Below, in pieces: positions 1 to 64,000 of a DNA stretch of 64,000 nt. The stretch comes from an uncultured Clostridia bacterium (lineage in GTDB: Bacteria > Bacillota > Clostridia > Oscillospirales > Ruminococcaceae): NCBI GenBank assembly GCA_944382905.1, contig CALWNU010000037.1:24392-88391 (forward strand), in the 5' to 3' direction. The notes under the pieces were generated by a model. The model was given only the letters and a program-made list of their open reading frames with translations. It was not told the DNA's origin and made no database searches. How positions within the stretch are numbered: the stretch's first letter is position 1; every line of letters starts with the position of its first letter. The position numbers were made by a program, and so were the translations under genes.

Positions 1-200
1 AGCTGCTCCCGCGTCACCACGATGATTTCGCAAATCGAAGGGCTGCAGGCCAGCGCCTGGAGGCTGCGGATCAACACCGGCACCCCATCCACCTGCGCCA
101 ATTGCTTTTCAATTCCCATCATTCGGGTTGCGTTCCCAGCCGCCACCACCACGGCGGACGTATCCGGCAAATCCTTTTTCCGTTTTGATCCAGTCAACAA
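1..200 (-). CDS. ispD: 2-C-methyl-D-erythritol 4-phosphate cytidylyltransferase, N-terminal part (gene runs off window start)
   Basis: Minus-strand translation reads LTGSKRKKDLPDTSAVVVAAGNATRMMGIEKQLAQVDGVPVLIRSLQAL..IIVVTREQ. This is the AAGxxxRM nucleotide-binding N-terminus typical of IspD. GGAG sits 3-6 nt upstream of TTG codons at 200/197, so the start is approximate. Absent from the ORF track because it is truncated. Confidence 0.7.
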   Translation of the reverse strand, partial: MLTGSKRKKDLPDTSAVVVAAGNATRMMGIEKQLAQVDGVPVLIRSLQALACSPSICEIIVVTREQ

Positions 201-380
201 GTTCTCCGCCTTCTTTCCATTCTTTCCAAGGTCTGTTTGAGGGCCGTTTCCCTTTTCTGCCGCAGGCGGTTTTCTCCTCTCTGCGGCAAGGCCGTTATTT
301 TATTATTATAACGGATGCTACCGGTGCCGCGTCAAGGAAAAAACAAAGAAAAATCCCGGCCATATCTTGTTATGGCACGT

Positions 381-420
381 AAAAAAAACAGGAATGGCAG
401 ACGCAAAACAATGCCATTCC
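381..420 (-). terminator. rho-independent terminator after carD
   Basis: On the minus strand, GGAATGGCA-N12-TGCCATTCC is followed by TGTTTTTTTT. Confidence 0.8.
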
Positions 421-442
421 GTTTCCTTTTTGCAAACCGCGC

Positions 443-982
443 CTATTTTGCCAGGGCGCCTTCTTCGGTTTTTTCTTCCACCTGTATTTTTTCTAGAATA
501 AACGGCAACACCTGTTCCGGGCTGATGTGCAGCACATAGGCAAATTCTTCATACAGGATTTTCTCCGCTTCTTTCATGTATCGCTCGTCGGAAAGATGCA
601 GCCTTCTGCCTTTTTTCTGCTGCGCTTTCTGGTGTTCATAGATGGCCTTGATCATCCGCACCATCGCTGCGCGGTCGCCGCTGCTCAGGATCTGCCGGCA
701 CCGCTCTTTTCGCTGCGTCTCATCCTCCAGCCACGCCACGTTTTCTTCCGGCATGGCCTGGATCAGTGCCCGAATTTCCGCCGCGGATAGAATCCGGCGC
801 ATCTTCGCTACCAACGCCGCGTTTTCCACCGGGACAAAAATCGTCGAATCCGGCGCATAGACAGGCTTGAGCACATAATATTCCCGGCTCTCCCCGCCAA
901 ACATCCGCCGGACCTGTTCTTGAATCTGACAAATCCCGTGGGTGCTGTATAAAACCGTATCCCCTGTCTTGTATTGGCCCAT
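443..982 (-). CDS. carD: CarD/CdnL family transcriptional regulator
   Basis: MGQYKTGDTVLYSTHGICQIQE..YYVLKP.. is a CarD_CdnL_TRCF-type N-terminal domain. Start chosen at ATG 982 preceded by AAAGGAGAG; the longer ORF-track start lacks an RBS. Confidence 0.85.
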   Translation of the reverse strand: MGQYKTGDTVLYSTHGICQIQEQVRRMFGGESREYYVLKPVYAPDSTIFVPVENAALVAKMRRILSAAEIRALIQAMPEENVAWLEDETQRKERCRQILSSGDRAAMVRMIKAIYEHQKAQQKKGRRLHLSDERYMKEAEKILYEEFAYVLHISPEQVLPFILEKIQVEEKTEEGALAK

Positions 983-1273
983 GTTTGATCTCTCCTTTCT
1001 TTCCAATCCTTTTCCGCCCGGGCAGTCCGCTGCCGTTTTTCCCAGGCGCTTCCCTGGCATTCTTTTTCCCAATAAAAAAGTAGTCCACTTCCACTGGACT
1101 TACGTTCCTGCAAAGCAAACTACTCGTTGGTTCTATAAAAAGAATATCAGATTTTCAAAAAAAATGAAATGGTGATTTTTCACAAAGCTTTCCGCCCGGA
1201 ACTGTCGCGTCTTTGAAAAAAGCCTTTGCCGCCGCCATCCTCCGCTGCGGCGTGGGAAGTTTTGCGCCCTCTG

Positions 1274-1972
1274 TCAAGACCGCGGCGCCTTTTCTTCCGG
1301 GATCGCCACCGGCAAATTCCAGCAATACCGCGCCGCCAGCACCCGAATCAGCACCACCGAAGCCGCGCCCAAAAACATCGCCAGCCAGTGGCTGATAAAC
1401 GGATACGCGCAGGCGTACAGCGCAGCCCCGACAAACGAGGCAGACGCATAAATCTGTTTGCGCAGCACCAGCGGCGTTACCCCGGCCAGCATATCCCGCA
1501 AAATGCCGCCGCCTACGCCGGTTGTCACCCCGACAAACATCTGCAAAAAAGCGTTGTCCCCATATCCTGCGCCGATGGCCGTGTTGATCCCGATCACGGT
1601 AAAAATGCCCAGACCCATGGCGTCAAAGAAATTGAACAGGGACAGATTCTGAATCCGGTTGCTGATAATGATTTCCGGTTCGCTTTTCCCCACGAAAAAA
1701 ATCAGGGAAGACGCCAGCGCCGCCACCAGCGCATACACGGGATTGCGAAACGTATTGGGGGGCGTAATCCCCAACAGGATATCCCGGATGACCCCGCCGC
1801 CTACCGCCGTGCAGACGCCCAAAACAAGGACCCCGAAAATATCCATTCGCCACTGTACCGCCATCACCGCGCCGGACAGCGCGAAGGCCACCGTCCCTAC
1901 CAATTCAATGACCAAAACAATCGTATCCGCAATTTCCACCTGAACACACACCCTCTGTTTTGTTGTTATCAT
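1274..1972 (-). CDS. trimeric intracellular cation channel (TRIC/UPF0126, YadS-like) membrane protein
   Basis: Two repeats of the UPF0126 motif (GTVAFALSGA..GGGVIRD and GGGILRD) in a polytopic hydrophobic sequence. The start is uncertain (ATG 1972 versus GTG 2032). Confidence 0.7.
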   Translation of the reverse strand: MITTKQRVCVQVEIADTIVLVIELVGTVAFALSGAVMAVQWRMDIFGVLVLGVCTAVGGGVIRDILLGITPPNTFRNPVYALVAALASSLIFFVGKSEPEIIISNRIQNLSLFNFFDAMGLGIFTVIGINTAIGAGYGDNAFLQMFVGVTTGVGGGILRDMLAGVTPLVLRKQIYASASFVGAALYACAYPFISHWLAMFLGAASVVLIRVLAARYCWNLPVAIPEEKAPRS

Positions 1973-2022
1973 TTTATCCGATTTCCCTGTCCTTGGCAAC
2001 TGCCGGAAAGTACAAATCTTGT

Positions 2023-2051
2023 TTGACAGCACCTTGTTTTTCAGCTATACT
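2023..2051 (+). promoter_or_regulatory. sigma-A-like promoter
   Basis: TTGACA, 17-nt spacer, TATACT. Confidence 0.6.
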
Positions 2052-2217
2052 GCAAATAAAGTACATAGGCGCTGAATCCGATTTTGTACAATGCATGCAA
2101 GAACACAAACACCCAGCGGCGATGCTGCAATTCTGCCGGTTTCCCAGATGTTCGGAAAGCGCCGACGCGTTGGAAAGGCGATTTTCCGCGCCAATGGATC
2201 TGATCTTGTCAGTCAAC

Positions 2218-2250
2218 GGGGGAAAGCACGCTCTTTCCTCCGTTTTTCTT
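2218..2250 (+). terminator. intrinsic terminator inside the 5' leader (attenuator) of the flavin-reductase-like gene
   Basis: GGGGGAAAG-N6-CTTTCCTCC (9 bp, one G-U) is followed by GTTTTTCTT. It lies 56 nt upstream of ATG 2306. Confidence 0.6.
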
Positions 2251-2305
2251 CGCCGGCAAACATCCGCTGGGCAAAACAATCTGGAAAAGCAAGGAGGATA
2301 TTTCG

Positions 2306-2782
2306 ATGGAGTCATTTCAGACCGACGCATTTCGCATCTTTGACCAGCAATGGGCCCTGGTCACCGCAGGAACGGCCGAATCGTACAACACCATGACCAT
2401 CAGCTGGGGCGGGCTGGGTACGCTATGGGGCAAACCGGTGGCCACCATCTACATCAAGCCCGTTCGCTACACCTATCAGTTCCTGGAACAAAACAACTAT
2501 TTTACCGTATCCTTTTACCCGAAGGAGTACCAAAAAGATCTGAGCATCCTAGGCAGAAAATCCGGCCGGGACACCGACAAAGTGGCCTTGACCAGCTTGA
2601 CCCCCAAGGTGCTGGAACACGGCGTTACGTTTGAACAAGCGCAGGCGACGTTGGTCTGCAAAAAGATTTATTGGCAGGATCTGGACCTGCGCCAGATCCC
2701 GCAGGAGGCTGTGGCGGCATATTACCAGTCGGAGCAGCCGCACCGCATGTATCTGGGCGAGGTCGTCGCGATCCTGCGTTAG
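2306..2782 (+). CDS. flavin reductase-like domain protein
   Basis: 158 aa, ..WALVTAGTAESYNTMTISWGGLGTLWGKPV.. resembles the FMN-binding split-barrel (flavin reductase-like) family. Strong RBS AAGGAGG. Confidence 0.65.
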   Translation: MESFQTDAFRIFDQQWALVTAGTAESYNTMTISWGGLGTLWGKPVATIYIKPVRYTYQFLEQNNYFTVSFYPKEYQKDLSILGRKSGRDTDKVALTSLTPKVLEHGVTFEQAQATLVCKKIYWQDLDLRQIPQEAVAAYYQSEQPHRMYLGEVVAILR

Positions 2783-2801
2783 CCGCCTGGGTTTTGCGTT
2801 T

Positions 2802-2850
2802 GGGGACGGGCCGGCCGGTGAAAACCGGCGCCGGTCCCCTGTTTTCTTTG
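2802..2850 (+). terminator. GC-rich hairpin plus T-tract
   Basis: GGGGAC..CCGGCCGGT gaaa ACCGGCGCCGGTCCCC is followed by TGTTTTCTTTG. Confidence 0.6.
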
Positions 2851-2918
2851 CCGGGACGCCGGTTCGGGAAAGGGCTGCCGCCCCGGCAAGCGAATGGGAA
2901 AAGGAGTGGGAAAAATTG

Positions 2919-3932
2919 ATGCAAGCATTACGATACTATCGGGCTTCGGGCAGCAACCCCTATGACAACCTGGCGCTGGAAGCCTTTTTTCTGCAGCACT
3001 GCCCGCCAGACACCTGTATCCTGTATCTGTGGCAAAATCAAAAGACGGTGGTCATCGGCAAAAACCAAAACGCCTGGAAGGAATGCCGGGTAGAGCTGCT
3101 GGAGCAGGAAGGCGGATTTTTGGCGCGCCGTCCCTCCGGCGGGGGAGCAGTGTTCCACGATTTGGGCAACCTGAACTTTACCTTTGTCGCGCCGCTGGAG
3201 CAATACGATATCGGCCGCCAGCTGGAGGTGATCTGCCGGGCGCTGCGGTCCTTCGGACTGGACGCGCAAAAAACCGGCCGCAACGATATCACCGTCGACG
3301 GCAGAAAATGTTCCGGAAACGCCTTTCAAAAAATCCGTCAGGCAGGGTGCCACCACGGTACGCTGCTCATTGACACTGACCTGGCCATGATGGCCCGGTA
3401 CCTGCAGGTATCGGAAGAAAAGCTGCGCGCCAAAGGCGTCAGTTCCGTCCAGTCGCGGGTGGTAAACCTGCGGCAGCTGTGTCCGGCAATCACGGTAGAA
3501 ACCATGGCGCAGGCAATTGTCCGGGCGTTCGGCGAGGTCTTTGGCCTGGCCGTCCAGCCTTTCGACCCGGCTTCTTTCGACTGGGAGGAAATCCGGAAAA
3601 TGTCTTCTTCCTTCGCTTCCTGGCAGTGGCGGCTCGGGCGGGAAATCCCCTTTTCCTATGAAATCGGCGGCCGGTTTTCCTGGGGCGGCATCCAGCTTCT
3701 GTTTTCGGGAAACGGCGGTAAGGTTTCCGACCTGCAGGTCTATTCCGACGCGATGGACACCGGATTCATCGACCAGCTGCCCCGGTATCTGCGGGATCTG
3801 CCCTTTTCCCCGTCCGGCTTTGCAGATGCTTTGAATCCCTTGGCGCAAACGCCGCAATATGCTACAATGGTAGCAGACATACAATCATTGCTGCGGGCCA
3901 ACACCCACAGCGTCTCTGGAGAGGAGAAATAA
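2919..3932 (+). CDS. lplA: lipoate-protein ligase A
   Basis: ..NPYDNLALEAFF..LYLWQNQKTVVIGKNQN..RRPSGGGAVFHDLGN..GRKCSGNAF is the LplA/LipB catalytic-domain pattern. ATG 2919 is preceded by GGAGTGGG. The 96-aa upstream extension in the ORF track crosses a terminator. Confidence 0.85.
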   Translation: MQALRYYRASGSNPYDNLALEAFFLQHCPPDTCILYLWQNQKTVVIGKNQNAWKECRVELLEQEGGFLARRPSGGGAVFHDLGNLNFTFVAPLEQYDIGRQLEVICRALRSFGLDAQKTGRNDITVDGRKCSGNAFQKIRQAGCHHGTLLIDTDLAMMARYLQVSEEKLRAKGVSSVQSRVVNLRQLCPAITVETMAQAIVRAFGEVFGLAVQPFDPASFDWEEIRKMSSSFASWQWRLGREIPFSYEIGGRFSWGGIQLLFSGNGGKVSDLQVYSDAMDTGFIDQLPRYLRDLPFSPSGFADALNPLAQTPQYATMVADIQSLLRANTHSVSGEEK

Positions 3933-3933
3933 C

Positions 3934-5343
3934 ATGAATCAGTACCAGTTGGCCGTCATTGGCGCAGGGCCCGGCGGATATGTCGCCGCCATCCGCGCCG
4001 CCCAGCTTGGCATAAAGACGGCAATCATCGAAAAACAGGATGTGGGCGGCACCTGTCTCAATCGTGGATGCATTCCCACCAAAGCGCTGCTGCACGCTTC
4101 GGAAATCTACCATCAAGCGCGCAATGCCCTGGAATTGGGCCTGGACATCCAGGTCGGCGGATATGATATGGGCCGGCTCCATGACCGGAAAGAAAAGGTC
4201 GTCCTGCAGCTGAGAGGCGGCGTGGAACAACTGCTCAAAGCCAATCAGGTTGACCTGATCCGGGGGGAGGCGACCATTATGGCGCCGCATCAAATTGAGG
4301 TTGCCGGATCGGACTGCCCGTCCGTCACGGCGGATCATATTCTGATCGCCACCGGCTCGGTCCCCGCCCGGCCGCCGATCCCCGGTCTGGATCTGCCTGG
4401 CGTCGTCACCAGCGATGAAGTGCTGGAGGGCGACCCGGTGGATTACAAAAGCCTGATCATCATCGGCGGCGGGGTCATCGGCGTGGAATTCGCGACCTTT
4501 TACCAGCAGCTAGGGTGCGAGGTGACCATTTTAGAAGCCATGGACCGCCTGCTCCCAGCAATGGATCGGGAAATTTCCCAGAACCTCGGCATGATCCTCA
4601 AAAAGCGCGGCGTATCGGTCCACACCGGCGCGATGGTACAGCAAATCACCGCGGAGGGCGGTCAGCTTTGCTGCCATTTTACGGAAAAAGGCAAGGATGG
4701 CGCCGTCTCGGCCCAGGGCATTCTGGTGGCCATTGGGCGCCGGCCCAACACCCAGGGATTGTTTGGGCCCGGGGTATCGCCTGAAATGGACCGCGGACGT
4801 ATTGTTACCGACGAAACATTCGCCACCAGCCTGGACCAGGTTTGGGCCATTGGCGATGTGACCTCCCGCATCCAACTGGCGCATATGGCGTCAGCGCAGG
4901 GGATCGCCGTGGTGGAAGCCATCGCGGGGCACCCTGCTTCGGTGGATCTGTCGGTAGTGCCTTCCTGCATCTACACCGACCCGGAAATCGCCAGTGTCGG
5001 GATCACCGCAGACGAGGCAAAAGCACAGGGGATCGCGGTGAAAACCGGGAAATTTATTATGTCTGCCAATGGGAAGACCTTGATCGAAGGGAAAGACCGC
5101 GGGTTTATCAAGGTGGTATGCGCAGAAGACTCTGGCGTCATCCTCGGCGCGCAGCTCATGTGCGCCAGAGCGACGGACCTGGTCAGCGAATTCTCTTCCG
5201 CCATTGTCAACCGGCTGACGGCAAGCCAGATGACCCAGGTGATCCGCCCGCATCCGACTTTTACCGAAGCGGTGACCGAAGCGCTGGAAGATCTGGACGG
5301 GCACGCCATCCATGCAGCGCCCAGGCGCCGGCTTGCAAAATAA
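3934..5343 (+). CDS. lpdA: dihydrolipoyl dehydrogenase
   Basis: GAGPGGY FAD site, redox-active GGTCLNRGCIPTK disulfide motif, C-terminal dimerisation domain with HPT. Confidence 0.9.
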   Translation: MNQYQLAVIGAGPGGYVAAIRAAQLGIKTAIIEKQDVGGTCLNRGCIPTKALLHASEIYHQARNALELGLDIQVGGYDMGRLHDRKEKVVLQLRGGVEQLLKANQVDLIRGEATIMAPHQIEVAGSDCPSVTADHILIATGSVPARPPIPGLDLPGVVTSDEVLEGDPVDYKSLIIIGGGVIGVEFATFYQQLGCEVTILEAMDRLLPAMDREISQNLGMILKKRGVSVHTGAMVQQITAEGGQLCCHFTEKGKDGAVSAQGILVAIGRRPNTQGLFGPGVSPEMDRGRIVTDETFATSLDQVWAIGDVTSRIQLAHMASAQGIAVVEAIAGHPASVDLSVVPSCIYTDPEIASVGITADEAKAQGIAVKTGKFIMSANGKTLIEGKDRGFIKVVCAEDSGVILGAQLMCARATDLVSEFSSAIVNRLTASQMTQVIRPHPTFTEAVTEALEDLDGHAIHAAPRRRLAK

Positions 5344-5362
5344 CCCTTCCCCCAAAACAAAC

Positions 5363-5397
5363 AAGAGGAGGACGGCAATCTGCCGGCCTCCTCTTTT
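5363..5397. terminator. bidirectional terminator between convergent lpd and the DUF975 gene
   Basis: AAGAGGAGG-N15-CCTCCTCTT with T/A tracts on both sides. Confidence 0.7.
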
Positions 5398-5429
5398 CGG
5401 TTATGCCGCCTTTTCCAACGGCCGATTTT

Positions 5430-6365
5430 TTACTGATCGTCCGACATGGAATCACCGGATTTTTTCTCTTGCTCGATCTGCTGCTCAAACCAAGATGCGG
5501 TTCCGTCCGCCGGCTGAGCCGGTTGAGGCGGCTGAGGAGCGGAAGGCTGCTGACCCGTGAACCCCGGTTGCTGGCCGGAATATCCATATCCATTCGTCTG
5601 GGCATAGGGCGGGGCGTTCCAGCGGCGGGGTTCTCCCGTATAGCCATGGAGTCCTCCCAGCTCATTGGCGTCTGCCCTGCCGGCAGAAATGAGTTGATAT
5701 TTTAAAATTTCATACAGTTCCGCATAGGTCGCTTGCTCATACGGCAAAACAAACAGCACACCGATGCCGCAGGCCATTAAACCCAATAAATTCCATCCCA
5801 GAAACGACAGGTCCAAAACAAAAATAGCGCCCTTTTCCCCCTGGGTCATTTCCTTCGTCATAGCAAATGCACGGGTGGACTGGATGTTTGGATTCTCCGC
5901 CAGAATATAAGGAATCATCCGATATTCATAGGATTTTACAATACCTGGAATCAAAAACAGCAAGCTCCACAAAGCCGTATACAGATCTCGCAAAAACATG
6001 ATTTTTACCACGTTGAGATAGGTCCCGTTCCGGAACAGGGAAAAAAGCTGGTCGAACGCGCCCCGGTTCTGCCGGTTCGCGATGAAAAATCTGCATTGTC
6101 CGACCTGAATCGGATTGGTGACAAAAATGCCGAACAAAATGCCCAGCAACGCCAAAAAGGAAATCGTCAAAATCACGAAAGGGGCGATGCGCCAGGAGAA
6201 AACATAGTCCGTCTCATGGCTGAACCGAAAGACAAACGTATTGCTGCTTCCGCTTTGGGAAATGCCGGTCAGGATTGACACAATCAGACAGGCCAATAAG
6301 GCTTTCCAATAGCTAAAGCCAAGCACGTATTTTGCGTTGCCTTTGATCTGTTCTCTTGTCCACAT
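5430..6365 (-). CDS. DUF975 family membrane protein with Pro/Gln-rich C-terminal tail
   Basis: MWTREQIKGNAKYVL.. is a DUF975-type N-terminus; multiple TM segments. ATG 6365 is preceded by GGAGGG. Confidence 0.7.
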   Translation of the reverse strand: MWTREQIKGNAKYVLGFSYWKALLACLIVSILTGISQSGSSNTFVFRFSHETDYVFSWRIAPFVILTISFLALLGILFGIFVTNPIQVGQCRFFIANRQNRGAFDQLFSLFRNGTYLNVVKIMFLRDLYTALWSLLFLIPGIVKSYEYRMIPYILAENPNIQSTRAFAMTKEMTQGEKGAIFVLDLSFLGWNLLGLMACGIGVLFVLPYEQATYAELYEILKYQLISAGRADANELGGLHGYTGEPRRWNAPPYAQTNGYGYSGQQPGFTGQQPSAPQPPQPAQPADGTASWFEQQIEQEKKSGDSMSDDQ

Positions 6366-6479
6366 AGGAATCCCTCCATTCGGTATCATTGTATCATATT
6401 CCGATAAAATCGGCAAACCTATCTTTTTGCATGCAGCTGCTTTTTTCGGGGAATCCGCGCCGGCTGCCGCAAAAAAAAC

Positions 6480-6508
6480 TTTACAAATCCTTGGAACCGT
6501 GCTACACT
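6480..6508 (+). promoter_or_regulatory. sigma-A-like promoter of the aroF-pheA leader
   Basis: TTTACA, 17-nt spacer, TACACT. Confidence 0.6.
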
Positions 6509-6538
6509 GGTACCCAGTTCAATCGTTGCGAGGTTCAA

Positions 6539-6631
6539 ATGATGAATCGGATCTATTCTAAATTCTTTACCTTCTTCTTTAGCTGGGCATTTTTCTTTTG
6601 CACCGGCTTAGTTGAATATGGTAAAATATGA
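6539..6631 (+). CDS. Phe-rich leader peptide (pheL-like), 30 aa
   Basis: MMNRIYSKFFTFFFSWAFFFCTGLVEYGKI has 8 Phe and 1 Trp within 12 consecutive codons (6563-6598). GAGG lies 5 nt upstream. The peptide sits between a promoter and a terminator upstream of Phe-biosynthesis genes. Confidence 0.65.
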   Translation: MMNRIYSKFFTFFFSWAFFFCTGLVEYGKI

Positions 6632-6661
6632 TAGGTCACCGCTTCCAGCTTCATATTGTCA

Positions 6662-6695
6662 GGGACTTATGATATTTTTCATAAGTCCCTTTTTT
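6662..6695 (+). terminator. attenuator terminator upstream of aroF
   Basis: Perfect 11-bp stem GGGACTTATGA / TCATAAGTCCC, 6-nt loop, then TTTTTT. Confidence 0.8.
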
Positions 6696-6744
6696 GTTGC
6701 CGGTTTTGCAAAAACGATTGGCCCAGAGAAAGGAAGATGAAAAA

Positions 6745-7767
6745 ATGGTAGTCGTACTCAGACCCAATACCCCCAAGGACAAGACCCAGCAGCTCATGGA
6801 AGAAATCAAGCACTCCTACCCCGGCGTTTCCTGTCACTGCACCGAAGGCACCCAGGTGACGATCATCGGTTTGGTAGGCGACACCTCCCACGTGGACATG
6901 GATTCCATCCTGGCGCACCAGGATATTGTGGAGCGGGTGACCCGGGTGCAGGAACCGTATAAAATGGTCAACCGCAAATTCCATCCGCAGAACACGGTCA
7001 TCACGCTGGAAAACGGGCTGCAGATCGGCGGGAAGCAAATCGTTGTCATGGCGGGCCCGTGCTCGGTGGAATCGGAAGAACAGATCATCGAGGTCGCCAC
7101 AAAAGCCAAAGCGTCCGGCGCCCACATCCTCCGCGGCGGCGCCTTCAAGCCCCGCACTTCTCCCTATGCGTTCCAGGGCCTGCGCGCAGAGGGAGTGGAA
7201 CTTCTGCTCAAAGCCAAAGAGGCCACCGGCCTGCCCATTGTGTCCGAAGTCATGAGCGCCGCCCAAATTCCGCTTTTTGAACAGGTGGATATTATCCAGG
7301 TCGGCGCCAGAAACATGCAGAATTTTGAGCTGCTCAAGGAGCTGGGCCGCCTGGATAAGCCTATCCTGCTCAAACGCGGCCTTTCCAGCACCATCGAAGA
7401 ATGGCTGATGAGCGCAGAGTACATCATGGCGGGCGGCAACGAAAAGGTCATCCTCTGCGAGCGGGGGATCCGCACCTACGAAACCTTTACCCGCAATACG
7501 CTGGATATCTCCGCCGTGCCGATTTTAAAACATCTGACCCACCTGCCGGTGATTGTCGACCCCAGCCACGGGACCGGTATCACCTGGCTGGTGGAACCCA
7601 TGGCCAAGGCCGCCATTGTCGCCGGAGCCGACGGCTTGATGGTGGAAGTCCATAACAATCCGGAAAAAGCCCTGTCCGACGGCGCCCAGTCGCTGCGGCC
7701 GGAAACCTTCGATGGGATCATGACCAGCCTGCGCCGCTACGCCCAGGTCGAAGGCCGGTCCCTGTAA
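6745..7767 (+). CDS. aroF: 3-deoxy-7-phosphoheptulonate (DAHP) synthase, type I-beta with N-terminal regulatory domain
   Basis: ..VVMAGPCSVESEEQ..GAHILRGGAFKPRTSPY.FQG..KRG....EW..AAEYI..GN..VILCERGIRT..DPSH is the KDO8P/DAHP synthase I-beta pattern. RBS GAAAGGAAG. Confidence 0.9.
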   Translation: MVVVLRPNTPKDKTQQLMEEIKHSYPGVSCHCTEGTQVTIIGLVGDTSHVDMDSILAHQDIVERVTRVQEPYKMVNRKFHPQNTVITLENGLQIGGKQIVVMAGPCSVESEEQIIEVATKAKASGAHILRGGAFKPRTSPYAFQGLRAEGVELLLKAKEATGLPIVSEVMSAAQIPLFEQVDIIQVGARNMQNFELLKELGRLDKPILLKRGLSSTIEEWLMSAEYIMAGGNEKVILCERGIRTYETFTRNTLDISAVPILKHLTHLPVIVDPSHGTGITWLVEPMAKAAIVAGADGLMVEVHNNPEKALSDGAQSLRPETFDGIMTSLRRYAQVEGRSL

Positions 7768-7782
7768 AAAGGGGGAACCACT

Positions 7783-8916
7783 ATGAAAAATGAGGCATTG
7801 GAGCAAATCCGCCTGCAAATCAATCAAACCGACAGCCAGATCACCCGCCTGTTCGCCCAGCGGATGGAACTGGTCGCCCAGGTGGCCAAAATCAAGCAGG
7901 ACGCCGGCCTGCCGGTATACGATCCCGCCCGGGAGGCCCAGGTTCTGGACCGGGTCGGCCAAGCGGCTGGACCGGAAAAGGCAGCCTATTTGCGCCAGGT
8001 CTATCAAAGCCTGATGGACGCCAGCAAAGATTATGAACAGGTGCTCCTGCAAACAGAAAACGAAATACCGGGCGAAATGTCTTCCCCGGACCAGCTGCCT
8101 TGCCGTCCCAAGGTCGCCTGTCAGGGCGTTGCCGGCGCGTTTTCCGGCGAAGCGGCCCGCCGGATGTTCCCGCAGGGCGAATTGGTTTTCGTCCCAAGCT
8201 GGGAGGACGCCTTCGAAGCGGTCGTTCAAAACCAATGCGATTTCGCGGTGCTTCCGGTAGAAAACTCCCTTGCCGGTTCGGTCGGGCAGGTGTACGATTT
8301 GCTGCTGCAATACCGCCTGGTAATCGGCCTGGCCTGCCGCTTGCCGGTGGAGCAGAATCTGCTGGCCCTGCCAAACGCCACGCTGGACGACATCACCGAG
8401 ATCTATTCCCATCCCCAGGGTCTGGCCCAATGCAAAAAGTTCTGCGCCGGCTTACCACTGGCCAGAACCATCCCCATGGAAAACACCGCCGCCGCGGCCA
8501 AGATGGTGGCAGCGCTAGGCGATATCCACAAGGCGGCCATCGCCTCTTCCTACTGCGCTGGGATCTATGGCCTGCAGGTGCTGGCTCCATCGATCCAGAC
8601 CGCAGAGCACAACACCACCCGGTTCGTCGCCGTATCCCGGCACAACTACCGCAGCGATCACGCCAATAAAATCAGTCTGGCGTTTTCCCTGCCGCACCGT
8701 CCGGGCGCGTTAAACCGGCTGCTGTCCCGCTTTGCCGCGCTGGATCTGAATTTAACCAAAATCGAATCCCGCCCCGCTAGTGGAAAGGATTTTGAGTATG
8801 ACTTTTATTTGGATTTCGCGGGAAATACTGCATCACGGGAAATCCAGTTTTTGATTCACTCCTTGTCCGAACAGCTTCCCGCCTTTACCTTTCTCGGCAA
8901 TTACCAGGAATTGTAA
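7783..8916 (+). CDS. pheA: bifunctional chorismate mutase / prephenate dehydratase
   Basis: N-terminal CM_2 helix (LEQIRLQINQTDSQITRLFAQRMELV), central PDT domain (VACQGVAGAFS..ENSLAGSV), C-terminal ACT domain (TRF.V..ESRP). Confidence 0.9.
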   Translation: MKNEALEQIRLQINQTDSQITRLFAQRMELVAQVAKIKQDAGLPVYDPAREAQVLDRVGQAAGPEKAAYLRQVYQSLMDASKDYEQVLLQTENEIPGEMSSPDQLPCRPKVACQGVAGAFSGEAARRMFPQGELVFVPSWEDAFEAVVQNQCDFAVLPVENSLAGSVGQVYDLLLQYRLVIGLACRLPVEQNLLALPNATLDDITEIYSHPQGLAQCKKFCAGLPLARTIPMENTAAAAKMVAALGDIHKAAIASSYCAGIYGLQVLAPSIQTAEHNTTRFVAVSRHNYRSDHANKISLAFSLPHRPGALNRLLSRFAALDLNLTKIESRPASGKDFEYDFYLDFAGNTASREIQFLIHSLSEQLPAFTFLGNYQEL

Positions 8917-9002
8917 CCGGCTCCGCAGATCTGTCACCTCCCTCCCTGTTTTGGCATAGTTTAGTACCGCGGAAGAGAATCCGCAAGATTGGGAGGATTG
9001 AA

Positions 9003-9236
9003 ATGACAAATTGTAATCGATGCAGAAATAATTCGGCCAACGGAAGAAGCTGTGGAAACGGCGGCTGCAACGGCTCTTTCACCGAGTACATCCCGGTCAC
9101 GGTCAACTACGAGGTAATCCTCGGGAATGGTTTCGTAACCGGAAACGGTGTCAGCCCTATCAGCAACGGGGATTGTTTTTACAACCCGGTGTCGGAATCC
9201 AGCCGGTATACCCCCGCTTCCGGCGATTGCCTCTGA
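9003..9236 (+). CDS. small Cys/Asn/Gly-rich hypothetical protein (77 aa)
   Basis: GGGAGG RBS 6 nt upstream of ATG; CxxC-x9-CxxxxC near the N-terminus and two GDC motifs. A GC-rich hairpin (9243-9262) and a bidirectional terminator follow. No family recognised. Confidence 0.5.
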   Translation: MTNCNRCRNNSANGRSCGNGGCNGSFTEYIPVTVNYEVILGNGFVTGNGVSPISNGDCFYNPVSESSRYTPASGDCL

Positions 9237-9294
9237 GCCTTTGACCCCGCCTAGGGGCGGGGTTACATAACCTCGAGGCCGCCTTTCCTCCCAA

Positions 9295-9329
9295 CAAAAA
9301 AAAGCAGGAGCTTTTGCTCCTGCTTTTTT
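9295..9329. terminator. bidirectional terminator
   Basis: A9-GCAGGAGC-tttt-GCTCCTGC-T6; overlaps the stop codon of the minus-strand SprT-like gene. Confidence 0.75.
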
Positions 9330-9870
9330 ACTGTTTGGATTTTTCTTGCGGCGGGATCCCCACGCACTGAAACCTTCTCCCCCCGCAGGCGCACCGGTAT
9401 GGAACCGGCTTTCCTTTGCTTTTCACAACGGCGTTCGTAAAACGGCTCCGCCGCATTTTGGCATATCGCGCCCCGCAAGACAGGCAAACAATTTCAAATT
9501 TGATTCGTTGTTCTTTCGCCTTTTTTTGCGCAGGACACGCTTGGGCCAAGCGGGATGGATTGATCCCGATTTTTCGGCATATTTCCTGCCAAACGGGCCC
9601 ATGTCCGGCGTTTTCTCCCGTCAACAGCACGGCGGCGGCGTGGGCGTATTCGTGCCGCACCGTTTCCCAGAATGCATCTTCCTCGTTTTGCAAAAAGGAG
9701 GCGATCCGGATCTGGACGGGCACCATCTTCCCGTTTTCCCTGCGGTACCGGCAGCATCCGTACTGGTACACCGCCCTGGGGGAAAACGCAATCTCGATTC
9801 CAGAAGAATCCACGCCAAGGATCCGGTCCAGCCGCTGAAACTCGTTTCGGATTTCCTCTTCGCTATGCAT
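9328..9870 (-). CDS. SprT-like zinc metallopeptidase-domain protein with C-terminal zinc ribbon
   Basis: HEYAH metal-binding motif, GHGPVW, and CLSCG..CACGG Cys pairs. Start taken at MHSEEE. Confidence 0.7.
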   Translation of the reverse strand: MHSEEEIRNEFQRLDRILGVDSSGIEIAFSPRAVYQYGCCRYRRENGKMVPVQIRIASFLQNEEDAFWETVRHEYAHAAAVLLTGENAGHGPVWQEICRKIGINPSRLAQACPAQKKAKEQRIKFEIVCLSCGARYAKMRRSRFTNAVVKSKGKPVPYRCACGGRRFQCVGIPPQEKSKQ

Positions 9871-9932
9871 GACCCCGCTCCCCGCCTTCCCGGTGGCTTT
9901 GGCCCCAGAAAAACAAAACTGGGCTTCTTTTC

Positions 9933-10361
9933 TCAAAACCGATAAACATCTTCCGCCGAGAGCACTTTTACGCCATGCGCAATCAGTGCCTTTGCCGCGC
10001 GTTCTCCTTCTGCAACCCGCATAATAATGCAGGCTTCCTGCGTCGCATGGCTGATAAACGCATACACATATTCGATATTAATGCCGTTTTCATCCGCGAT
10101 GGAAAAAACGTTTGCCAGGCTGCCGGGCTCGTCGGCAATCCCCACCGCCACCACATTGGTGATGGAAACAGTGAACCCGTTTTCCCGCAGGATCTGTTCG
10201 CATTTTTCCGGGTCGTTGACGATCAGGCGCAGGATCCCAAAATCCACCGTATCCGAAATGGAGATGGAGCGGATATCAATCCCGTTTTCCGCCATCAGGC
10301 GGGTGATCTTGGACAGGCGCCCCCGCTCGTTTTGGACAAATACGGAAATCTGTTTGACCAA
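9933..10361 (-). CDS. ACT domain-containing protein (PaaK-associated)
   Basis: Tandem ACT-like repeats (MLVKQISVFVQNERGRLSKITRLMAENGIDI ..; VAVGIADEPGSLANVFSIADENGINIEY). Lies immediately downstream of paaK. Confidence 0.8.
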   Translation of the reverse strand: MVKQISVFVQNERGRLSKITRLMAENGIDIRSISISDTVDFGILRLIVNDPEKCEQILRENGFTVSITNVVAVGIADEPGSLANVFSIADENGINIEYVYAFISHATQEACIIMRVAEGERAAKALIAHGVKVLSAEDVYRF

Positions 10362-10377
10362 CATATCTGTTCCTCCT

Positions 10378-11682
10378 TTATGCATTGGGCGTATTGCGCA
10401 GGTCCACAATGCGCTTTGCTTTTCCGGTGGAGCGCTCAATCGAACGCGGTTCCACCAAGGTCACCTTACAATCCAGCCCCAATACGGTGCGCAGGCTGGC
10501 GCGGATCTCCCCGGCCACTTTTTCCAACGCGCCATACTGATCCAGAAGCGAGCCGTCAATCAATTCGACCTTGACCTCCAGGTTATCCATATAATTTTTC
10601 TTCCGCAAAATCAGCTGGTAGTGCGGTCCAATATGGGGCGATTGGATCAGCACGCTCTCAATCTGGGACGGGAACACATTGACCCCTTTGATGATCAGCA
10701 TATCGTCGGTGCGGCCCACAACCTTGTTCATCCGGGCAAAGGTACGGCCGCATTCGCACGGCTCATAGGTGAGTTTGGCAATATCCTTGGTCCGGTAGCG
10801 GAAAATGGGGAACGCCTCCTTGGACAAAGGCGTAATGACCAGCTCGCCGGTCTCTCCTTCCGGCAGAACCTCGCCGGTATCCGGATCGATAATCTCCGCC
10901 AAGAAATGGTCCTCATTGATATGAAGCCCATTGCGAAAACGGCATTCTCCCGATACCCCCGGCCCGCCCAGCTCGGTGAGCCCATAGTTGTCCGTCACGG
11001 TAATGCCGATGTTGCGTTCAATCTGATCGCGCATCTCCGCAGTGCAAACCTCGCTGCCGAATAACCCCAGCCGCAGCTGCAGTTTATCCGCCACCCCCAT
11101 ATCTTTGGCCAGTTCGCTTAAGTATACCGCATACGAAGGGGTAGCGACCAATAAGGTCGTGCCAAAATCCTTCATCAGCATAATCTGTTTTTCGCTGTTG
11201 CCGCTGGACATGGGCACCACCATGGAACCGATTTTCTCCAGCGCGTAATGCAGGCCGAACGCGCCGGTAAATAATCCGTACCCAAAGGCGATTTGGGAGA
11301 TATCATCCGCCGTCGCCCCCGCTGCAACTGCGACGCGGGCCACGCAATCGCTCCAGACTTCCAGGTCGTTCCGGGTATATCCTCCGACGACCGGCTTGCC
11401 CGTGGTGCCAGAAGAGGCATGGATCTCCACAATCTCTTTTTTGGGCACGGCGAATAGGCCAAACGGATAGTTGTCCCGCAAATCCGCCTTGGTCGTAAAC
11501 GGAAGGCGGCGCACGTCGTCCAACGACCGAATCTGGTCCGGCGTCACCCCTGCCTCCTCCATAATTTTATGATAATAAGGGACCCGATCATAGCTCCACT
11601 TCACCGTATGCTGTAGTTTTTTCAGCTGCAATGCGCGAATTTCTTCACGCGGCATGGTTTCTGCATCTTTTTGCCAGAACAC
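10378..11682 (-). CDS. paaK: phenylacetate-CoA ligase family adenylate-forming enzyme
   Basis: MFWQKDAETMPREEIRALQLKKLQ..SSGTTGKP..YGLTE..RYRTKD is the PaaK-type ANL pattern. Confidence 0.9.
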   Translation of the reverse strand: MFWQKDAETMPREEIRALQLKKLQHTVKWSYDRVPYYHKIMEEAGVTPDQIRSLDDVRRLPFTTKADLRDNYPFGLFAVPKKEIVEIHASSGTTGKPVVGGYTRNDLEVWSDCVARVAVAAGATADDISQIAFGYGLFTGAFGLHYALEKIGSMVVPMSSGNSEKQIMLMKDFGTTLLVATPSYAVYLSELAKDMGVADKLQLRLGLFGSEVCTAEMRDQIERNIGITVTDNYGLTELGGPGVSGECRFRNGLHINEDHFLAEIIDPDTGEVLPEGETGELVITPLSKEAFPIFRYRTKDIAKLTYEPCECGRTFARMNKVVGRTDDMLIIKGVNVFPSQIESVLIQSPHIGPHYQLILRKKNYMDNLEVKVELIDGSLLDQYGALEKVAGEIRASLRTVLGLDCKVTLVEPRSIERSTGKAKRIVDLRNTPNA

Positions 11683-11796
11683 AAAACCGCCCCTTTCCCT
11701 TTTTGGTAAACATCTTGTTTCATTCTAGCTTTTCTAGGACGTTCTGTCAACGAAAATTTTTTGATTATTTAAAGCTTTAACCTTTAAAAGTTTAAA

Positions 11797-11825
11797 TTGA
11801 CAGAACTCCCTTTTTCTGGTATGAT
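11797..11825 (+). promoter_or_regulatory. sigma-A-like promoter of the symporter gene
   Basis: TTGACA, 17-nt spacer, TATGAT. Preceded by four TTTAA(A) repeats (11768-11796). Confidence 0.65.
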
Positions 11826-11871
11826 AAAAAACAGGGCGTTATTTATCGCTTTAAAGCAAAGGAGTGCTGGT

Positions 11872-13410
11872 ATGGTTATAAAATTGATTTTGCTGTTTTT
11901 CTTTTTTGGCACGATGATTGTCATTGGCGTTTATTGCCGGCGGCATTCTACCAATGTGCAAAGTTTTGTGCTAGGCAGCCGCAACGTCGGGCCGTGGCTG
12001 ACTGCCTTTGCCTACGGCACTTCTTATTTTTCCGCCGTGGTATTTGTTGGGTATGCCGGTCAGTTCGGCTGGAAATATGGCGTGGCTTCCACCTGGATCG
12101 GGCTTGGCAACGCATTGATCGGCAGCCTGCTGGCCTGGGTGGTGCTGGGACGGCGCACCCGTATCATGAGCAACCACCTGAGCGCCACCACCATGCCGGA
12201 TTTTTTTGGGAAACGGTTTTTGAGCAAACCGCTGAAAATCGCCGCGTCCGCCATTGTGTTTGTCTTTCTGGTTCCTTATACCGCTTCGGTCTACACTGGG
12301 CTTTCCCGCCTGTTCGGCATGGCATTTGACGTGCCGTATTCCGTCTGTGTCATCGTCATGGCTGTTTTGACCGGAGCCTATGTGATCCTGGGCGGCTATA
12401 TGGCCACTGCGATCAACGATTTTATCCAAGGGCTGATCATGCTCGTCGGTATCGCGTTGGTCATCGCCGCAGTTCTCAACGGGAAAGGCGGCTTTACACA
12501 GGCGCTGTTTGAGCTGGCAAAAATCCCCAGCGAATCCGCGGCGACGCTGGGCCAGCAAGGCGCGTACACCTCCTTTTTCGGGCCCGACCCGGTCAATCTT
12601 CTGGGTGTGGTGGTCCTGACTTCCCTGGGGACCTGGGGGTTGCCGCAGATGGTGCATAAATTTTATGCCATCAAGGATGAGCGGTCCATCAAAACCGGGA
12701 CCATCATCTCCACGATTTTCGCTGTGGTCATTTCCGGCGGGTGCTACTTCCTGGGTGGATTCGGCCGCCTGTTTGACAGCCCCGTCTTGTACGACGCCAA
12801 CGGGGCGGTGGTTTACGACAGCATTGTCCCCTACATGCTTTCTTCCCTTTCGGATTTGCTGATCGGTATTGTGATTATTCTAGTGCTTTCCGCGTCCATG
12901 TCCACCCTGTCCTCTCTGGTGCTGACTTCCAGTTCCACGTTGACTCTGGACTTTTTAAAGGACAATATTCTGAAAAATCTCAATGAAAAGCGCCTATTGA
13001 TCCTAATGCGGCTGCTCATCGTCTTTTTCATCGTTCTTTCCGTGGTTCTGGCCCTGAACCCGCCTACCTTTATTGCGCAGCTGATGGGAATTTCCTGGGG
13101 CGCATTGGCCGGCGCTTTTCTCGCCCCGTTCCTGTACGGCTTATACTGGAAAGGGGTTACCCGGGCTGCGGTATGGGCAAGTTTTCTAACCGGCACCGGG
13201 ATCACCGTCACCAACATGTTTTGGGGATATCTCTCCTCGCCCATCAACGCCGGCGCCGTTGCCATGCTGGCGGGGCTGGTGGTCGTGCCGCTGGTGAGCC
13301 TGATCTCGCCGAAATTGTCCCGGCAGGAGACCGAAACCATCTTTTCCTGCTACGACGAATCGGTGACGGTCAAAAAGAAAATCGCTTTGCCCGGAGACGA
13401 AAAAGCATAA
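11872..13410 (+). CDS. sodium:solute symporter (SSS) family transporter
   Basis: About 13 TM segments; GSRNVGPWLTAFAYGTSYFSAV..GLPQMVHKFYA is typical of SSS (PanF/PutP-like). ATG 11872 is preceded by AAAGGAG. Confidence 0.85.
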   Translation: MVIKLILLFFFFGTMIVIGVYCRRHSTNVQSFVLGSRNVGPWLTAFAYGTSYFSAVVFVGYAGQFGWKYGVASTWIGLGNALIGSLLAWVVLGRRTRIMSNHLSATTMPDFFGKRFLSKPLKIAASAIVFVFLVPYTASVYTGLSRLFGMAFDVPYSVCVIVMAVLTGAYVILGGYMATAINDFIQGLIMLVGIALVIAAVLNGKGGFTQALFELAKIPSESAATLGQQGAYTSFFGPDPVNLLGVVVLTSLGTWGLPQMVHKFYAIKDERSIKTGTIISTIFAVVISGGCYFLGGFGRLFDSPVLYDANGAVVYDSIVPYMLSSLSDLLIGIVIILVLSASMSTLSSLVLTSSSTLTLDFLKDNILKNLNEKRLLILMRLLIVFFIVLSVVLALNPPTFIAQLMGISWGALAGAFLAPFLYGLYWKGVTRAAVWASFLTGTGITVTNMFWGYLSSPINAGAVAMLAGLVVVPLVSLISPKLSRQETETIFSCYDESVTVKKKIALPGDEKA

Positions 13411-13424
13411 TGCCCGAAACAAAC

Positions 13425-13458
13425 GAAAAAGGCTTCGGAATCATTCCGAAGCCTTTTT
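13425..13458. terminator. bidirectional terminator between the convergent symporter gene and ileS
   Basis: A-tract-GGCTTCGGA-atcat-TCCGAAGCC-T5. Confidence 0.8.
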
Positions 13459-13476
13459 CTATATGTTTTTCCTCTT

Positions 13477-16400
13477 TTAGATTTGTTTGACGCCCAGCGT
13501 CACCGTTTCTCCATTGATATCCCATTCTTTGGAATAGCCGTCCATTTCCTCCAGATGCAGCTGGTCTGCCAGGGTATCCCCGCCAATCTCCTTCCAGTTT
13601 TTCTGCATCATGCCAGCGATGCGCTCATTGCCGCTGACATAAACCGCGATGTGGTCCGTCACCTGGAAATCCGCTTCTTTGCGCATGGTTTGCAGCTTGC
13701 TAACAAGCTCCCGGACAAAGCCCTCTTCCACCAATTCCGGCGTCAGGGTCGTATCGATCGCCACCGTGATCCCGCCGTCTTCCACCGAATAATACCGTTC
13801 GGACCGCACCATTTCAATCAACAGATCTTCTTCGGTCAGTTCGATTTGCCCATCCGGCAGTTGCAACGTCAGCACCCCTGTGCGGTCCAGCTCCTGCTTG
13901 GCAGCGCTTCCGTCCAGCGCGGACAGAGCCGTGCGGATTTCTCCCAGCCGCTTGCCGTATTTCGGCCCAAGGGTCTTGAGCTGCGGCTTGAAGGAATAAG
14001 AGGTGAAGGCGGACACGTCTTCGGTGAACAGTACCTCTTTGATGTTCAATTCGTCCTCGATGATCTGGCGGCCGTACTCGCCCATTTCCTCATCGGCTTT
14101 GACATACATTTTGGCCAGCGGCTGACGGTTTTTGATGGCTGCGCCGTTTCTGGCCGCCCGGCCGAGCACCACAACCTTCAATACCATCTCCATATCCGCT
14201 TCCAGCTTGGGATCCACCATTTTTTCATCCGCTACAGGATAATCGCAAAGATGCACGCTTTCCGGCGCGGTGGGATCCAACCGGCAAACCAAATTGCGGT
14301 AAATGCTTTCCGCCATAAACGGAATCATGGGCGCCGCCAATTTCGCGACGGTAACCAATGCCGTGTACAGCGTCATATAGGCGTTGATCTTATCCTGCGG
14401 CATTCCCTTTGCCCAGAAACGCTCCCGGCTGCGGCGCACATACCAGTTGCTCATTTCATCCACGAAATCCTGCAGCGCGCGGGCGGCTTCCGGAATCTTA
14501 TAATGGCCCAGATCCCCGTCCACTTCCCGGATCACCGTATTCATCTTGGACAGCAGCCAGCGGTCCATCACCGACAGCTGGTCGTATTCCAGCTGGTATT
14601 TGGTCGGGTCAAACTCGTCGATATTGGCGTACAGCACAAAAAACGCATAGGTATTCCACAATGTTCCCATGAATTTGCGCTGTCCTTCCTTCACCGCTTT
14701 GTCATGGAACCGGCTGGGCAGCCAGGGTGCGGAATTGCTGTAGAAATACCACCGGATGGCGTCGGCCCCGTAGGTGGCCAGCGCTTCGAACGGGTCGACG
14801 GCATTGCCCTTGGATTTGGACATTTTCTGCCCGTTCTCGTCCTGTACCAGCCCCAGCACGACCACGTTGCGATACGGCGCCTGATGGAACAGCAGCGTGG
14901 AGATAGCCAGCAGCGAGTAAAACCAGCCGCGGGTCTGGTCTACCGCTTCCGAGATAAAATCTGCCGGGAACTGCTGCTCGAACAGCTCCTTGTTTTCAAA
15001 CGGGTAATGATGCTGGGCAAACGGCATGGAACCGGAATCGAACCAGCAGTCAATAACCTCCGGCACCCGTTTCATCTGTTTGCCGCAGTGCGGGCAGGTG
15101 ATGGTGACCGCGTCGATAAACGGCCGGTGCAGCTCGATCTCGTCCGGGCAGTTGGGCGACATCTGCTTAAGTTCCGCGATGCTGCCCACCGAATGGCGGT
15201 GTCCGCATTCGCATTCCCAAATGTTCAGCGGAGTCCCCCAATACCGGTTGCGGCTGATGCCCCAATCCTGGACATTTTCCAGCCAGTCGCCAAACCGGCC
15301 TTTTCCGATGCTTTCCGGGATCCAGTTGACCGTATTGTTATTGCGGATCAGCTCGTCTTTTACCGCGGTCATTTTGATAAACCAGGAATCCCGCGCGTAA
15401 TAGATCAAAGGCGTTCCGCAGCGCCAGCAATGGGGATAGCTGTGTTCGAAAGCCGGCGCGTCGAACAAAAGGCCGCGTTTTTCCAAATCCACCAGGATCG
15501 GCTTGTCCGCATCCTTGCAGAAGGTCCCCGCCCAGGGGGTTTCTTTGGTCATTTGGCCTTTTGCATCCACCAGCTGGACAAACGGCAGGTCGTAATTGCG
15601 GCCCACGTTTGCGTCATCCTCACCAAAAGCGGGCGCGATGTGTACCACGCCGGTCCCATCCGTCAGGGTAACATATCGGTCGCAGGTGACATACCAGCAT
15701 TTTTTGTCCGGATGTACAAAATCAAACAAGGGCTCGTATTCCTTGTACTCCAGCTCTTTTCCGGTATATTGCGCCAAAATCTTGGTTTCGCCTTTTAAAA
15801 CGGTATCCACCAGCGCTTGCGCCATATAATAGACCTTGCCCTCGTTCTCCACCTTGACGTATGCCTCGTCCGGGTTGACGCACAGTGCCACGTTGGACGG
15901 CAACGTCCACGGCGTTGTAGTCCATGCCAGGATGTAAGCGTCCTCCCCTTTCACCGGGAAACGCACGACGGCGGAGCGTTCTTTGACATCTTTGTATCCC
16001 TGCGCTACCTCGTGGCTGGACAGCGGAGTCCCGCAGCGCGGGCAGTACGGGACAATTTTAAACCCTTTATATAAGAGACCTTTTTCCCAGATTTGTTTGA
16101 GCGCCCACCATTCCGACTCGATAAAATCATTATCATAAGTCACATAAGGGCGATCCATATCCGCCCAGAATCCCACTGTGGAGGAAAAATCCTCCCACAT
16201 GCCTTTGTATTTCCACACGCTCTCCTTGCACTTTTCGATAAAAGGCTCCAGGCCATACTGCTCGATCTGTTCCTTACCGTCCAGCCCCAGCAGTTTTTCC
16301 ACCTCCAGCTCCACCGGCAGGCCGTGGGTATCCCACCCCGCTTTACGGGGGACCTGATGCCCCTTCATGGTCTGGTAGCGGGGGATCATATCTTTGATGG

Positions 16401-16593
16401 CGCGGGTCAGGACATGTCCAATATGCGGTTTGCCGTTGGCAGTGGGCGGCCCGTCATAAAACGTGTAAGTCTCGCCCTGCTTGCGGCTGTCGATGCTCTT
16501 TTCAAAAATGTGGTGTTCTTTCCAGAACTGTTCCACTTCTTTTTCCCGCTCCACAAAATTCATATTGGTGGACACGGCTTCATATTTGCTCAT
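13477..16593 (-). CDS. ileS: isoleucine-tRNA ligase (type 2)
   Basis: PPTANGKPHIGHV (HIGH) and KMSKSKGN (KMSKS) motifs, CP1 editing domain, C-terminal Zn-less type-2 extension. ATG 16593 is preceded by GGGAGG. The 1200-aa ORF-track version runs through the T-box leader. Confidence 0.95.
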   Translation of the reverse strand: MSKYEAVSTNMNFVEREKEVEQFWKEHHIFEKSIDSRKQGETYTFYDGPPTANGKPHIGHVLTRAIKDMIPRYQTMKGHQVPRKAGWDTHGLPVELEVEKLLGLDGKEQIEQYGLEPFIEKCKESVWKYKGMWEDFSSTVGFWADMDRPYVTYDNDFIESEWWALKQIWEKGLLYKGFKIVPYCPRCGTPLSSHEVAQGYKDVKERSAVVRFPVKGEDAYILAWTTTPWTLPSNVALCVNPDEAYVKVENEGKVYYMAQALVDTVLKGETKILAQYTGKELEYKEYEPLFDFVHPDKKCWYVTCDRYVTLTDGTGVVHIAPAFGEDDANVGRNYDLPFVQLVDAKGQMTKETPWAGTFCKDADKPILVDLEKRGLLFDAPAFEHSYPHCWRCGTPLIYYARDSWFIKMTAVKDELIRNNNTVNWIPESIGKGRFGDWLENVQDWGISRNRYWGTPLNIWECECGHRHSVGSIAELKQMSPNCPDEIELHRPFIDAVTITCPHCGKQMKRVPEVIDCWFDSGSMPFAQHHYPFENKELFEQQFPADFISEAVDQTRGWFYSLLAISTLLFHQAPYRNVVVLGLVQDENGQKMSKSKGNAVDPFEALATYGADAIRWYFYSNSAPWLPSRFHDKAVKEGQRKFMGTLWNTYAFFVLYANIDEFDPTKYQLEYDQLSVMDRWLLSKMNTVIREVDGDLGHYKIPEAARALQDFVDEMSNWYVRRSRERFWAKGMPQDKINAYMTLYTALVTVAKLAAPMIPFMAESIYRNLVCRLDPTAPESVHLCDYPVADEKMVDPKLEADMEMVLKVVVLGRAARNGAAIKNRQPLAKMYVKADEEMGEYGRQIIEDELNIKEVLFTEDVSAFTSYSFKPQLKTLGPKYGKRLGEIRTALSALDGSAAKQELDRTGVLTLQLPDGQIELTEEDLLIEMVRSERYYSVEDGGITVAIDTTLTPELVEEGFVRELVSKLQTMRKEADFQVTDHIAVYVSGNERIAGMMQKNWKEIGGDTLADQLHLEEMDGYSKEWDINGETVTLGVKQI

Positions 16594-16630
16594 GCTGTTA
16601 CCTCCCGCATCGTTTCGATTCCTGGATCCT

Positions 16631-16870
16631 GAAACAAAAAGCCTTCGTCCCGCAAACAGGACGAAGGCATGCTTCGCTTTGAACCACCGATTGCTCCATA
16701 CTAACATATGTGCTCCCGATAACGGCGAGATACCGGCAAAGCTTAATCGACTTATTCTTTCAGCCTGCGACTCTAGAGGGATGTTCCGCCAAAAGCGACT
16801 CGCACCGGGCTTCCACTCTCCCCAGCTCGCTTTCCCTTTTGCTAATGGCATACTGTCTCTGTCAACGTCT
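16631..16870 (-). promoter_or_regulatory. T-box leader (tRNA-sensing riboswitch) of ileS
   Basis: On the minus strand: AGAGA (16856-16860), AGTA (16851-16854), distal-loop GGTGCGA (16800-16806). The T-box core TCGGTGGTTCAAAGCG (16675-16690) abuts terminator GCCTTCGTCC-N8-GGACGAAGGC plus TTTTTGTTT (16631-16668). Candidate Ile specifier ATC is at 16780-16782 (tentative). Confidence 0.8.
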
Positions 16871-16878
16871 TTACTGAT

Positions 16879-16907
16879 TCTATACCACATTCTTACGAAA
16901 ATGTCAA
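16879..16907 (-). promoter_or_regulatory. sigma-A-like promoter of the ileS leader
   Basis: On the minus strand: TTGACA, 17-nt spacer, TATAGA. Confidence 0.55.
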
Positions 16908-16940
16908 CGGGTAGCCTGTTTTTTCCTTTGTCCGCTTTCG

Positions 16941-17384
16941 TTAAGAAAGGAACTGCCGCAGGTCGTCCGCCATCTGCTGTTCCATCTGGATGAGTTTTTC
17001 CGCCGCTTTTTTGCTTTGCGGGTCCGCCTTGGCATAGCGGTTTTGGAATTTGCTGATGGATTTGACTCCCATATTGCACCCGTCGATCATGACTTCTGCA
17101 ATCTGCCCGTCGGAATGGTCTACCAGCAGCTTGACTTCGGTCACCACCTTGGCCATGGCTTTTGCCGGCGTCGCCGGTTCCTCGGTAGGAACGCCGGCGG
17201 AAGACAGCTGCGCATGGATTTCTTCCCCATATTCCTCGTGCCGTTTGATATACGTTTTTAGGATCTGTTTTAATTTTTCCTCTTTTACATCGTCCATGAC
17301 ATTGCGTATGCTGCTGACCGCCATCTTGCTGCCGCTATTGCATTCCCGCAGCAAATTTGCGGAATCGGAATCGTACATTCTCAT
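16941..17384 (-). CDS. hypothetical all-helical protein
   Basis: 147-aa charged helical sequence with coding-like composition. AAGGAG lies upstream; the spacing favours ATG 17378 over 17384. Family not recognised with confidence. Confidence 0.55.
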   Translation of the reverse strand: MRMYDSDSANLLRECNSGSKMAVSSIRNVMDDVKEEKLKQILKTYIKRHEEYGEEIHAQLSSAGVPTEEPATPAKAMAKVVTEVKLLVDHSDGQIAEVMIDGCNMGVKSISKFQNRYAKADPQSKKAAEKLIQMEQQMADDLRQFLS

Positions 17385-17632
17385 TCGCTCCTTTTTTCAC
17401 ATTTGTGGTTAGCCTTCCCTGTTTTCCCCCAATCATGCGGTTTTTCCTCCCGTTTTTCCAAAACAAGGGCGCCAAAACGGCACGGAAAAACTTACAAGAA
17501 ATTCACCGGACTAGTCCTTTGAAATTTACACACACTTTTATAATAAAAAAAGAAACCGGCTTTGCCGTATCCCGTTTGTTTTGCAAAGCGGGATCGCCGC
17601 GGTGCAGACGAGCCGGCGAGGAGGATATTCAG

Positions 17633-18529
17633 ATGCAATGCGCTGTGATCGACATCGGCTCCAACTCTATGCGGCTGACCGTTTATGAGGCGGAACCTTC
17701 CCATTTCACGATTCTGTTTAAAGAAAAAATCATGGCCGGTCTGGCTGGATATGTCGCCGGCGGCGCCCTTTCCCAGGAAGGGATCCAATGCGCGATCACC
17801 GGCCTTCTCGCCTTCCGCCAGGCGCTGAAACTTTTGAAAATCCATGATATTTCGGTGTTTGCCACCGCTTCCTTGCGCAACATCAGCAATACCCAGCAGG
17901 CGGTGGCGCAGATCCGTGCCGCCACAGGCTTTGAGGTAGAAGTGCTTTCCGGGCAGGATGAAGCTATGTTGGGCTATTGGGGCGCCATGGAAGATCTTTC
18001 CATGACCGACGGCCTGTTCGCCGATATCGGCGGGGCAAGCACGGAAATCGCCGCCTTTTCCCACGGCGAACTGATCCGCGCGGAAAGTTATCCGGTGGGT
18101 TCTTTGCGGCTGTACCAGGACTGTATCAAAAAAATCCTGCCGGGAGATGGGGCAAAAGAGCGGATGAAAAAGAGGATCCAGGAGACATTCGGTGCAATGG
18201 ACGGCTTTCCCCCGCAGGAAGTCCTGGCCTGCGTGGGCGGAACCTCTCGCGCGGTGTTGAAACTCGCCCGCAAGCACTTCGGCCTTTCCCCGTCCTGCCG
18301 GCAGGTCAGCGCAGAGCAGCTGGAACAGTTGTACGCCTTTCTCTGCCGGGGCGACCGGGACGCGCTGGAATTGTTGTTAAAGCTGGTCCCGGAGCGGATT
18401 CATACCCTGCTGCCCGGGATGACGATTCTGCGCTATGTGATGCGGCGTTTGCAGGTCTGTGAAATGGTGGTAAGCAAATATGGTGTGCGGGAGGGTTATT
18501 TATGTCAAAGGATCCAGCGCAAGAGCTGA
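17633..18529 (+). CDS. ppx: Ppx/GppA family exopolyphosphatase
   Basis: AVIDIGSNSMRL, DIGGASTE and GGTSR are ASKHA phosphatase motifs. ATG 17633 is preceded by GAGGAGG. Confidence 0.85.
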   Translation: MQCAVIDIGSNSMRLTVYEAEPSHFTILFKEKIMAGLAGYVAGGALSQEGIQCAITGLLAFRQALKLLKIHDISVFATASLRNISNTQQAVAQIRAATGFEVEVLSGQDEAMLGYWGAMEDLSMTDGLFADIGGASTEIAAFSHGELIRAESYPVGSLRLYQDCIKKILPGDGAKERMKKRIQETFGAMDGFPPQEVLACVGGTSRAVLKLARKHFGLSPSCRQVSAEQLEQLYAFLCRGDRDALELLLKLVPERIHTLLPGMTILRYVMRRLQVCEMVVSKYGVREGYLCQRIQRKS

Positions 18530-20670
18530 ACCCCTATGTCTATACGCAAAACCGCGAACTGAGTTGGCTGCGGTTTAACCGCCGCGTGCTGGAGGAAGCA
18601 GCGGACGAAACCGTCCCCTTATGGGAGCGGCTCAAATTTGTTTCCATTTTCACCAGCAATTTGGACGAGTTTTTCATGGTGCGCGTAGGCAGCTTATTCG
18701 ACCTGGCACAGATTTCCCCGGAAAAGATCGACAACAAAACCGGCATGACGCCGGCCCAGCAGCTGCATCAAATCGAGCTGGCCGTACCGGGCCTGATCGC
18801 CTTGAAGGATCGGCTTTACCATACGCTCATGCGCCGGTTGGAGGAAGCCGGGATCCAGGATCTGGCGTTTTCCCAATTGACGGCGCCGGAGCAAAAGCAG
18901 ATCAACCGGTATTTTAAAATCAATATCCTGCCGGTCCTGTCCGCGCAGATTGTCGACAGCCGCCATCCCTTCCCCCATTTGAACAACAAATCTTTGTACA
19001 TCGCCGCCCTGCTGCGCGGCAAAAAAGGGGGACGTTCGTTGGGATTGCTCCCCCTGCCTCCTTCCTTGCCCGCCTTTTTGCCCATGCCGGAAAACAAAGG
19101 CAGGTTTATTCGGATGGAAAACCTGCTGCTGCACTGGGCGCCATCCTTGTTCGGCAGCTATCAGGCGGAACAGCTTTGCGTTTTGTGCGTGACCCGAAAC
19201 GCGGACATCAGCTACGACGAAGAAAAATTTGACGACCAGGAAGAGGATTTTCGCAACCATATGCGAAAGCTGCTCAAAAAGCGCGATCGGCTTTCGGTCA
19301 TGCGGCTGGAAATCAGCGGGTCCATAACCGGAGAGTTCCAAAAACTGCTGGAATCCCGCATCCAGGTGAAAAGTCGGCAGGTGTATTTTAGCGATGCGCC
19401 CCTGGCGATGCAATATGTTTTCGCCTTGGAAAAAGCTTTGCCGCAGCAGCTGCGCCCGTTGCAGTTTGTCCCCTATCAGCCCCGCTGGCCGGACGGGCTG
19501 GACAAAAAACGCAGTATGATCGAACAGGTGCAGCAAAAAGACCGCCTCCTCTTTTTCCCGTTTGACAGCATCGACCCATTCTTGCGCCTGCTCAGCGAAG
19601 CAGCAGAGCGCCCGGATGTGATCTCCATCAAGATGACCATCTACCGGCTGGCTTCCTCCTCCAAAATTGCCCGGACCCTTTGCCGCGCGGCGGAAAACGG
19701 AAAAGAAGTCACAGTGCTGGTAGAACTGCGCGCGCGGTTCGACGAAGAAAACAATATCTGCTGGTCCAAAGTCCTGGAAGACGCCGGATGTCAGGTCATT
19801 TACGGCATGGAAGACTACAAATGCCACAGCAAAATCTGCCTGATCACCCTGCGGGAGAAAGGGAAGCTGCGGTATATCACCCAAATCGGGACCGGAAATT
19901 ACAACGAAAAAACCAGCGCCATGTATACGGATTTGAGCCTTATGACCGCCAATGAGGCCATTGGGCTGGACGGTGCCGCCTTCTTCCGCAACATGCTGGT
20001 GGGAAACCTGGAGTGGCATTATCAGTGCCTGTGGGTCTCCCCTTTGGAAATGAAGGCCCGCCTGATGCAATGTATCGAAACCGAAATCGCCAAAGGGCCC
20101 GAAGGCCGGATCTGCATCAAAGCAAACGCCATGACCGAACGAAGCGTGATCGACAAGCTGGCCCAGGCCTCCGCCGCCGGGGTGGAAGTCCAGCTGATTT
20201 TGCGCGGCATCTGCTGCCTGCGGCCCGGCATCCCAAAACGGACAGAAAAAATCCATGTCACCAGCATCGTGGGCCGGTTTCTGGAGCACGCCCGCATCTA
20301 CTGTTTTGGGAGAGGGGCAAGCGCACAGTTTTTCCTCTCCTCCGCCGATCTGATGACCCGGAATCTCAACCGCCGTGTGGAAATCGCCTGCCCTGTATAT
20401 GACGGGCAGATCAAAAAACAGCTCGCCCGAATCCTGCAAACCCAGCTGGCAGACAATTTGAAAGCCAGCTTCCTTCTGCCGGACGGGTCCTACTTACGCA
20501 AGCACGACGCCGCTCTCCCGCTGGACAGCCAAGTCCAATTTCTAAAAGAGCGGGCCTCCCGGCAGACAAACGGTAAACCGGAAGCCAGCCCTTCGGCGGA
20601 TTTTCCGTCCCAGATGTGGAAAAAATGGCGCGCGCTGCTGCGGCGCAGAAAAGAAGAACCGGGCAGCTGA
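18502..20670 (+). CDS. ppk1: polyphosphate kinase 1
   Basis: NRELSWLRFNRRVLEEA..ERLKF..IFTSNLDEFFMVRV at the N-terminus; two PLD-like HKD-type domains (..CHSKICLI.., ..RFLEHARIY..). Overlaps the ppx 3' end by 28 nt. Confidence 0.95.
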   Translation: MSKDPAQELNPYVYTQNRELSWLRFNRRVLEEAADETVPLWERLKFVSIFTSNLDEFFMVRVGSLFDLAQISPEKIDNKTGMTPAQQLHQIELAVPGLIALKDRLYHTLMRRLEEAGIQDLAFSQLTAPEQKQINRYFKINILPVLSAQIVDSRHPFPHLNNKSLYIAALLRGKKGGRSLGLLPLPPSLPAFLPMPENKGRFIRMENLLLHWAPSLFGSYQAEQLCVLCVTRNADISYDEEKFDDQEEDFRNHMRKLLKKRDRLSVMRLEISGSITGEFQKLLESRIQVKSRQVYFSDAPLAMQYVFALEKALPQQLRPLQFVPYQPRWPDGLDKKRSMIEQVQQKDRLLFFPFDSIDPFLRLLSEAAERPDVISIKMTIYRLASSSKIARTLCRAAENGKEVTVLVELRARFDEENNICWSKVLEDAGCQVIYGMEDYKCHSKICLITLREKGKLRYITQIGTGNYNEKTSAMYTDLSLMTANEAIGLDGAAFFRNMLVGNLEWHYQCLWVSPLEMKARLMQCIETEIAKGPEGRICIKANAMTERSVIDKLAQASAAGVEVQLILRGICCLRPGIPKRTEKIHVTSIVGRFLEHARIYCFGRGASAQFFLSSADLMTRNLNRRVEIACPVYDGQIKKQLARILQTQLADNLKASFLLPDGSYLRKHDAALPLDSQVQFLKERASRQTNGKPEASPSADFPSQMWKKWRALLRRRKEEPGS

Positions 20671-20693
20671 CGTTCCGCCCGGTTCTTCTTTTT
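20654..20693 (+). terminator. terminator after ppk1
   Basis: AAGAACCGGGC-N12-GCCCGGTTCTT is followed by a T-rich tract. The 5' arm overlaps the ppk1 stop codon. Confidence 0.75.
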
Positions 20694-20706
20694 CCCAAAA
20701 GTGCCA

Positions 20707-20809
20707 TTTGTATTATATCTTTTTAAAATTTCAAATACTTTGCAATAGTCTTACTTGACAAATGCTGGATTATCAGATAGGTTAATAGTATAAAAAGATA
20801 TAATACAAA
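20707..20809. repeat. perfect 19-bp inverted repeat separated by 65 bp
   Basis: TTTGTATTATATCTTTTTA (20707-20725) is the exact reverse complement of TAAAAAGATATAATACAAA (20791-20809). It brackets TTGACA (20755-20760), and the right arm contains TATAAT (20799-20804). Confidence 0.9.
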
Positions 20810-20826
20810 GTACAGGGGATGATCCC

Positions 20827-21804
20827 ATGAAGATTTTTATCGATAAAAGCAGCACCACTTCCATCTACCAGCAGCTGGTGGATCAAATTTCGAAAAAGGT
20901 GCAAAGCGGAGAGCTGCCAGCTGGGAAAAAGCTGCCGACCGTCCGGGAGCTTGCCGACCAAACCGGGATCGCCCGCGGCACCGTGAAACACGCCTACGAG
21001 CAGCTGGAACGCAGGGGCGTGATCAAAATGACCCGGGGCAAGGGCACGTTTGTCCGGGAGCAGGCCCAACAGGAAATCAGTTCCAAAGCCCGCGCCATGA
21101 ACGCCATCGACCGGCTGCTGGACGAAATGGAATCCCTTTCCTTCTCCCCGCAGGAAATCCAGATGTTTTTCAACCTCAAGCTGCGGGAACGGATGGACCA
21201 CGACGAAAACGTCTGCATCGTTTTTGTCGACTGTAACCCGGAGACGCTGACCAACATCATCAACCAGATTTCCGCCATCCCCAACATCGAAGCGCATAAG
21301 CTACTTTTGCCCGACGCGTTGCGGGAGCCGTTTGTCATGGATGATTTTGCCGACCTGGTCATCACCACCTCCACCCATATGGGACAGCTCAGCGGCGTGG
21401 TACAGCACAAAGACAAGCTGGTCCAGGTCGTGACGGCGCCCAGCAGCCCCACCGTGGCAAAAATGGCGATGATCGGTGGCAAGACCGTCGGCATTCTCTG
21501 TGCCAGCGAAACTTACGCCCACATCATCCGGCGGAGCATGCAAAACCTGGAACTGCCCTGTCAGGATACCGAAACATACCTGTTTGGCAGCGCCATGAAC
21601 CTGGAAGCCTTTCTCCGGCATAAGGAGGTGCTGATTGTCCCCAACGACTTTTTGTTGTTCTGCAGCCGGGCCGAGGGGGACCTAATTCGCCAAGCTGGCG
21701 CCCAGGGAAAAACCGTGATCCGGTATAATTATCAAATCGACGGCGGCTCATTTTTAAGCGTGCAGGAAAAAATCGAGCTGATCCGTGCGGCAAAATATCT
21801 TTGA
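20827..21804 (+). CDS. GntR-family transcriptional regulator with ~240-aa C-terminal effector domain
   Basis: N-terminal wHTH: SIYQQLVDQISKKVQSGELPAGKKLPTVRELADQTGIARGTVKHAYEQLERRGVI..RGKGTFV. Confidence 0.85.
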   Translation: MKIFIDKSSTTSIYQQLVDQISKKVQSGELPAGKKLPTVRELADQTGIARGTVKHAYEQLERRGVIKMTRGKGTFVREQAQQEISSKARAMNAIDRLLDEMESLSFSPQEIQMFFNLKLRERMDHDENVCIVFVDCNPETLTNIINQISAIPNIEAHKLLLPDALREPFVMDDFADLVITTSTHMGQLSGVVQHKDKLVQVVTAPSSPTVAKMAMIGGKTVGILCASETYAHIIRRSMQNLELPCQDTETYLFGSAMNLEAFLRHKEVLIVPNDFLLFCSRAEGDLIRQAGAQGKTVIRYNYQIDGGSFLSVQEKIELIRAAKYL

Positions 21805-21810
21805 CCATGG

Positions 21811-21850
21811 CAGCGGAGTGGAATTGATCCACTCCGCTGTACTATTTTTA
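21811..21850 (+). terminator. hairpin after the GntR gene
   Basis: CAGCGGAGTGG-N7-CCACTCCGCTG (11 bp) is followed by TACTATTTTTATT; the T-tract is not contiguous with the stem. Confidence 0.5.
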
Positions 21851-21962
21851 TTAAATGATATAGTACAATTAATATTCCATATCCATGTATACAATTATCC
21901 CCTTCAAATTCCTGTAAATCGCTGAATTATACAACTTTTTTACAAGTTTTTCAGCAAAGTAG

Positions 21963-21991
21963 TTGACAGTTAGCCTTTCTCAGACTAATAT
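21963..21991 (+). promoter_or_regulatory. sigma-A-like promoter of the glutamate mutase operon
   Basis: TTGACA, 17-nt spacer, TAATAT; 52 nt upstream of ATG 22043. Confidence 0.65.
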
Positions 21992-22042
21992 ATAGACATA
22001 GTTCAATATTCACCACTACTATCAAACTACGAGAGGTGCATT

Positions 22043-22477
22043 ATGGAAAAGAAAACTTTGGTCATGGGCGTCATCGGCGCAGACGTCCATGCAGTTGGCA
22101 ACAAGATCCTCTATCATGCATTTACCGCCGCCGGATTTAACTGTGTGAATCTGGGCGTCATGGTATCGCAGGAGGAATATATCAACGCCGCAATCGAATC
22201 GAATGCAGACGCCATTGTCGTCTCCTCCCTGTACGGCCATGGGGAACTGGATTGCCGCGGGATGCGGGAGAAATGCGACGAAGCAGGCCTGAAAGGCATC
22301 TTGCTGTATGTCGGCGGCAATATCGTCGTTGGCAAGCAGCCTTTCGACGAAGTAGAAAAGCGCTTTAAAGCCATGGGGTTTGACCGCGTATTTGGTCCTG
22401 GCACCCCGCCTGAAACCACGATTGCAGCGCTTTATGAGGATTTGGGTGTACAGCCTCCGGAAGAAACCGAAGAATAA
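22043..22477 (+). CDS. glmS: glutamate mutase (methylaspartate mutase) sigma subunit, B12-binding
   Basis: [23 protein letters not shown].. contains the DxHxxG cobalamin-binding motif. Near full-length resemblance to clostridial MutS/GlmS (..[37 protein letters not shown]..). Confidence 0.95.
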
Positions 22478-22489
22478 GGAGCGCTTGCT

Positions 22490-23872
22490 ATGAAACCAGT
22501 ATTGCTCATTGATTTTGGCAGTACATATACGAAGGTTACCGCCGTCGACGTGGAAAGCGAAGCGCTGCTTGGTACTGCCAGCAGCTACACCACCGTTCAG
22601 ACGGATATCGGCGAAGGGCTGCAAAACGCGCTGAACCTTCTGGAAGAAAAAACCGGAAAGCTGGAATTTGCCGAACGCTATGCTTGCTCCTCTGCGGCGG
22701 GCGGCCTGCGGATGATTACCAGCGGCCTTGTCCCTGAATTGACTGCCGAAGCGGCAAAACAGGCTTCCCTCGGCGCAGGCGCCAAGGTAATTCGCGTCTT
22801 TTCCTACGAATTGACCAAAAAAGATGTGGAAGAGATTGTGCAAAGCCGTCCGGACATGATCCTGCTCACTGGCGGGACCGACGGTGGGAACAGCGAATGC
22901 ATCCTGGCAAATGCGAAACGGCTTTCCATCGTGGAGCCGATCTGCCCGGTAGTCATCGCCGGCAACCGCAACTGTGCGGATGAATGCGCGGAACTGCTGG
23001 ACAAGTGGGAAACCCATGTCTGCGAAAACGTCATGCCGCGGTTTAATGAACTGAATATTGAGCCTGCCCAACAGCAAATCCGGCAGATCTTTTTAAACCG
23101 GATCATCCAAGCCAAAGGGCTGAGCAAGGCGGCCGAACTGATTTCCGGGATTTTAATGCCCACCCCTGCAGCAATGATGGCAGCCATGGAATTGCTGTCT
23201 GAAGGCACCAAAACGGAGCCGGGCATCGGCGAACTGGTTGCGGTGGACCTGGGCGGCGCCACCACGGATGTGTACTCGATTGCAGATGGGATGCCCACCC
23301 AGGCGAACACCATTGTGAAAGGGTTGATGGAACCCTATGCCAAACGCACGGTGGAAGGCGACATTGGCATGCGTTACAGCATTTGGGGCATTGTGGAAGC
23401 CGGCGGGATCGACCGGGTCAGCCAGCTTTCCGGGATCGAACCGCAGCGGGCCAAGGAAATGATCCAATATCTGTCGGAACACACAGACACCTTGCCCCAG
23501 GATGAAGAATGGGAAAACCTGGACTTCGCTTTGGCTTCGCTGGCGGTGGAAACCGCCGTTGCCCGCCATGCGGGCACCATCGAGCAGGTCTACACCCCCA
23601 TGGGCCTGGCCTACTCTCAAAAAGGCAAAGACCTAACGCCGGTCAAGCGGGTCGTCGTAACCGGAGGCGCCATCATCCACACCAAACGCACCGGCCAAAT
23701 TGCGGCACACAGCCTGCAAAATCCCAGCCAGCCCGCTTCCCTGCGGCCAATTGACGCCAAGTTTTTGGTGGACCGCAAATATATCCTGGCGGCCATGGGC
23801 CTGTTGGGACAGTATTACCCGGACATCGCTGTCCGCATTATGAAAAAAGAACTGGTTGAAGCATACGAATAA
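22490..23872 (+). CDS. glmL: glutamate mutase accessory/reactivase-type protein (MutL/GlmL)
   Basis: LLIDFGSTYTKVTAVD is an ASKHA N-terminus; LTGGTDGGN, DLGGATTD. Conserved position between the S and E subunits. Confidence 0.9.
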   Translation: MKPVLLIDFGSTYTKVTAVDVESEALLGTASSYTTVQTDIGEGLQNALNLLEEKTGKLEFAERYACSSAAGGLRMITSGLVPELTAEAAKQASLGAGAKVIRVFSYELTKKDVEEIVQSRPDMILLTGGTDGGNSECILANAKRLSIVEPICPVVIAGNRNCADECAELLDKWETHVCENVMPRFNELNIEPAQQQIRQIFLNRIIQAKGLSKAAELISGILMPTPAAMMAAMELLSEGTKTEPGIGELVAVDLGGATTDVYSIADGMPTQANTIVKGLMEPYAKRTVEGDIGMRYSIWGIVEAGGIDRVSQLSGIEPQRAKEMIQYLSEHTDTLPQDEEWENLDFALASLAVETAVARHAGTIEQVYTPMGLAYSQKGKDLTPVKRVVVTGGAIIHTKRTGQIAAHSLQNPSQPASLRPIDAKFLVDRKYILAAMGLLGQYYPDIAVRIMKKELVEAYE

Positions 23873-23890
23873 GATTACGGAGGTAACCGC

Positions 23891-25342
23891 ATGGAAATCA
23901 AGAACAAACGTCTGACGGATGACGAATTTTATGAAATCCGCAAAACCGTCCTCAATCAATGGCCTACCGGCAAGGACGTCGATCTCGAAGATTCTTTTGC
24001 GTTCCACAAATCCCTTCCCGACAGCAAGGTCTTCAGCAAAAAGCTGGCGGAAGCAAAAGCGAACCGCGTCACCCTGGTACAGCCCAGAGCTGGTGTCGCG
24101 CTTGTCCAAAAACACATTGAGCTGCTGACCTATTTGCAGGATAAAGGCGGCGCCGACTTGCTGCCGACTACCATCGACAGCTACACCCGTCAAAATCGCT
24201 ATAAAGAAGCGGAGGTCGGTATTGCCGAATCCATTAAAACCGGCAAATCCATGCTCAACGGCTTCCCCGCTGTCAACCACGGCGTAGCGGCGGTCCGGCA
24301 GGTCGTCAACGCCATCGACGTCCCGCTGCAGATCCGCCACGGCACCCCGGACGCTCGCTTGCTGACGGAAATTGTCTATGCCGGCGGCTACACCAGCTAT
24401 GAAGGCGGCGGCATTTCCTACAATATCCCCTACGCCAAAAGCGTTCCGCTGGAGCGCACCATTGCTGACTGGCAGTACTGCGACCGCCTGACCGGCATTT
24501 ATGAAGAAGCCGGGATCTCCATCAACCGCGAGCCTTACGGGCCTTTGACCGGCACGCTGGTTCCGCCGAGCATTTCCCACGCAGTCGCCATTATCGAAGC
24601 GCTGCTGGCTGCGGAGCAGGGCGTGAAGAACATCACCGTCGGCTACGGACAGTGCGGCAACCTGGTACAGGATGTGGCGGCGATCCACACGCTGGAAAAA
24701 TTGACTGAAGAATATCTGCATCAGTATGGATACGACGACGTGGTGGTCACCACCGTGCTCCATCAGTGGATGGGCGGCTTCCCGCAGGACGAGGCGCAGG
24801 CATTCGGCGTCATTTCCTGGGGCAGCGCTGCGGCAGCGCTTTCCCATGCGACGAAAGTCATCGTCAAGACCCCGCACGAAGCGATGGGCGTTCCCACCGC
24901 AGAAGCCAACGCGCAGGGCCTGCGCTGCACCAAGCAGGTCATCTCCATGCTGCGTGACCAGTCGTTAGACGAGCACTCTTTGAAAGAAGAAAAAGAGATT
25001 ATCACCGCCGAAACCAAATGCCTGCTGGATAAATGCTTTGAACTGGGCAACGGCGACATTGCGCTGGGTACGGTTCGCGCCTTCCAGGCCGGCGTGCTGG
25101 ATGTTCCGTTTGCTCCTTCCCGCTACAATGCGGGCCAGATGCTGCCGGTACGTGACAATAATGGCGCCGTCCGTATTTTGACCATGGGCAACCTCCCGTT
25201 CACCAAAGAGCTGGTCGACTTTAACCATGCCAAAATCGAAGAGCGCGCCAAGTTTGAAAAACGGAAAGCCTCCTTCCAGATGGCCATCGACGATGTTTAC
25301 GCCATCAGCAAAGGCAGACTGGTCGGCAGACCCAGAGGTTAA
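23891..25342 (+). CDS. glmE: glutamate mutase (methylaspartate mutase) epsilon subunit
   Basis: ..[17 protein letters not shown]...[55 protein letters not shown] match clostridial GlmE/MutE throughout. Confidence 0.95.
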
Positions 25343-25381
25343 CACAATTACAGGCTTAATGATAAAAGGAGTTGCTATCTC

Positions 25382-26626
25382 ATGAAAATCACAAACGTAA
25401 TTTGCTCCAAAGGCAGAACCGGTTTCTTTTTTGATGACCAGCGCGCCATCAAAAAAGGCGCAGTTGCAGACGGGGCCGCTTATGTCGGCCAGCCGGTAAC
25501 TGATGGCTTCACCTCCATTCGGCAAGCGGGCGAAGCGATCTCGGTCATGCTCGTCCTGGAAGACGGGCAGATCGCTTACGGCGATTGCGCCGCTGTCCAG
25601 TATTCCGGTGCAGGCGGGCGCGATCCTCTGTTCTTGGCGGAAGATTTCATCCCCGTCATTGAAAAGGAAATCAAACCCATGCTGGTTGGCCAGGAAGCTG
25701 ACAGCTTCCGTCGTCTGGCTGAAATGGTAGACCATCCGGAAAAAGCGGGCAAAAAGTTCCATACCGCGATTCGTTACGGTGTGACCCAGGCGATTCTGGA
25801 TGCCGTTGCCAAAGCCAAACATAAAATGATGTGCGAAGTGGTCGCGGAAGAATATGGCACCACGGTTTCGGACAAAGAAATCCCGATTTTCACCCAGTCC
25901 GGCGACAACCGCTATGAAAACTCCGACAAGATGATCATCAAGCAGGCCGACGTTCTGCCCCATGCGCTGATCAACAACGTAAAAACCAAACTGGGCGAGC
26001 ATGGCGAGCTGTTGGAAGAATATGTGGCTTGGCTGCGCGACCGTGTGCTGAAACTGCGTACCCGGGACGATTACCTGCCTGTTTTCCACATTGACGTATA
26101 CGGCACCATCGGCGCCGCGTTCGGCAACGACAATTATGAGGCGATGGCCGATTATCTGGCTCGCTTGGAAGAAATCGCAAAACCGTTCCATCTGCGTATC
26201 GAAGGCCCTATGGACGTGGAAGACCGCGAACTGCAAATGAAAGCGCTGGCGGAATTGACCCGTGTTGTGGATGAGCGCGGCATTCATGTAGAGCTTGTCG
26301 CCGACGAGTGGTGCAATACGCTGGAAGACATCAAATACTTTGCCGATCATAAGGCGGGCCATATGGTCCAGATCAAAACCCCGGACCTGGGCGGCATCAA
26401 CAACATCGCAGAAGCGGTGCTGTACTGCAAAGAAAAAGGAATCGGCGCTTACCAGGGCGGTACCTGCAATGAAACCGACCGGTCCGCGCAGGTTTGCGTG
26501 AATATCGCTATGGCGGTACAGCCGGATCAAATCCTGGCAAAACCCGGTATGGGCGTTGACGAAGGGTATATGATCGTTTACAACGAGATGCAGCGTATCC
26601 TGGCGATCCGCAAAGCGTTGAAATAA
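25382..26626 (+). CDS. mal: methylaspartate ammonia-lyase
   Basis: MKI..V.C..G.TGFFFDDQRAIKKGA..DCAAVQYSGAGGRDPLFLA.DFIPVIEKEI..HALINNV..FHIDVYGTIGAAF..PFHLRIEGPMDVEDR..ADEWCNT..KAGHMVQIKTPDLGG matches clostridial MAL (enolase superfamily). Confidence 0.95.
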   Translation: MKITNVICSKGRTGFFFDDQRAIKKGAVADGAAYVGQPVTDGFTSIRQAGEAISVMLVLEDGQIAYGDCAAVQYSGAGGRDPLFLAEDFIPVIEKEIKPMLVGQEADSFRRLAEMVDHPEKAGKKFHTAIRYGVTQAILDAVAKAKHKMMCEVVAEEYGTTVSDKEIPIFTQSGDNRYENSDKMIIKQADVLPHALINNVKTKLGEHGELLEEYVAWLRDRVLKLRTRDDYLPVFHIDVYGTIGAAFGNDNYEAMADYLARLEEIAKPFHLRIEGPMDVEDRELQMKALAELTRVVDERGIHVELVADEWCNTLEDIKYFADHKAGHMVQIKTPDLGGINNIAEAVLYCKEKGIGAYQGGTCNETDRSAQVCVNIAMAVQPDQILAKPGMGVDEGYMIVYNEMQRILAIRKALK

Positions 26627-26641
26627 GGAGGTACTTTCACC

Positions 26642-28000
26642 GTGAAAGAGGAATTCCGTATTTTATCCACTACCGCTATTTTGGGGTATGGCTTCCCCAA
26701 AGAGTCCTTTGACGAAGGGATGAAGCGCAAACCCGACCTGATCGCCGTAGACGCCGGTTCCACCGATCCCGGCCCCTACTATTTGGGCGAAGGCGTTTCC
26801 TTTACCGACCGCGGCGCTGTCAAGCGTGACCTGGAAATCATGATCTGCGCCGGCATCCGGGAAAACATCCCGGTGGTCATCGGCACGGCAGGCGGCTCCG
26901 GTGCAAAACCCCATTTGGAATGGTGCGCCGACATCATCCGGGAAATTGCCAAGGAAAACGATCTGCATTTTAAAATGGCGATGATCCATGCGGATATGGA
27001 CAAAGAAGAAATGAAAAAAGCGCTGGCGGCCGGCAAAATCAGCCCGCTGGATCCGGCGCCCCAGTTGACCGAAGCCGATATTGACGCTACGACGCACATT
27101 GTCGGCCAGATGGGCATCGAGCCGATTATGAAGGCGCTGGACAGCGGCGTCCAGGTTGTACTGGCAGGCCGTGCCTATGACCCGACCGTATTTGCGGCGC
27201 CTGCCATCCGCAAAGGCTATGACAAAGGGCTGGCCATTCACCTGGGCAAAATCCTGGAATGCGCTTCGATCTGCGCCACCCCGGGCAGTGGTTCCGACTG
27301 CATGTTCGGTTACCTGGGCGAGGATTATTTCCGGGTAGAGCCGCTTTCTTCGGTGCGCAAATGCACCACCCTGTCCGTTGCCGCCCATACGCTGTATGAA
27401 AAGACCAATCCTTACATTCTCCCCGGCCCCGGCGGCCATCTGGACCTGACCAATACAACTTTTGAGCAGGATTCGGAAAACACCGTCAAGGTCAAAGGCA
27501 GCCGTTATGTCACCGCGCCCAAATACACCATTAAGCTGGAAGGCGCAAAATGCATTGGATACCGCACGGTTTCTGTTGCCGGTACCCGCGACCCGATTAT
27601 GATCAGCAAAATCGATGACATTGTAGAAGGCGTTCGCGCCCGTGTTGCAGATAACTACCGGGACAAAGGATACCAGTATCATCTGAACTTCACCATCTAC
27701 GGCAAAAACGGCGTCATGGGAAATCTGGAGCCGGTCAAAGACGCCCATCCGCATGAGCTGGGTATCGTGATCGAAGTGGTGGCCGACACCCAGGAACAGG
27801 CGGATACCATCTGCGCTTCCGCGCGTTCCACCATGCTGCACTACGGCTACGAAGGCCGCCGTGCTACCGCCGGCAACCTGGCGTTCCCCTTCTCCCCCAG
27901 CGATTTCCATGCTGGCCGCGTATATGTCTTCAGCATGTACCACATCATCGAAGTGGACGATCCCACCTCGTTGTTCCCCATTGACATTGTCACCCTGTAA
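26642..28000 (+). CDS. DUF1446 (AtuA-like) family protein, function unknown
   Basis: 452 aa; the N-terminus ..ILSTTAILGYGFP..DLIAVDAGSTDPGPYYLG.. resembles the acyclic-terpene-utilisation AtuA family. GTG start 10 nt after AAGGAGG and 15 nt after the mal stop. Confidence 0.75.
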   Translation: MKEEFRILSTTAILGYGFPKESFDEGMKRKPDLIAVDAGSTDPGPYYLGEGVSFTDRGAVKRDLEIMICAGIRENIPVVIGTAGGSGAKPHLEWCADIIREIAKENDLHFKMAMIHADMDKEEMKKALAAGKISPLDPAPQLTEADIDATTHIVGQMGIEPIMKALDSGVQVVLAGRAYDPTVFAAPAIRKGYDKGLAIHLGKILECASICATPGSGSDCMFGYLGEDYFRVEPLSSVRKCTTLSVAAHTLYEKTNPYILPGPGGHLDLTNTTFEQDSENTVKVKGSRYVTAPKYTIKLEGAKCIGYRTVSVAGTRDPIMISKIDDIVEGVRARVADNYRDKGYQYHLNFTIYGKNGVMGNLEPVKDAHPHELGIVIEVVADTQEQADTICASARSTMLHYGYEGRRATAGNLAFPFSPSDFHAGRVYVFSMYHIIEVDDPTSLFPIDIVTL

Positions 28001-28015
28001 GGAGGAGAGATTGCG

Positions 28016-28333
28016 ATGAAAACCAAATTGACCGATATCACTGATGTTGTGCGCAGCAAGAACTCTGGTCCTTATGAGCTGACGCTGGACATCATGTTCA
28101 AAACCTTTGAAGATTTTGAAAAGGTCTGCGCCGCCAAGGCGATCAATGAAAAATTGATTTGCGACCTTTATAAAATCACGCCGGATCAGATTATCAACAT
28201 CATTGAATTCAAACCGGCGAAATCCATCAAGGTAACCATCAAACGGCCCATCTGCTCCGGCGATTTGGGAGAGACCGACGTATACGGCGCCCAGCAGCAT
28301 GCGCCTCTGTTGGATATCGTACTGGATCTGTAA
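28016..28333 (+). CDS. DUF4387 family small protein (usual partner of DUF1446)
   Basis: 105 aa, ..VRSKNSGPYELTLDIMF..GDLGETDVYGAQQHAPL.. . GGAGGAG RBS; 15-nt gap after the preceding gene. Confidence 0.7.
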   Translation: MKTKLTDITDVVRSKNSGPYELTLDIMFKTFEDFEKVCAAKAINEKLICDLYKITPDQIINIIEFKPAKSIKVTIKRPICSGDLGETDVYGAQQHAPLLDIVLDL

Positions 28334-28370
28334 AAGATTTCTGGACAGAAAAGGGATTTTCCATTAGAAT

Positions 28371-28400
28371 AAAGGTGGGCGTTGCCGCCCACCTTTTTTC
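28371..28400 (+). terminator. terminator ending the glutamate mutase operon
   Basis: AAAGGTGGGCG-ttgc-CGCCCACCTTT (11 bp) followed by TTTCTT. Confidence 0.85.
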
Positions 28401-28470
28401 TTATTGATCCGGTAGCGATGCGATCCCGGCAGGACTCTGCCCTGCCGCATGTTGGAAAAGGAGGTCCATT

Positions 28471-29400
28471 ATGCCATATTCCGCTCGAATGCAACAAAGC
28501 CATTTATACAGCGTTTACTTCGCCCCCAGGGGGTTGACCCGGATGGCGGATCTGGGAATGCAGATTGCCCAGCAGTATCTCAGCCCTTTTGATAAGCTGA
28601 TTGGCATTATTGGGGAGGCCGGTTCCGGCAAGAGCATGCTAGTCAAGGGCATGTTCCCGGGGCTGGAACTGACCAACGACGACGAAGGAGTGAATATCCG
28701 GCCGCTTCCGCTGCTTCAATTGGATACCGGCGCTTTTTACAGCCCGCACACCTATCATCTGGACGTCCGGTTCGAATCGGCTTTTACGCAGATGTGGCAG
28801 CTGAAAGATGCGATTTTAGAAGCCATTGACGCTGGCAAACGGGTTGTGGTGGAACATTTCGATCTGATTTACCCGATCCTTGGGGTCAATGCCCACCTGC
28901 TGATTGGTGTGGGCAGCGAAATCATCGTCACCCGGCCCAATATGTTTGGCCCGGAGCCGCAGGACATCGCAGACAGCGTATTCCACACGATCCATGACCG
29001 AAAAATGGCCCATTCGGCGGAGGATCTTTGCGGCCATATTCTGGAAGCCAATGGGATCACCCGGTTTGCTCACCGGGACGTCAAACACGGGTTTATCTTG
29101 GTATTCGACGAAAAGCCAGACCTCGATCTGAGGGCTCTGGAGATGGACGCCATGGCAGCCATCCAGATGGACCTGCCCATCTCCTATGTGGACGATAAGC
29201 ATATTTCCATCGGCAACGATCTGTATCACTGTACTGGTCCGCGGATGCATGTGGGCTCTACCGGCGAAATCAAGAATTTCGCCCTGCTGCATGAATTTAT
29301 GGAAGATCCGATTACCAAAGAATACTATCTGGTCGGTGTGGTCAGCTCCAAGGGTGAACTGCGGGCCAACGACCTGAACCGGATCCATGTGGAAGACTAG
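28471..29400 (+). CDS. uncharacterised P-loop NTPase-like protein
   Basis: 309 aa with Walker A GEAGSGKS and a possible Walker B (RVVVEHFD). Strong RBS AAAGGAGG. No family recognised. Confidence 0.65.
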   Translation: MPYSARMQQSHLYSVYFAPRGLTRMADLGMQIAQQYLSPFDKLIGIIGEAGSGKSMLVKGMFPGLELTNDDEGVNIRPLPLLQLDTGAFYSPHTYHLDVRFESAFTQMWQLKDAILEAIDAGKRVVVEHFDLIYPILGVNAHLLIGVGSEIIVTRPNMFGPEPQDIADSVFHTIHDRKMAHSAEDLCGHILEANGITRFAHRDVKHGFILVFDEKPDLDLRALEMDAMAAIQMDLPISYVDDKHISIGNDLYHCTGPRMHVGSTGEIKNFALLHEFMEDPITKEYYLVGVVSSKGELRANDLNRIHVED

Positions 29401-29410
29401 GAGGCGCGAA

Positions 29411-29941
29411 ATGGACAAAAAAAATGCATTTGGGTTAATTCATATCTACTGTGGCGACGGGAAAGGAAAAACCACCGCTGCGGTGGGGCTTTGCGTGCGG
29501 GCCAGCGGAAGAGGGAACAAATGCCTGTGGACTTCCTTTTTGAAGGATTACGATTCCGGGGAGTTTTTCGGGCAGCTTCCGTTTACTCTCTACCGCGGAG
29601 AACCCGTCCGCCAATTTGTGTTCACCATGACGGAAGAACAGAAGCAAGCCACTGCACAGGAACATACCAAACGGCTTCAGGCAGTGTTTGACAAAGCGGC
29701 CGCCGAAGGGTTCGACCTGCTGGTGCTGGACGAATCCATCGCTTCGTGCAACCTGGGGCTGATCCCTTTGGAATTGCTGGTCCAATTGCTCAAGGAAAAG
29801 CCCGCCGGGTTGGAGGTGGTGCTGACCGGCCGCGATCCCAAGCCGGAACTGGTGGAGTTGGCGCATTATGTCAGCGAGATCCGCCCGTTGAAGCATCCCT
29901 ACGACAGCGGCATCCCTAGCCGGGAAGGGATTGAAAACTAA
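29411..29941 (+). CDS. cobO: cob(I)yrinic acid a,c-diamide / corrinoid adenosyltransferase (CobO/BtuR type)
   Basis: IHIYCGDGKGKTTAAVGL P-loop, ..LLVLDE.. and ..E.....HPYD.G are CobA/CobO family motifs. ATG 29411 lies 10 nt after the upstream stop. Confidence 0.85.
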   Translation: MDKKNAFGLIHIYCGDGKGKTTAAVGLCVRASGRGNKCLWTSFLKDYDSGEFFGQLPFTLYRGEPVRQFVFTMTEEQKQATAQEHTKRLQAVFDKAAAEGFDLLVLDESIASCNLGLIPLELLVQLLKEKPAGLEVVLTGRDPKPELVELAHYVSEIRPLKHPYDSGIPSREGIEN

Positions 29942-29952
29942 TCGGTACCAGC

Positions 29953-29991
29953 AAAAAAGGGGGAAAAGCGCATGGCTTTTCCCCCTTTTTT
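29953..29991. terminator. bidirectional terminator between convergent cobO and deoD
   Basis: A6-GGGGGAAAAGC-gcatg-GCTTTTCCCCC-T6. Confidence 0.85.
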
Positions 29992-30001
29992 CTTTGCTTT
30001 C

Positions 30002-30718
30002 TTACAGTAAAACTGCTGTTTCCAGCGCAATTTCCATCATCTGGGTAAAAGAACTCTGCCGTTCCGCAGAAGAGCTGCTCTCTCCTGTTAGCGGACAATC
30101 GGAAATGGTGCAGATGGCAAGCGCCTCTTTCCCACACAAAGCGGCATTCATATACAGCGCGGCCGTCTCCATTTCCACCGCCAGCACCCCCATTTTTTGC
30201 CACTTAAGCAAGCTATCGCTTCGTTCATCATAAAAGGTGTCCGAAGAATACAAATTTCCCACAATCAAATCGATCCCCTGCTGTTTGGCCGTATCCACCG
30301 CCGTTTTCAGCATCCGATAACTGGCGATGGGCGCGTAGTCTCCTGGGAGCTGAAACTGTTTGGCAAAAGCAGAATTGGTGCAGGCGCCCATCCCCGCCAC
30401 TACGTCGCGCAGTTTCAAATCCGATCGGATGGCGCCAGCCGTCCCGATCCGGATAATGTGGTCCACCCCGTAAAAGGAAAAGAGTTCATAGCTGTAAATC
30501 CCCATCGACGGCATTCCCATGCCGCTTGCCATAACCGAAATCTCCTTGCCGTGGTAACGCCCGGTATAACCGTTGATCCCCCGCACCGGATTGACCAACT
30601 TGGCGTCTTCCAAATAGGTTTGCGCAATGAATGCAGCACGCAGCGGATCCCCCGGCATCAAAACCGTTTTGGCAAAATCTCCTTCTTTTGCACTGATGTG
30701 CGGCGTTGGTACTGGCAT
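30002..30718 (-). CDS. deoD: purine nucleoside phosphorylase, DeoD type
   Basis: PTPHI.A..GDFA..VLMPGDPLRA..GMGMPS..IY..EL...Y.V..IIR.GT.G..EMETAALY. Confidence 0.9.
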   Translation of the reverse strand: MPVPTPHISAKEGDFAKTVLMPGDPLRAAFIAQTYLEDAKLVNPVRGINGYTGRYHGKEISVMASGMGMPSMGIYSYELFSFYGVDHIIRIGTAGAIRSDLKLRDVVAGMGACTNSAFAKQFQLPGDYAPIASYRMLKTAVDTAKQQGIDLIVGNLYSSDTFYDERSDSLLKWQKMGVLAVEMETAALYMNAALCGKEALAICTISDCPLTGESSSSAERQSSFTQMMEIALETAVLL

Positions 30719-30811
30719 TTTGAATTCCCCTTTCTCATTTCCTGCGCAGGGAAGCCTCCCGCCGGCCTTTCGGGATCCTTGCCCCTGCGCCGGCGTTCCC
30801 CCGCCTTTTTC

Positions 30812-31390
30812 TCACGCGTTTTCGCTCCGCTCGTATTCCCGCATCGCTTCCAAGGTATCGGACAACAGCCGGTCCAGCTCCCAGCCCAGCATTTCCGCCC
30901 CTTTGGCGATGATTTCTCGGGAACAGCCGGCGGCGAAGGCCGGCGATTTGTATTTCTTTTTCAACGATTTCAAATCCATATCCTGGCAGCTTTTCGACGG
31001 ACGAATCAACGCGGCGGCGCCAATCAGCCCAGTCAGTTCATCCACCGCATACAGCACTTTTTCCATCTCGTGTTCCGGCTTGATCTGCACCATCAGCCCA
31101 TACCCGTGGCTGGCCGTGGCATGAATGATTGCCGGATCCATTCCTCTTTCCTGCATGATCTGCTGGGATTTGATACAATGCTCTTCAGGGAATTGCTCGA
31201 AATCCAGATCATGCAGCAAGCCGACGATTTTCCAGAATTCGGCGTCCTGCCCATAGCCCAGTTTGTTTGCGTACCACCCCATCACCCAGGCGACCGTTTT
31301 GGCATGCTGCAGATGAAACGGCTCTTTGTTGTATTCGCACAAGAATTCCCACGCTTGTTCATACGTCATCGTTTGGATCGTCCTTTCCAT
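30812..31390 (-). CDS. HD-domain (HDIG-like) phosphohydrolase
   Basis: H..V......A......D.......LLHDLD metal-binding pattern, ~190 aa. An alternative start at ATG 31369 has the better RBS. Confidence 0.7.
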   Translation of the reverse strand: MERTIQTMTYEQAWEFLCEYNKEPFHLQHAKTVAWVMGWYANKLGYGQDAEFWKIVGLLHDLDFEQFPEEHCIKSQQIMQERGMDPAIIHATASHGYGLMVQIKPEHEMEKVLYAVDELTGLIGAAALIRPSKSCQDMDLKSLKKKYKSPAFAAGCSREIIAKGAEMLGWELDRLLSDTLEAMREYERSENA

Positions 31391-31500
31391 ATCTGTTTAT
31401 AGTTTGACTATAGCACACCCGAAAAAAAAGTCAAGGCGCCCCGCACCGATCCGGCGCGGCTGCATAGGATGAAGCAAATACATTTTTCGAGGTGGGTCCT

Positions 31501-32301
31501 ATGAATACACAATATACGACGGACGCCTTTCCGGGAACCGATCTGAAAATCGGGTCCAGCGGCGAAGACGTACTGCGGATGCAGCGCGATTTGAATGCCA
31601 TCGGCCGCCAGTACCCCTCTATTCCTCCACTGAAAGAGGACGGCTTTTTCGGTTCCCAGACCGAGCAGGCAGTTCGAGCGTTCCAACGGTTGTTTTCCCT
31701 GCGTGAAGACGGCATCATCGGGCCGGTGACCTGGAACAAAATCGTCTCGGTTGCGCAAAACCTTCCTGATTCTCCCGGCGAGACGGTCCCCTACCCCGGC
31801 AGCCCGCTGATTTTAGGGTCCAAAGGCCCAGCCGTACTGCACATACAGCAGCAGCTCAATCGAATCCGCCAGGTATATCCGTCCATTCCGGCACTGAAGG
31901 AAGACGGCATTTTTGGCAAGGATACCCAGCGCGCAGTGATGGAATTCCAGCGGCTGTTTTTGCTGCCCGCCCATGGCGCGGTAGAAGAAATCACCTGGAA
32001 TGCCATCGAAAACGCAGCCAAAAACCTGCCCGAACAACCGTTGCTTCCCTGGGACGGAACCGTATTGTCCTACGGCTCGATGGGCGAGCGGGTCAGCGTT
32101 TTACAGCAGTACCTCAATGATGTAGGCGACGCTTACCCCTCCATCCCGTTGGTGGCGGTGAACGGGAAATTCGATGTGGAAACCCAAAACGCCGTGATGA
32201 TGTTCCAACATCTGTTTGACCTGAAGGTAGACGGCATTGCAGGAGAAAAGACCTGGAACCGTCTTCTGCAGGTGAAAAATTATCTGATGCGCCAAGGATA
32301 G
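31501..32301 (+). CDS. protein made of three tandem peptidoglycan-binding (PG_binding_1) domains
   Basis: Three ~85-aa repeats each contain G..G..V..+Q..LN.....YPSIP....DG.FG..T..AV..FQ..F.L..DG..G..TWN. ATG 31501 is preceded by GAGGTG. No signal peptide or catalytic domain seen. Confidence 0.8.
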   Translation: MNTQYTTDAFPGTDLKIGSSGEDVLRMQRDLNAIGRQYPSIPPLKEDGFFGSQTEQAVRAFQRLFSLREDGIIGPVTWNKIVSVAQNLPDSPGETVPYPGSPLILGSKGPAVLHIQQQLNRIRQVYPSIPALKEDGIFGKDTQRAVMEFQRLFLLPAHGAVEEITWNAIENAAKNLPEQPLLPWDGTVLSYGSMGERVSVLQQYLNDVGDAYPSIPLVAVNGKFDVETQNAVMMFQHLFDLKVDGIAGEKTWNRLLQVKNYLMRQG

Positions 32302-32405
32302 GCCATGTTCCGGCGAGAACCGGGAGAAGTTTGGCGCCGGCGCTTGTTTTTCCCCGGTTGACATGCTAGGATTGAAGAAAAGGAAAAGAGAGGGACCGGT
32401 GAAAG

Positions 32406-32960
32406 ATGAGAAAAATACTGGTTGTGGTGGATATGCAAAACGATTTTGTAACCGGCGCACTGGGTACGCCCGAGGCCCAAGCCATGCTGCCCGCGCTGCT
32501 GGATTATGTAGAACATTTTCCCGGACAGATCGTTTTTACCCTGGACACCCATGGAGAAGATTACCTCAACAGCCGAGAAGGCCGACAGCTCCCGGTGGTC
32601 CATTGCGTCAAAGATACCGACGGCTGGAAACTGGTAGATCCGCTGCAGGCATTTGCCCAAGCCCACAGCTGCCAGATTTTTTGCAAAAAGACCTTTGGTA
32701 GCGCCGAGTTGGCGCAATGGCTGCAAACGGAACACGAAACCGATCCCATCGGCGAAATCCTATTAGCCGGCGTGTGTACGGATATCTGCGTGATTTCCAA
32801 CGCCATGACCATACGCTCTTTTTTGCCGGAGGTCCCTATCGGGATTGTCGCCAATTGCTGTGCCGGAGTTACTCCGCAGCGGCACCAAACGGCGCTGGAC
32901 GCTATGGAAAGCTGCCAGATGCAAATCCTCTCCTCAAACGACAGCGGCGCATCTTTGTAA
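32406..32960 (+). CDS. isochorismatase-family cysteine hydrolase (nicotinamidase-like)
   Basis: ILVVVDMQNDF..G.L, catalytic-Cys context LLAGVCTDICV. The PncA assignment is plausible but not certain. Confidence 0.7.
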   Translation: MRKILVVVDMQNDFVTGALGTPEAQAMLPALLDYVEHFPGQIVFTLDTHGEDYLNSREGRQLPVVHCVKDTDGWKLVDPLQAFAQAHSCQIFCKKTFGSAELAQWLQTEHETDPIGEILLAGVCTDICVISNAMTIRSFLPEVPIGIVANCCAGVTPQRHQTALDAMESCQMQILSSNDSGASL

Positions 32961-33095
32961 AGAAATGGTTTTGCGCGGTTTTTTCCAAAAGGAAAAGGCC
33001 GCGCTCTTTTTTGCATGATTTTCTTTCGAAAAGGAAACACTAAATCTAAAGTTCAACTGGGGAAAATCTTTTTCCTCGTTTTTACCGATCTATGG

Positions 33096-33124
33096 TTGAC
33101 AAGGCGGTCAGGAAAGCATATGAT
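33096..33124 (+). promoter_or_regulatory. sigma-A-like promoter of the mgtE leader
   Basis: TTGACA, 17-nt spacer, TATGAT. Confidence 0.65.
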
Positions 33125-33134
33125 AGAGAAGGAA

Positions 33135-33357
33135 TAAAAGAACCCGGTAGGTAAGGCTACCACAGGGATACGGATTGCTGCCGCGAAATAGTGGAGACAC
33201 TATGAGAAGGTCAACAGGCTATGTCGAAACCAAGGCATCGCTTAATGTAATTTCATTGCCCTGCGAAGCTGAAGCTCGAACGGTGGCTGGATGGCAGCCT
33301 GTATGGGACAGGCCGCAGAAATTTCACCGCGGGAGCAAATGCTTCGGCGGTTTTTTG
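33135..33357 (+). ncRNA. M-box (ykoK-type) magnesium riboswitch with terminator
   Basis: GGTAGGTAAGGCT..GATACG..TTGCTGCCGC..GAGACACTATGAGAAGGTCAACAGG..CGAAACCAAGG..CTGAAGCTCGAACGG parallels the B. subtilis mgtE M-box core. Terminator ACCGCGGGAGC-aaat-GCTTCGGCGGT plus T6 lies at 33326-33357. Confidence 0.85.
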
Positions 33358-33583
33358 TTCCGTTTTCTGCCCAGCTGGCTAACGCCCTGGCGGATTCAAT
33401 CTCAAAATCAAGCGAGGTGACACAGCATGGATACAGGAAGTTCCGGCGGCGCACCGGCCGGCGCAATAAGTTGGTTTTTTACGGGAAAGTCCCGCTGTTT
33501 CCTGCTGGGGTTCCCCTTCGAACCATAACTTTTCCCGGCCTGCTGTCCCACTTCCTACCTAACAGACAAACTCATTAGGAGGA

Positions 33584-34927
33584 ATGAACATGACAGAAAA
33601 AGCATTGGCCCTTTTGAAAGAAAAAAAATACCTGCAGTTAAAACAAATGCTGAAAGAAGAGAACCCCGTCGACATTGCAGGTATTTTAGAGGAGATGCCT
33701 GCGGAGATGCTGCTGCTGGTGTACCGGCTGCTCCCCAAAGAGCTGGCGGCAGAAGTGTTCGCGGAAATGGACAACGACCAGCAGGAAATCCTCATCCAGG
33801 CATTCAGTGATCAAGAGCTTCAGGACGTGCTGGACGAACTGTATTTGGACGATACGGTGGACATCATTGAAGAAATGCCCGCCAACGTGGTCAAGCGCAT
33901 CCTGCGCCAGACAAAACCGGAAGTCCGCAAAAAGATCAATGAGATTCTGCATTATCCGGAAGACGGCGCCGGCAGTATCATGACCATCGAGTATGTGGAC
34001 CTGAAAAAAAACATGACGGTGGACGAGGCCTTTTCCCGCATCCGGGCCACCGGGGTAGACAAGGAAACCATCTATACCTGCTATGTGACCAACGCAGACC
34101 GGAAACTGGAAGGATTGGTCACCGTCCGTGAATTGCTGCTATCCCCCAAATCGGCAATCATCGGCGATATTATGGAAACCCATGTGATTGCAGCCTCCAC
34201 CTTGGACGACAAGGAGCAGGTGGCAAACCAGCTGAAAAAATACGATTTTCTGGCTCTGCCGGTAGTGGATCAGGAAAACCGCCTGGTGGGGATCGTGACC
34301 TTTGACGACGCAATGGACGTCCTGCAGGATGAAAGCACAGAAGATATCGAGATGATGGCCGCCATCACCCCCACAGGAAAACCATATCTGAAGACCAGCA
34401 CGCTGGACATCTGGAAAAAACGGGTTCCGTGGCTATTGCTGCTGATGGTGTCCGCAACCTTTACCGGGAAAATCATCCAGGTGTACGAAGACGCGCTGGC
34501 CGCGCAGGTGGTTCTTACCGCCTTTATCCCCATGCTGATGGATACCGGGGGAAATGCCGGCAGCCAGTCCTCTGTTACGGTAATCCGTGGACTGTCTTTG
34601 GGCGAAATTCGTATGACGGATATTTTTAAAATCATCTGGAAAGAGACCCGGGTCGCCTTGCTGTGTGGATTGACCCTGGCCATTGCCAATTTCGCTAAGA
34701 TGATGCTTTTGGACCGGATCAGCTTTTCGGTTTCGCTGGTGGTCGGCCTGACCTTGGTAGTCACTGTTGCTATCGCCAAAATCACTGGCGGTACCCTTCC
34801 CATTCTGGCAAAGCGGGTCGGCGTGGACCCGGCGGTGATGGCCAGCCCGTTTATTACAACGGTGGTGGATGCGCTTTCTTTGATCGTCTATTTTCAAATC
34901 GCTTCCGCCTTGCTCCCTTTGTCTTAA
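33584..34927 (+). CDS. mgtE: magnesium transporter MgtE
   Basis: N-domain, tandem CBS domains, and C-terminal TM domain with ..PMLMDTGGNAGSQS... RBS AGGAGG. Confidence 0.95.
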   Translation: MNMTEKALALLKEKKYLQLKQMLKEENPVDIAGILEEMPAEMLLLVYRLLPKELAAEVFAEMDNDQQEILIQAFSDQELQDVLDELYLDDTVDIIEEMPANVVKRILRQTKPEVRKKINEILHYPEDGAGSIMTIEYVDLKKNMTVDEAFSRIRATGVDKETIYTCYVTNADRKLEGLVTVRELLLSPKSAIIGDIMETHVIAASTLDDKEQVANQLKKYDFLALPVVDQENRLVGIVTFDDAMDVLQDESTEDIEMMAAITPTGKPYLKTSTLDIWKKRVPWLLLLMVSATFTGKIIQVYEDALAAQVVLTAFIPMLMDTGGNAGSQSSVTVIRGLSLGEIRMTDIFKIIWKETRVALLCGLTLAIANFAKMMLLDRISFSVSLVVGLTLVVTVAIAKITGGTLPILAKRVGVDPAVMASPFITTVVDALSLIVYFQIASALLPLS

Positions 34928-34948
34928 ACACCAACGTCTATCTGTGGC

Positions 34949-34985
34949 AAAAAAACTGCCTTGCATTCTGCAAGGCAGTTTTTTT
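34949..34985. terminator. bidirectional terminator after mgtE
   Basis: A7-CTGCCTTGCA-ttc-TGCAAGGCAG-T7. Confidence 0.85.
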
Positions 34986-35136
34986 AGATTTCTTCCCGCT
35001 TCATATGGAAAAACAAGCGCAGAATCGGCGACAAAATCTTAGGACATTTTACCACAACAACCTTCATAAGTACCGCCCTTTCAAATGTGGATTTGCTTTA
35101 TTATATACAATCGTTCCCCACTTGGTGAACGTCCCG

Positions 35137-35772
35137 TCACCGGCGCCGGTCTTTGGAGACCACGATCACCAAAATCCCCTCTTGCACCGTGACGCGGGCA
35201 GATTCCGCCAAAATCTCGTTGCTCAAACCCAAAGGGAACCAGTTGGTCAGCCTCGCCTGCTGCAGCGGGTATTTGACCCCTTCCAAACTCACGCCGTCAC
35301 ACACTTCCGTATAGGAAAAAACCGAAAGATAATACCCGTTGATCCTGGGCAGCACCACCGTATCGTTTTGCAGCATGGTGATCATATTGTCTCGGTCCGC
35401 TATCAGAACAAATGCGCCATGGGCCAACCCGTAAGCGATGGTCTGCAAATTGGCCAGCGTATGGTCAAAGCGGCCGCCGGTCGCCCCCAGCAGGACAAAA
35501 TCCCGGTACCCCCGCGCCAGCCCTTCCTTCACCGCCAGCATCATATCCGAATCATCTTTTTCCGGCCGGCAGGTCAACGCCGGGATCCCCTGCGGAAACC
35601 CTTCCGAATAAGAATCCTGGTCCCCGATCAGCAAATCCGGCCGAATCCCCGCCTGCCTGGCATGGGAAAACCCTCCGTCGGCACAGATGATAAAATCCTG
35701 CTCGCGCCAGGAAAAATCCTGCAAAAACTTCTGATCCAGCTCTCCGGCGCCGATCACCACGCAACGTCCCAT
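35137..35772 (-). CDS. thiN: thiamine diphosphokinase
   Basis: VVIGAGE...........ICADGG........GI.PDLLIGD.DS..........KD.SD..LA......G......LGATGGR.DHTLAN is the TPK pattern. ATG 35772 is preceded by GAGGAGGG. Confidence 0.85.
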   Translation of the reverse strand: MGRCVVIGAGELDQKFLQDFSWREQDFIICADGGFSHARQAGIRPDLLIGDQDSYSEGFPQGIPALTCRPEKDDSDMMLAVKEGLARGYRDFVLLGATGGRFDHTLANLQTIAYGLAHGAFVLIADRDNMITMLQNDTVVLPRINGYYLSVFSYTEVCDGVSLEGVKYPLQQARLTNWFPLGLSNEILAESARVTVQEGILVIVVSKDRRR

Positions 35773-35785
35773 CGGTTTTCCCTCC

Positions 35786-36667
35786 TCACTGTCTGGCTTC
35801 CCATTCTTTGATCTGCTTGGCCTCTTCATACAACCTGCAATAGCTCTCATGGCGGGAGGCGGAAATCTCCCCCTTCGCCACCGCTTCCAAAACCGCGCAC
35901 CCCTTCTCCTTGGTGTGGGAACAGCCGGTAAAGCGGCATTGATCCAAATAAGGGTCAAATTCCCGGAAGCAATATTGCAGTTGGTCTTTCAAGATCGTTT
36001 CATACCGCTCCAAATCCATGGAAGAAAATCCGGGGGTATCGGCGATATAGCCGCCGCCTTCCACCGGGTACAGCTGGACGTGGCGCGTGGTATGGCGCCC
36101 TCTCCCCAGCTTGCGGCTGGTCTGCGCCGTGGACAGATCGAGGCGTTGGTCGATCCGGTTGAGCAGGCTGGATTTGCCCACGCCGGAATTGCCGCAAAAC
36201 GCGCTGATTTTCCCCTGCATCGCCTGTTGCAGCGGTTTTAAATCACTATCCTGCTCCCAGCCGGTGCAGAATACCTGGAATCCTGCCTTTCGATAAAGCC
36301 CTGCCAACGTTTCCCAGTCCCCCAAATCCGTTTTGGTAATCACCAGCACAGGTTCGATCTTTTTATACTCGGCAATTGCGATCAGTTGATCCAATACCAA
36401 CAGGTTGGGTTTGGGGTCTAAGATGGAAATCACCAAAAACAGCTGATCCAAATTGGCCAGCGGCGGACGGGTCAGGCTGTTTTTCCGCGCCAGAATCCGG
36501 GTGACATACCCTGTCTGGCTTCCGGTTTCTTCTATTTCCACCCAATCCCCCACCAAAGGAACCATGCCGTTTTTTCGGAACAACCCTCTGGCCCTGCATT
36601 CATACAGGATACCATCGGACCAAACGTAATAAAATCCACCGGTCGCCTTTAGAATTCTCCCCTGCAA
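35786..36667 (-). CDS. rsgA: ribosome small-subunit-dependent GTPase A
   Basis: GRILKATGGFYYV OB-fold N-terminus, VITKTDL, GNSGVGKSSLLN P-loop, C-terminal CRFTGCSH..EKGCAV zinc motif. TTG 36667 after GGAGAGGAG is preferred over ATG 36721 (uncertain). Confidence 0.9.
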   Translation of the reverse strand: MQGRILKATGGFYYVWSDGILYECRARGLFRKNGMVPLVGDWVEIEETGSQTGYVTRILARKNSLTRPPLANLDQLFLVISILDPKPNLLVLDQLIAIAEYKKIEPVLVITKTDLGDWETLAGLYRKAGFQVFCTGWEQDSDLKPLQQAMQGKISAFCGNSGVGKSSLLNRIDQRLDLSTAQTSRKLGRGRHTTRHVQLYPVEGGGYIADTPGFSSMDLERYETILKDQLQYCFREFDPYLDQCRFTGCSHTKEKGCAVLEAVAKGEISASRHESYCRLYEEAKQIKEWEARQ

Positions 36668-36738
36668 AAAACTCCTCTCCTTCTGCCGAAAACTTCTGAA
36701 GTCAGCCAAAAGGCTTCCCATCCGGGAAGCCTTTTTCC

Positions 36739-38724
36739 TTATTCAAATTCCTGTGAATAATCGGCATCCACTTCGTGGACCCCTTCGTCAAAATCGACGA
36801 TATATTCCATATACAGCTCATCATCAATATAAATCTTGACCCTTCCGATCCCTTCGCCGGAGAAGGAAGGCTTCCAGGTCGTGGTATTTTTCGGGTTGAT
36901 GGTCTCTCGGCGCACCTCCATGTCGTCCAACGTAGCGGAAACCGTTACCTCCTGATCCATGGAAGACGGCATGGGAACGGAAATGGTCAAACGAGAAATG
37001 ACCGTATCGCCCTGGCTGACCGTCAAGTTCACGAAAGAACCGGTGGCCACCATGTCGCCGTTGGCGGGATCCTGGTCAATGACCGTCCCATACGGCTCAT
37101 CACTGGTTTCGTCCAGTTCCACCGTACCCACCTTCAGCCCATAGCTCTCCAAGACCCGTTTGGCGTCGTCCACATTGATCCCCGTCACATCCGGGACCTG
37201 TTTCATAATGGTTTGGGCGCCCAGGCTGACATAAACGGTTACCACCGTGCCTGCCTTCACTTCGCTGCCTTTGGTCGGATCGGTTTTGATCACGTATCCG
37301 CTGGCGATGGAGGGATGGTTGATCCTGGATTCGGTGTATTCCAGCCCCAGATTTTTCAGTTCTGCAAACACCTGAGTCGCTTCCTGGTTGGAAAAATCAG
37401 GGATTGTGATCTTTTGCGCGCCGCTGGAGACTTTGATCTTTACCTCCGACCCCTTTTTCACCGTCTTGGGATATTTGGGCTTTTGCTCGCAGATCACCCC
37501 TTTTTCATACTCGTCGCTGTAAACGGTTTCCTCCACAACGATCTTAAAATCCGAATATTTGCTGGAATTGAGCACACTTTCATACTGGATTCCAACAAAA
37601 TTGGGCAGTTCCACCTCGTCTACCGCAACAAACGGATTGTTAAAATAAAACATCAGGAAAATGAACAGGCAGGTCACCAGCACAAAGGCAGCGGAAATCC
37701 CGCCCAACATGGCAAGATACGGCGTCTTCACGACGACCTCCACATCCTCCTCCTGGACTTCCGGCTGTTTTTTCTTTCTTGTATTTTTTTTGCCTTTCCC
37801 CAAAGAGGACCCTTTCTCTGCCTGCGCCTGTTTTTTCATCGCCAGCTGCGCTTCTTCTTCCTCAGCAGAAAGGTACTTATAGGCGAATGCCACCGATGGG
37901 TTGCGCTTGAACGCATCAATATCCCGCAGCATCTCCGCCGCCGACTGGTAGCGTTTGGCCGGATCCTTCTGCATCGCCTTGATGGTGATCTGCTCCAGCC
38001 CTTCGGGAATGGAGGGGTTGAGCTCCCGGGGACGCTTGGGCTTGGACTGGATCTGCTGGATTGCCACCGAAACCGCAGAATCCGCTGTAAACGGCAGCTG
38101 CCCTGTGAGCATTTCGAACAGCATGACGCCTACCGAATACAAATCTGTCTTTTCGTCCGTCTGTTCGCCCCGGGCCTGTTCTGGGCTGATATAATGCACC
38201 GAGCCAATGGCTTTGTCCGTAATGGTGGCCATTTGGCTGCGGGCAAAGCGGGCGATGCCAAAATCCATCACTTTGATGGTACCGTCCTGGAGCAGCATGA
38301 TATTCTGCGGCTTAATATCCCGGTGTACGATCCCTTTGTCATGAGCATGCTGCAGCGCCCGCAGGATCTGGACAGTGAAATGGACCGCTTCTTTCCAGCG
38401 GATGATCTTCTGCTGGTCGATATAATCTTTGAGGGTGATCCCGTCGATATATTCCATGACGATTGACTGCATTTTCTCCGAAAAGCTGACGTCGTAAACC
38501 TTGACAATATTCGGATGATTCAACGCCGCAATGGCCTTGGATTCATTTTTGAACCGGCGGACAAACTCTTCGTTGGAAGCGTATTCTTCCCGCAAAATCT
38601 TCACCGCGACCAGACGCCCGTCAATGACGTCGCGCGCTTTATAGACGTTCGCCATGCCGCCCACGCCGATGAGCTGCAAAATCTCATACCGGCCGTCCAG
38701 CTTCTTTCCTATCAAATTATCCAT
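36739..38724 (-). CDS. prkC: Ser/Thr protein kinase PrkC with PASTA repeats
   Basis: GxGGMAxVYKA, HRDIKPQN, DFGIAR, one TM segment, then repeated PASTA-like modules. Confidence 0.9.
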   Translation of the reverse strand: MDNLIGKKLDGRYEILQLIGVGGMANVYKARDVIDGRLVAVKILREEYASNEEFVRRFKNESKAIAALNHPNIVKVYDVSFSEKMQSIVMEYIDGITLKDYIDQQKIIRWKEAVHFTVQILRALQHAHDKGIVHRDIKPQNIMLLQDGTIKVMDFGIARFARSQMATITDKAIGSVHYISPEQARGEQTDEKTDLYSVGVMLFEMLTGQLPFTADSAVSVAIQQIQSKPKRPRELNPSIPEGLEQITIKAMQKDPAKRYQSAAEMLRDIDAFKRNPSVAFAYKYLSAEEEEAQLAMKKQAQAEKGSSLGKGKKNTRKKKQPEVQEEDVEVVVKTPYLAMLGGISAAFVLVTCLFIFLMFYFNNPFVAVDEVELPNFVGIQYESVLNSSKYSDFKIVVEETVYSDEYEKGVICEQKPKYPKTVKKGSEVKIKVSSGAQKITIPDFSNQEATQVFAELKNLGLEYTESRINHPSIASGYVIKTDPTKGSEVKAGTVVTVYVSLGAQTIMKQVPDVTGINVDDAKRVLESYGLKVGTVELDETSDEPYGTVIDQDPANGDMVATGSFVNLTVSQGDTVISRLTISVPMPSSMDQEVTVSATLDDMEVRRETINPKNTTTWKPSFSGEGIGRVKIYIDDELYMEYIVDFDEGVHEVDADYSQEFE

Positions 38725-38759
38725 CGTCTGCCTCCTGGTCTTGCAATTCTGGGCAAGAT

Positions 38760-39491
38760 CTATCTTGCAATCAGCACTGCTGTAATATTATCCGCGCCGC
38801 CCATGGCATTGGCCTGACGGATCAGCCCGTCCGCCGCCGCAACCGGATCCTTCCCCCAAATCGCCTGGAACAGGTCCTCCTGATCCAGGTAGTTGGAAAG
38901 CCCGTCAGAGCAAAGAAGGACCGTAGCCGATTCCGGCATTTCTTCCTCCAGATAATCCACATCCAGCTGCCCGCTGACGCCGAGCGCACGGGTAATATAA
39001 TGCTTTTCCGGATGATATTGCGCTTCTTCCGCAGACAATTCGCCCCGGTCCACCATCAGCTGGACCATGCTGTGATCCCTGGTCAGCTGACGCGCTCCCT
39101 GTTGGTCAATCAAATACGCCCGGCTGTCTCCGGCATACGCAATATGTACCGTCGATTCCCGAACGACCGCAAGGACCACCGTGGTACCCATTCCCTTGAG
39201 CGAATCGTCCTTCTGCGCCATGGAAAACACCTGGGCGTTGGCGCCGGCAACCGCGGAAATCATCAAATGCTTTAAGGAATTCTCGCCAAACCCATCCCGG
39301 TACCCATCTTCCATGGTTTTCCGGATTTGTTCCACCGCATGGAAACTCGCAATATGGCCGCCGTTTTCTCCGCCCATTCCGTCGCAGACGACCGCATAAA
39401 CCACATCAGGCGAAAGCTTTGCAACAAAAAAACTGTCCTCGTTGCCGTTGCGCTTTTTCCCGACGTCGCTTTTTCCTGCAATCCTCAGCAT
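38760..39491 (-). CDS. stp: PP2C-family Ser/Thr phosphatase (Stp/PrpC)
   Basis: G.SDVGKKR..NEDSF, CDGMGG, LCSDGLS, GGADNIT. Confidence 0.9.
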   Translation of the reverse strand: MLRIAGKSDVGKKRNGNEDSFFVAKLSPDVVYAVVCDGMGGENGGHIASFHAVEQIRKTMEDGYRDGFGENSLKHLMISAVAGANAQVFSMAQKDDSLKGMGTTVVLAVVRESTVHIAYAGDSRAYLIDQQGARQLTRDHSMVQLMVDRGELSAEEAQYHPEKHYITRALGVSGQLDVDYLEEEMPESATVLLCSDGLSNYLDQEDLFQAIWGKDPVAAADGLIRQANAMGGADNITAVLIAR

Positions 39492-40528
39492 GCTCTTCCT
39501 CCTTTGTCATCCCTTCTCAGCTGTCCGCAAGCAGCGTTGATATCGCTGCCCAGCTCCCGGCGCACGGTGGCGTTCACGTGGTTTTGCTCCAGAATCTGCT
39601 GGAACCTCCTGACCCGGTCCCGGGAACTTCTGCGGTAATCCCGCTCTTTCACCGGGTTGACGGGAATCAGGTTCACGTGGGCGCCCATGCCCTTGAGTTT
39701 TTGGCAAAGCTGCTGCGCGCATGCAGGGGTATCGTTTACCCCTTCAATCAGCGCATATTCAAAAGAGATCCGCCGTCCAGTCTGCCGAAAATACTCCCGG
39801 CAGGCCTTCAGCAGTTCATCCATGGGATACTTCTGATTCACCGGCATCGTCTGCGACCGGATTTCATCGTTCGGCGCATGCAGTGAGATGGACAAGGTCA
39901 GCTGCAGCTTTTTTTCCATCAGCCGGTAGATGCCGTCCACCAGTCCGCAGGTGGAAAGGGAGACATGCCGCAAACTCAAATGCATTCCACCTTCTGCGGA
40001 AAGGATTTCCAAAAAATCCATGACATTCTCAAAATTGTCCAGCGGCTCTCCGATTCCCATCAAGACCACCGAAGAAATTTTTTGGCCGCTGTCCTTGCCG
40101 GCCCGGTACACCTCATCCAGCATTTCGGCAGGCGTCAGGCATCGCTCCAACCCCAGTAGGGTCGACGCGCAAAACCGGCATCCCATCCGGCAGCCCACCT
40201 GGGTGGAAATGCAAAGGCTGTACCCATGCTGGTACTGCATCAGCACGCTTTCCACCGTTTCGCCGTCTTCCAATTCGTACAGGTATTTGATGGTGCCGTC
40301 GATTTGCGAAACCAGCTTCCGCCGGACGGACACCCCGGGGATCCGGCAGGTTTCCGCCAGCGTCTTACGCATCTCTGCCGGCAGATTGGTCATCTGGTCA
40401 AAGGAATCCACCTGTTTTTGATGCAGCCATTGGAACAGCTGGCCAGCGCGAAAGGATTTCCATCCCTGCTGGGCGCAAAACGCCTCCAATTTTGGCAATG
40501 TCATCGATTTGATATCCACCTTTTCCAT
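39485..40528 (-). CDS. rlmN: 23S rRNA (adenine2503-C2)-methyltransferase, radical SAM
   Basis: FRAGQLFQWL, CISTQVGCRMGCRFCAST, GIGEPL, SLHA, EYALI.GVND. Confidence 0.95.
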   Translation of the reverse strand: MEKVDIKSMTLPKLEAFCAQQGWKSFRAGQLFQWLHQKQVDSFDQMTNLPAEMRKTLAETCRIPGVSVRRKLVSQIDGTIKYLYELEDGETVESVLMQYQHGYSLCISTQVGCRMGCRFCASTLLGLERCLTPAEMLDEVYRAGKDSGQKISSVVLMGIGEPLDNFENVMDFLEILSAEGGMHLSLRHVSLSTCGLVDGIYRLMEKKLQLTLSISLHAPNDEIRSQTMPVNQKYPMDELLKACREYFRQTGRRISFEYALIEGVNDTPACAQQLCQKLKGMGAHVNLIPVNPVKERDYRRSSRDRVRRFQQILEQNHVNATVRRELGSDINAACGQLRRDDKGGRAC

Positions 40529-40558
40529 CGACCCTGCCCCCTTTTTGTCCCGTTACAA

Positions 40559-41908
40559 TCAACCCTGCCGGGAAAATAATGCAAAGAAAAAACCGTCCGT
40601 CCCGTTCCGGTGCGGCATGAGCGTCGCCATCCCGCCTTCCTGGCCGCCCAAAAAACGGCGAACCTGCGCCGGGAATTGTCCCGGCACAAAATCTGGATGT
40701 TCTTTGAGAAAACGGCTGGCAAGATCCTCATTTTCACGCCGGTTCAGCGTACAGGTCGAATACAGCAAAAGGCCGCCCTTCTTCACATATTGTGCGGCAG
40801 TTTCCAAAATTTTATACTGGATTGGGGGCAGCTGCGCCAAAGCATCCAGCGGCTTATACCGGATTTCCGGCTTTCTGCGGATGATCCCCAACCCGGAACA
40901 GGGAACGTCGCACAGCACCCGGTCAAACTGGCCCAGTTCCGGCCGAAATACCGAGGCGTCCGCCGTCACCGCCCGGATACTGTGAAGCCTTAAGCGGGCC
41001 GCCCCTTGGCGGATCAGCGATACCTTCGATTCATGCAAATCCCCGCTCACGACTTCGCCCTGATCCGCCATCTGCTGCGCCAGGGTAAATGTCTTCCCCC
41101 CCGGCGCGGCACAGCAATCCAGCGCCCGCATGCCGGGCTCGGCGCCCAGCGCCGCCGCGCATACCTGGCTGGCTAGATCCTGAATATGAAACAGCCCCTG
41201 GGCAAAGGCCGGAATCTTCTCCAAATCGCCTGTTTGGGACAACACGATACAGTCTGCAAAATCCGGATGTTCTCGCGCTTCCACCCCTTCTTCTCCGAGC
41301 CGGCGGCACAAAGAGGCCGCGTCAGTCCGGCAGGAATTGACCCGCGCAAACAACGGCGCGCGTCCCGTCAGCCCCCGCAGCATCTCTTCCAGATTCTCGT
41401 CGGGATACTGGTTTTGCCACAGCTTCACCAAATCCCGCGGCACCGAATACGCCAACGACAGCCATCCCACAGGGTCTTTCTCCCGGTCCGGCAGGCGGAT
41501 TTCTCCTTTGTCCCGCAAAAACGCACGCAACACGCCGTTGACAAACCCTGCAGCGGATTTTTTCCCCATCCGCTTGGCCAGTTCCACCGATTCATTGACA
41601 GCAGCAGACGCCGGCACGCTGTCCAAATAGACGATCTGGTAAATGCCTAGGCGCAAAAGCTGCCGGATCAGCGCATCCATCTTTCGCAAAGGCATGGACG
41701 CATAGCGGGAAATGGCAGAATCCAGCGTGAGTTTTTTCTCCAACACGCCGTAAAACAGCACGCTGGCAAAAGCCCGGTCCCGATCCGTCAAAGACCGCTC
41801 GGACTGGAGCAAATGATCCAGGATAATATGAGAATACCCGTCGGCAGTTTCCATCCGCAACAAGGCTTCCGCCACAATTTGTCTGCTATTTTTCAATCCT
41901 GTCACCAA
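40559..41908 (-). CDS. rsmB: 16S rRNA (cytosine967-C5)-methyltransferase
   Basis: NusB-like N-domain, DCCAAPGGKT SAM site, DVPCSGLG, YSTCT. Confidence 0.9.
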   Translation of the reverse strand: MVTGLKNSRQIVAEALLRMETADGYSHIILDHLLQSERSLTDRDRAFASVLFYGVLEKKLTLDSAISRYASMPLRKMDALIRQLLRLGIYQIVYLDSVPASAAVNESVELAKRMGKKSAAGFVNGVLRAFLRDKGEIRLPDREKDPVGWLSLAYSVPRDLVKLWQNQYPDENLEEMLRGLTGRAPLFARVNSCRTDAASLCRRLGEEGVEAREHPDFADCIVLSQTGDLEKIPAFAQGLFHIQDLASQVCAAALGAEPGMRALDCCAAPGGKTFTLAQQMADQGEVVSGDLHESKVSLIRQGAARLRLHSIRAVTADASVFRPELGQFDRVLCDVPCSGLGIIRRKPEIRYKPLDALAQLPPIQYKILETAAQYVKKGGLLLYSTCTLNRRENEDLASRFLKEHPDFVPGQFPAQVRRFLGGQEGGMATLMPHRNGTDGFFFALFSRQG

Positions 41909-41920
41909 TATCCTTCTACC

Positions 41921-42619
41921 CTAGTCGTCCCGACGCCTGCCGCCGAAAATCAAAATCAGCCGCAGCAACTGCGCCAATGCCGTCAGCAATGCCGCCACAT
42001 AGGTCATGGCCGCCGCCCGCAGCACCTTCCGCGCGCCGGTCAGTTCTTCTCCCGCCAGCATCTCCGACTGTTCCAGCACCTTCATCGCCCGGGAGCTTGC
42101 GTTGAATTCTACCGGCAGCGTCACCAGCTGGAACAGCGCCGCCGTGGCATAAAATAGAATCCCTGCGAAAACAAGCGGCTGGAACTGGAAAACGAATCCC
42201 AGCAAAATCAGCGGGATCGCCAGTTGGGACCCGATCTGCGTCACCGGGATGATAGCGGTCCGGATTTTGATGGGCACATAGCCCGTCGCATGCTGCACCG
42301 CATGTCCCGCTTCGTGGGCCGCAACCCCTACCGCCGCCACCGAGGCGGAACCATATACCGAATCCGAAAGCCGGATGACTTCGTCTTTCGGATCGTAATG
42401 ATCGGTCAAATTGCCGGCAATGCGCTCAATCCGCACATGGTACAACCCGTTGCTGTCTAAAATCATCCGGGCCGCATCCGCGCCGGTATATCCGCGCTGA
42501 TTATAAACGGCAGAATACCGCTTGAAGTTGGTCGATACCATCATCTGCGCCCACAAGGCCAGTAAAATAGCCGGGACGACTAAAATCCAGTAATAAGGAT
42601 CAAACAGATTCCAGAACAT
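41921..42619 (-). CDS. membrane zinc metallopeptidase (Zn_peptidase_2 family)
   Basis: HEAGHAVQH motif, flanking TM segments, ~230 aa. ATG 42619 is preceded by AAAGGAAG. Confidence 0.8.
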   Translation of the reverse strand: MFWNLFDPYYWILVVPAILLALWAQMMVSTNFKRYSAVYNQRGYTGADAARMILDSNGLYHVRIERIAGNLTDHYDPKDEVIRLSDSVYGSASVAAVGVAAHEAGHAVQHATGYVPIKIRTAIIPVTQIGSQLAIPLILLGFVFQFQPLVFAGILFYATAALFQLVTLPVEFNASSRAMKVLEQSEMLAGEELTGARKVLRAAAMTYVAALLTALAQLLRLILIFGGRRRDD

Positions 42620-42713
42620 AGGCACGCTTCCTTTTTCCAAATTTCCTCATCGGATCGCTTCTTTTCCTAATGGGAAGTCGGCAAACCTAGTGATATTGTA
42701 CCCGGAAATTGTG

Positions 42714-43649
42714 TCATTCCGATGGGCAGGATGTAAATTTTTTCCCAGGCCCGTCTTTTCTGCCCCGGAGAAAGTCTTCCCCCCGCATCCGTTTGCCGCC
42801 TTCCGGCTGCACTTCCAGCAGTTCCAAAGATCCTGCCGCGCAGCCGACAATCAAGCGTTTTCCAGCCTGGATCACCCCCGGCTCTCCAGCCTGATCCGGC
42901 AGCAAAACCGCTTTGTGGATTTTCACCATCTTCCCATCCAAATAGGCATAGGCGCTCGGCCAGGGAGACACGCCGCGGATCTGATCCATCAATTCTTTGG
43001 CCGGACGGGAAAAATCCAGCGCCCCGTCCGATTTTTTTAACATCGGCGCATAACTTGCCAACCGTTCGTCCTGCACGGTGCGGACGGCTTTGCCCTCTTC
43101 CAACAGGGTCAGCGTATGCAGCAACAACTCGGCGCCCAACTGGGCCAGCCGATCCATCAGTTCTCCCGCTGTCTCCTCCGGGCCGATGGCGGTCTGCGCC
43201 TGTTCCAAAATATCTCCGGTGTCCAGCCCTTCTCCCATCAGCATCGTGGTCACGCCAGTGACCGTTTCCCCGCGGATTATGCTCCACTGCACCGGCCCCG
43301 CGCCCCGATACCGGGGCAGCAAAGAGGCGTGGACATTGACGCAACCCAGCTTTGGCAGCTCCAGGATTTCTTTGGGCAGGATCCTGCCATACGCCGCGAC
43401 GACAATCACGTCCGGCTGCAGCTGCCGCAAAATTTCCAGCGCCGTGCCGTCCCGCATTTTCACCGGCTGGTACACAGGTACCCCGCGGGACTCTGCCAGT
43501 TCCTTCACCGGCGGCGGAACCAATTTGTAACCGCGCCCTTTGGGCCGGTCTGGCTGGGAAAAGACCCCCACCACCTGATGGGCGCTGTCCAACAACGCCT
43601 GCAACGTGGGCACAGCAAAATCCGGCGTTCCCATATAAACAATACGCAA
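42714..43649 (-). CDS. fmt: methionyl-tRNA formyltransferase
   Basis: MRIVYMGTPDFAVP.L, NVHASLLPRYRGAGP. Confidence 0.95.
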   Translation of the reverse strand: MRIVYMGTPDFAVPTLQALLDSAHQVVGVFSQPDRPKGRGYKLVPPPVKELAESRGVPVYQPVKMRDGTALEILRQLQPDVIVVAAYGRILPKEILELPKLGCVNVHASLLPRYRGAGPVQWSIIRGETVTGVTTMLMGEGLDTGDILEQAQTAIGPEETAGELMDRLAQLGAELLLHTLTLLEEGKAVRTVQDERLASYAPMLKKSDGALDFSRPAKELMDQIRGVSPWPSAYAYLDGKMVKIHKAVLLPDQAGEPGVIQAGKRLIVGCAAGSLELLEVQPEGGKRMRGEDFLRGRKDGPGKKFTSCPSE

Positions 43650-43672
43650 TGTTCTTCACCAACTTATAACGA

Positions 43673-44146
43673 TTATTTCCAATTCCCATCTTCATCCTGA
43701 TGCAGCATCCGGATGGCGATATCTTTGAACAAACGGCCGTCTAAATGGTCGCACTCATGGCAAATTGCCCGGGCCAGCAGGTGATCCCCCTCCAGCACGA
43801 ACTCTTTGCCGTGACGGTCCAGCGCTTTTACCGCGACCTTTTCCGGCCGCCGCACCAGCGCATATTCGCCTGGGCTGGACAAGCATCCTTCCGCCTCTTC
43901 CAGAGCGCCGGCCTGCGCAATGATTTCCGGGTTAATCAGCTCATACAGCTGGTCGCCGCAGTCAATCACCACAACCCGGCGCAGTACCCCCACCTGAGGC
44001 GCCGCCAGGCCAACGCCGTTGCCTTCATACATCGTCTGGGCCATGTCATCCAACAAGACCGCCAGCCGTTCGTCAAACTTTTCCACCGGCCGGCATACCT
44101 TGCGCAGGCATTCGTCCCCTTCTTTTACGATTTCCCGAATTGCCAT
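43673..44146 (-). CDS. def: peptide deformylase
   Basis: [22 protein letters not shown] 44146 is preceded by GGAGGAATGG. Confidence 0.95.
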
Positions 44147-44159
44147 TGTCCATTCCTCC

Positions 44160-46583
44160 TTACATCGATCCGTCGTAATACAGATCTCCAAACACAAAGA
44201 CCTGCTTGTTTTGCGGATCCTTGCCGGACTGGACCAGCAATTCTGCGATCATCCGGCGAAAATCCGCGGTATTTTTGCATTTGATCAGTATTTTATAGCG
44301 GTATTTCCCGCTGACTTTTACTACCATGCTGGCGGTGGGGCCCAATACCCGCAGCGGCAGTGCCGGATACTTTTTCTTGGCCGTCTGCTTCAGTTGCTGC
44401 AAAAACCGCCGCGCCGCGCCAATCACCTGGGACTCTACCGGACCGGAAAAACCGATGGCGCAGATACTGCAAAAAGGTGGATAAAGCATCACCTTGCGCC
44501 CTAAAATCTCTTCCCGGAAAAAAGCCTCGTAATCCTGGCAGGCCGCCTGCCAAATGACTTTATTGTCCGGGACAAAGGTCTGGATCATGGCGCGTCCATG
44601 TTTTTCTCCCCGCCCGCTGCGGCCGATCACCTGGGTAATCAGGCTAAAGGTCCGCTCCTGGCATTTGAAATCATCGCCGAACAGCGATGCATCAGCCGAT
44701 ACGACGCCTACCAGGGTCACCTGCGGGAAATTGAGTCCCTTGGCCACCATCTGCGTCCCCACCATGATATCGTATTCCCCATTGGCAAATGCTTGGAACT
44801 TTTCGCTGTGGGCGTTTTTGCTCATGGTCGTGTCCGCATCCATCCGCAATACCCGTGCTTCGGGAAGCAGGGTATGGAGTTCCTCTTCCAATTTTTGGGT
44901 ACCTACCCCCTGGTAGTGCAAATAGGTCCCGCCGCAGACCGGGCACCGCTCTTCAATCGGCCTGGAATATCCGCAATAATGGCACATCAGCCGGCCGTTG
45001 GCCGCATGGTAGGTCATGGCAATGCTGCAATTGGGACAGGACGCCGCCGTATTGCAGCCGGTGCAAATGGCTTTGGTATGGTATCCCCGCCGGTTTAACA
45101 GCAGGATAGTCTGCTCCCGGCGGCGCAAATTTTCCTTCATTTCTTCCAGCAGCGGGCGGCTGATCTGGGAATCATTCCCATCCCACAGTTCCTGCCCCAT
45201 GTCCACCACTTCCACATTGGGCAGCAAGGCGCCGCCGTAGCGCTTTTCCAGCCGGACCAGGCGGTAAATCCCTTTTTTGGCGTAATAATAGCTCTCCACC
45301 GAAGGGGTCGCCGACGCCAGCACCAGCAGGCAATGGTTTTGCGCGCTGCGGAACCGGGCGACGTCGCGGGCGTGGAACCGTGGGCTCCCTTCTGATTTAT
45401 AGGTATGCTCTTGTTCTTCATCTATGACGATCAGCCCCAAATGGGAAAACGGGGCAAAAATCGCCGACCGGGTCCCAACGGCAATGGATACCTGCCCGGA
45501 CCGGATTTTTTTCCACTGGTCCATCCGCTCCCCCAGCGAAAGGCCGCTGTGCTGAATGGCCACCTGGTCGCCAAAATAGGCGGTAAAGGCGGCGATTGCC
45601 TGCGGAGTCAGGGAAATTTCCGGCACCAGGACAATCGCCTGTTTCCCCTGTTCGATTGCCCGGGAAATCAATTGCAAATAGACCTGGGTCTTTCCGCTGC
45701 CCGTCACGCCGTATAACAGCGCGGTAGTCGCCTGTCCTGTTTCATACTCTTCCAGCAGCATGTCATACGCTTTTTGCTGCTCCGGGGTCAGCGCCGGGGG
45801 CGCTTTCTTTTCCTGGCCGGACGGCGGAGCCTGAGGCAAAACTTCCGCGTCGTAATAATAAAGCAGCTGTTTTTGCTGCAACGCGCGGAACACCGCTTCG
45901 GTAACCCCGGTAAAATAAATCGTCTCCTTGACCGACGCTGTTTCCACCGTCTGCAAAAAGGAAATGACTTCTTTTTGCTTGGGCGTCAGCCGAATTCCTT
46001 CCATGCCCTCTTCCGGCAAGGATAGCGCCAGCATTCGCACCGTTTCGTCCTTGATCCGGCGCTTGGCCAATTCCTCCCGGACCAGGATCCCCTTCAGGGC
46101 CATTTTCGTCAATATCGGGTTTTGCGCCGACAATCCCAAAACACCCAGCAGCTTTTCTTCCCGCACCATTCCTTTGCGCTGTTCCAAATAGGAAACCAGG
46201 ATCCGCTCATCCGGCTCCAAGAATTCCGCCTGTCCATCCCACTGGGGCGACAGGCCATAAGCGTACTGCAGCCGGTATCCGATGCCGCCCGGCAAAATGG
46301 CCTTGACCGCGTCAAAATAAGAACAGAACGTCGTCTCCTTCAAAAAGGAAACCAGCCGGAGCATCTCCTCCGACAAGACCGGCTCCTGATCCAGCAAAGC
46401 GATCACCGGCTTGAGCTTTTCCAGGCTTTCCACCTGTTCTTTGCCCAGCACAATCCCCTGCCGCTTGCGATTGCCGCCGCCAAACGGCACCAGCACCCGC
46501 ATCCCCGGCCGCAAAACGGCGGCAAATTCAACCGGGACCGCATAGCTATACAGTTTATCAAAATGATATGCCGCTTTGTCCAC
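44160..46583 (-). CDS. priA: primosomal protein N' (replication restart helicase)
   Basis: GVTGSGKT Walker A, VIDEEQE (DExx) box, Cys-rich zinc insertion (CTGC..CPNC..CHYC..CPVC). The start is uncertain (see finding). Confidence 0.9.
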
Positions 46584-46628
46584 TGCTACGCGGGCTGCCT
46601 CATAGGGTAAAATAGGGATCCTCTCCTT

Positions 46629-46847
46629 TTATTTTTCCGGGACTTCCCCGATATTTTCCGGTTCCACAATCCGGTATTTCCCGGCGGCCAATTCGTTTAC
46701 GGCAATCTTGACCGGCTTTTCCGTCAGCACAATGTGCTCGTCCTCTGCTTCCTGCGCGATCTGGCGCGCCCGTTTTGCCACGGCGATCACCAGGCTGTAA
46801 TAGCTCTGGCCGTTTTTCAAGATTTCATTTACAGCAGGTCTTAGCAT
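46629..46847 (-). CDS. rpoZ: DNA-directed RNA polymerase subunit omega
   Basis: ..SYYSLVIAVAKRARQI.. is the omega core motif. ATG 46847 is preceded by GAGGTGG. Confidence 0.85.
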   Translation of the reverse strand: MLRPAVNEILKNGQSYYSLVIAVAKRARQIAQEAEDEHIVLTEKPVKIAVNELAAGKYRIVEPENIGEVPEK

Positions 46848-47451
46848 CCTTTTCCACCTCGTCAATAAATTCATTGAAATATGCTGCGGTGTGTTTGGCG
46901 GCCCCCACAATCTGTTCCAACTGGTCCACCGCCTGTTCCACCGTTTGGTTTACCACAATATAGTCGTACTGTTTTGCAGCCTCCATCTCCCTGGCGGCGT
47001 TGGACAGCCGGCAGCAGACCGTCGCCTCGTCCTCCGTACCCCGCCCGGATAACCGCCGGCGCAATTCCTCGAAAGACGGCGGCATGACAAAAACCAAAAG
47101 CGCTTCCGGGCATTGTTTCTTTACCTGCATGGCGCCCTGCACTTCGATTTCCAAAACCACGTCCACGCCTTCTTTTAAACGCTGTTCCACCGCATCCCGC
47201 GGCGTCCCGTAAAAGTTGCCGGCGAATTCTGCGTATTCCAGCAACCCGCCATTTGCCGCCATTGTTTCAAATTCTTCCCGGCTGAGGAAATAATAATGCT
47301 GGCCGTGGATTTCCCCTTCCCGCGGGCTCCTGGTCGTCGCCGAAACCGAAAACGCCGTGTTGGGGTGGCTTTGCAAATACTGCCGCAGCACCGTTCCCTT
47401 TCCCACGCCGGACGGGCCGGAAAATACAATCAGCAAGCCTTTTTCATTCAT
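46825..47451 (-). CDS. gmk: guanylate kinase
   Basis: [15 protein letters not shown]-loop, SATTR.PR.GE..G..Y.F, EIE.QGA. Confidence 0.95.
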
Positions 47452-47707
47452 TGTCTTCCAGCTCCTCGTCTTCTTCATCGGACAACCGGTTCGCCACGGT
47501 CTCCGGCTGTACCGCCGAAAGAACGACATGGTCCGAATCGGTAATGATCACCGCCCGCGTCCTTCGTCCATAGGTCGCGTCGATCAGCGTACCCCGCTCC
47601 CGGGCGTCTTGGATGATCCGCTTGATCGGGGCGGATTCCGGGCTGACAATGGCCACCAGGCGGTTGGCGGACACCATGTTTCCAAACCCAATGTTAATCA
47701 GTTTCAT
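47444..47707 (-). CDS. remA: DUF370 / RemA family regulator
   Basis: [53 protein letters not shown] is highly characteristic. Confidence 0.9.
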
Positions 47708-47727
47708 CTTTGCCCATCCTTTTTGCT

Positions 47728-48606
47728 CTATTCGATATTTTGAATCTGCTCGCGGATTTTTTCGATTTCGCTTTTGATTTCCACCACCAGCCGCGCCACC
47801 GCCAGATCCTGCGCCTTAGAACCGATGGTATTGGCTTCGCGGTTAAACTCCTGGATCAAAAAGTCCAGCTTGCGGCCCACCGGCCCGCCCTGTTCCAGAA
47901 TGGACCGGAATTGCCCCACATGACTGCGCAGACGAACCGTTTCCTCAGCCACGGCGATTTTTTCCGCATAGATCGCCGCTTCCGTCAAAATGCGCTGCTC
48001 GTCGATCTGGGTATTGCCCAGCACCTCGCTGATTTTATGGTACAGCTTGGCGCGGTATTCCTCCACCGTTTTCGGCGACTGCTCTTCAATCTGCCCCACT
48101 GCGTGCAGGATCACATCCAGGCGGCTTTCCACATCCTGCCGCATGGATTCCCCTTCTGCCTCTCGCATCTGCACAAAACGGGCCGCCGCCTCGTCCGCCA
48201 CCTGCTGGACCTGCGCCCAAACGGCGTCTTCATCCTCCGGCTGCTTGCTCACCGTAAACAAATCCGAAAAACGGGCAATGACGCTCAGCGACAGATCATC
48301 CTCCAAGCTGAGGGGCTCTTTGAGCTGGCGCAGCGCCTGTACATACGACTGGGCCAGTTCCTGGTTGACCAGCACGTTGGCGTCCTTTCCCTGCACCGTC
48401 TGGATGTTCACATTGACATCTACCTTGCCCCGGGACAATTTCCCCTGCAGATAAGTTTTCAGGCGGCTTTCCAAAAATCCATACGCGCGCGGGACCCGAC
48501 AGGAAAACTCAAAATACCGGTGGTTCACCGAACGGATTTCCACCAAAATATTCCGCCCGTCCACCAACGCTTCTGCCCGGCCGTATCCGGTCATACTTCT
48601 AATCAT
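47728..48606 (-). CDS. YicC/YloC family stress-induced protein
   Basis: [19 protein letters not shown]...........EI..+REQ.QNIE is the YicC N- and C-terminal pattern. Confidence 0.85.
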
Positions 48607-48725
48607 GTCATAAAACCTCGGTTTTGAAAATTCTACCGGTTTGCCTCTTCCGAAAAAAGGACCTACAAACCCAGTATTTTATTATTCTACTATTTTTTCT
48701 GCTGTTTTGCAACGATTCCGGGAAA

Positions 48726-48760
48726 GAAAAAAGGGAAGCGGCAAGGCTTCCCTTTGTTTT
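48726..48760 (-). terminator. terminator after pncB
   Basis: GGGAAGC-N6-GCTTCCC with A/T tracts on both sides, immediately after the pncB stop. Confidence 0.7.
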
Positions 48761-48761
48761 T

Positions 48762-50219
48762 TTAAAACTGGCTATGGCTTTCCAGCAGACGGTGCTTGAT
48801 TTCCCAAAGTTTCGGGGAAAGGTCCACATAATACCGGTGTGGATTCTCAAACCGCTTCACCTCTTCCCACAGATGGTCGATCTGCTCCTTGCAGTAGGCA
48901 CGGATCTGCGGCAGGGTGGGCCGGTCGTAAATGCACTTGCCCTTTTCAAAAACCTGGACCAGGATTTTTTTGGCGGTGACATTGGTCAGCGTCTTCTTTT
49001 TCCAGGTGGCGTTCGGATCGAAAATCGTCACCGGGCCGCTGGTGTCCACGGTTTCATCAAATAGCGTCACATAATCCGCCACGGCCTCGCCGTCACTCTG
49101 GTTGTAAAACCGGTATACGGTTTTAAAATCCGGATTGGTGATCTTTTCCACCGTCTCGCTGATCTTGATTTTCGGGATCATGCGGCCGTTTTCTTCCATG
49201 GCCGCCAGTTTGTACACCCCGCCGAACACCGGGTCCGACTTGGAGGTAATCAGGTTTTCGCCCACGCCGAAGGAATCAATCTTAGCCCCCTGCAGCAGCA
49301 AATCGCGGATCAGGTATTCATCCAGCGAGTTAGACGCCACAATCGGGCAATCCGCATATCCGGCCTCATCCAGCATTTTACGGGCCTTCTTGGAAAGATA
49401 TGCAATGTCCCCGCTGTCGATCCGCACCCCCTTCGGCCGCTGGCCCATAGGCGCCAAAACCTCGTCAAACACGCGGATGGCGTTGGGAATCCCTGATTTG
49501 ATCACATTATAGGTATCCACCAGCAATACGCAGTTTTCCGGATACAGCTTGGCATACTGCCGGAACGACTCATACTCATCGTCGAACATCTGCACCCAGC
49601 TGTGGGCCATCGTCCCCACTGCTGGGATGTGGTAATCCCGGTCGGCAATGACGCAGGCCGTTGCGTCGCAGCCCGCGATATAAGCAGCCCGCGCTCCCAA
49701 AATCGCAGCGTCATAGCTCTGCGCCCGCCGGGACCCGAATTCCATAATCGACCGGCCCTGGGCCGCCCGCGCAATCCGGTTGGATTTTGTGGCGATCAAG
49801 GACTGATGGTTGATGGTCAAAAGCACCATGGTCTCCACCAGCTGCGCTTGGATAATCGGCCCTTTGATGATCAGCACCGGCTCGTTGGGGAAAATCGGCG
49901 TCCCCTCCGGCACTGCCCAGACGTCGCATGCAAACTGGAAGTTGGATAAATACTCCAAAAACGCCTCGTCGAAAATCCCGCGCCCCCGCAAGTACTCGAT
50001 GTCCTCCGGCGTAAAATGCAGATTCTCAAAATAATCAATCAGCTGCTCCAGCCCGGCGCAGATCGCAAACCCAGCGTCGTCCGGGATTTTCCGGAAAAAC
50101 ATATCGAATACCGCCGTCTGATCTCCTTTTCCCAGCTTAAAATATCCGTTGGCCATGGTCAACTCATAAAAATCCATCAGCATGGTCAGATTCTTGTCTG
50201 CCCGACCGTTGTGTTCCAT
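48762..50219 (-). CDS. pncB: nicotinate phosphoribosyltransferase
   Basis: ..LTMLMDFYELTMANGYF.., ..FGSRRA.., ..GTMAHSWVQ.., ..GVRIDSGD... ATG 50219 is preceded by GGGGGAAG. Confidence 0.9.
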   Translation of the reverse strand: MEHNGRADKNLTMLMDFYELTMANGYFKLGKGDQTAVFDMFFRKIPDDAGFAICAGLEQLIDYFENLHFTPEDIEYLRGRGIFDEAFLEYLSNFQFACDVWAVPEGTPIFPNEPVLIIKGPIIQAQLVETMVLLTINHQSLIATKSNRIARAAQGRSIMEFGSRRAQSYDAAILGARAAYIAGCDATACVIADRDYHIPAVGTMAHSWVQMFDDEYESFRQYAKLYPENCVLLVDTYNVIKSGIPNAIRVFDEVLAPMGQRPKGVRIDSGDIAYLSKKARKMLDEAGYADCPIVASNSLDEYLIRDLLLQGAKIDSFGVGENLITSKSDPVFGGVYKLAAMEENGRMIPKIKISETVEKITNPDFKTVYRFYNQSDGEAVADYVTLFDETVDTSGPVTIFDPNATWKKKTLTNVTAKKILVQVFEKGKCIYDRPTLPQIRAYCKEQIDHLWEEVKRFENPHRYYVDLSPKLWEIKHRLLESHSQF

Positions 50220-50294
50220 TTTTCTTCCCCCATTCCATCTCATTGCACTCACAATACAAACTGTCTGTCTGTATTATATTCCCATGACGAAAAA

Positions 50295-50333
50295 AAGCAA
50301 GAAAAAAGCGGGATTTCCCCCAAAGGATCCCGC
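50295..50333 (-). terminator. terminator after the Fur-family gene
   Basis: On the minus strand, GCGGGAT-N12-ATCCCGC followed by TTTTTTCTTGC. Confidence 0.65.
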
Positions 50334-50343
50334 GTCTCCTTGC

Positions 50344-50769
50344 TTATTGCACCTGTTGGCGGCCGTCTTCCGGCGGGACTTTGCACCGGCTGCAAATCCC
50401 GGAAAAGAGCACCGCATGCCCTTCCACCTGAAATCCCGTCATTCGTTCGACCATCTGATCCACCTGCCCGTCATAAGGCAAAAAAACATCCTCCAGCCGC
50501 CCGCATTGCCTGCACTGGATATGAGAGTGCGGCTGCATGTTCCCGTCAAACCGGTCGGCCGCATCATAGGTGTCGATTCTCCGAATCAGCCCCTGCTCGG
50601 CCAAAATCCCTAAATTTCGATACACCGTCCCCAAACTCAGCGAGGGGTAGGTCGCCTTGAGCTGTTCATAAATGGATTCCGCCGTCGGGTGGACCGGATG
50701 CTGCACAATGGCATTGTAGATTTCTTCCCGCAGTTTGGATTGCCTGCGCTCTTTCATCCTGTTTTCCAT
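50344..50769 (-). CDS. Fur-family metalloregulator (PerR/Fur/Zur type)
   Basis: wHTH (..HPTAESIY..L....P.LSLGTVYRNL..L...GLI) plus C..C ...C..C structural zinc site (CRQCG, CSRC). Confidence 0.85.
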   Translation of the reverse strand: MENRMKERRQSKLREEIYNAIVQHPVHPTAESIYEQLKATYPSLSLGTVYRNLGILAEQGLIRRIDTYDAADRFDGNMQPHSHIQCRQCGRLEDVFLPYDGQVDQMVERMTGFQVEGHAVLFSGICSRCKVPPEDGRQQVQ

Positions 50770-50789
50770 CCCTTCTCTATATTTTTTAT

Positions 50790-50818
50790 ATTATACCATA
50801 TAAGTATATTTTTTGCAA
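50790..50818 (-). promoter_or_regulatory. sigma-A-like promoter of the Fur-family gene
   Basis: On the minus strand: TTGCAA, 17-nt spacer, TATAAT. Confidence 0.6.
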
Positions 50819-50822
50819 GTAC

Positions 50823-51350
50823 TCAATGCGCAATCGTAATCTGAATGGGTTCTTCCAGTTCCCCCAGCAGCTGCAAAGAGTCCGGGTCGAACAATGCAAT
50901 CCGGCAGACGCCGGTATATTCCCCCTGTGCCAGCCGCACGGAAAGTTGGGCTGTTTGGATATGGCTGCCCGGCAAAACCCATCCTGACCGGTACACCTCT
51001 TCCCCATTCTCCAGCACATAGGAAATCTGAACCGGGTGACAGTTGCTCTGGTTGTTCTGAAAACATACTGTCCCTTCGGCGTCGCAGTCAGAAAACCAAG
51101 GCGCGGTATTGAGCTGATAGCGCAGCGTACCATAAGGCGTTGGATCCTCGTCCGGCCAATCCCCTTCCAGCGGGCCCGGCTTACAGTCGGCGTCGATTCC
51201 GTCCAAAACCGCCGATTCCCATTGCGAAGGGCTTTCCGCGCCGTTCCCCGCCAAGAAAACCAGCAAAAAACCCGCCAGGCCGAACAAAACCATTGCGCCG
51301 GCGCTGACCCAAAAAGTAACCCAGTTGTTTTGTTTGCTTGTCTTTTTCAT
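50823..51350 (-). CDS. hypothetical membrane-anchored protein
   Basis: MKKTSKQNNW followed by one TM segment (VTFWVSAGAMVLFGLAGFLLVFLA), then a ~140-aa domain with four Cys. No family recognised. Confidence 0.55.
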   Translation of the reverse strand: MKKTSKQNNWVTFWVSAGAMVLFGLAGFLLVFLAGNGAESPSQWESAVLDGIDADCKPGPLEGDWPDEDPTPYGTLRYQLNTAPWFSDCDAEGTVCFQNNQSNCHPVQISYVLENGEEVYRSGWVLPGSHIQTAQLSVRLAQGEYTGVCRIALFDPDSLQLLGELEEPIQITIAH

Positions 51351-51493
51351 CCGTTCCACCCGCCCGATGCGTTGCCGCAGCCAAATCAATCCTGATTATA
51401 CCGATTTTCTTTCCGGAACGCAAGGATAGGCGAATGCTTTTTTCTGTGTTACAATAAGGAAAAGGATGAAAGGGGGCGGTCGCCATCAAAGCG

Positions 51494-53224
51494 TTGTTCG
51501 TGGCGATCAATGCAAAGTATATTCATTCCAATCTTGCCGTGCGGTATTTGAAGCGGTATGCCGCTCCTGCGCTGGAGAATCCGCCGCAGGTGCTGGAATG
51601 CACCATCAACCACCGCGCTGACTGGATTTTGGAGGAAATCTTCCGCTGCGCGCCGGACGTGGTTTTGTTCTCCACCTACCTTTGGAATGTGACGCTGGTG
51701 TGCCAATTGGCAGCGGAATACCGCAAGCTGCATCCGGAAGCGGTCATTGGCGTTGGCGGTCCGCAGGTCAGCTATGAATCGGCGGCTTTTCTGGCCCAAA
51801 ACCCCGCGCTGGACCTGGTCATCCGCGGCGAAGGGGAACAGGCCGTCCGCCAATTGCTGGAGGCCATCCAGGCCCGGCAGGACTGGCGGTCCCTGTTGGG
51901 GCTAACCGTGCGGGACGGCTCGCAGATCCGGGAAAATCCGCCCCAGCCGCCCCTGGATCTTGCTTTGCTTCCTTTCCCGTACGAACCGGATTTTTCCGAT
52001 GCGCCGGACCAGATCAAATACTATGAATCCTCCCGGGGCTGCCCATTTCAATGTCAGTACTGCCTTTCGTCGATTGAACGCGGGGTACGCAATGTCCCAC
52101 TGGAGCGGGTTTTTGCGGATTTGACGCTTTTTTTAAATGCCAAAGTCCGGCAGGTCAAATTCGTAGACCGCACCTTTAACTGCGACATCCGCCGCGCCAT
52201 TGCGATCTGGCGGTTCCTGCGGGATCATGACAATGGCGTGACCAATTTCCATTTTGAAATTACGGCGGAACTGCTCACCCGGGATGCGCTGGATTTTCTT
52301 GGCACCATCCGCCCGGAGCAGTTTCAGTTTGAAATCGGCGTCCAGTCCACCAATCCCCGCACGCTGCAGGCGGTCCGCCGGCAAAACGACTGGCCTGCGC
52401 TTTGCGCGATTGTCCGGGAAATCAAGTCCTTCCGAAACATTCACCAGCATCTGGATTTGATTGCCGGTCTGCCTTATGAAAATTACGACTCGTTCCACCG
52501 CTCTTTTAACGACGTGTACGCCTTGGAGCCGGAACAGCTCCAGCTGGGATTTTTGAAAATTCTAAAAGGATCCGGCCTGTGCCGCGACCAGGAAAAATAC
52601 GGGCTGGTCTACCGGGACTATCCCCCATTTGAAATCCTATTCACCCCCGCCCTCCCCTTCCAGGATGCGCTGCGGCTGAAAGCGGTGGAGGAAATGGTAG
52701 AGCTTTATTACAACAGCGGTCGGTTCGTCCATGCGCTGCGATGGCTTTTTTCCATTCTGGACGACCCGTTCGCCTTCTATCAGGCGTTGGGAGAGCGCTA
52801 TGTAGCGCAGCAGTATCCCGCCCGCGGGATGACACTGGATCAGCGGTACGCATTCTTTTACCAGTTCTGCGCGCAAATCCCCTCGGTGGACGCTGGGCAG
52901 CTGGCGGAATACCTCAAACTGGATTACTGCCTGCATCAGCGGCCAAAACGCCGGCAGGAATGGTTTGGGTCCGCCTGCGCGCCTGTTTCGCGCCAGCAAT
53001 GCCTGGCGCTATTGGCCCAGCCGTCTTTCCGGGAGCGGTATTTGCCCGGCGACGAAACCGCCGATCCCAAACAGCTGTATAAACTGCTTGATTTTGAATC
53101 TTTCTGTCTGGATGTGCTCACAGGGGAAGCAAAGCCCGTTGTGCTGCTTTTAGACTACCGCCGGCGGGATCTTTTGGGAAACGCTCTGGCCCTGCCAGTT
53201 GTCCTGCCAGCTGATTCAGATTGA
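51494..53224 (+). CDS. B12-binding domain radical SAM protein with DUF4080-like C-terminus
   Basis: ..AINAKYIHSNLAVRYL.. N-terminus, ESSRGCPFQCQYC (CxxxCxxC), long helical C-terminal extension. The start codon (TTG 51494 / GTG 51500) is uncertain. Confidence 0.8.
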   Translation: MFVAINAKYIHSNLAVRYLKRYAAPALENPPQVLECTINHRADWILEEIFRCAPDVVLFSTYLWNVTLVCQLAAEYRKLHPEAVIGVGGPQVSYESAAFLAQNPALDLVIRGEGEQAVRQLLEAIQARQDWRSLLGLTVRDGSQIRENPPQPPLDLALLPFPYEPDFSDAPDQIKYYESSRGCPFQCQYCLSSIERGVRNVPLERVFADLTLFLNAKVRQVKFVDRTFNCDIRRAIAIWRFLRDHDNGVTNFHFEITAELLTRDALDFLGTIRPEQFQFEIGVQSTNPRTLQAVRRQNDWPALCAIVREIKSFRNIHQHLDLIAGLPYENYDSFHRSFNDVYALEPEQLQLGFLKILKGSGLCRDQEKYGLVYRDYPPFEILFTPALPFQDALRLKAVEEMVELYYNSGRFVHALRWLFSILDDPFAFYQALGERYVAQQYPARGMTLDQRYAFFYQFCAQIPSVDAGQLAEYLKLDYCLHQRPKRRQEWFGSACAPVSRQQCLALLAQPSFRERYLPGDETADPKQLYKLLDFESFCLDVLTGEAKPVVLLLDYRRRDLLGNALALPVVLPADSD

Positions 53225-53270
53225 CCGGCGGCGCTTTTGTGCTTGCCAAAACGGTACAAAGCCCTTGCAT

Positions 53271-53321
53271 TTTACATGGATTTTACAGATAGACTCAGAT
53301 ACATTTTACCTTTTCGTTACA
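53271..53321 (+). promoter_or_regulatory. candidate Pho-box array (PhoP-type direct repeats)
   Basis: TTTACA (53271), TTTACA (53282), TTTACC (53305) and GTTACA (53316): hexamer repeats at 11-, 23- and 11-nt intervals upstream of the Na/Pi transporter gene. Confidence 0.5.
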
Positions 53322-53377
53322 TAATAAGCTTGTAAGTGTAAGAAAAAAGGAAAATTATCGGGAAAAGTGGGTGCAAC

Positions 53378-55126
53378 ATGGATATTTTCTCTGTCTTTCA
53401 ATTGGCCGGCGGGCTCGCCCTATTTTTGTACGGGATGCACGTCATGGGCGATGGGTTGGAAAAACAGGCCGGCGGGAAATTAAAAACCATTCTGGAAAAA
53501 TTGACCGCCAAGCCTCTCAAGGGATTTTTGCTCGGCGCGGCGGTGACTGCGGTAATCCAGTCTTCCTCCGCCACCACGGTCATGGTGGTGGGGTTTGTCA
53601 ACGCCGGTATCATGAAGCTAAGCCAGGCAATCGGCATTATCATGGGCGCCAACGTGGGGACAACTATCACCTCCTGGATCCTCAGCCTTACCGGGCTGGA
53701 AGGCGACAGCCTTTGGATTCAACTGCTAAAGCCCACCACCTTCTCCCCTATCATTGCATTTGCAGGCATCCTTTTGATCATGTTCTGCAAAAAAGAGGGG
53801 AAAAAGGATTTGGGCTCGACCTTGATCGGGTTTTCCGTTTTGATGTTTGGCATGGAGCAGATGTCCGGCGCGGTGGAACCGTTGGCGGAAGTACCGGAAT
53901 TTACCAATTTCCTTCTGCTGTTTTCCAACCCGCTGCTCGGCGTGCTCTGCGGCGCGGTGCTGACCGCCATTATTCAAAGCTCCTCGGCCTCCGTCGGGAT
54001 CTTACAGGCGCTTTCCGCCACGGGCAGCGTCACCTTTTCTTCTGCCATTCCCATCATTCTGGGGCAGAATATCGGCACCTGCATCACCGCTCTGATCTCA
54101 TCGGTGGGCGCCAATAAGAACGCCAAACGGGCGGCAATCGTCCATTTATATTTTAACCTGATCGGCACCGGGCTGTTTTTGACCATTTTCTACACCCTCA
54201 ATGCGTTTGTCCATTTTTCGTTTTACAACCAGCCCATCGACCGCGTTGGGATCGCCATTGTGCATACCTGTTTTAACCTGCTGTCCACCATGGCGCTGCT
54301 GCCCTTTACCAAACTGCTGGAGCGGTTGGCATACCTGACCATTCGGGATACCGCCCGAGACGAAAATTTCCAGATTTTGGACGAGCGGTTCCTCGCCTCC
54401 CCTGCGGTAGCCATCCATCAATGCCAGAAGATGACCACCTCCATGGCGAAACTGGCGCAGCAATCCCTTTACCAGGCCATTGGACTGATCGGTGCGTACG
54501 ATGAAAAAATTGCCCAGTCCATTGAAGAGGGCGAAGATCAGATCGATTTATACGAGGACAAGTTGGGGACCTACCTGGTTCGCCTGTCCAGCAAGAATCT
54601 GACAATGGAAGAAAGCCGGGAAATCTCCAAGCTGCTGCATGTGATCGGCGATTTTGAGCGCATCGGAGACCATGCGGTCAATATCCTCAAATCCGCCAAG
54701 GAAATGCAGGTCAAAAAATTTGCTTTCTCTGAACAGGCGCAAAAAGAAATCGACACCATCTCAAAAGCAGTGGAAGAAATTGTCGATCTCGCCACCACCT
54801 CTTTTATTGAAAACGACCTGTACCTTGCTTCTAAAGTCGAGCCGTTGGAGCAGGTGGTGGATTCTTTGAAAGACGAGCTGCGCAACCGGCATGTCAAACG
54901 GCTGCAAAACGGCGAATGCACCATCAACAATGGATTTATCTTCTCCGACCTGATCACCAATTACGAGCGAGTGGCCGACCACTGCTCCAACATCGGGGTC
55001 TGCATCCTCCGGATTGCCGAGGACAGCTTTGATACCCACGAATATCTCAACCACATCAAGGACGGACATGACGATACCTTTGAAAGCCGCTACAACCGGT
55101 ACAAGGATAAATATTCGCTGGCTTAA
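53378..55126 (+). CDS. Na/Pi cotransporter family protein with C-terminal PhoU-like domains
   Basis: ..GGLALFLYGM..M...L... and duplicated ..QSSSA(T/S).. motifs of the NptA family; C-terminal PhoU repeats (..ERIGDHA.., ..ERVADHC..). Confidence 0.9.
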   Translation: MDIFSVFQLAGGLALFLYGMHVMGDGLEKQAGGKLKTILEKLTAKPLKGFLLGAAVTAVIQSSSATTVMVVGFVNAGIMKLSQAIGIIMGANVGTTITSWILSLTGLEGDSLWIQLLKPTTFSPIIAFAGILLIMFCKKEGKKDLGSTLIGFSVLMFGMEQMSGAVEPLAEVPEFTNFLLLFSNPLLGVLCGAVLTAIIQSSSASVGILQALSATGSVTFSSAIPIILGQNIGTCITALISSVGANKNAKRAAIVHLYFNLIGTGLFLTIFYTLNAFVHFSFYNQPIDRVGIAIVHTCFNLLSTMALLPFTKLLERLAYLTIRDTARDENFQILDERFLASPAVAIHQCQKMTTSMAKLAQQSLYQAIGLIGAYDEKIAQSIEEGEDQIDLYEDKLGTYLVRLSSKNLTMEESREISKLLHVIGDFERIGDHAVNILKSAKEMQVKKFAFSEQAQKEIDTISKAVEEIVDLATTSFIENDLYLASKVEPLEQVVDSLKDELRNRHVKRLQNGECTINNGFIFSDLITNYERVADHCSNIGVCILRIAEDSFDTHEYLNHIKDGHDDTFESRYNRYKDKYSLA

Positions 55127-55155
55127 CCGCCGGCATGGACAAGGGAGAACACAAA

Positions 55156-55821
55156 ATGATCTATATTGTAGAAGACGACCTGAATATCCGTCAGATGGAA
55201 AGCTACGCTTTGAAAAACAGCGGGTATATGACGGAAGAATTTGACGACGGCGCCTCATTTTTCGCCGCCTGTGAAAAACGGCTGCCTGATCTGGTGCTGC
55301 TAGACATCATGCTACCGGGAGACGATGGGTTATCAATTCTGCAAACGCTCAAATCCAATCACCGCACCCGGTTTATCCCCGTCATCTTGATTACCGCCAA
55401 AAGCACCGAGCTGGATAAGGTCAAAGGGTTAGACATGGGCGCAGACGATTACATCGCAAAGCCCTTTGGCATCATGGAATTCATCTCCCGGGTCAAGGCC
55501 GTGTTGCGGCGGACCAGCACAACCAGCGACGGCGTTCTCGCCTTCGGGCAAATCCAGATGGACGACCAAAAGCGGCAGGTGTGGTCCGAAAGTCGCCTGT
55601 GCGAATTGACCTACAAAGAATATGAGCTGCTGAAGTTCTTTTTGCAAAACCCTGGCATCGTTCTTTCCCGGGAAAAACTGATTAACCGGGTGTGGGGGAT
55701 TGACTACGAGGGAGAAAGCCGCACGGTAGACATGCACATCAAGACCCTGCGCCAAAAGCTGGGCAGCCAGGGCGCTTTGATCAAGACGGTGCGGAATGTG
55801 GGGTACAAAATCGAAGTGTAG
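55156..55821 (+). CDS. OmpR/PhoB-family response regulator
   Basis: MIYIVEDD..D...LD.MLPG.DG receiver domain; winged-helix output (LT.KEYELL..F..N...V.SRE.L...VWG..Y.G..RTVD.HI..LR.K). ATG 55156 is preceded by AAGGGAGA. Confidence 0.9.
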   Translation: MIYIVEDDLNIRQMESYALKNSGYMTEEFDDGASFFAACEKRLPDLVLLDIMLPGDDGLSILQTLKSNHRTRFIPVILITAKSTELDKVKGLDMGADDYIAKPFGIMEFISRVKAVLRRTSTTSDGVLAFGQIQMDDQKRQVWSESRLCELTYKEYELLKFFLQNPGIVLSREKLINRVWGIDYEGESRTVDMHIKTLRQKLGSQGALIKTVRNVGYKIEV

Positions 55822-55832
55822 GGGGCTTGTTT

Positions 55833-57182
55833 ATGGAAGAGAAAATTAATTTTCGATTTTTGTTTATCGGCCTTTTATCCATCCTGCTAACCGCTTGCTC
55901 TATCACCTTGGTTTTTTACAGTGCATTCCAGGACCAGACGAAGGAAGACCTGCAAAACAGCGCAAAGATCTTGGCTGAAAGTACCTCCTTACTATCGGAA
56001 CCCAGCCAGCTGGCGCAGTATCAGGATGGCGCACTGCGCATCACATTGATTTCGCAGGACGGCCAGGTTCTGTACGAAAGCGACGCCGACCAATCGACCA
56101 TGGAAAATCATCTGTCTCGGCCGGAGATCCAGGCGGCACTGACCGACGGCGCGGGAGAAGACATCCGTCAATCCAGCACCCTGGGGTACGATACGTACTA
56201 CTATGCGCTGCGCCTGCCCGGCGGGGATGTGCTGCGCGTCTCCATGGAAATCCGCAACATGTATTCGATTTTCGAAAAGGCGCTGCCCTGGGTCATCCTG
56301 ATCGGGTTTTTGATCCTGCTGGTGTCGGTGGTGCTGTCTTCGCTGCTGACCAAGCGGCTGATCCGCCCCATCGAGGTGATGGCGCTGCATCTGGACAATA
56401 TGGAGGAAAATACGCCGTATAAAGAATTGATCCCCTTTGTCCAAACCATTCAGGAACAGCAGAAAAAGAAAATGGAGACCGCCCAAATGCGGCAGGAGTT
56501 TACGGCCAACGTGTCCCACGAGCTAAAAACCCCCTTGACCTCCATTTCGGGCTATGCAGAAATGATCGAAACCGGTCTGGCCAAACCGGAGGATGTGCCG
56601 GTATTTGCCCAAAAGATCTATTCCGAATCCCAGCGCTTGTTGGAGCTAATCGGCGATATTATGAAGTTGTCGGAGCTGGACGAAGGGAAAAAGGAGCTGT
56701 TTTTGGAGCGGATCGACCTTGGTCAAGTTGCCCAGGAGACCAGAAATCGGCTGCAGCTGCAGGCGGAAAAGGCGTCTGTCTCCGTCACGGTGGAAGGACA
56801 GCCTGCTTGGATCTGGGGCAATCGAAAGCTGCTGGATGAACTGGCGTTTAACCTTTGCGACAACGCCATCCGCTACAACCGCCCCGGCGGAAGCGTTACG
56901 TTGCGCACCTATCCGGACGGGGACCGCTGCTTGTTCGTGGTTTCCGATACCGGTATTGGCATTGCATCGGACCATCAAAACCGGGTGTTCGAACGGTTCT
57001 ACCGCGTGGACAAAAGCCGCTCCAAAGAGACCGGCGGCACCGGGCTCGGCCTGGCGATTGTCAAACATATTGCAATCCAGCACCGCGCGGTCCTTTCGCT
57101 AAAAAGCAAGCCGGGCGAAGGGACTACGATTACCGTCGCCTTCCCCCTGCTCCAGCCGGGCCCAACAGACCAGACGCTCTGA
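55833..57182 (+). CDS. sensor histidine kinase (PhoR-like)
   Basis: Two TM segments, H-box FTANVSHELKTPLT, N-box NAIRYN, G-boxes DTGIGI and GGTGLGLAIVK. Confidence 0.9.
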   Translation: MEEKINFRFLFIGLLSILLTACSITLVFYSAFQDQTKEDLQNSAKILAESTSLLSEPSQLAQYQDGALRITLISQDGQVLYESDADQSTMENHLSRPEIQAALTDGAGEDIRQSSTLGYDTYYYALRLPGGDVLRVSMEIRNMYSIFEKALPWVILIGFLILLVSVVLSSLLTKRLIRPIEVMALHLDNMEENTPYKELIPFVQTIQEQQKKKMETAQMRQEFTANVSHELKTPLTSISGYAEMIETGLAKPEDVPVFAQKIYSESQRLLELIGDIMKLSELDEGKKELFLERIDLGQVAQETRNRLQLQAEKASVSVTVEGQPAWIWGNRKLLDELAFNLCDNAIRYNRPGGSVTLRTYPDGDRCLFVVSDTGIGIASDHQNRVFERFYRVDKSRSKETGGTGLGLAIVKHIAIQHRAVLSLKSKPGEGTTITVAFPLLQPGPTDQTL

Positions 57183-57190
57183 TGAAAAAG

Positions 57191-57224
57191 AAAAAAAGGG
57201 ATCCCCCAGAGGGATCCCTTTTTT
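57191..57224. terminator. bidirectional terminator between the convergent kinase gene and rubrerythrin
   Basis: A7-GGGATCCC-ccaga-GGGATCCC-T6. Confidence 0.85.
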
Positions 57225-57242
57225 GGGAAAACGGAAATGCGA

Positions 57243-57779
57243 TTAATAGTTTTTGGCCTGAATCTGGAAGAAGGCCTGCGGATGGGCGCAAACCGGGCAA
57301 ACTTCCGGCGCTTTGTCCCCGACATGAATGTGGCCGCAGTTCCGGCAGATCCAGATGACCTGGCCCTCTTTGCAGAAGACTTTGTTCTCTTCCACGTTTT
57401 TCAGCAGTTCCAGATATCTTTCTTCATGTTCTTTTTCGATGGCGCCGACCATTTCAAACAGCTTCGCAATATGGTCAAAGCCTTCCTCTTTGGCTTCTTT
57501 GGCAAAGGTGGCATACATGTCGGTCCACTCATAATTTTCGCCGGCAGCTGCATCTTTCAGGTTTTCTGCCGTGGTGCCGATTCCGTCATGCAACAGCTTG
57601 AACCACATTTTCGCATGCTCTTTCTCATTGTCCGCCGTTTCCTGGAACAAAGCGGCGATTTGCTCATATCCTTCCTTTTTCGCTTTGGAAGCATAGTAGG
57701 TATATTTATTTCTCGCTTGGGACTCCCCTGCAAACGCGGTCTGCAGATTCGCTTCCGTCTTAGTACCTTTCAAATTCAT
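57243..57779 (-). CDS. rbr: rubrerythrin
   Basis: N-terminal ferritin-like di-iron domain (E..A...Y, E..H) and C-terminal rubredoxin-like CRNCG..CPVC. Confidence 0.9.
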
Positions 57780-57801
57780 GTGTTCTCATCCTTTCTTTTA
57801 T

Positions 57802-57816
57802 TAAGAATAATTCTTA
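57802..57816. promoter_or_regulatory. Fur-family (PerR-like) 7-1-7 operator candidate upstream of rubrerythrin
   Basis: TAAGAAT-A-ATTCTTA is a perfect inverted repeat 23 nt upstream of the rbr start codon. It has the same TnAnAATnATTnTnA architecture as Bacillus Fur/PerR boxes. Confidence 0.5.
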
Positions 57817-57980
57817 TTTAAAGAATACCATATTTCTCCTGTTTTGTCAATCGGGAAAAAAGGTTTTCAAGATATGATAAATCCAGCAAAATTGCCTTTC
57901 GAATTGCTTTGGATTTGGCGCCAGATCCCCTTGTGATTTTTGGGATCTTATACTATACTAGAAACGGAGGAGGAATTTTG

Positions 57981-58751
57981 ATGATTTTGACCGTTGACAT
58001 TGGCAACTCGAATATTACCATCGGCGCATACCGGTCAGACGAGCTGTTGTTTTTGACCCGGATGGGCACCGACCGCTCGAAAATGTCGGATGAATACGCC
58101 ATTGCAATTCATTCCCTGCTTCGCTTGTACGGATACCACGGAAGCGATCTGGAAGGCGCAATCATCTCTTCGGTGGTCCCGCCGCTTTCCCCCGCGCTCA
58201 AACAGGCGATCACCCGGATCAAACCGGTCCGGATTTTAACGGTAGGGCCTGGCATCAAAACCGGTCTGCACATCGCCATTGACAATCCGGCGCAGCTGGG
58301 TGCAGATTTGGCTTGCGTATCGGTGGCAGCGCTGGAAAAATACCCCCTCCCTTCGATTGTCATTGATATGGGCACCGCGACCACCATTTCCGCCATGGAC
58401 CGGGAAGGTAAAATGTTGGGCGGCTCCATCCTGCCGGGCGTGCGGATTTCATTAGAGGCGCTCACCTCCCGCACCGCACAGCTGCCGCAGATCGACCTTT
58501 CCGCTCCGCCGCAAAGCGTGATCGGCGCCAACACAGTCGATTGCATGAAGTCCGGCATACTCTATGGCACGGCGAGCATGTTAGACGGCATGATCGACCG
58601 GTATCAGGAAAAGCTGGGGAAAGATTTGACTATCATCGCCACCGGCGGGCTGGCCAAATCCATCACGGCGCTGTGCCGTCACCCGATTATCCTTGACGAA
58701 AATTTAGTATTGGAAGGGCTTCGCATTTTATTCCAAAAAAATACGAAATAA
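57981..58751 (+). CDS. coaX: type III pantothenate kinase
   Basis: ILTVDIGNSN..G, ..VIDMGTATT.., ..GG.A are CoaX ASKHA motifs. ATG 57981 is preceded by GGAGGAGG. Confidence 0.9.
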   Translation: MILTVDIGNSNITIGAYRSDELLFLTRMGTDRSKMSDEYAIAIHSLLRLYGYHGSDLEGAIISSVVPPLSPALKQAITRIKPVRILTVGPGIKTGLHIAIDNPAQLGADLACVSVAALEKYPLPSIVIDMGTATTISAMDREGKMLGGSILPGVRISLEALTSRTAQLPQIDLSAPPQSVIGANTVDCMKSGILYGTASMLDGMIDRYQEKLGKDLTIIATGGLAKSITALCRHPIILDENLVLEGLRILFQKNTK

Positions 58752-58848
58752 CGCCTGTTCTTTTTCCGTTGGGCCAACACGGCGCCCAGCGCCGTTGGTA
58801 AATAGAATGCGCTGTATCCTATGGAACAGCAGCAAGGAGGAGTTTTGA

Positions 58849-59448
58849 ATGGAAAGAGCAACCGAGAAAACCCGTAGACTGGTACAAATGGCAATTTTAA
58901 TCGCCATCATGCTGATCTTGGCGTTTACCCCGCTGGGATACTTAAAGGTGGGCGCGATTGAAATTACCTTTATGACGATCCCCGTCGTCGTGGGCGCAAT
59001 CATTTTAGGGCCTGTTTCCGGCGCGATACTGGGCGGCGTCTTTGGCCTGACCAGCTTCATCCAGTGCTTTGGGCTGAGCGGATTTGGCGCAGCTTTGCTG
59101 AGCATCAATCCGGTGTTTACCTTTTTGGTATGCATGGCGCCGAGAATCCTGATGGGATATTTGGCCGGCGTGATTTTCAAGGCGCTGCACCGGAACGGAA
59201 AAACGAAATGGATGTCGTTTGCCGCCGCATCCCTGTCTGGGGCGGTGTTAAATACCATTTTCTTCGTGGGTCTGATGATGCTGCTGTTTGGCCGGAGCGA
59301 TTATATTCTGTCTCTGCGTGGCGGGTTGGGGCTGTGGTCCTTCCTGGTAGGTTTTGTCGGGGTAAATGGCCTGGTAGAGGCAATTGTCGCTTTTGTGTTA
59401 GGCACAGCTATCAGCAAGGCGCTGATGCAATTTTCCTTGCGGCAATAA
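58849..59448 (+). CDS. ECF transporter S component (substrate-capture subunit)
   Basis: ~200 aa, six TM segments; ..IAIMLILAFTPLGYL...(I)TFMTIPVVVGAIILGP..G is typical of ECF S components. Substrate not assignable from sequence. Confidence 0.7.
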   Translation: MERATEKTRRLVQMAILIAIMLILAFTPLGYLKVGAIEITFMTIPVVVGAIILGPVSGAILGGVFGLTSFIQCFGLSGFGAALLSINPVFTFLVCMAPRILMGYLAGVIFKALHRNGKTKWMSFAAASLSGAVLNTIFFVGLMMLLFGRSDYILSLRGGLGLWSFLVGFVGVNGLVEAIVAFVLGTAISKALMQFSLRQ

Positions 59449-59463
59449 TCAGACAGCAACTGC

Positions 59464-59500
59464 AAAAACGGCGTAGATCCCTCTGCGCCGTTTGTTTTTT
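59464..59500 (+). terminator. terminator after the ECF S-component gene
   Basis: AAACGGCG-N12-CGCCGTTT followed by GTTTTTT. Confidence 0.6.
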
Positions 59501-59515
59501 GGGAGGACTTGTAGT

Positions 59516-60031
59516 ATGGAAGTGATGTTTGAAAACCGGTATACCACCAATCCCAAAATGCTCCGCTCCTTTGCGCGGGGGGCGAGCTTTTCACAAAAAT
59601 TCTTTTTCCGCTTTGCCATCGTAGGAATGGTGGTTTGCGCGCTGGCGCTGCTTTATTGCCTGGTCTTCCTCCCCGGAGATTGGGCCTCCATGGTTTCCCC
59701 CGCCGTTTCTTTTCTCTTGTGCCTGATGCTGTTTTTCTTTCCCAGCCTGACGGCCCGGATCCTTTACCGAAACACCAAGCGGCTGCACGGCGGAACCATT
59801 CCCGAAACCATCATCCGTTTTTCGGATGAAATCGCCATATCGGAAGGCACTTTATCCGTCCGGTTCGCATACCGCCAAATTACAAAGATCAAACAGACCA
59901 AATCCCTTTTGGTGCTGATGATTGGCAAAGAAAGCGGCATTGTCCTGGAAAAGAACAGCTTTACCGTAGGAGATCCCGCCTCCTTTTTGCCGTTTTTGCT
60001 GGAACGATGCCCTTCCCTACAAAAGAAATAA
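59516..60031 (+). CDS. YcxB-like membrane protein
   Basis: Two central TM segments and a C-terminal ..I..I..T...L.L.......I.L.K..F pattern resembling the YcxB family. GGGAGG RBS. Confidence 0.5.
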   Translation: MEVMFENRYTTNPKMLRSFARGASFSQKFFFRFAIVGMVVCALALLYCLVFLPGDWASMVSPAVSFLLCLMLFFFPSLTARILYRNTKRLHGGTIPETIIRFSDEIAISEGTLSVRFAYRQITKIKQTKSLLVLMIGKESGIVLEKNSFTVGDPASFLPFLLERCPSLQKK

Positions 60032-60040
60032 CCGCATCTC

Positions 60041-60095
60041 AAAACGCCCCCTGCTGGCGGAAGCTGTTTTGTCTTCCTCCGACAGGGGGCGTTTT
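60041..60095. terminator. long bidirectional hairpin between convergent genes
   Basis: AAAACGCCCCCTG ... CAGGGGGCGTTTT with an inner GGCGGAAG/CTTCCTCC helix. Confidence 0.65.
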
Positions 60096-60124
60096 GCATA
60101 ATCCGGCGCGCAGGGACGCCGCCG

Positions 60125-61000
60125 TCACTGGTCTTTGTCGATGGGTTTCCACCCTTCGCCGATGATCTCGCCTGCTTCCGTCACGACAATAAACGCATTT
60201 GGGTCATGGGCGTGTACCAACGATTTTAATTTGAAGAATTCCGTTTTGCGCACCACCACCATAATGACGTCCATTTCCGTCCCCGAATAGGCGCCGCGCC
60301 CTTTCAATACCGTCGCAGAGCGGTTGAGCTGCGCGATAATTTCTTTTTCGATTTCCCTGTTTTTCGCAGAAACAATATGTACGAGCTTGCCGTTTTCCAG
60401 CCCGTACAGAATACCGTCCATCACCTGCGCGCTGGCGAACATGGCGATCAGGCCGAACAGGCTAGCTTCGATGTTTTGATAGACAATTGCCGCCGCGGCC
60501 AGTACAAAGCAGTCCAAAATCAGCATCATCCTACCGATGGGGATATGGGGCGCTTTGCGCTGCAGCAGTTTCCCCAAAATATCGGTGCCGCCGGTGGTGG
60601 AACCGCGCATGAATACCACAGCCAGCCCCGCTCCCATGCAGACTCCGCCAAACAAGGACGCCAACAGCGCATTGCCGGTATAAACCGGGAAATAAATCAC
60701 CACATAGTCCAACACCGCCGACATAATGACAACAGATTTCAACGTCTTTGCCGTAAAGACCTTTCCCAACACCAAAAAGCCGATGATCACCAAAGGCACA
60801 TTGATGGCAAAGTTCATGGCGCCGATGGGTAAGCCCGTCACATAATTGATCAGGGTTGCAATACCGCTCACCCCGCCGGGCGCAACCTGGTTGGGCGCTG
60901 TAAAGCAAAGGATTCCCACCCCGTAAATCAGCGATCCTACCACATCATAAAGGCAATCCACGCAAAAACTTTTGATTTTTGCACGTTTCATCCGCTTCAT
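60125..61000 (-). CDS. YitT family membrane protein (DUF2179 C-terminal domain)
   Basis: Five TM segments with the ..GG.SG.. motif; C-terminal DUF2179-like ..A.VL.G.GAY......V.M.VV.K.E...L..+V...DP.AF. The ATG 61000 start codon overlaps the mrnC stop by 4 nt. Confidence 0.85.
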   Translation of the reverse strand: MKRMKRAKIKSFCVDCLYDVVGSLIYGVGILCFTAPNQVAPGGVSGIATLINYVTGLPIGAMNFAINVPLVIIGFLVLGKVFTAKTLKSVVIMSAVLDYVVIYFPVYTGNALLASLFGGVCMGAGLAVVFMRGSTTGGTDILGKLLQRKAPHIPIGRMMLILDCFVLAAAAIVYQNIEASLFGLIAMFASAQVMDGILYGLENGKLVHIVSAKNREIEKEIIAQLNRSATVLKGRGAYSGTEMDVIMVVVRKTEFFKLKSLVHAHDPNAFIVVTEAGEIIGEGWKPIDKDQ

Positions 61001-61404
61001 TCGCCCTTTCCCCTTTCTTGGCAAATCTGCATAGCACGGTCAAACAGCGCATACATCCGATCCCAGTGTTCGGACAGATACAAAAACCCAAACAGCGCTT
61101 CCACTCCTGTGGCTTTCCGATATTCCAAAAGCTGCGCGTTTTTCGGGACGCTGCCGGAATGGGCGTTGCGCCCCCGGCGAAGCACCTCCAGCTCCTCCGC
61201 AGACAGGATGGGTTCCAGCCCATCGTACACTGCCGCCTGGGCGGCAGCGCGCACCAGCTCGACCTTTTTTCCATTCAGCTTTTTCACCGGCATGCTGCCT
61301 GCCGAAACGATTGTTTTGCGCACCAGCAGTTCATACACGCTATCGCCCACAAAGGCCAGGGTCAAAGGGCTGAGCTGCTTGGGGTTGTATCCTGTTGGCA
61401 TCAT
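60997..61404 (-). CDS. mrnC: Mini-ribonuclease 3
   Basis: LSPLTLAFVGDSVYEL.VR.., ..RRGRNA.., ..Y..ATG.EAL.G.LYL. Confidence 0.85.
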   Translation of the reverse strand: MMPTGYNPKQLSPLTLAFVGDSVYELLVRKTIVSAGSMPVKKLNGKKVELVRAAAQAAVYDGLEPILSAEELEVLRRGRNAHSGSVPKNAQLLEYRKATGVEALFGFLYLSEHWDRMYALFDRAMQICQERGKGE

Positions 61405-61417
61405 GTTGGCCGCTCCC

Positions 61418-62686
61418 TTATTTCACATAATCGAACTCGAAATTCAGAATGCTGACGGTATCCCCTTCCTGGATCCCCATCCGCTCCAATTCCTCAATGA
61501 TGCCGGTTTGGATCAGAACTCGCTGGAAATACCGCAGCGATTCATCGTCTTCCATGTCCACCATCCCAAACGCGGACATCAGCCAATCGGCTTCCACCAC
61601 ATAGACGCCGTCTTCCTTGCGCACGGTAAATTCCCGTTTGCCTTCCGGCAATTTGGGCTGCGGGATCGGGTCCGGCTCATATTGCCGGATCGGTGGCAAC
61701 TGGTCCAGCATCGCGGCAATGGCGCCGATCAGCGCATCCACACCCTGCCGGGTCGCCGCACTGATGGGATAAAACGGGAGTCCTTTTCCCTGGATATACG
61801 CGCGGAAAGCATCCAGCTGCTGCGCCGAAGCCAAATCGCATTTGTTGGCCGCCACGATCTGGGGACGCGACGCCAATTCTTCGTTAAAATTGCGCAGTTC
61901 CCGGTTGATGGTCTCAAAATCTTCCACCGGATCCCGGCCTTCGCTTCCGGATACATCCACGACATGCACAATCAAGCGGCACCGCTCCACATGGCGCAAA
62001 AAAGCGTGCCCCAGGCCGACGCCCTCGCTCGCGCCTTCAATCAGGCCGGGGATATCCGCCATGACAAAGGATTTTCCTTCCGCGATTTTGACCATCCCTA
62101 GCACTGGAGTCAAGGTTGTAAAATGATAGTTGGCGATTTTCGGCTTGGCTTGGCTCACCACCGAAATCAAGGTGGACTTCCCTACATTGGGAAATCCTGC
62201 CAGTCCCACATCCGCCAGCAGCTTCAATTCCAGGGTGATTTCAAACGCTTCCCCTTCCATACCCGCTTTTGCAAACCGCGGGATCTGGCGGGTGGCCGTG
62301 GCGAAATGGCAGTTTCCCCAGCCGCCTTTTCCCCCTCTTGCCACAACCACCGGCTCCGGAGAGGAGATATCCGCCAGGATGCGGCCGCTGTTCGCTTCTT
62401 TGATCAATGTCCCCATCGGGACCCGGATCACCAAATCCGGCGCGCTTTTTCCGGTGCAGCGCCCAGATTTTCCATTTTCTCCATTCTGGGCAATAAAACG
62501 GCGCTTATAGCGAAAGTCCAGCAGGGTTGACAGGTGCGGATCCGCCTGAAAGACGATATTGCCGCCGCGTCCGCCGTCGCCGCCGTCCGGGCCGCCTGCC
62601 GCCACATATTTTTCCCGATGGAAGGAAACCGCTCCATTGCCGCCGTTTCCCGCCTGAATCCGGATGGTCGCAAGATCTACAAACAT
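61418..62686 (-). CDS. obgE: GTPase Obg/CgtA
   Basis: MFVD...I....G.GG.G..SF.REK....GGPDGGDGG.GG Obg fold, GFPNVGKST, DIPGLIEGA, C-terminal OCT/TGS-like domain. Confidence 0.95.
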   Translation of the reverse strand: MFVDLATIRIQAGNGGNGAVSFHREKYVAAGGPDGGDGGRGGNIVFQADPHLSTLLDFRYKRRFIAQNGENGKSGRCTGKSAPDLVIRVPMGTLIKEANSGRILADISSPEPVVVARGGKGGWGNCHFATATRQIPRFAKAGMEGEAFEITLELKLLADVGLAGFPNVGKSTLISVVSQAKPKIANYHFTTLTPVLGMVKIAEGKSFVMADIPGLIEGASEGVGLGHAFLRHVERCRLIVHVVDVSGSEGRDPVEDFETINRELRNFNEELASRPQIVAANKCDLASAQQLDAFRAYIQGKGLPFYPISAATRQGVDALIGAIAAMLDQLPPIRQYEPDPIPQPKLPEGKREFTVRKEDGVYVVEADWLMSAFGMVDMEDDESLRYFQRVLIQTGIIEELERMGIQEGDTVSILNFEFDYVK

Positions 62687-62732
62687 GGGAACCCTCCTTG
62701 CCCGTTTTTGCTAGCATGTGCAAATACATAAT

Positions 62733-62760
62733 AAAAAATCCCGAGGAACCCTCGGGATTT
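62733..62760 (-). terminator. terminator after rpmA
   Basis: On the minus strand, TCCCGAGG-gtt-CCTCGGGA followed by TTTTTTATTATG. Confidence 0.7.
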
Positions 62761-62768
62761 TCGTTTGA

Positions 62769-63050
62769 TTACTGAACAGGATAAATGCTTACTTTCTTGC
62801 GGTCCCGGCCTACCCGTTCAAACCGAACCTGCCCGTCGATCAAAGCAAACAAGGTATCGTCAGAACCACGGCCCACATTCTCACCAGGATGGATGTGGGT
62901 GCCGCGCTGACGGACCAGGATATTGCCAGCCAGCACATGCTGCCCGTCGGCACGCTTCACGCCAAGCCGCTTGGACTCGGAGTCACGGCCGTTCTTCGTC
63001 GATCCAACACCTTTCTTATGTGCAAAAAACTGCATGCTTAAACGAATCAT
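62769..63050 (-). CDS. rpmA: 50S ribosomal protein L27 (with N-terminal propeptide)
   Basis: [32 protein letters not shown].. . The QFFA-HKKG junction matches the Prp cleavage site of Firmicute L27. Confidence 0.95.
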
Positions 63051-63053
63051 CTG

Positions 63054-63371
63054 TTATTCCTCCGAAACAAAGATCTGAATGGTATTCTGATAATCTTCCG
63101 CCAAAAAAGCTAGATGCTGCTTCAGCGCTTCCAATAGCAACACCGATTCTTTCCCCGCCTGTGCAGGAAGCCGGAGCGAAACACGGTTCTCCTCCACGGT
63201 AACCTTGGCCGCGGTGTGAAATTGCTCGGTAATCGCGTTTGCTGTCAGCTGAACGGCCGAAGACACGCTGGCGCATACAATGTCCTGTCCCCGATCGGCA
63301 TAGCCGGCGTGGCCGGACACAGAAAACGCCACAAGTTTTTGGCCCGATTGTTGAAAACGGACGGTAATCAT
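63054..63371 (-). CDS. prp: ribosomal-processing cysteine protease Prp
   Basis: ..[17 protein letters not shown] is the Prp catalytic His/Cys pattern. Conserved position between rplU and rpmA. Confidence 0.85.
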
Positions 63372-63377
63372 GGCAAA

Positions 63378-63689
63378 CTATGCCTTGATTTCCAAAATCT
63401 CAACCTTGGTGTAAGGCTGTCTGTGGCCCAATTTTCTCTTGGAAGACTTTTTCGATCTGTAAGTAAATACCGTAATTTTCTTCCCTTTTCCGTTCTTAGC
63501 GATTTTCGCGGTTACCGTCGCGCCATCCACATAAGGATTGCCCAGGACAAGCCCATCGTCTTTGCCCACTGCGATCACTTTGTCCATCTCCACGATTTCC
63601 AGCTCTTCATACGGGAGCTTCTCGACATAAATCGTATCGCCTTGCTGAACGCGGTACTGCTTCCCGCCGGTTTCTAAAATAGCGTACAT
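63378..63689 (-). CDS. rplU: 50S ribosomal protein L21
   Basis: MYAILETGGKQYRVQ.GD.IYVEKL..KI.V..Y+.KK...RK.GHRQPYTKV.I. Confidence 0.95.
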   Translation of the reverse strand: MYAILETGGKQYRVQQGDTIYVEKLPYEELEIVEMDKVIAVGKDDGLVLGNPYVDGATVTAKIAKNGKGKKITVFTYRSKKSSKRKLGHRQPYTKVEILEIKA

Positions 63690-63780
63690 TTGAAAGGCAC
63701 CTGCCTCTTTCTCATAGACTCGCTGCGAAAAGGCGGCGCCAAAAAAGCGCGCTTACAGCCCATTGCATGCGGCAAGAATT

Positions 63781-63809
63781 ATCATACCATACCTTTTTGG
63801 ACTTGTCAA
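63781..63809 (-). promoter_or_regulatory. sigma-A-like promoter of the rplU-prp-rpmA operon
   Basis: On the minus strand: TTGACA, 17-nt spacer, TATGAT. The ~90-nt 5' UTR that follows is where Firmicutes carry an L21 leader; its structure was not verified here. Confidence 0.6.
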
Positions 63810-63844
63810 TCCAAAAACGCCAATTTTCCGCGTCGTTATGCGGT

Positions 63845-64000
63845 TTATTTGCCTTGTGCCGTTTTTTGGGCGCTGGTCAGCGTGTTCTTTAACAGCATGG
63901 TGATGGTCATGGGCCCTACCCCGCCAGGTACCGGCGTCAGGTAAGAGGCCACCGGCTCCACCGCAGCAAAATCCACGTCGCCGCATAGCTTGCCGTTTTC
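63845..64000 (-). CDS. folD: bifunctional methylenetetrahydrofolate dehydrogenase/cyclohydrolase, C-terminal 51 aa (gene runs off window end)
   Basis: Minus-strand translation reads [51 protein letters not shown]-stop. GDVDF and [11 protein letters not shown] are FolD signatures. Confidence 0.8.

Follow-up and report, generated by a model that had tools for sequence, protein, structure and literature searches.

Organization of the aroF leader region

The window, a 64,000-nucleotide stretch of DNA from an uncultured Clostridia bacterium of the Ruminococcaceae, carries on its plus strand the genes aroF and pheA, preceded by a promoter, a short open reading frame (sORF) rich in Phe codons and a series of complementary segments that includes an intrinsic terminator. 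In coordinates of the window, these features are:

6480..6508, plus strand: sigma-70-type promoter, with the -35 box TTTACA at 6480-6485, a 17-nt spacer and the extended -10 box TGcTACACT at 6500-6508
6530..6533, plus strand: Shine-Dalgarno motif GAGG, read directly from the sequence and kept in the alignment of relatives
6542..6631, plus strand: leader peptide ORF of 29 codons, MNRIYSKFFTFFFSWAFFFCTGLVEYGKI followed by TGA; its start ATG at 6542 does not vary among the 10 aligned sequences
6550..6557, plus strand: segment 1, GATCTATT, the 5' strand of the outer 1:2 helix, which pairs with 6630-6637 in the minimum free energy (MFE) fold (predicted anti-antiterminator)
6563..6598, plus strand: putative regulatory run of 12 codons, F F T F F F S W A F F F, 8 of them Phe and 1 Trp
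6572..6616, plus strand: inner hairpin of the 1:2 structure, with the core AGCUGGGCA / UGC.CCGGCU (6581-6608), -14.7 kcal/mol
6623..6640, plus strand: segment 2, the predicted 5' strand of the antiterminator, AAAATATGATAGGTCACC, with the stop codon TGA (6629-6631) inside
6661..6678, plus strand: segment 3, the terminator 5' arm and loop, with segment 2 (antiterminator) or segment 4 as alternative partners
6661..6695, plus strand: intrinsic terminator, a 12-bp stem closed by a 6-nt loop and followed by T6, hairpin of -18.5 kcal/mol
6745..7767, plus strand: aroF, the first regulated gene, encoding a DAHP synthase that carries a ferredoxin-like regulatory domain at its N terminus (Pfam PF00793 and PF18152)
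7783..8916, plus strand: pheA, the second regulated gene, encoding a bifunctional chorismate mutase/prephenate dehydratase with an ACT domain (Pfam CM_2, PDT and ACT)

An earlier note, made from the sequence alone, had placed a promoter TTTACA-17-TACACT at 6480-6508; its coordinates are correct and the site is listed by the promoter scan, the -10 box TACACT (6503-6508) being extended by a TG at 6500-6501. Transcription probably starts near 6515-6516. The same note had read the sORF as 30 codons running from ATG 6539 to the TGA at 6629-6631 (MMNRIYSKFFTFFFSWAFFFCTGLVEYGKI). The reading frame and the GAGG are indeed present, but a second ATG lies at 6542, 8 nt downstream of the Shine-Dalgarno motif, and it is this one that is conserved as the start in relatives, giving 29 codons; ATG 6539 is an additional in-frame start specific to the window genome that would give 30 aa. 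The count of 8 Phe and 1 Trp codons within the 12 codons at 6563-6598 agrees with the sequence. The expectation that gene callers would miss this sORF holds in part: it does lie in frame within a mechanically delimited ORF (6389-6631), yet its counterparts are sometimes annotated in relatives (L162, 1299-1388; L167, 630-719). The in-frame extension back to 6389 is not conserved, with 3 to 60 open codons in the relatives, and the 80-aa ORF 6389-6631 was therefore rejected as a real gene. A terminator serving the upstream gene was also rejected, since that gene (DUF975) is divergent and lies on the minus strand. The ATG of aroF, at 6745, follows the terminator T-run by 50 nt.

Alternative structures of the leader RNA

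In the terminator stem GGGACTTATGA (6662-6672) pairs with TCATAAGTCCC (6679-6689), and the T6 tract spans 6690-6695. This is the perfect 11-bp stem with T6 that had been noticed at 6662-6695, 50 nt before aroF, to which an additional A-U pair (6661/6690) can be added; with its 12 pairs it is the strongest terminator-like site within 5000-10000. The pairing of 6623-6637 with 6664-6678 is likewise as first described, with 13 Watson-Crick pairs, 1 G-U and 1 G.G mismatch, and RNAfold extends it by two further C-G pairs (6639-6640 with 6662-6663). A comparison of the folds, suggested at the time as a check, found the antiterminator (-13.9 kcal/mol) and the terminator (-18.5 kcal/mol) to be mutually exclusive. 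Segment 1, whose sequence resembles that of segment 3 (GACTTATG), pairs with the same strand 2, and together with the inner hairpin and this strand it builds a 1:2 hairpin of -25.8 kcal/mol. Therefore, the leader displays the full four-segment design of trp/phe-type attenuators, beyond two alternative structures. The loop of the inner hairpin holds three Phe codons, and this hairpin may act as a pause hairpin.

The full-length fold has -54.0 kcal/mol in its terminated form versus -40.8 with the antiterminator forced. Compared with 200 dinucleotide shuffles the leader reached a folding z of -4.26; z was -2.96 for the duplex that the antiterminator strand forms with the 5' arm of the terminator, and this duplex fell within the top 1% when ranked against upstream segments of 68 other loci. 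With a simulated ribosome on any of the Phe codons, the nascent RNA left free, as far as 6679, adopts the antiterminator fold, and with the ribosome at the stop codon the terminator forms and nothing else. If the 5' end is slightly shifted to 6510, the ribosome-free nascent RNA already favours the antiterminator, and therefore the default state without translation is uncertain.

Conservation among close relatives

Ten distinct leaders from close relatives (AroF 81-93% identical) were gathered by a protein search followed by look-ups of the encoding contigs; a metagenome scan with AroF returned no close relative, the best identity being 68%. Alignment of the regions upstream of aroF-pheA, another check that the earlier note had proposed, revealed that the sORF and its Phe run are conserved in the 10 relatives and that the terminator carries compensatory changes. 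Promoter, Shine-Dalgarno motif, ATG, Phe/Trp run, the block around the stop codon (TATGATAGGTCAC) and terminator are all kept, and the spacer between these blocks varies freely. A promoter TTTACA-17-TGnTAnAAT is found in 10/10 relatives, and its distance to the ATG of the leader is a constant 31-34 nt. At the Phe positions TTT and TTC replace each other and the amino acid stays Phe, the TGG codon is invariant, and the peptide has the consensus M.KTYSKNFTFFFSWAFFF.TGL.EYGKI. The stretch ATAGGTCAC after the stop codon is non-coding yet nearly invariant in 10/10 relatives (one has a T at 6638); the next 20 nt vary freely. The gene order aroF-pheA is conserved in the relatives; in L167 the same Phe-type leader precedes an aroF-tyrA-aroB operon, thus codon content is not strictly tied to operon content.

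The predicted structures are conserved to different extents. Across relatives the terminator is 96.7% paired, with 2 double-change pairs (compensatory, A-U to G-C), and the antiterminator is 90% paired versus 37-54% in slid controls. Column-wise covariation of the antiterminator in the MAFFT alignment of the 10 relatives, which splits the terminator loop, gave zero double changes because the core of this helix (GATAGGTC with GACTTAT) never varies among them. A single A-U pair in which the terminator loop takes part is exchanged for G-C in L165, L166 and L170, as seen only by eye. The 1:2 hairpin is 88% paired, with 5 double-change pairs and a score reached by 0/500 shuffles; within it the inner hairpin (6572-6616) has 95% of its cells paired and 3 pairs altered on both sides, and the outer helix (6550-6557 with 6630-6637) is just 80% paired.

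Putative leader peptides upstream of aroF in other Clostridia

Around 160 Clostridia aroF loci were sampled for an upstream sORF with Shine-Dalgarno motif and start codon and at least 6 Phe/Tyr/Trp codons in 12, and 82 distinct upstream regions, about half of the loci sampled, carry one. The enrichment depends on strand and frame: the best sORF had at least 7 aromatic codons in 12 at 36/81 loci, versus 2/81 on the reverse strand and 1/405 in shuffles. Most of the 82 leaders have a recognisable Shine-Dalgarno-like motif, nearly all start with ATG, and they contain 6-10 aromatic codons; their aromatic content and their position before aroF persist, and length and sequence vary freely. An nhmmer search with the window leader aligned to L001 alone among the first 82 leaders, therefore nucleotide similarity fades quickly; a covariance model built from the window subfamily matches 15 distant leaders, all of them directly upstream of aroF. 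Nearly all family leaders are followed by an intrinsic terminator (hairpin and U-tract), and a hairpin akin to that at 6572-6616 is also found in L005, L033 and L046. Family-wide, the antiterminator stands out weakly against dinucleotide shuffles (median z -0.56, z < -2 in 10/38 members), and a locus-swap control was adopted in place of this test; it gave a mean dE of -3.9 kcal/mol (Wilcoxon p = 7.6e-10), with 26/69 loci in the top decile.

Leaders contain relatively more Tyr where the operon includes tyrA (share of 0.50 versus 0.29, p = 7e-6). A T-box (RF00230) occupies the place of the leader upstream of aroF in L020 and L042. The Clostridioides difficile locus (L052) has an aromatic-rich sORF (9/12 codons) and a terminator 44-68 nt before aroF; Hominicoprocola fusiformis (L029), like C. 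difficile a culturable relative, carries the leader as well. A premature termination event has been reported in the aroF 5' UTR of this species with no known riboregulator or mechanism assigned to it (Fuchs et al. 2021, PMC8237595), and the leader and terminator of L052 would explain it, the link being made through the shared gene and class. It is tempting to group these loci into a large family of Phe/Tyr/Trp leader-peptide attenuators of aroF operons across Clostridia (Oscillospiraceae, Ruminococcaceae, Lachnospiraceae, Clostridiaceae and Peptostreptococcaceae, including C. difficile), undescribed as far as could be found, with a codon mix tuned to operon content, an evolutionary alternation with T-boxes and an explanation for the C. 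difficile event; for this reading as a whole we consider the case evenly balanced. As to the tuning, Tyr-rich leaders may go with a co-transcribed tyrA and Phe-rich ones with pheA or aroB.

A model for attenuation of aroF-pheA and its alternatives

What is observed here are the parts in the sequence, the degree to which they are conserved, and the competing pairings with their energies. On this basis we regard it as very probable that the window element is a ribosome-mediated leader-peptide transcription attenuator of aroF-pheA sensing charged tRNA-Phe; charged tRNA-Trp is possibly sensed as well. Transcription would begin at about 6515 at the conserved promoter, and a ribosome would load at the GAGG and ATG 6542 to translate the 29-codon leader. 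With plentiful Phe, it would proceed to the TGA at 6629-6631 and cover strand 2 (6623-6640) or, alternatively, strand 2 would pair again with segment 1 in the 1:2 hairpin after ribosome release; by either route segment 3 would be left free for segment 4, the terminator (6661-6690 and U6) would form, and RNA polymerase would halt at about 6695, yielding a leader RNA of about 180 nt. When charged tRNA-Phe is scarce, the ribosome would stall within 6563-6598, breaking the 1:2 hairpin and remaining short of 6623, and strand 2 would pair with 6662-6678 upon transcription of the latter, preventing the terminator and allowing read-through into aroF and pheA. Translation of the sORF, ribosome stalling, the coupling of transcription to translation and the response to Phe are what we infer from the above features. 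Tight transcription-translation coupling is reported to be weak in Bacillus subtilis, which counts against this attenuator reading. A ribosome-stalling antiterminator mechanism was already the proposal of the earlier note, and it gains in silico support here from conservation, the alternative pairings, the synonymous Phe codons and recurrence in dozens of Clostridia.

The leader peptide is hydrophobic and well conserved among close relatives, some gene callers annotate the sORF, and its homologues in C. difficile have database entries as hypothetical proteins. All of this would also suit a small hydrophobic (membrane) peptide that has a function and a terminator of its own, its Phe richness reflecting a transmembrane segment and not regulation. 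Yet what the wider family keeps is aromatic content and position before aroF, not length or sequence, and the proportions of Phe and Tyr go with the genes that the downstream operon contains; moreover, the region of the stop codon is complementary to the terminator arm, and conservation at the end of the ORF covers all three codon positions and continues past the stop codon, which indicates a constraint at the RNA level. We thus find a peptide function of this kind very improbable. Equally little weight can be given to a translational or stability effect, in which stalling in the leader would act chiefly on aroF translation or mRNA stability, or the hairpin would be a constitutive partial terminator or a stabiliser. 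Some attenuators do sequester the ribosome-binding site rather than terminate transcription (PMC9413887), and kinetics are not visible in MFE folds, but the hairpin has the canonical form of an intrinsic terminator with U6 and lies 50 nt upstream of the aroF start, a similar hairpin and U-tract follow nearly all family leaders, and premature 3' ends have been observed in the C. difficile aroF leader (PMC8237595).

It is also highly unlikely that the switch is run by a factor other than the ribosome, be it a riboswitch ligand, an uncharged tRNA acting on a divergent T-box or a TRAP-like RNA-binding protein, with the sORF being incidental. Control of aroF by T-boxes elsewhere in the Clostridia (L020 and L042) and the C. 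difficile termination event without an assigned mechanism would fit such a factor. However, the aromatic codons lie in frame behind a conserved Shine-Dalgarno motif and ATG, their enrichment is strand- and frame-specific, and the variation of the Phe codons is synonymous. Neither did the searches point to another regulator: Rfam cmscan of 6000-7200 at E up to 10 retrieved chance matches only, namely SorX at 6122-6185 (minus strand, within the DUF975 gene) and mir-3938 and RAGATH-8 on the terminator hairpin, and 20 leader-bearing loci had no Rfam match at the gathering threshold; the T-box model RF00230 matched neither 6000-7200 nor these 20 loci, and the same scan detects the T-boxes upstream of aroF in L020 and L042. 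A TRAP array (9-11 (G/U)AG triplets, 2-3 nt apart) was sought in 6510-6744, where 5 isolated triplets were found, with a longest chain of 1.

Implications and comparison with known systems

Ribosome-mediated attenuation by this leader would be a concrete, testable way for abundant gut Clostridia to regulate entry into aromatic amino-acid synthesis, and a candidate explanation for the unexplained premature-termination signal of C. difficile aroF. The approximately 80 distinct leaders constitute a data set on the replacement of leader peptides and T-boxes by one another, on regulatory codon composition versus operon content, and on transcription-translation coupling in Firmicutes beyond Bacillus. 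If the family reading is true, coupling between ribosome and RNA polymerase would suffice for classical attenuation in these Gram-positive anaerobes. In public databases these leader peptides are unnamed or deposited as "hypothetical protein", and Rfam 15 contains no family for this leader; annotation pipelines should label such sORFs as leader peptides instead of listing them as hypothetical or absorbing them into longer spurious ORFs.

A close functional parallel is pheL-pheA of E. coli and other gamma-proteobacteria (RF01859; PMC3082878), with which the window element shares a short leader ORF with a Phe-codon run, alternative 1:2, 2:3 and 3:4 pairings, an intrinsic terminator ahead of the chorismate mutase/prephenate dehydratase gene and, as far as in silico analysis goes, the same regulatory logic. 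In contrast, the first regulated gene here is aroF, pheA being the second, the leader is longer (29 aa) with an invariant Trp codon and Phe codons in a conserved hairpin loop, and the host is a Gram-positive anaerobe. The Phe_leader covariance model (RF01859) found no match in 6000-7200 (cmscan, E up to 10), nor did any other Rfam model indicate homology in sequence or structure; judged by these comparisons, the window element is analogous to pheL, not homologous.

In Corynebacterium glutamicum a Phe-Tyr-Phe leader (aroR) lies upstream of the aroF operon, and read-through is reported to rise under Phe limitation (Neshat et al. 2014 via PMC11802643; PMC4046766). By this description, in both systems an aroF operon is preceded by a leader peptide that contains aromatic codons; unlike the Clostridial leaders with their 6-10 aromatic codons, aroR belongs to Actinobacteria and is described with three regulatory codons only. 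The Acholeplasma aroF element uORFC-13-1, with -35 and -10 boxes, a ribosome-binding site, a start codon, a U-run encoding Phe and an intrinsic terminator directly downstream, has been proposed as a Phe-sensing uORF attenuator in Bacillota sensu lato, and was reported from Acholeplasma and environmental sequences only (24 representatives) (Brewer et al. 2021, PMC8632094). Its functional description fits our leaders in the aroF association, the Phe uORF and the terminator, the comparison being one of descriptions; whereas uORFC-13-1 is described with 'at least one' Phe codon, the Clostridial leaders carry a long Phe/Tyr/Trp run.

In Firmicutes, His (PMC2965389, PMC9413887) and Leu (PMC5314783, PMC5794164) operons also have leader-peptide attenuators that were described or predicted earlier. 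There, as here, leader peptides replace T-boxes before amino-acid biosynthesis operons, with other amino-acid specificities and unrelated sequences. The view of the earlier note that such an attenuator is unusual in Firmicutes is thus to be qualified: the T-boxes upstream of aroF in L020 and L042 agree with it, but His, Leu and Acholeplasma aroF leader attenuators had already been described or predicted. The kind of attenuator to which the window element is assigned is therefore already known, from E. coli pheL, Corynebacterium aroR-aroF, Acholeplasma uORFC-13-1 and the His and Leu leaders of Firmicutes.

Leader anatomy

The region in front of aroF-pheA is best explained as a classical ribosome-mediated attenuator responding to Phe-tRNA, and possibly also to Trp-tRNA. 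Sequence, conservation and thermodynamics carry this reading, and from them we infer translation of the leader, stalling, coupling and the response to Phe. The features concerned are:

5430-6416, minus strand: upstream neighbour, DUF975 protein (Pfam)
6480-6508, plus strand: promoter, TTTACA 6480-6485, 17-nt spacer, TACACT 6503-6508 with TG before it (sequence; also in the promoter scan)
6530-6533, plus strand: GAGG Shine-Dalgarno sequence, with tandem ATGs at 6539 and 6542 (sequence)
6539 or 6542 to TGA 6629-6631, plus strand: leader sORF, peptide (M)MNRIYSKFFTFFFSWAFFFCTGLVEYGKI (sequence)
6563-6598, plus strand: regulatory codon run, F F T F F F S W A F F F (sequence)
6662-6672/6679-6689, plus strand: terminator arms GGGACTTATGA/TCATAAGTCCC, A-U pair 6661/6690, then T6 (sequence)
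6745-7767, plus strand: aroF, DAHP synthase with N-terminal ferredoxin-like domain (Pfam; start 6745)
7783-8916, plus strand: pheA, chorismate mutase/prephenate dehydratase with ACT domain (Pfam)

Every feature listed in the earlier note was read from the sequence where that note had placed it, the promoter and terminator scans agree, and Pfam returned the two downstream enzymes that it had named. The leader terminator tops the terminator-like sites within 5 kb and cannot be that of the DUF975 gene, since the latter lies on the minus strand. The sORF is indeed hidden, in the same frame, within the mechanical ORF 6389-6631. This 80-aa ORF was considered as a real gene and rejected as an artefact because the in-frame extension 5' of the leader ATG differs among relatives, being open for 3 to 60 codons. 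The ATG at 6539 proposed as leader start is present, but the likely start is 6542, with which the ATG of relatives aligns.

Two further ORFs were observed nearby. A mini-ORF of four codons (ATG AAA AAA TGG TAG, 6738-6752) overlaps the aroF start at 6745 in another frame; relatives likewise have an ATG within the aroF Shine-Dalgarno region (AGGATG), and the mini-ORF is probably merely part of the aroF ribosome-binding region. Just 3' of pheA, a Cys/Gly/Asn-rich 77-aa ORF (9003-9236, plus strand; MTNCNRCRNNSANGRSCGNGGCNGS...) gave no Pfam match and is accompanied by promoter-like sites at 8951-8980 and 9003-9032.

Alternative folds of the leader RNA

The leader 6510-6700 has a minimum free energy (MFE) of -54 kcal/mol (z = -4.26, dinucleotide shuffles), and the MFE fold contains a long 1:2 hairpin, 6550-6637 (-25.8 kcal/mol), whose 3' strand, 6623-6640, is the same stretch able to pair with the terminator 5' arm. 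The element therefore consists of four segments (MFE fold):

6550-6557 plus inner hairpin 6572-6616, plus strand: segment 1
6623-6640, plus strand: segment 2, stop codon inside
6661-6678, plus strand: segment 3
6679-6690, plus strand: segment 4

Folding returned the two mutually exclusive structures foreseen in the earlier note, the antiterminator 2:3 at -13.9 and the terminator 3:4 at -18.5 kcal/mol, and the pairing of 6623-6637 with 6664-6678 comprises, exactly as claimed, 13 Watson-Crick pairs, one G-U and one mismatch, extended by RNAfold with two C-G pairs. Segment 1 (GATCTATTC, 6550-6558) and segment 3 (GACTTATGA, 6664-6672) are near-repeats, as expected since both would pair with segment 2 (TATGATAGGTC). 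In a folding model where the ribosome masks 15 nt beyond its A site and nascent RNA is folded up to 6679, a ribosome placed on any Phe codon yielded the antiterminator, and one placed at the stop codon left the terminator as the only possible outcome. In ribosome-free folds the two states are near-equal in energy and the preference shifts with the assumed 5' end.

A ribosome stalled in 6563-6598 would thus break 1:2 and free strand 2, allowing 2:3 to form and RNA polymerase to read through. A ribosome at the TGA within strand 2 would block 2:3, re-formation of 1:2 having the same effect, and 3:4 would then terminate transcription at ~6695. The attenuation model of the earlier note is right in its interpretation, which our data support, but incomplete, as it missed segment 1.

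A conserved hairpin at 6581-6608 (AGCUGGGCA...UGC.CCGGCU), with three Phe codons in its loop, was also observed in three other sampled leaders (L005, L033 and L046), and distant leaders, those of C. difficile and locus L019 among them, share the matching peptide motif S-[WL]-[AGS]-[FY][FY][FY]-x-[ST]-[AGT]-G. This hairpin may be a pause hairpin or the anti-antiterminator core; it is tempting to speculate that the inner hairpin is a pause site synchronising ribosome and polymerase.

Conservation in close relatives

The closest genome match, an Oscillospiraceae MAG (L001, AroF 81% identical), carries the leader MKYGSTYQNFTYFFSWGFFFTSGLTKYGKV in the same architecture, and a protein search with contig look-ups retrieved further relatives (AroF 81-93% identical), which have in common the synteny DUF975 (minus strand), aroF, pheA. 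In the alignment of 10 distinct leaders, the promoter TTTACA-17-TGnTAnAAT keeps a constant distance of 31-34 nt to the leader ATG, which aligns with 6542. Also conserved are this ATG and its Shine-Dalgarno sequence, the run of Phe and Trp codons, the terminator, and a block (TATGATAGGTCAC) that spans the stop codon and continues past it, whereas the 20 nt separating strand 2 from the terminator are free of constraint. The Phe-codon run is retained, as the earlier note's attenuator would have it, TTT and TTC being swapped with Phe preserved and TGG invariant; in the ORF tail, the constraint extends to every codon position, which RNA pairing would predict.

Compensatory changes, for which that note had proposed a test, were found in two of the three helices:

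Terminator: 96.7% of cells paired; 2 both-side changes (A-U to G-C in one); control, slid partners 37-53%
1:2 hairpin: 88% of cells paired; 5 both-side changes; control, 0/500 shuffles match the covariation score
Antiterminator: 90% of cells paired; 0 both-side changes; control, slid partners 37-54%

The antiterminator lacks double changes because its core is invariant in relatives.

Two contigs, L167 (630-719) and L173 (36-125), agree fully in leader peptide and leader sequence (MSKTYSKNFTFFFSWAFFFSTGLVEYGKI), but the aroF alleles that follow differ (AroF 83% and 92% identical, respectively, to that of the window), as do the operons, aroF-tyrA-aroB and aroF-pheA. This suggests either two paralogous aroF operons with one Phe-type leader in one lineage or recombination.

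A wider family in Clostridia

The 350 nt upstream of aroF were surveyed in 80 species-representative genomes (81 loci), taking the best sORF per locus. It had at least 7 Phe/Tyr/Trp codons in 12 at 36 of the 81 loci, against 2/81 on the reverse strand and 1/405 in shuffles. Adding 80 metagenome loci brought the distinct leaders to 82, with a recognisable Shine-Dalgarno sequence in most, an ATG in nearly all and, also in nearly all, a strong hairpin with U-tract 15-80 nt past the leader stop and before aroF. By record titles they belong to Oscillospiraceae, Ruminococcaceae, Lachnospiraceae, Clostridium, Christensenellaceae and Clostridioides difficile. When the terminator 5' arm and loop were paired with the upstream 60 nt of their own or of other loci, own-locus pairing was stronger (mean difference -3.9 kcal/mol, Wilcoxon p = 7.6e-10), 26 of 69 loci ranking in the top decile and the window in the top 1%. 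A covariance model of the window subfamily matched 15 distant leaders, all of which lie on the coding strand directly 5' of aroF, with weak scores (E from 3e-4 to 0.8). The element may be the visible tip of a large, apparently undescribed Clostridial family.

Clustering grouped the genes downstream of aroF as tyrA, aroB, aroA, aroC and pheA. The median Y/(F+Y) of the leader was 0.50 with tyrA co-transcribed (n = 44) and 0.29 where aroB or pheA directly follows aroF (n = 19), a contrast (Mann-Whitney p = 7e-6; 82 leaders, L001-L160) uncorrected for phylogeny. The Phe-dominated leader of the window aroF-pheA operon is consistent with this trend; L167, with a window-type Phe leader before aroF-tyrA-aroB, is an exception.

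An Rfam scan of 20 of the loci without aromatic-rich sORF found a T-box (RF00230) directly upstream of aroF at L020 (2686-2941) and L042 (2664-2924). The sORF being absent from both, T-box and leader peptide alternate at the same position; exchange of sensors at one site is a known pattern. At L007 a T-box lies further downstream (5259-5503), before another gene.

Discussion

A functional hydrophobic micro-protein is an unlikely product of the sORF, since across the family aromatic content alone survives and the constraint reaches past the stop codon. That a riboswitch, a T-box or TRAP runs the switch is unlikely as well: the window leader had no Rfam match even at E up to 10, TRAP repeats were not found in it, and the signal is frame- and strand-specific. 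A canonical U6 terminator sitting 50 nt 5' of the start codon argues against control by translation alone.

Ribosome-mediated attenuation as such would not surprise specialists; the value for them lies in its breadth, the tuning of codons to operon, the C. difficile link and clean testability. Full-text literature searches turned up no description of a Clostridia aroF leader peptide, and Rfam 15 holds no family for it (window and 20 leader-bearing loci scanned). Public databases leave these peptides, if called at all, unnamed or as "hypothetical protein": the Oscillospiraceae 29-aa leader peptides are nameless in public collections, and that of C. difficile aroF is a 51-aa (or 43-aa) 'hypothetical protein' in NCBI (KPI52306.1, WP_131066694.1). 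Fuchs et al. 2021 list C. difficile aroF among premature termination events without known riboregulator.

Phe leader-peptide attenuators are textbook knowledge in enterobacteria (pheL; PMC3082878). In Corynebacterium glutamicum, aroR is a Phe-Tyr-Phe leader upstream of aroF, reported to be induced by Phe limitation (PMC4046766; PMC11802643, citing Neshat 2014); an aromatic leader upstream of aroF was proposed in Acholeplasma (uORFC-13-1 motif; PMC8632094). Within Firmicutes, His (PMC2965389; PMC9413887, C. difficile included) and Leu (PMC5314783, PMC5794164) leader peptides are already documented or predicted, and the earlier note overstated the case in calling such an attenuator unusual there.

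Follow-up and report, generated by a model that had tools for sequence, protein, structure and literature searches.

The window, meaning the whole 64-kb stretch of DNA that was analysed, carries a tight glmS-glmL-glmE-mal-DUF1446-DUF4387 operon on the plus strand at 22043–28333 (Table 1). The last two genes are referred to here as cmlA and cmlB. The intergenic gaps from glmS to cmlB are, in order, 12, 18, 39, 15, and 15 nt, and each gene is preceded by a Shine-Dalgarno-like sequence, which reads AAGGAGG before both cmlA and cmlB. A hairpin resembling an intrinsic terminator, with an 11 bp stem containing 7 GC pairs and followed by a T-run, lies after cmlB. The operon had been described in an earlier note on this DNA, and its layout, gaps, individual Shine-Dalgarno sequences, and terminator were all confirmed. 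The same note bracketed the operon with one promoter and one terminator. The terminator holds, whereas the site upstream of glmS is a plausible promoter of the operon and is graded no higher because the scan as a whole, with 12 sites against 7.2 ± 3.0 in shuffled sequences, was not clearly above chance. The GntR-family gene upstream, which is closed by a terminator of its own, is likely the regulator of the glm-mal-cml operon, and 21 of 80 related loci have a GntR homolog ahead of glmS. A 545-aa ORF on the minus strand (26663–28300) was dismissed as non-coding, being a shadow of the coding strand.

Table 1. Features of the glm-mal-cml region, with positions numbered from the first letter of the window.
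Feature	Position	Strand	Evidence
GntR-family transcriptional regulator	20827–21804	+	PF00392, E 1e-16
Terminator closing the GntR gene	21810–21840		
Promoter-like site upstream of glmS, TTGACA-17-TAATAT	21963–21991	+	Consensus scan, 10/12 matches
glmS, glutamate (methylaspartate) mutase B12-binding subunit S	22043–22477	+	NF002612, E 2e-66; PF02310
glmL/mutL, glutamate mutase accessory (reactivating) protein	22490–23872	+	NF040745, E 3e-193; PF13941, E 2e-172
glmE, glutamate mutase catalytic subunit E	23891–25342	+	TIGR01503, E 6e-237
mal, 3-methylaspartate ammonia-lyase	25382–26626	+	TIGR01502, E 3e-185
cmlA, putative CmlAB-type citramalate lyase large subunit, AtuA/DUF1446 family, 452 aa, GTG start	26642–28000	+	
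cmlB, putative CmlAB-type citramalate lyase small subunit, DUF4387, 105 aa	28016–28333	+	
Intrinsic-terminator-like hairpin after cmlB	28371–28400	+	
hyp309, conserved protein of 309 aa, after the terminator	28471–29400	+	Homologs in 80-locus survey
CobA/BtuR-type ATP:corrinoid adenosyltransferase	29387–29941	+	PF02572, E 9e-49

The proposed membership of the DUF1446 and DUF4387 families was checked and stands, with both proteins scoring above the gathering thresholds. CmlA matches PF07287 (AtuA) with an E value of 3e-25 and 89.3 bits against a threshold of 22.8. Coverage is partial and falls in two stretches, and as the best of these spans residues 78–211 alone, CmlA is placed in a divergent branch of the AtuA family. 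CmlB matches PF14330 (DUF4387) over its full length (E 3e-39, 134 bits against a threshold of 27). No NCBIfam model matched CmlA or CmlB. TAL-effector matches to CmlB were discarded as repeat-driven noise, with zero stretches above threshold.

Both proteins have homologs of solved structure. CmlA aligns with 9ERQ_A at 59% identity (E 4e-169, residues 3–442 of 452 against 3–440 of 456) and CmlB with 9ERQ_B at 52% identity (E 3e-31, residues 1–104 of 105). The chains of PDB entries 9ERQ and 9EVF are deposited as 'Citramalate lyase, subunit A (cmlA)' and 'subunit B (cmlB)', and 9EVF, released 2025-10-08, is titled 'Citramalate lyase - ADP - pyruvate complex'. Hence, the view that the DUF1446/AtuA family has no established biochemical function no longer applies to the close homologs of CmlA. 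An AF2 model of the window CmlA was obtained from an alignment of 14 sequences, almost all at ≥92% identity, and is still of adequate quality (pLDDT 83, pTM 0.78). In a Foldseek search of the PDB this predicted structure matched 9EVF_A with TM 0.90/0.90 and an E value of 3.5e-62; this was the sole significant match, with no other at E <0.02. Approximately 150 CmlA columns are invariant across the window, Prevotella, E. coli, and Klebsiella proteins, and contain the motifs DAGSxDPGPxYLG, GTAGGSG, GKILECA, PGSGSDC, and YGKNGVMG; every Gly-rich motif is among the columns shared by the window and enterobacterial sequences.

The genomic context of the pair was surveyed across 80 related loci from Bacillota, Bacteroidota, Spirochaetota, Chloroflexota, and Desulfobacterota. 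The gene 3' of cmlA is cmlB in 78 of these loci, the one directly 5' is mal in 71, and glmE is present in 65. The pairing with glmE and mal, for which the earlier note had suggested a survey, is therefore kept beyond this genome, and the mal-cmlA order of the window is also seen in Prevotella and E. coli clusters. Genes for a citEF-type lyase are found within 10 kb in 0/80 loci, and a tblastn search for homologs of CitC/D/E/F/X/G of E. coli K-12 (six queries, E ≤ 1e-3) returned none in the window or the 80 loci. A split class I fumarase (MesAB-type mesaconase) lies near cmlAB in 23 loci and is absent within 10 kb in 57, and class I fumarase/mesaconase genes are also present in the Prevotella and E. 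coli cml clusters. All-against-all ORF clustering of the 80 loci revealed no recurrent candidate hydratase neighbour beyond MesAB. The earlier note had suggested looking for anticorrelation of the pair with both classical enzymes; citEF-like genes are absent from all of these loci, and the fumarase-like mesaconase is not anticorrelated with the pair but co-occurs with it. Because citEF is missing from all of the loci while class I fumarase co-occurs in 23, the pair is considered to replace the classical lyase and not the hydratase. Of the alternative hydratase or lyase for a C5-dicarboxylate put forward earlier, it is thus the lyase, also favoured by the homology to CmlA and CmlB, that is retained.

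Homology and context together indicate, with a probability of roughly 0.85, that the two genes encode the subunits of a CmlAB-type citramalate lyase catalysing the same reaction as its solved homologs. The scheme for the whole operon, drawn up on the same grounds, would begin with glutamate mutase (GlmS/GlmE, serviced by GlmL) converting glutamate to 3-methylaspartate, from which methylaspartase (Mal) would form mesaconate. A class I fumarase-type mesaconase encoded outside the window would then produce (S)-citramalate. In the last step of the pathway CmlA and CmlB are expected to form a heteromer that cleaves citramalate directly to pyruvate and acetate, and this cleavage would proceed without an acyl-carrier subunit, a CoA-derived prosthetic group, or the CitC/X/G activating enzymes. 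Heteromer formation and an identical substrate and reaction are likewise predictions for this organism.

Support for the reaction comes from a 2026 preprint in which cmlAB supported mesaconate-dependent growth of an acetyl-CoA auxotroph. Growth was lost upon plasmid curing, the route was confirmed by isotope labelling, and mesaconate use required E. coli FumA besides Cml. Activity was reported for the R. planticola ortholog alone, and the reaction details used here are those of the PDB titles and this one preprint's description. The functional evidence thus concerns an enterobacterial ortholog at 59% identity and would extend to this member of the Bacillota by homology. A DUF1446 gene downstream of mal had already been noted in 2015, when the fate of citramalate was posed as an open question (PMC4682846). 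With that position on record, two public structures, and a preprint that uses the enzyme, the step can no longer be called undescribed, as the earlier note had done.

The pair resembles CmlAB of Raoultella planticola and the Enterobacteriaceae (9ERQ, 9EVF) in its AtuA-family large and DUF4387 small subunit genes, its place in a glmS-glmL-glmE-mal operon, right after mal, and the lack of ACP or CoA-handling genes nearby. It differs in its host, a gut Oscillospiraceae (Bacillota) rather than a proteobacterium. It also differs in that cmlA and cmlB are 15 nt apart, whereas the two genes share 4 nt in E. coli and 17 nt in Klebsiella, an overlap that would fit a stoichiometric complex. Compared with the E. 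coli cluster, the window lacks gltP, fumD, and LysR and has GntR, hyp309, and cobA instead.

Classical citramalate lyase works via an acetyl-thioester on the ACP prosthetic group. This enzyme, CitDEF with CitC/X/G (EC 4.1.3.22 / 4.1.3.6), occupies the same pathway position in Clostridium tetanomorphum and relatives, where it closes the methylaspartate pathway by converting (S)-citramalate to pyruvate and acetate (PMC4682846). In contrast, CmlAB is unrelated in sequence and is described in the 2026 preprint as CoA-independent, with the free acid as its direct substrate. PF07287 takes its name from AtuA of the acyclic terpene utilisation (atu) cluster of Pseudomonas. CmlA belongs to the same Pfam family, however its context in the window is glutamate fermentation and not terpenoid acyl-CoA catabolism. 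Pseudomonas AtuA itself is not known to have a defined reaction. A further likeness, by analogy only, is to isocitrate lyase (ICL) and 2-methylisocitrate lyase of the PEP mutase superfamily, which also cleave free hydroxy-di/tricarboxylates without a thioester. Judging from established ICL chemistry, thioester-free cleavage of this type would require that a carboxylate alpha-carbanion be stabilised. An ICL-like fold for CmlA was rejected as Foldseek found no structural similarity, and ICL-type enzymes are not known to use ADP, which the solved CmlAB complex contains. Since ADP and pyruvate are both bound in the solved homolog, the nucleotide site is regarded as part of the enzyme, where the nucleotide may be catalytic, regulatory, or structural. 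Given this complex CmlAB may, rather tentatively, use a nucleotide in catalysis, which if true would be unusual for a C-C lyase.

The reading that competes best, at a low probability, is that the pair forms a CmlAB-family lyase for another 2-hydroxy-dicarboxylate (e.g., malate, citrate, or methylmalate) and not for (S)-citramalate. The AtuA family is broad, with identities graded in tiers of 57–65%, 42–45%, and 34–39%, and a 60%-identical CmlA homolog on a Klebsiella plasmid is found in an operon rich in aldehyde/alcohol dehydrogenases that carries a class I fumarase and lacks glm/mal. Given this differing context, members at ~60% identity can have other feeding routes and their substrate range could differ. 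However, with its class I fumarase the Klebsiella operon may likewise converge on mesaconate and citramalate. Moreover, the window copy directly follows mal, as the enterobacterial genes do, and this context predicts citramalate as the sole pathway intermediate lacking an enzyme.

The missing hydratase bears on a second alternative. No mesaconase was detected in the window by tblastn with Prevotella, E. coli, and Klebsiella class I fumarases or by a Pfam scan of ~50 ORFs, in which the other window ORFs matched housekeeping genes only, and Pfam revealed no class I fumarase domain in CmlA or CmlB themselves. These scans and the CitC/D/E/F/X/G search uphold the earlier observation that a classical mesaconase and citramalate lyase are both absent from the window, and since it encodes no mesaconase, one would have to be encoded elsewhere in the genome. 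The gap could instead be filled by the pair itself, acting as a fumarase-independent mesaconase from mesaconate to citramalate, which would agree with the 57 loci that have no class I fumarase within 10 kb. This is very improbable, as the solved homolog was deposited as a lyase with pyruvate, the cleavage product, and E. coli FumA was needed in addition to Cml for mesaconate use. Were CmlAB the hydratase, the MesAB-type genes beside cmlAB in 23 loci, Prevotella, and E. coli would also be superfluous. Promiscuous mesaconase activity is known for housekeeping class I fumarases (PMC4682846), and a distant gene can therefore supply this step. A chance position after mal, with the pair as an AtuA-like remnant or hitch-hiker, might be suggested by its generic family name and the partial Pfam coverage of CmlA. 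This reading is effectively refuted by an arrangement kept across at least five phyla, with mal upstream in 71/80 loci, by two intact ORFs of full length relative to the solved proteins, and by the strong Shine-Dalgarno sequences and 15-nt spacing of both genes.

On the citramalate lyase reading the pair, here from an Oscillospiraceae host, is orthologous to an enzyme characterised recently, and it is not new as a discovery. CmlAB is already solved and in use in synthetic pathways, and the practical value of the identification lies mainly in annotation. The names still given in Pfam, NCBIfam, and RefSeq are "AtuA family", "DUF4387" or, in error, "3-methylaspartate ammonia-lyase", and of 5426 complete E. 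coli genomes 1123 carry the mal-cmlA pair under an uninformative name. Re-annotation would improve metabolic reconstructions of amino-acid fermentation in the gut microbiome, including acetate, pyruvate, and butyrate production. It would also present CmlAB, not the textbook CitDEF complex, as a widespread solution for the citramalate cleavage step.

The pair had previously been described as the last two genes of the cluster, however the conserved gene hyp309 follows the terminator, and a homolog on the same strand accompanies 55 of the 80 loci. It is more novel than the cmlAB pair. Its product is 44% identical to that of a Prevotella gene located between cmlB and the mesaconase genes, and matches no Pfam or NCBIfam family above threshold. 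A 314-aa hypothetical protein encoded upstream of glmS in E. coli was considered as a counterpart and rejected as not homologous. Foldseek with a moderate model of hyp309 (pLDDT 71) returned 1htw (TsaE, E 3e-5) and 2e1b (AlaX-M, E 2e-4), and on this model the protein seems to join a TsaE-like P-loop ATPase half to an AlaX/ThrRS-editing-like half. It is conceivable, if doubtful, that the module extends past DUF4387 and that hyp309 assists the methylaspartate pathway as an accessory factor not described before. Speculatively, it could act in trans-editing, freeing mischarged tRNA of 3-methylaspartate, an analogue of aspartate, or it could be an ATPase that maintains the B12 enzyme alongside cobA, whose first 14 nt coincide with the end of hyp309. 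The E. coli cluster also contains a cobO gene. The CobA/BtuR-type enzyme makes adenosylcobalamin, which is needed by glutamate mutase.

The DUF1446/DUF4387 pair at the end of the glutamate mutase/methylaspartase operon is a Bacillota member of the recently characterised CmlAB kind. Its family membership was confirmed by Pfam search: the 452-aa protein scores 89 bits against AtuA/DUF1446 (PF07287, threshold 22.8), with the best stretch covering residues 78-211 only, and the 105-aa protein is DUF4387 over its full length (PF14330, E 3e-39). No NCBIfam model matched either protein. At the level of sequence, the assignment as CmlAB is settled by a PDB search, in which residues 3-442 of the larger protein match chain A (E 4e-169; 59% identity, 260/440) and residues 1-104 of the smaller match chain B (E 3e-31; 52%, 54/104) of 9ERQ and 9EVF, deposited as citramalate lyase subunits cmlA and cmlB. 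A structure search of the PDB with an AlphaFold2 model of the window CmlA (pLDDT 83, pTM 0.78) gave a single significant hit: 9evf_A (TM 0.90, E 3.5e-62), titled "Citramalate lyase - ADP - pyruvate complex" and released on 2025-10-08. As the second-best match has an E-value of 0.02, the fold is otherwise unrepresented in the PDB. Low-confidence loops 40-54 and 211-217 of the model coincide with the invariant glycine-rich motifs DAGSxDPGPxYLG and PGSGSDC, and probably become ordered upon ligand binding. All testable features of CmlAB were found in the pair, and those of CitDEF-type lyases and mesaconases were not.

The best supported reaction is a retro-aldol cleavage, in which a CmlA-CmlB heteromer would split free (S)-citramalate into pyruvate and acetate without a thioester carrier. 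From homology, fold and context, which support it here, we infer that the window pair would catalyse the reaction reported elsewhere for a CmlAB ortholog. Of the earlier, soundly reasoned proposal that the pair performs an undescribed step on mesaconate or citramalate, the guess of an alternative lyase agrees with the homology, fold and membership features, while the step itself is already described, with a solved homolog (9ERQ/9EVF). Cleavage of a free acid needs a stabilised acetate alpha-carbanion, for which isocitrate lyases use Mg2+ together with a cysteine acid. By PDB structure search CmlA is structurally unrelated to these enzymes, but its motifs GKILECA, PGSGSDC and RSTxLHYGY contain Cys, His, Lys, Glu and Arg residues that are invariant. 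CmlAB has a nucleotide site, as ADP is present in 9EVF, and the nucleotide could be catalytic (e.g. via a transient, regenerated acyl phosphate), allosteric or structural.

Kronen and Berg noted in 2015 that mal is followed by a DUF1446 gene in Enterobacteriaceae and Dictyoglomus and that this gene is often wrongly annotated as methylaspartase, and citrate, isocitrate or methylisocitrate lyase gave no detectable citramalate lyase activity in E. coli O157:H7 (PMC4682846). In a 2026 preprint using Cml, an acetyl-CoA auxotroph needs the plasmid to grow on mesaconate, and the route was confirmed by labelling. The same wrong annotation is seen in some database entries, where CmlA homologs carry the name '3-methylaspartate ammonia-lyase', and in September 2026 RefSeq still gave cmlA of E. 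coli genomes as an 'acyclic terpene utilization AtuA family protein'.

The six-gene layout reported earlier stands in all details. The glm and mal genes match their models with E-values of 2e-66 to 6e-237, the gaps from glmS to cmlB are 12, 18, 39, 15 and 15 nt, and an SD-like sequence precedes every gene (AAGGAGG at both cmlA and cmlB). Of the two signals said to bracket the operon, the terminator hairpin holds, while the upstream site is promoter-like only, in a scan that overall was not clearly above chance.

Features of the operon and other genes and signals in the window
Feature	Position	Strand	Basis or remark
GntR-family regulator	20827-21804	+	ORF
Promoter-like site	21963-21991	+	promoter scan
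glmS, glutamate mutase S	22043-22477	+	curated equivalog model
glmL, accessory protein GlmL	22490-23872	+	curated equivalog model
glmE, glutamate mutase E	23891-25342	+	curated equivalog model
mal, methylaspartate ammonia-lyase	25382-26626	+	curated equivalog model
cmlA, 452 aa	26642-28000	+	AtuA/DUF1446, PF07287
cmlB, 105 aa	28016-28333	+	DUF4387, PF14330
Candidate promoter TGGACA-17-TAGAAT	28342-28370	+	abuts 5' arm of hairpin 28371-28396
Strong hairpin and T-run	28371-28400	+	encloses six genes with site 21963-21991
hyp309, conserved 309-aa protein	28471-29400	+	after cmlB and terminator
CobA/BtuR-type ATP:corrinoid adenosyltransferase	29387-29941	+	start overlaps hyp309 end by 14 nt
B12-binding radical SAM protein	51494-53224	+	DUF4080 domain

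The window derives from a gut Oscillospiraceae whose CmlA is 96% identical to proteins from mouse- and human-gut MAGs; sequences reported as 100% identical occur on several public contigs. A survey of 80 related loci (up to 10 kb each side) from Bacillota, Bacteroidota, Spirochaetota, Chloroflexota (Flexilinea) and Desulfobacterota showed that the pairing with glm/mal is conserved beyond this genome. cmlB follows cmlA in 78 loci, the other two being cut by contig ends, and mal lies immediately upstream in 71, with glmE, glmL and glmS in 65, 61 and 56 and a GntR homolog in 21. The mal-cmlA pair occurs in 1123 of 5426 complete E. coli genomes. Homologs of citC/D/E/F/X/G were found neither in the window nor in any of the 80 loci. 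The anticorrelation with fumarase-like mesaconases that the earlier note predicted found no support: a split class I fumarase (MesAB-like mesaconase) is present in 23/80 loci, and the gene order of the window recurs in Prevotella nigrescens and in E. coli, both of which have a class I fumarase gene a short way downstream of it. This co-occurrence, with the lack of mesaconase features, leaves the alternative of a hydratase unsupported. Together, the absence of cit genes and the presence of MesAB argue that CmlAB replaces the classical ACP-dependent citramalate lyase and acts beside the fumarase-type mesaconase rather than replacing it. All-against-all ORF clustering of the loci revealed no other recurrent neighbour.

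The window itself lacks a classical mesaconase and citramalate lyase, as claimed previously; tblastn found no class I fumarase, and Pfam scans found no other candidate hydratase among its remaining ORFs, which encode aromatic amino-acid biosynthesis, IleRS, Ppx/Ppk, PNP, MgtE, PASTA kinase, PriA, Def, Obg and similar housekeeping functions. In two relatives (L010 and L011; CmlA identity 77-81%) mesAB lies directly upstream of GntR, a position held by ppk in the window lineage. The mesaconase is therefore most likely encoded in another part of the genome. The step may need no more than a housekeeping class I fumarase, as these enzymes are promiscuous mesaconases (PMC4682846).

The most novel item of the neighbourhood is hyp309, with homologs in 55/80 loci and more than 4000 relatives. 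Its distribution follows glm/mal and not cmlAB alone, and the four loci without glm/mal have no copy. In Prevotella, a gene with 44% identity to it lies between cmlB and mesA. It matches no Pfam or NCBIfam family, and its NCBI name derives from a sub-threshold tRNA_SAD match; homologs are sometimes labelled 'lantibiotic ABC transporter'. A moderate model (pLDDT 71) combines a TsaE/YjeE P-loop ATPase-like half with an AlaX/ThrRS-editing-like half; both halves resemble tRNA-related proteins. Invariant residues include the Walker A motif GEAGSGKS and H181/H201/C254/H260. Methylaspartyl-tRNA trans-editing or a B12-related ATPase function could be speculated. The adjoining CobA-type enzyme would provide adenosylcobalamin to glutamate mutase; cobO is also in the E. 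coli cluster, and cobA homologs neighbour only 4/80 loci. The DUF4080 protein, the second cobalamin-dependent enzyme of the window, has no apparent connection to the operon. Transcripts from the candidate promoter beside the hairpin would start within it and so avoid being terminated, and hyp309-cobA could in this way be expressed independently, although the site could be chance.

The four loci without glm/mal belong to Desulfoluna, two Desulforamulus and one Bacillota MAG (L066, L076, L077, L083). In three, cmlAB adjoins fumarase genes of the mesA/mesB-like type; at the Desulfoluna locus the pair stands by itself. These loci point to a stand-alone module for mesaconate/citramalate utilisation. 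On Klebsiella plasmids, a cmlAB pair of 60% identity is accompanied by dehydrogenases and a class I fumarase. Together with the glm/mal-less loci, this suggests a common mesaconate-citramalate-pyruvate end-module fed via other routes. On the IncF-type K. pneumoniae plasmid NZ_CP055107 (8989-17048), cmlAB lies in a LysR-controlled operon that has no glm/mal. Besides the class I fumarase, this operon encodes an alcohol dehydrogenase, two aldehyde dehydrogenases and a glucose 1-dehydrogenase-like enzyme, and it looks like a different, plasmid-borne feeder route into mesaconate/citramalate.
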